Under the pieces are notes generated by a model. That model was given only the letters and a program-made list of their open reading frames with translations, was not told the DNA's origin and did no database searches. A program made the translations under genes and the position numbers. From positions 1-5,039 of IMG/VR virus record IMGVR_UViG_3300045988_011343: a DNA stretch of 5,039 nucleotides; one strand, 5' to 3'. Origin of the DNA: a virus. Of the stretch, positions 1-5,039 are shown one piece after another. The first letter of the stretch is position 1. Every line of letters starts with the position of its first letter.

Positions 1-55
1 CATGAAGTTCACCATATTCACCACAGCCGAGAAAGCGAATACCACTGCCATACTC
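1..55. repeat. Terminal redundancy, copy 1 (identical to 4985-5039); circular-assembly overlap
   Basis: Base-by-base comparison: catgaagttcaccatattcaccacagccgagaaagcgaataccactgccatactc occurs at 1-55 and again at 4985-5039. Confidence 0.97.
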
Positions 56-376
56 ACGGCGAAGATTTTTCATGAAAGTCTGATGAAATTTTTTGCTTAA
101 ACTTCTATCTGACGGCAAATGATAATCGTCGAACGTGCAAGTAACGAAGTAAGCTGAAGACGAAGTACGGGCTTCGTGAACAGCTCTGACAGCCCATTGA
201 CGAGAATTTTCAAGCCGACAGCCGATACATTGTTTGCAAGAGCAACGAATGAAACGGCTATCATTAGCAAGCTCAGGGTGGGAAGCAAGGCTGCCGTAGA
301 AGCTATAATGCTGCTTGCCATTTTTCGTGGTAGCTCCTTCGACCGGGTACATGAGGATAGGATTATAACACACCAT
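1..376 (-). CDS. VP4: Replication initiation protein VP4 (HUH rolling-circle Rep), N-terminal part; continues at 4984 on the circle
   Basis: My own translation of the - strand, frame open to the window edge (absent from the ORF track because no stop lies in the window): MVCYNPILMYPVEGATTKNGKQHYSFYGSLASHPELANDSRFIRCSCKQCIGCRLENSRQWAVRAVHEARTSSSAYFVTCTFDDYHLPSDRSLSKKFHQTFMKNLRREYGSGIRFLGCGEYGELHA.... The ATG is at 374-376, preceded by AGGTGA (382-387) with 5-nt spacing, and there is an in-frame stop upstream at 419-421. CxxCxGCRL...SR.WA and FVTCTFDD (Rep motif 1) are typical of gokushovirus VP4. Joined length is 376+536 = 912 nt, giving 303 aa plus a stop. Confidence 0.9.
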   Translation of the reverse strand, partial: MVCYNPILMYPVEGATTKNGKQHYSFYGSLASHPELANDSRFIRCSCKQCIGCRLENSRQWAVRAVHEARTSSSAYFVTCTFDDYHLPSDRSLSKKFHQTFMKNLRREYGSGIRFLGCGEYGELH

Positions 377-393
377 ATTGATCACCTGTACCG

Positions 394-422
394 ATTGTAT
401 CAGGATTAGATCAGAATGTCAA
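394..422 (-). promoter_or_regulatory. Sigma70/SigA-like promoter upstream of VP4: TTGACA-N17-TACAAT
   Basis: The - strand reads TTGACA (422-417), then a 17-nt spacer (416-400), then TACAAT (399-394), then cggtacAGGTGAtcaatATG. The -35 box overlaps the TGA stop of the Arg-rich ORF. Confidence 0.5.
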
Positions 423-529
423 ATCCTAAATCCACCTCGACCTACTCTTTTGAAATTTCTGCGGCGAGATTTGGAGGTGCGCCGAAAAAGACGGCGAGAA
501 CCACGCTTAGATAATTTTCGACGTCTCAT
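419..529 (-). CDS. 36-aa arginine-rich DNA-binding/packaging protein (phiX174 J-like; ORF8/VP8-like of gokushoviruses)
   Basis: This ORF is not in the supplied track because it is too short. ATG 527-529 to TGA 419-421 translates as MRRRKLSKRGSRRLFRRTSKSRRRNFKRVGRGGFRI. It has 14 Arg and 4 Lys (50% basic) and no acidic residues. GGAGG lies 8 nt upstream. Its ATG overlaps the TGA of the upstream ORF (ATGA). The position between VP2 and VP4, and an N-terminal MRRRK.SKR..RR.F..T with a C-terminal RGG(F/I)R(I/L), match the small basic proteins I recall from gokushoviruses. Confidence 0.8.
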   Translation of the reverse strand: MRRRKLSKRGSRRLFRRTSKSRRRNFKRVGRGGFRI

Positions 530-765
530 TTATCGTCCCTCCAGGAACCGAAAAAACGGCTAGTTTTCTTAGAATCGCTCTTATTAACAACCGGCTCAAC
601 AAGTTGCGCAACATCGGTCTGAAAGTCCGAAGCAACTTTTTTCGCAGTGACAGTATTTGAAGAAGCTCTACCTTTCAATGCTTCAATCAAGTCTACAACT
701 TCCTGAATGAAAGGAACAACAACAGTGACGATGAAAGTCAGAATCATAGTAGTTTTGTTGGACAT
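526..765 (-). CDS. 79-aa hypothetical protein with a single N-terminal transmembrane helix (function unknown; candidate lysis or membrane protein)
   Basis: MSNKTTMILTFIVTVVVPFIQEVVDLIEALKGRASSNTVTAKKVASDFQTDVAQLVEPVVNKSDSKKTSRFFGSWRDDK. The ATG at 763-765 is preceded by AGGAG (774-778) with 8-nt spacing, directly after the VP2 stop TAA (779-781). A hydrophobic stretch at about residues 6-20 is followed by a charged tail. The track's 102-aa version starts at a TTG inside VP2 with no SD, so I use the ATG. The stop is TGA at 526-528. Confidence 0.7.
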   Translation of the reverse strand: MSNKTTMILTFIVTVVVPFIQEVVDLIEALKGRASSNTVTAKKVASDFQTDVAQLVEPVVNKSDSKKTSRFFGSWRDDK

Positions 766-778
766 ATATACCACTCCT

Positions 779-1465
779 TTATTTAAAAATATAACCAATA
801 CCACGAAGAATATGGCCAAGGCCTGAATTGCCAACGCCTAACGAGTCATAGAAATCAGCTTCCTGCTTCGAAAGACGAGCATTCTGGGAAGCGAAGCTCG
901 CGGCAGAATTAGACTGATTAGCTGAAGCTATATTAGAAAGTATGCCTGAAGAAAGATAGGATCCTTGAAGTCTTAGATTCTGCAGTTCCTGATCCATACG
1001 CTGCAGCTCGTAGCCAAGACGTTTTTCGTATGTCTGCTCGCGAAGATTAAGATCGTTCGCGAGAATACCGTTTTCAAGAACTATACCATGGGTCCTCTGA
1101 CGCACAGAATCGGCTTCTGCGGCGTTTTTATCAATTTGCGAACCGGCAAGATGCTCGGCATTCTTCGCCTGGCGTTCAGCGGCACTAGCGGATCTAGCAG
1201 AGTTCATAGTAGAACCGATATCACTCATGCCAACAGAAGCAGCTGAAGCTCCAGCTATAGAACCGCCTATACCATTAGTGGCAGCAAGAATAGGATTGAG
1301 ACCAGCTTGGCGCATATCATCGACAGCCCACTGATAACGATGTTTATAGTTCTCGACGTTCCAAGCGTTAGCCTGTGCGGCATTAGCGGAATTATAATGG
1401 TTCTGGACTGCAGAGTCCAGAACAGAACCAGCAACACTACCTAATGTATCGGAGAGCCATGACAT
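779..1465 (-). CDS. VP2: Minor capsid / DNA pilot protein VP2
   Basis: The 228-aa ORF has its ATG at 1463-1465, with AGGAG 8 nt upstream and 10 nt after the VP1 stop. The N-terminal third contains ...NVENYKHRYQWAVDDMRQAGLNPILAA..., the RYQ..V.DM..AGLNP.LA signature of gokushovirus VP2. The rest is low-complexity A/S/G/N/Q-rich, as is usual for VP2. Confidence 0.88.
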   Translation of the reverse strand: MSWLSDTLGSVAGSVLDSAVQNHYNSANAAQANAWNVENYKHRYQWAVDDMRQAGLNPILAATNGIGGSIAGASAASVGMSDIGSTMNSARSASAAERQAKNAEHLAGSQIDKNAAEADSVRQRTHGIVLENGILANDLNLREQTYEKRLGYELQRMDQELQNLRLQGSYLSSGILSNIASANQSNSAASFASQNARLSKQEADFYDSLGVGNSGLGHILRGIGYIFK

Positions 1466-1480
1466 ATAACCAACTCCTTT

Positions 1481-3205
1481 CTAGAAATGGTCAACAAGGC
1501 CGGGCGTACCGAACATAGGCATAGGACGCACAGTAGTATAACGGAAGCCTATGTCGAGCAAGAACTCAGGCTCACTGGGAACAGCGATAACGCGATCAAT
1601 AGGCGGGTTTTCAACAATAAACTCTTCGTTGAGAGTAGGAGCGTTTTTGAAAAACTGCGACAGGTGCCATAGGTCAAGATTACCACCAGTTACAGAGCTA
1701 CGGAATTTTCCCGTAATCTGCGAAGGTTTATAGCGGTATTCGGCATAACGTTCTTGATATCCAAAAACAGTAGTATCAGCTTCAGTACCCTGCGCATAAA
1801 TCTCACGAAGTTCAATAGCCTGTTCACCAAGATGGGCGAATGTCGGCCAATAGAAATCGTATACCGTAGAACGAAGCCACATCTTATTGATGCCTTGCTG
1901 ATAAGTTAAATCGGCACGGGCACAGACGAAGCCTATAATATAGCCATGCTCGACGAAAGATTTGGTGAAACCATGGAACTTAGAAGCAGTAACACCATAA
2001 GCTGAAAGATTACCTTGAGGGGAAGTGTCATCGGTCGCGGAAGTCTGAGCGATTGGATTAACGTTAACCATCTTCGTGAAACTACCGAGGAACTCAGGAC
2101 GCTGAAGACGAGCGTCCGGAGAAACAACGCCGAAGAAAGAGCGAAGCACTTCTGTATAACGGCTACCACCACGAGCAAGGCGTTCATAGAACTTCTGCAT
2201 CTGAAAAGCAGTACGAAGACTGTTAATCGTGAAAATGCTAGAGGAATCCAAATCAGCGTAAGCAGATTTAGAAAGCCATGAAGAACCGGGTTGGGCAGTG
2301 ACAGTAGCTAAACCGGAGCCATTCACAGAATGACCAGCTATAGAGACGCTATAACCACCTTGGTAGTTCAATGTGCCGTTTCCGGTATAGACACTATGAA
2401 CGCCGCCATCTTCAGACAGCTGAGCAGCGCCTAAGCTATTATTAGACTGCTGAACGAAATAGCCTGAAACAGGCGAAGGGTCAACTAGAGTAGCGGTACC
2501 GGCCAGGCCTATAGATACACCGGGTCCTTTCTGTGTCCAGGGAAGGGCCGAAGTAAAGTAATCATGGCGCTTACCACGAGGGGGGCACGCGAAGCCAGGA
2601 TAAGCATCAGTGGAAGAAGAATTAACAACCCAAGAAGGTTGCTCAGAAAGACGACTAATGTCAATCACTCGATTAGCGTCGCCTTTTTCGATTTTCACAG
2701 ATTTCTGCAGGTTTTCATCTCGAAACCATTCGTTCCAGATTAGATAGACGGCGCGAAATGGAAGAGCATTAATGCCGGACAAATTATTGATGGTGTTGAC
2801 AGGAAGGCCGAAATAGTCCCATAGAGAACCGACCAGTGAATTATTAATAGAACTAGAAGCGGAAATAGTTGGGATGACGTAATCAGTACTATCATCAGGG
2901 TCTTCCTGCTCAAAACAGAAGTTCTGCCAATGTTCCCATACTAGGCGGTTGGGGACGAAGAAGAAGAACCAATCGAGATATATATTGTCCATAATAGGCT
3001 TAACCGGGGTAGCTAGGCGAGCGAAGTAATTGACAGACATCCTAGTAGTATCGCCAGGCAGTACTTCATCCACGAACACAGGGATAAGCTTTCCTGAATT
3101 GAAAGTTGTCTTATAGACGTGCGAGCGGTCGAACTTCGTCCTACGCATATACATTGCAGGAGCATCGCTGAAGCGATGTCCTCTAACTCGAATATTACGA
3201 GCCAA
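1481..3205 (-). CDS. VP1: Major capsid protein VP1 (phiX174 F-like jelly-roll with gokushovirus-type insertion loop)
   Basis: This is a 574-aa ORF. Conserved blocks are FDRSHVYKTTFNSGKLIPVFVDEVLPGDT, INSLRTAFQMQKFYERLARGGSRYTEVLRSFFGVVSPDARLQRPEFLG, and C-terminal VENPPIDRV. The start is TTG (3203-3205), preceded by AAGGTGA (3210-3216) 4 nt upstream. The N-terminal length before FDRSH (24 aa) fits the family. The stop is TAG at 1481-1483. Confidence 0.93.
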   Translation of the reverse strand: MARNIRVRGHRFSDAPAMYMRRTKFDRSHVYKTTFNSGKLIPVFVDEVLPGDTTRMSVNYFARLATPVKPIMDNIYLDWFFFFVPNRLVWEHWQNFCFEQEDPDDSTDYVIPTISASSSINNSLVGSLWDYFGLPVNTINNLSGINALPFRAVYLIWNEWFRDENLQKSVKIEKGDANRVIDISRLSEQPSWVVNSSSTDAYPGFACPPRGKRHDYFTSALPWTQKGPGVSIGLAGTATLVDPSPVSGYFVQQSNNSLGAAQLSEDGGVHSVYTGNGTLNYQGGYSVSIAGHSVNGSGLATVTAQPGSSWLSKSAYADLDSSSIFTINSLRTAFQMQKFYERLARGGSRYTEVLRSFFGVVSPDARLQRPEFLGSFTKMVNVNPIAQTSATDDTSPQGNLSAYGVTASKFHGFTKSFVEHGYIIGFVCARADLTYQQGINKMWLRSTVYDFYWPTFAHLGEQAIELREIYAQGTEADTTVFGYQERYAEYRYKPSQITGKFRSSVTGGNLDLWHLSQFFKNAPTLNEEFIVENPPIDRVIAVPSEPEFLLDIGFRYTTVRPMPMFGTPGLVDHF

Positions 3206-3227
3206 TTTCTCACCTTCTTTGAATTGT

Positions 3228-3267
3228 AAACCTAAGAATTATACTAAAGCAAATCATTCTTAGGTTT
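3228..3267 (-). other. AT-rich stem-loop B in the VP3-VP1 spacer (12-bp perfect stem, 16-nt loop)
   Basis: AAACCTAAGAAT (3228-3239) is the exact reverse complement of ATTCTTAGGTTT (3256-3267). The loop is tatactaaagcaaatc. Confidence 0.6.
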
Positions 3268-3279
3268 TAGTTTATTTTT

Positions 3280-3328
3280 GCGTCACCTACGCCAGTTACA
3301 TCAAGTAAGTAACTGGCTTCGGTGACGC
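3280..3328 (-). other. GC-rich interrupted stem-loop A directly after the VP3 stop (8 bp + 3x3 internal loop + 9 bp, 9-nt loop)
   Basis: The - strand reads GCGTCACC gaa GCCAGTTAC ttacttgat GTAACTGGC gta GGTGACGC. Arm pairs are 3280-3287/3321-3328 and 3291-3299/3309-3317. On the coding strand it is followed by AAAAATAAA, not a U-run, so it is not a canonical intrinsic terminator. Confidence 0.75.
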
Positions 3329-3811
3329 CTATTTGGGTGTTTCTTCATTATTATGTTCTAAAGTGTTACTTTTTTCTTGTGTTTGTTCACTATTTACGGA
3401 CTGTTGTGGTTTATCAAAGGTACGATTGCTACCATACAGACCTTGTTGTTGAAGATAATCGAGCGTTTCAGGATTGTTCAACTGGCTGATGAAATTCATT
3501 GGATCATGACCGAATTTAGCACGAACGTAAGCGGGCAGGCTATAGAATTCTTCACGAACTCCAGAGACAAGTTCGAGAGCAGTACTGTAGTCACCGGGAA
3601 GCGTTGCATCTCCGAACTGCAGATAAGCGTATTGCGAACTATCGCCGAGATCCAGAGTGGCTATACCTTTCTGACCATCTGCATACTTATTGACGATGTA
3701 GTTGATATCAGTTTCATCCTTTTCATCCTGAATCGTAAGGGAGGGCATAGTGAATTCAATGCCGCAATGGTCATGTCCTTCTACAGGATCGTAAGCTGTT
3801 TTGAACTTCAT
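3329..3811 (-). CDS. VP3: Internal scaffolding protein VP3
   Basis: MKFKTAYDPVEGHDHCGIEFTMPSLTIQDEKDETDINYIVNKY...LPAYVRAKFGHDPMNFISQL...: 160 aa counted from the ATG at 3809-3811. The consensus SD AAGGAGGTGA (3817-3826) lies 5 nt upstream. The track's GTG start at 3820 sits inside that SD, so I reject it. The MKFKT.YD start, the SLT.QD..DE.DIN.I block and LPA..R..F..DP..F are typical of the VP3 scaffold of Chlamydia-phage-type microviruses. The stop is TAG at 3329-3331. Confidence 0.85.
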   Translation of the reverse strand: MKFKTAYDPVEGHDHCGIEFTMPSLTIQDEKDETDINYIVNKYADGQKGIATLDLGDSSQYAYLQFGDATLPGDYSTALELVSGVREEFYSLPAYVRAKFGHDPMNFISQLNNPETLDYLQQQGLYGSNRTFDKPQQSVNSEQTQEKSNTLEHNNEETPK

Positions 3812-3861
3812 AATTTTCACCTCCTTTCGCAGGCGCCTAGACGCGGCGGGCGTAGCGCATC

Positions 3862-3896
3862 AAAAAAAGGGCGATCTCCGTGAGATCGTCCTTTTT
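3862..3896 (-). terminator. Rho-independent terminator-like hairpin between VP5 and VP3
   Basis: The - strand reads aaaaaGGACGATCTCacgGAGATCGCCCTTTTTTT. It has a 10-position stem with one A.C mismatch and is followed by a run of 7 T (3862-3868). An A-run on the other flank gives it a bidirectional shape. Confidence 0.6.
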
Positions 3897-3913
3897 CTGA
3901 TACGCTCTACATT

Positions 3914-3942
3914 ATAGTATCATTTAGTCGAGTCATTGTCAA
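3914..3942 (-). promoter_or_regulatory. Sigma70/SigA-like promoter at the 3' end of VP5, pointing into VP3-VP1-VP2: TTGACA-N17-TACTAT(AAT)
   Basis: The - strand reads TTGACA (3942-3937), then a 17-nt spacer (3936-3920) containing the VP5 stop, then TACTAT (3919-3914). This overlaps a perfect TATAAT (3916-3911) at 20-nt spacing. Confidence 0.45.
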
Positions 3943-4210
3943 GATCCAATACATAATCTACGGCGCGACCAACCATAACAGGAATGCGGGATTCGTCAGA
4001 ACCTTCAATATAATAACGGCCATTAATATCGCCAAGGTTACCGACATAATATAAACTAAAGTCTTCAGGATAGCTATTAATAAGCGTTTTATCATCGTTA
4101 ACTAAACCTTCGAAAGCTCGCAGCGCAAGCATGTCATTGTGGTAGACCTGTGGAGGGCTGAACTGTTCAGCCTTGGAGTCATAAATGGAATAGAGTCTCA
4201 GCGGAACCAT
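3920..4210 (-). CDS. VP5: VP5-like small non-structural protein
   Basis: 96 aa: MVPLRLYSIYDSKAEQFSPPQVYHNDMLALRAFEGLVNDDKTLINSYPEDFSLYYVGNLGD.... The pattern Y.(I/V)YD.K.E.F..P......A.R.F...VN......P.D(F/Y).L(F/Y)..G matches gokushovirus VP5/ORF5 proteins as I recall them, and the position between VP4 and VP3 is canonical. The start is uncertain. AGGAG (4211-4215) abuts the ATG (4208-4210) with 0-nt spacing. An in-frame CTG at 4199-4201 sits 9 nt from the SD. Confidence 0.75.
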   Translation of the reverse strand: MVPLRLYSIYDSKAEQFSPPQVYHNDMLALRAFEGLVNDDKTLINSYPEDFSLYYVGNLGDINGRYYIEGSDESRIPVMVGRAVDYVLDLDNDSTK

Positions 4211-4418
4211 CTCCTTTTCTAAATGCGACTAAATACCTACGAATCATGAGATATAGCGTAGCTGATATGACATAATAGTCATCATCAAGGCGAATAACTC
4301 TAGAATCATCAGGCTTAAGGCGGTACGCGGCATATTTGCTGCCGCGAAAAGAATAATTAAATAGAATATTACGCTTGTTACAGAAATTTTCAACAGATTC
4401 CAATTCACTAATAGGCAT
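4179..4418 (-). CDS. 79-aa hypothetical protein between VP4 and VP5 (no recognisable family)
   Basis: MPISELESVENFCNKRNILFNYSFRGSKYAAYRLKPDDSRVIRLDDDYYVISATLYLMIRRYLVAFRKGDGSAETLFHL. It lies on the coding strand and fills the VP4-VP5 gap. The ATG is at 4416-4418, with GAGGTG (4419-4424) abutting it. Its last 32 nt overlap the VP5 start. There is no motif I can name. Confidence 0.5.
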   Translation of the reverse strand: MPISELESVENFCNKRNILFNYSFRGSKYAAYRLKPDDSRVIRLDDDYYVISATLYLMIRRYLVAFRKGDGSAETLFHL

Positions 4419-4436
4419 CACCTCATTTCTGATTTA

Positions 4437-4465
4437 ATGATAACACAGTCATAATACATTGTCAA
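4437..4465 (-). promoter_or_regulatory. Sigma70/SigA-like promoter at the 3' end of VP4: TTGACA-N17-TATCAT
   Basis: The - strand reads TTGACA (4465-4460), then a 17-nt spacer (4459-4443) containing the VP4 stop, then TATCAT (4442-4437), then taaatcagaaatGAGGTGATG (start of the 79-aa ORF). Confidence 0.45.
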
Positions 4466-5039
4466 GCTTTCGGCCAAGAAAATGCTTATATTTACCTTCC
4501 TGAACACGGCAGCGGTCAACAAGCCGCTCATAAGTATTATTCTCCAGATTATGAAGCATCTTTTCAATACGATTATTACGAATGAATTCCATCCAGTGAG
4601 GATGCGTTTCATCGAATTTATTATCGTAATAACGAGGAGGACGCATCTTCTTACCGTTAATGACAACGAAATCATTAGCATAGCACTCCTCACCATGCTC
4701 TTCAAGCCATTTACCGCCTATACCGGGACGATTGGATGCCAACATAAACTCAGGCGTGCGGCCATTATAATGGGCAGCAGCTCTACTGCCGGTCTGTTTC
4801 TTCACTATGTAACGCGCGACGTAGGCAGCAGCATCGAAACTGAAATCACCAATAAGGTGCATACCGTATTTCCAGATTTTCGAAAAACGAGGAGAAGTAT
4901 AAGTATTATAACCGTCTGTACGGAACCGAAAAATTTTGTCGCCAAAATCAATATTAAACAATATATAATGATAATGGGGACGAGCATGAAGTTCACCATA
5001 TTCACCACAGCCGAGAAAGCGAATACCACTGCCATACTC
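4449..5039 (-). CDS. VP4: Replication initiation protein VP4, C-terminal part (4985-5039 duplicates 1-55)
   Basis: The track ORF 4449..4961 begins at an internal TTG. The frame stays open upstream to the window end: EYGSGIRFLGCGEYGELHARPHYHYI-LFNIDFGDK.... The HUH motif is RPHYHYILF, with HYH at 4968-4976. The two-tyrosine catalytic motif is AAYVARYIVKK (Tyr codons 4821-4823 and 4809-4811), the same arrangement as the phiX174 gene A protein motif YVAKYVNKK. The stop is TGA at 4449-4451. Confidence 0.9.
   Translation of the reverse strand, partial: EYGSGIRFLGCGEYGELHARPHYHYILFNIDFGDKIFRFRTDGYNTYTSPRFSKIWKYGMHLIGDFSFDAAAYVARYIVKKQTGSRAAAHYNGRTPEFMLASNRPGIGGKWLEEHGEECYANDFVVINGKKMRPPRYYDNKFDETHPHWMEFIRNNRIEKMLHNLENNTYERLVDRCRVQEGKYKHFLGRKLDNVL
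4985..5039. repeat. Terminal redundancy, copy 2 (identical to 1-55)
   Basis: Same 55-mer as nt 1-55. It lies inside the VP4 coding frame and encodes ...EYGSGIRFLGCGEYGELHA.... Confidence 0.97.

Follow-up and report, generated by a model that had tools for sequence, protein, structure and literature searches.

A constrained, lineage-specific small gene directly after VP2 in gut gokushoviruses encodes a putative membrane protein and candidate lysis effector

In the human gut, gokushoviruses rank with the most abundant ssDNA phages, and the literature offers no account of how they exit their hosts. The window, by which we mean the whole stretch of 5,039 nt that was analysed (IMG/VR record IMGVR_UViG_3300045988_011343), is a complete circular gokushovirus genome of 4,984 nt from the human gut. 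Between the genes for the DNA pilot protein VP2 and for a J-like protein, here called VP8 after the nomenclature of PMC7062461, lies a reading frame of 79 codons, ORF79, and the locus is made up as follows.

526..765, minus strand: coding sequence of ORF79, 79 aa plus stop, a member of phrog_23638, with its ATG at 765 and its TGA at 528-526; protein MSNKTTMILTFIVTVVVPFIQEVVDLIEALKGR...SRFFGSWRDDK
779..1465, minus strand: gene for the DNA pilot protein VP2 (phrog_8693, E 2.4e-79), upstream neighbour of ORF79
419..529, minus strand: gene for VP8, a J-like, Arg-rich DNA-binding protein of 36 aa, downstream neighbour of ORF79
774..779, minus strand: Shine-Dalgarno (SD) sequence AAGGAG of ORF79, 8 nt before the ATG and abutting the VP2 stop codon (781-779)
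526..542, minus strand: ORF79/VP8 junction, with the VP8 SD GGAGG (542-538) inside ORF79 codons 75-77 and an ATGA stop/start overlap at 529-526

The preliminary description of this DNA had placed the gene between VP2 and the J-like gene and had given it an SD of its own, and both statements are confirmed by the profile match of VP2, by the J-like gene downstream and by the AAGGAG at 779-774. It had also called the gene non-overlapping, which is slightly off, since the last 4 nt are shared with the start of VP8; in some relatives the end of VP2 also overlaps the start of ORF79 by 8 nt. In a PHROGs scan of the eight stand-alone ORFs, six were given replication, VP5, scaffold, capsid or pilot roles, VP8 and ORF79 matched families without assigned function, and ORF80 matched none. 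ORF79 is the only stand-alone ORF in the genome with a transmembrane (TM)-like segment.

The match of ORF79 to phrog_23638, a PHROGs family of unknown function that is found only in gut gokushoviruses, runs over the full length of the protein (residues 1-79 to profile positions 1-79 of 79, E 7.8e-49, 165 bits). The family comprises 653 protein clusters at 90% identity, every one on microvirus-sized contigs, and only 30 clusters at 50% identity among 1.84 billion representatives; its members are 79-101 aa long. Among deposited phages the gene is confined to 20 records, each from a gut or faecal sample, and in about half of the deposited relatives it was left unannotated by annotation pipelines. 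Where the gene is present it always lies directly after VP2, within a VP1-VP2-(ORF79)-VP8 structural block. It is absent from the sister gokushoviruses L165, L166 and L169, whose VP1 is about 52% identical, and from the Escherichia gokushovirus prophages with the six-gene arrangement of EC6098, in which variable non-coding sequence separates VP2 from VP8 (PMC7062461). As judged by this distribution, ORF79 is lineage-specific and stands outside the gokushovirus core set (VP1-VP5, VP8). Across gokushoviruses the VP2-VP8 junction is a variable slot, with differing small ORFs or none. The 104-aa ORF of L172 resembles ORF79 in being small, with a TM-like segment and its own SD, directly upstream of the J-like gene, but is non-homologous and has a stronger TM segment (KD 2.45). 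An ORF of 36-46 aa between VP2 and the J-like gene of L165, a Phascolarctobacterium faecium prophage, likewise has a TM-like segment, but this is C-terminal and the ORF is again non-homologous to ORF79. The prophage of P. faecium DSM 14760 (VP1 52% identical, without ORF79) was the only true one found; contigs longer than one genome were considered as host prophages and rejected, as they are head-to-tail or palindromic dimers.

Purifying selection across related genomes, which the preliminary description had named as a check on the gene, was found. With loci chosen on VP1, not on ORF79, codon alignments gave a dN/dS of 0.078 for ORF79; the values in the same sample were 0.065 for VP4, 0.10 for VP1 and VP3, 0.11 for VP8, 0.17 for VP5, 0.19 for VP2 and 0.23 for ORF80. 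An earlier value of 0.043 was biased because the loci had been selected on ORF79 itself, and is replaced by the one given here. By this measure the constraint on ORF79 is comparable to that on the replication gene VP4. The same ATG and stop are kept in 121/121 unique nucleotide copies, and the gene is intact in 75 of 80 VP1-selected relatives, which is 75 of the 76 that can be assessed, the remaining five being four copies cut by contig ends and one frameshifted near the C-terminus. Absence or frameshift in otherwise syntenic relatives, which had been put forward as evidence against the gene, is thus not the pattern within its own lineage. On these codon and copy counts, ORF79 is a real gene, far beyond chance, and under purifying selection like that of core genes. 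Across lineages its N-terminal 32 residues retain 59-78% identity, as compared with 35-42% for VP4, 34-62% for VP2 and 41-60% for VP8, and the evolutionary rate of this block is as slow as that of the capsid protein. Such conservation would fit a partner that itself evolves slowly.

The segments of the protein are as follows.

706..753, minus strand: codons 5-20 (TTMILTFIVTVVVPFI), a 16-residue uncharged hydrophobic core and putative TM segment, with I8, L9, F11, P18 and F19 invariant
664..759, minus strand: codons 3-34, one continuous helix predicted by AlphaFold2 (pLDDT about 87-94 over residues 1-30)
565..663, minus strand: codons 35-67, a polar linker predicted with low confidence or as disordered, its length (30-55 residues) and sequence varying across the family
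550..561, minus strand: codons 69-72 (SRFF), a C-terminal motif of the form [aromatic/small]-[S/R]-R-F-[L/F/I/W], then a short basic tail

The N-terminal block of the family is almost invariant (I8, L9, F11, P18, F19, D25), and according to the AlphaFold2 model and the conservation the core continues into an acidic amphipathic segment, QEVVDLIEALKG, which contains the invariant D25. In codons 5-20 synonymous variation is normal (about 0.2) and the amino acids are invariant, and the constraint is therefore on the protein. At the other end, S69, R70 and F71 are invariant in the family alignments A1 and A2, the C-terminal motif is present in 15/15 cluster representatives, and L007 encodes SRF as AGT AGA TTC; the use of different codons for this motif across clades therefore points to selection at the protein level. 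The hydrophobic N-terminal helix with a proline inside it and the basic end of the tail, both noted previously, hold up well: Pro18 is present and is invariant in the family, and the last 15 residues have a net charge of +3. Alignments and structure prediction together establish a real, lineage-specific gene, the product of which is under strong constraint and is built in three parts.

That this product is a single-pass membrane protein, as first described, is borne out in part. The conserved hydrophobic helix, with its core of 16 uncharged residues, occurs in every member, with KD19 values of 1.6-2.1 (2.07 in the window protein); by the same measure phiX174 E has 24 uncharged residues and a KD19 of 2.79. 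The Wimley-White sum of ORF79 (-4 to -8), on the other hand, does not separate it from soluble proteins, as the controls VP1 and ORF80 match it, and the TM call is plausible but marginal on these scores. The core is short and includes two or three Thr/Ser as well as the Pro, and the conserved acidic residues E22 and D25 follow it directly. Together with the matching soluble controls, these features would suit a soluble helical protein of the cytoplasm that oligomerises, or binds a protein of phage or host, through its N-terminal helix. One-sided helical conservation, as of a binding face, was not found in the helix (periodicity index 0.6-1.2), and conservation is instead all-round, as it would be in a buried core. 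However, a KD19 of about 1.6 or higher in all members speaks for a membrane segment, and the protein offers no second hydrophobic element that could bury the helix, the rest being polar and predicted to be disordered, and as such we consider a soluble protein to be quite improbable. A Sec signal peptide would be another reading of the same block, with which K4 and the h-region would be compatible. A cleavable signal peptide is disfavoured, because the candidate -1 residue varies (A/S/M/D), the helix model is unbroken to residue 34, and the block is the most conserved of the protein.

GGAG is present at -14..-5 of the ORF79 ATG in 123/124 unique relatives, other clades have SDs of the AGGAGG or GAGGTG type, and the strength of the ORF79 SD is that of the SDs of structural genes. 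The ATGA overlap with VP8 is found in 123/124 close relatives and in L001, but is absent from other clades, in which the gap between ORF79 and the J-like gene is 10-218 nt. The translational coupling to the J-like gene that had been proposed thus holds in the clade of the window and in L001, does not extend to the other clades, and is, on gene spacing, clade-specific. A strong SD, coupling to VP8 in this clade, an invariable position after VP2 in the structural block and constraint at the level of core and structural genes would all fit a virion-associated, assembly or DNA-delivery accessory, for example a membrane-active co-factor of VP2 or a small internal protein. In such a protein the helix would either be packed into a protein interface or insert at entry into the membrane of the host, with the aromatic-basic C-terminus binding DNA or the inside of the capsid. 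No strong hydrophobic segment occurs in the VP2 of this phage (KD19 maximum 1.05), and in phiX174 the attachment of proteins B and J to the coat protein is through C-terminal aromatic residues. Against this, the presence of ORF79 does not track the hydrophobicity of VP2, and a linker of free length would be unusual for a fixed capsid component. A VP2-ORF79 fusion ('Rosetta stone') was found in no relative, the apparent 'VP2' matches being 8-nt overlaps, and sister lineages and cultured gokushoviruses form virions without ORF79 (PMC7062461). A role in the virion or at entry is therefore one that we regard as unlikely, if far from negligible; were it correct, ORF79 would be a further part of the virion or of the entry machinery of gokushoviruses.

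Small hydrophobic proteins of microviruses need not be lytic, as phiX174 K illustrates, and ORF79 could similarly be a non-lytic membrane accessory, acting in K-like modulation of burst size, in superinfection exclusion, or as an anchor for replication or assembly. K resembles ORF79 in being a small, hydrophobic or helical, non-structural microvirus protein with a possible membrane location, but K is encoded by an overprinted gene and can be dispensed with, whereas ORF79 has a stand-alone gene under strong constraint, and no homology between the two was detected (hhalign probability 0.9%). The variable slot at the VP2-VP8 junction, non-coding in the Escherichia prophages (PMC7062461), would be compatible with an accessory gene. 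Nevertheless, constraint as strong as that on the replication protein is unexpected for a dispensable accessory or exclusion gene, PADLOC defence and exclusion models gave no convincing match to ORF79 (best E 0.006, 13.6 bits, '4TM effector'), and no integration or lysogeny features were seen in its lineage, the long contigs of which are assembly dimers rather than prophages. A non-lytic accessory is accordingly rather improbable in our view.

Searches with ORF79 gave no match in Pfam-A at E<=1, nothing significant in NCBIfam, in PDB sequences or by Foldseek against PDB and BFVD, and no holin family in PHROGs, Pfam or NCBIfam. PHROGs, Pfam and hhalign scans found no endolysin, peptidase or E homologue in the genome. 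The absence of an E-type lysis gene from gokushoviruses, which the preliminary description had noted, is in agreement with the literature, which reports them to be without a peptidoglycan-synthesis-inhibitor lysis gene of the phiX174 type (PMC7062461), and a few gokushovirus lineages are reported to have acquired peptidases (PMC7062461; PMC3394797; PMC9239249). Neither a published function for the ORF79 family nor a lysis gene for gokushoviruses was found in the literature searched. A real, constrained gene with a proline-containing helix, in a genome with no lysin or E homologue and in a group for which the literature has this gap, is therefore a legitimate candidate for a lysis or membrane role, as originally proposed, although its TM segment is marginal and it has no homology to E. 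With its hydrophobic N-terminal helix, ORF79 is the best stand-alone candidate for a lysis function, one that is not known from this phage group.

Known single-gene lysis proteins and holins are generally small, with one TM-like segment and a basic C-terminus. The E protein of phiX174, an inhibitor of MraY that depends on the host chaperone SlyD, is like ORF79 encoded by a microvirus, is of similar size (91 aa), and has an N-terminal hydrophobic helix with a conserved proline and a polar, basic C-terminal part, with the helix conserved and the remainder variable. However, E is overprinted in the +1 frame of the scaffolding gene whereas ORF79 is stand-alone with a strong SD, and E is without both the acidic juxtamembrane helix and the C-terminal SRF motif. 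The E-like size and architecture described earlier are thus a likeness of architecture, in a small protein with an N-terminal helix and a proline, and not of descent: hhalign of alignment A2 against E of NC_001422 gave a probability of 0.4% over 7 aligned columns. The single-gene lysis proteins of ssRNA phages (LysM or Sgl-M, which target MurJ, and MS2 L) are also small, with one TM-like segment, and belong to very small genomes that encode no muralytic enzyme. They are unrelated to ORF79 in sequence, and are usually overprinted, fast-evolving and variable in position, whereas ORF79 has a gene of its own, one of the best conserved of the genome. The architecture of ORF79 is compatible with that of a single-TM holin, with small size, one TM-like helix, a charged basic C-terminus and presumed late expression in common, but neither an endolysin partner anywhere in the genome nor a holin family match accompanies ORF79.

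Our leading reading, to which we give a probability of about 0.4, is that ORF79 is a bitopic membrane protein and most likely a host-lysis effector, analogous but not homologous to E; membrane insertion, topology, the existence of a partner and the lysis function are inferred. ORF79 would be a small single-pass (bitopic) protein of the cytoplasmic membrane, encoded at the distal end of the transcript of the structural genes, next after VP2. Residues 5-20 would form the short hydrophobic core, leading into an acidic amphipathic helix that would extend to about residue 34, and the variable, disordered linker would tether the short aromatic-basic C-terminal motif (SRF[F/L/I]). The nearly invariant helix (ILxF...PFI...D) may dock onto a conserved membrane partner, which could be an envelope-precursor enzyme or flippase, or copies of ORF79 could together form a holin-like lesion, and the C-terminal motif may provide a second contact. 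The restriction of ORF79 to one lineage fits what is seen of host-specific lysis genes, as does the finding of unrelated small TM ORFs in the same slot of some sisters and of none in others.

Several features count against lysis. Known single-gene lysis proteins tend to evolve fast and phiX174 E is translated poorly, whereas ORF79 is among the most conserved proteins of its genome and its SD is as strong as those of structural genes. Its setting among virion genes, and its coupling in this clade to the gene of a 60-copy DNA-binding protein, would suit a structural protein made in stoichiometric amounts just as well. No lysis protein shows homology to ORF79, its TM segment is short and of no more than moderate hydrophobicity, and the conservation of the helix is all-round rather than one-faced. 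Related gokushoviruses manage without ORF79 (L166 and L169; EC6098, PMC7062461). It is tentatively possible, though on balance doubtful, that ORF79 is the founding member of a new family of single-gene lysis proteins ('protein antibiotics') without relation to E, which would make it the first lysis gene identified in the Gokushovirinae. The invariant ILxF...PFI...D helix of such a protein antibiotic would bind a conserved envelope-biogenesis membrane protein of a gut Firmicute or Negativicute, and the unrelated small TM ORFs beside the J-like gene elsewhere would then mark a lysis-gene locus of the subfamily. If ORF79 is a lysis protein, the search for protein antibiotics against anaerobic gut bacteria would gain a new point of attack in its target. 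As a widespread and constrained family (653 clusters) with defined invariant residues (I8, L9, F11, P18, F19, D25 and the C-terminal SRF), ORF79 makes gokushovirus exit a directly testable question.

The true lysis gene could instead be overprinted in another gene, as E is in D, with ORF79 doing something else. Three hydrophobic ORFs in the +1 frame are overprinted lysis candidates.

321..97, minus strand: hydrophobic +1-frame ORF in VP4, 74 aa
5035..4805, minus strand: hydrophobic +1-frame ORF in VP4, 76 aa
4095..3958, minus strand: hydrophobic +1-frame ORF in VP5, 45 aa

These ORFs are open in 59-62 of 63 circular relatives, which are non-independent samples, as compared with 8-18 expected from synonymous randomisation, and for control alternative ORFs that are likewise open in the window the figure is only 4-12 of the 63. 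Of the two VP4 ORFs, one retains its ATG in 55 and the other in 62 of the 63 relatives, the 5' half of VP4 shows elevated third-position conservation, and comparable +1 ORFs occur at the same VP4 motif in distant lineages. Nevertheless, a conserved Tyr-Gly (TAT GGN) dictates the ATG, the hydrophobicity is a forced consequence of reading T-rich third positions as second positions, and the openness is partly explained by the high conservation of Rep motifs. Convincing SDs were not found for these ORFs, their lengths range over 39-111 aa between lineages, and the L170 version is not hydrophobic. An overprinted lysis gene is as such an explanation to which we give little credence. Over ORF79 itself the +1 frame is open in 52/63 relatives as compared with 20.5 expected, and frameshifted database entries part from the others at the A6 run (637-642) within the linker. 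As the cause of the low synonymous variation in ORF79 codons 48-79, a +1 gene overlapping ORF79, or frameshifting at this run, is very improbable: there is no conserved start, the other clades have no conserved slippery site, and a stop interrupts the frame in L164. RNA structure was likewise rejected as the cause of the low variation in codons 48-79, since the fold is no better than shuffles (z = 0.62). These codons are part of a conserved block of ~750 nt that spans VP8 and the intergenic region and reaches into the 5' half of VP4.

The window is a whole gokushovirus genome, a circle of 4,984 nt, and repeats its first 55 nt at its end (1-55 = 4985-5039); every gene lies on the minus strand. 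The closest deposited genomes, at 84-86% nucleotide identity, are 'Human gut gokushovirus', 'Gokushovirus WZ-2015a' and 'Microviridae sp.' records from human, pig and dog faeces. The neighbours of ORF79, the 79-aa gene under study, were assigned by PHROGs with E values of 1e-24 to 1e-216, and the gene order is:

start 376, wrapping to 4449, minus strand: VP4, replication protein (PHROGs)
4421..4179, minus strand: ORF80, an unannotated 80-aa ORF
4210..3920, minus strand: VP5 (PHROGs)
3820..3329, minus strand: VP3, scaffold (PHROGs)
3205..1481, minus strand: VP1, capsid (PHROGs)
1465..779, minus strand: VP2, pilot protein (PHROGs)
765..526, minus strand: ORF79 (phrog_23638)
529..419, minus strand: VP8, J-like Arg-rich 36-aa gene

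ORF79 starts with an ATG at 765, and the AAGGAG located 8 nt before it directly adjoins the stop codon of VP2; its N-terminus TTMILTFIVTVVVPFI, with Pro18, and its basic tail ...KSDSKKTSRFFGSWRDDK are likewise as the preliminary description had them. The ATG is kept in 121/121 unique relatives and the SD in 123/124, and in one other clade the same SD precedes a GTG start. A longer TTG-initiated reading (102 aa, overlapping VP2) is unsupported, the conserved ATG and SD favouring 79 aa. ORF79 and VP8 are joined by an ATGA stop/start overlap, with the VP8 SD (GGAGG) inside ORF79 codons 75-77. A first dN/dS estimate of 0.043 was biased, its loci having been picked on ORF79 itself, and the ratio was therefore recalculated from codon alignments of 80 loci picked on VP1. 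In this sample ORF79 has a dN/dS of 0.078 (dS 0.68), a constraint similar to that of VP4 (0.065) and a ratio below those of VP1 (0.10), VP3 (0.10), VP8 (0.11), VP5 (0.17), VP2 (0.19) and ORF80 (0.23). Of the 80 loci, 75 carry the frame described at the outset intact; four are truncated by contig ends and one is frameshifted near the C-terminus. Amino acids in codons 6-30 are invariant with normal synonymous variation (~0.2), and the constraint therefore falls on the ORF79 protein. Judged by these patterns of substitution, ORF79 is clearly a real gene that is important to the phage.

Family alignments (A1 and A2) and cluster representatives give the protein a three-part layout. An N-terminal block of ~31 residues, M-S-x-K-x-T-x-I-L-T/A-F-[ILV]-x-S/T-x-x-x-P-F-I-Q/R-E/D-x-x-D-x-I, in which I8, L9, F11, P18, F19 and D25 are invariant, is followed by a polar linker, 30-55 residues long and freely variable in length and sequence, and then by a C-terminal motif, [aromatic/small]-[S/R]-R-F-[L/F/I/W], which stands 2 to 8 residues short of the C-terminus, as a rule with basic residues after it. 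The C-terminal motif is encoded by different codons in other clades and is therefore likewise selected at the protein level. Across lineages the N-terminal block is 59-78% identical, the corresponding values being 35-42% for VP4, 34-62% for VP2, 41-60% for VP8 and 53-74% for VP1. AlphaFold2 gives a confident helix at residues 3-34 (pLDDT 87-94), a weaker helix at 37-55 and a disordered tail, and its pTM of 0.34 argues against a compact fold. The conserved helix positions form two clusters (residues 8-11 and 18-20) and are spread around the helix rather than lining a single face.

Every family member has an uncharged core of exactly 16 residues (5-20), with K/R4 before it and Q/R21-E/D22 after it. 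The maximum Kyte-Doolittle mean over 19 residues lies between 1.58 and 2.07 across the family, near or above the classical threshold of 1.6, in contrast to phiX174 E, which reaches 2.79 with a 24-residue run. The Wimley-White octanol sum is -4 to -8 kcal/mol, a score that does not discriminate, since the soluble controls VP1 and ORF80 reach it as well. The core has weak flanking charges (N-terminal side +1 or 0; directly C-terminal -2 to +1). From its sequence ORF79 is probably a membrane protein, although the call is marginal. The N-terminal block is the most conserved part of the protein and is modelled as an unbroken helix, which makes a cleavable signal peptide unlikely.

ORF79 belongs to phrog_23638, a family of unknown function, which it matches end to end. 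Homologues form 493 clusters at 90% identity in a single-sequence search and 653 in a profile search, all on contigs of ~5 kb or dimers of such. An exhaustive HMMER search of 1.84 billion 50%-identity representatives returned only 30 clusters, including several frameshifted or chimeric artefacts and one unrelated repeat protein. The family is present in only 20 of 50,697 deposited phages, all of gut or faecal origin and uncultured, with the homologue unannotated in about half of the records; its position is always the same, next after VP2 and ahead of the J-like gene. Several public 10-16 kb contigs carrying the window's phage (L179, L180) are head-to-tail or palindromic dimers, and as such assembly artefacts rather than prophages.

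The family extends to genomes with a VP1 just 53% identical (L164), and two loci at a similar VP1 distance (L166, L169) are without ORF79, VP2 being followed directly by VP8. ORF79 is also absent from L165, where an ORF of 36-46 aa fills the slot; it is unrelated and contains a hydrophobic segment. This locus is a complete prophage (5992-10275 of NZ_QLTS01000001.1, a 797-kb contig of the Phascolarctobacterium faecium DSM 14760 isolate genome) with the gene order VP1-VP2-small ORF-VP8-VP4-VP5-VP3 and a VP1 52% identical to that of the window; it adjoins a gene whose product reads like LexA repressor, the junction lying between VP3 and VP1, and through it a related lineage of gokushoviruses has a host in culture, a Negativicute. 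A distant gokushovirus, L172, has an unrelated 104-aa ORF with its own SD directly upstream of the J-like gene (5915-6229, or 429-743 of the circle), carrying a strong N-terminal TM segment, IATVCINTLIVIFYFIAWI (Kyte-Doolittle 2.45). This suggests that small membrane proteins repeatedly occupy the slot before the J-like gene. The VP2-VP8 interval of Escherichia gokushovirus prophages is a variable non-coding stretch (PMC7062461). The pattern of presence and absence among related gokushoviruses marks ORF79, on these comparisons, as specific to its lineage and fixed in a slot of variable content, not as a pan-gokushovirus core gene.

No library searched gave a functional match for ORF79; it is not a member of the phiX174 E family, and K is unrelated. 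We regard it as a small phage-encoded membrane-type protein and a candidate single-gene lysis effector, as first proposed, and give the lysis reading a probability of roughly 40%; the case for it is circumstantial but coherent. The phage must exit its host and no muralytic enzyme was found in its genome, which argues for such a function, and gokushoviruses are stated to be without a phiX174-type inhibitor and to have peptidases in some lineages only (PMC7062461, PMC3394797, PMC9239249). ORF79 is the only stand-alone ORF in the window with a TM-like helix, it shares its layout of N-terminal helix with proline, replaceable middle and basic end with phiX174 E and many single-gene lysis proteins, and its lineage restriction would fit a host-specific function. 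In contrast, its SD equals the SDs of the structural genes in strength, it is located among virion genes, its evolution is unusually slow for a lysis gene, its TM segment is short, and sister lineages live without it. The main rival reading, which we consider rather unlikely, makes ORF79 an accessory that works with VP2 in the virion, in assembly or in entry; natural VP2-ORF79 fusions were looked for among relatives and none was found. Late expression of a lysis protein had been argued from coupling to the DNA-packaging gene VP8, and this coupling holds in the window's clade and in locus L001 but not in other clades, where the gap is 10-12, 65 or 218 nt. That ORF79 may work like E is a testable hypothesis, and the gene is of interest as a direct experimental way into how gokushoviruses lyse their hosts.

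Since phiX174 E is itself overprinted, every alternative-frame ORF on the coding strand was tested in 63 circular relatives (~82% identical). Three hydrophobic ones stay open in nearly all of these relatives:

321..97, minus strand: +1 ORF in VP4, 74 aa, MASSIIASTAALLPTLSLLMIAVSF...
5035..4805, minus strand: +1 ORF in VP4, 76 aa, MAVVFAFSAVVNMVNFMLVPIIIIYCL...
4095..3958, minus strand: +1 ORF in VP5, 45 aa, MIKRLLIAILKTLVYIMSVTLAILMAV...

These are open in 59-62 of the 63 relatives (8-18 expected under synonymous randomisation), control ORFs open in the window being open in only 4-12; the ATGs of the two VP4 ORFs are kept in 55/63 and 62/63, and distant lineages have similar +1 ORFs at the same Rep motif. 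However, much of this signal is forced by the host frame, the ATG by a conserved Tyr-Gly and the hydrophobicity by T-rich third positions, and the region is highly conserved. We therefore think it very improbable that they are E-like genes, host-frame conservation and AT-rich third positions largely explaining them.

Synonymous variation is near zero in ORF79 codons 48-79 (526-625, minus strand), compared with ~0.2 in codons 6-30. The low-variation codons are part of a ~750-nt conserved block, which includes the VP8 SD and extends across VP8 and the intergenic region into the 5' half of VP4. RNA folding does not account for the low variation (z = 0.62). The +1 frame in the 3' part of ORF79 (507-635, 42 aa from TTG) is open in 52/63 relatives, 20.5 being expected, and frameshifted database entries (P0206, P0207) enter it at an A6 run (637-642); it has no conserved start codon, and no slippery site is conserved in other clades. 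The block also contains a promoter:

422..394, minus strand: near-consensus sigma-70-type promoter, TTGACA-17-TACAAT with extended -10 TG, 11/12 matches

It overlaps the VP8 stop and precedes the VP4 start by ~18 nt. Conservation in the genome is highest here (column conservation 0.98-0.99), and the element is probably the early promoter for VP4.

VP1 apparently starts with TTG (3203-3205, minus strand) behind GAAGGTGA; alignments with most relatives begin at residue 1 or 3 of this reading, and the non-ATG start is therefore probably real. ORF80 (4179-4421, minus strand), between VP4 and VP5 and overlapping the VP5 start by 32 nt, has no match in PHROG, Pfam or NCBIfam; found in 76/80 VP1-selected relatives (dN/dS 0.23) and called as a gene by independent assemblies, it is a second orphan gene of the window's lineage. 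Both large intergenic regions contain long inverted repeats (3228-3328 and 3854-3906):

3280-3299 / 3309-3328: 20-nt arms, VP3-VP1 interval
3228-3242 / 3253-3267: 15-nt arms, VP3-VP1 interval
3854-3878 / 3882-3906: 25-nt arms, VP5-VP3 interval

Both regions are highly conserved (0.94-0.98), and the repeats could act as terminators or attenuators, or as hairpins for the complementary-strand origin of the ssDNA genome.
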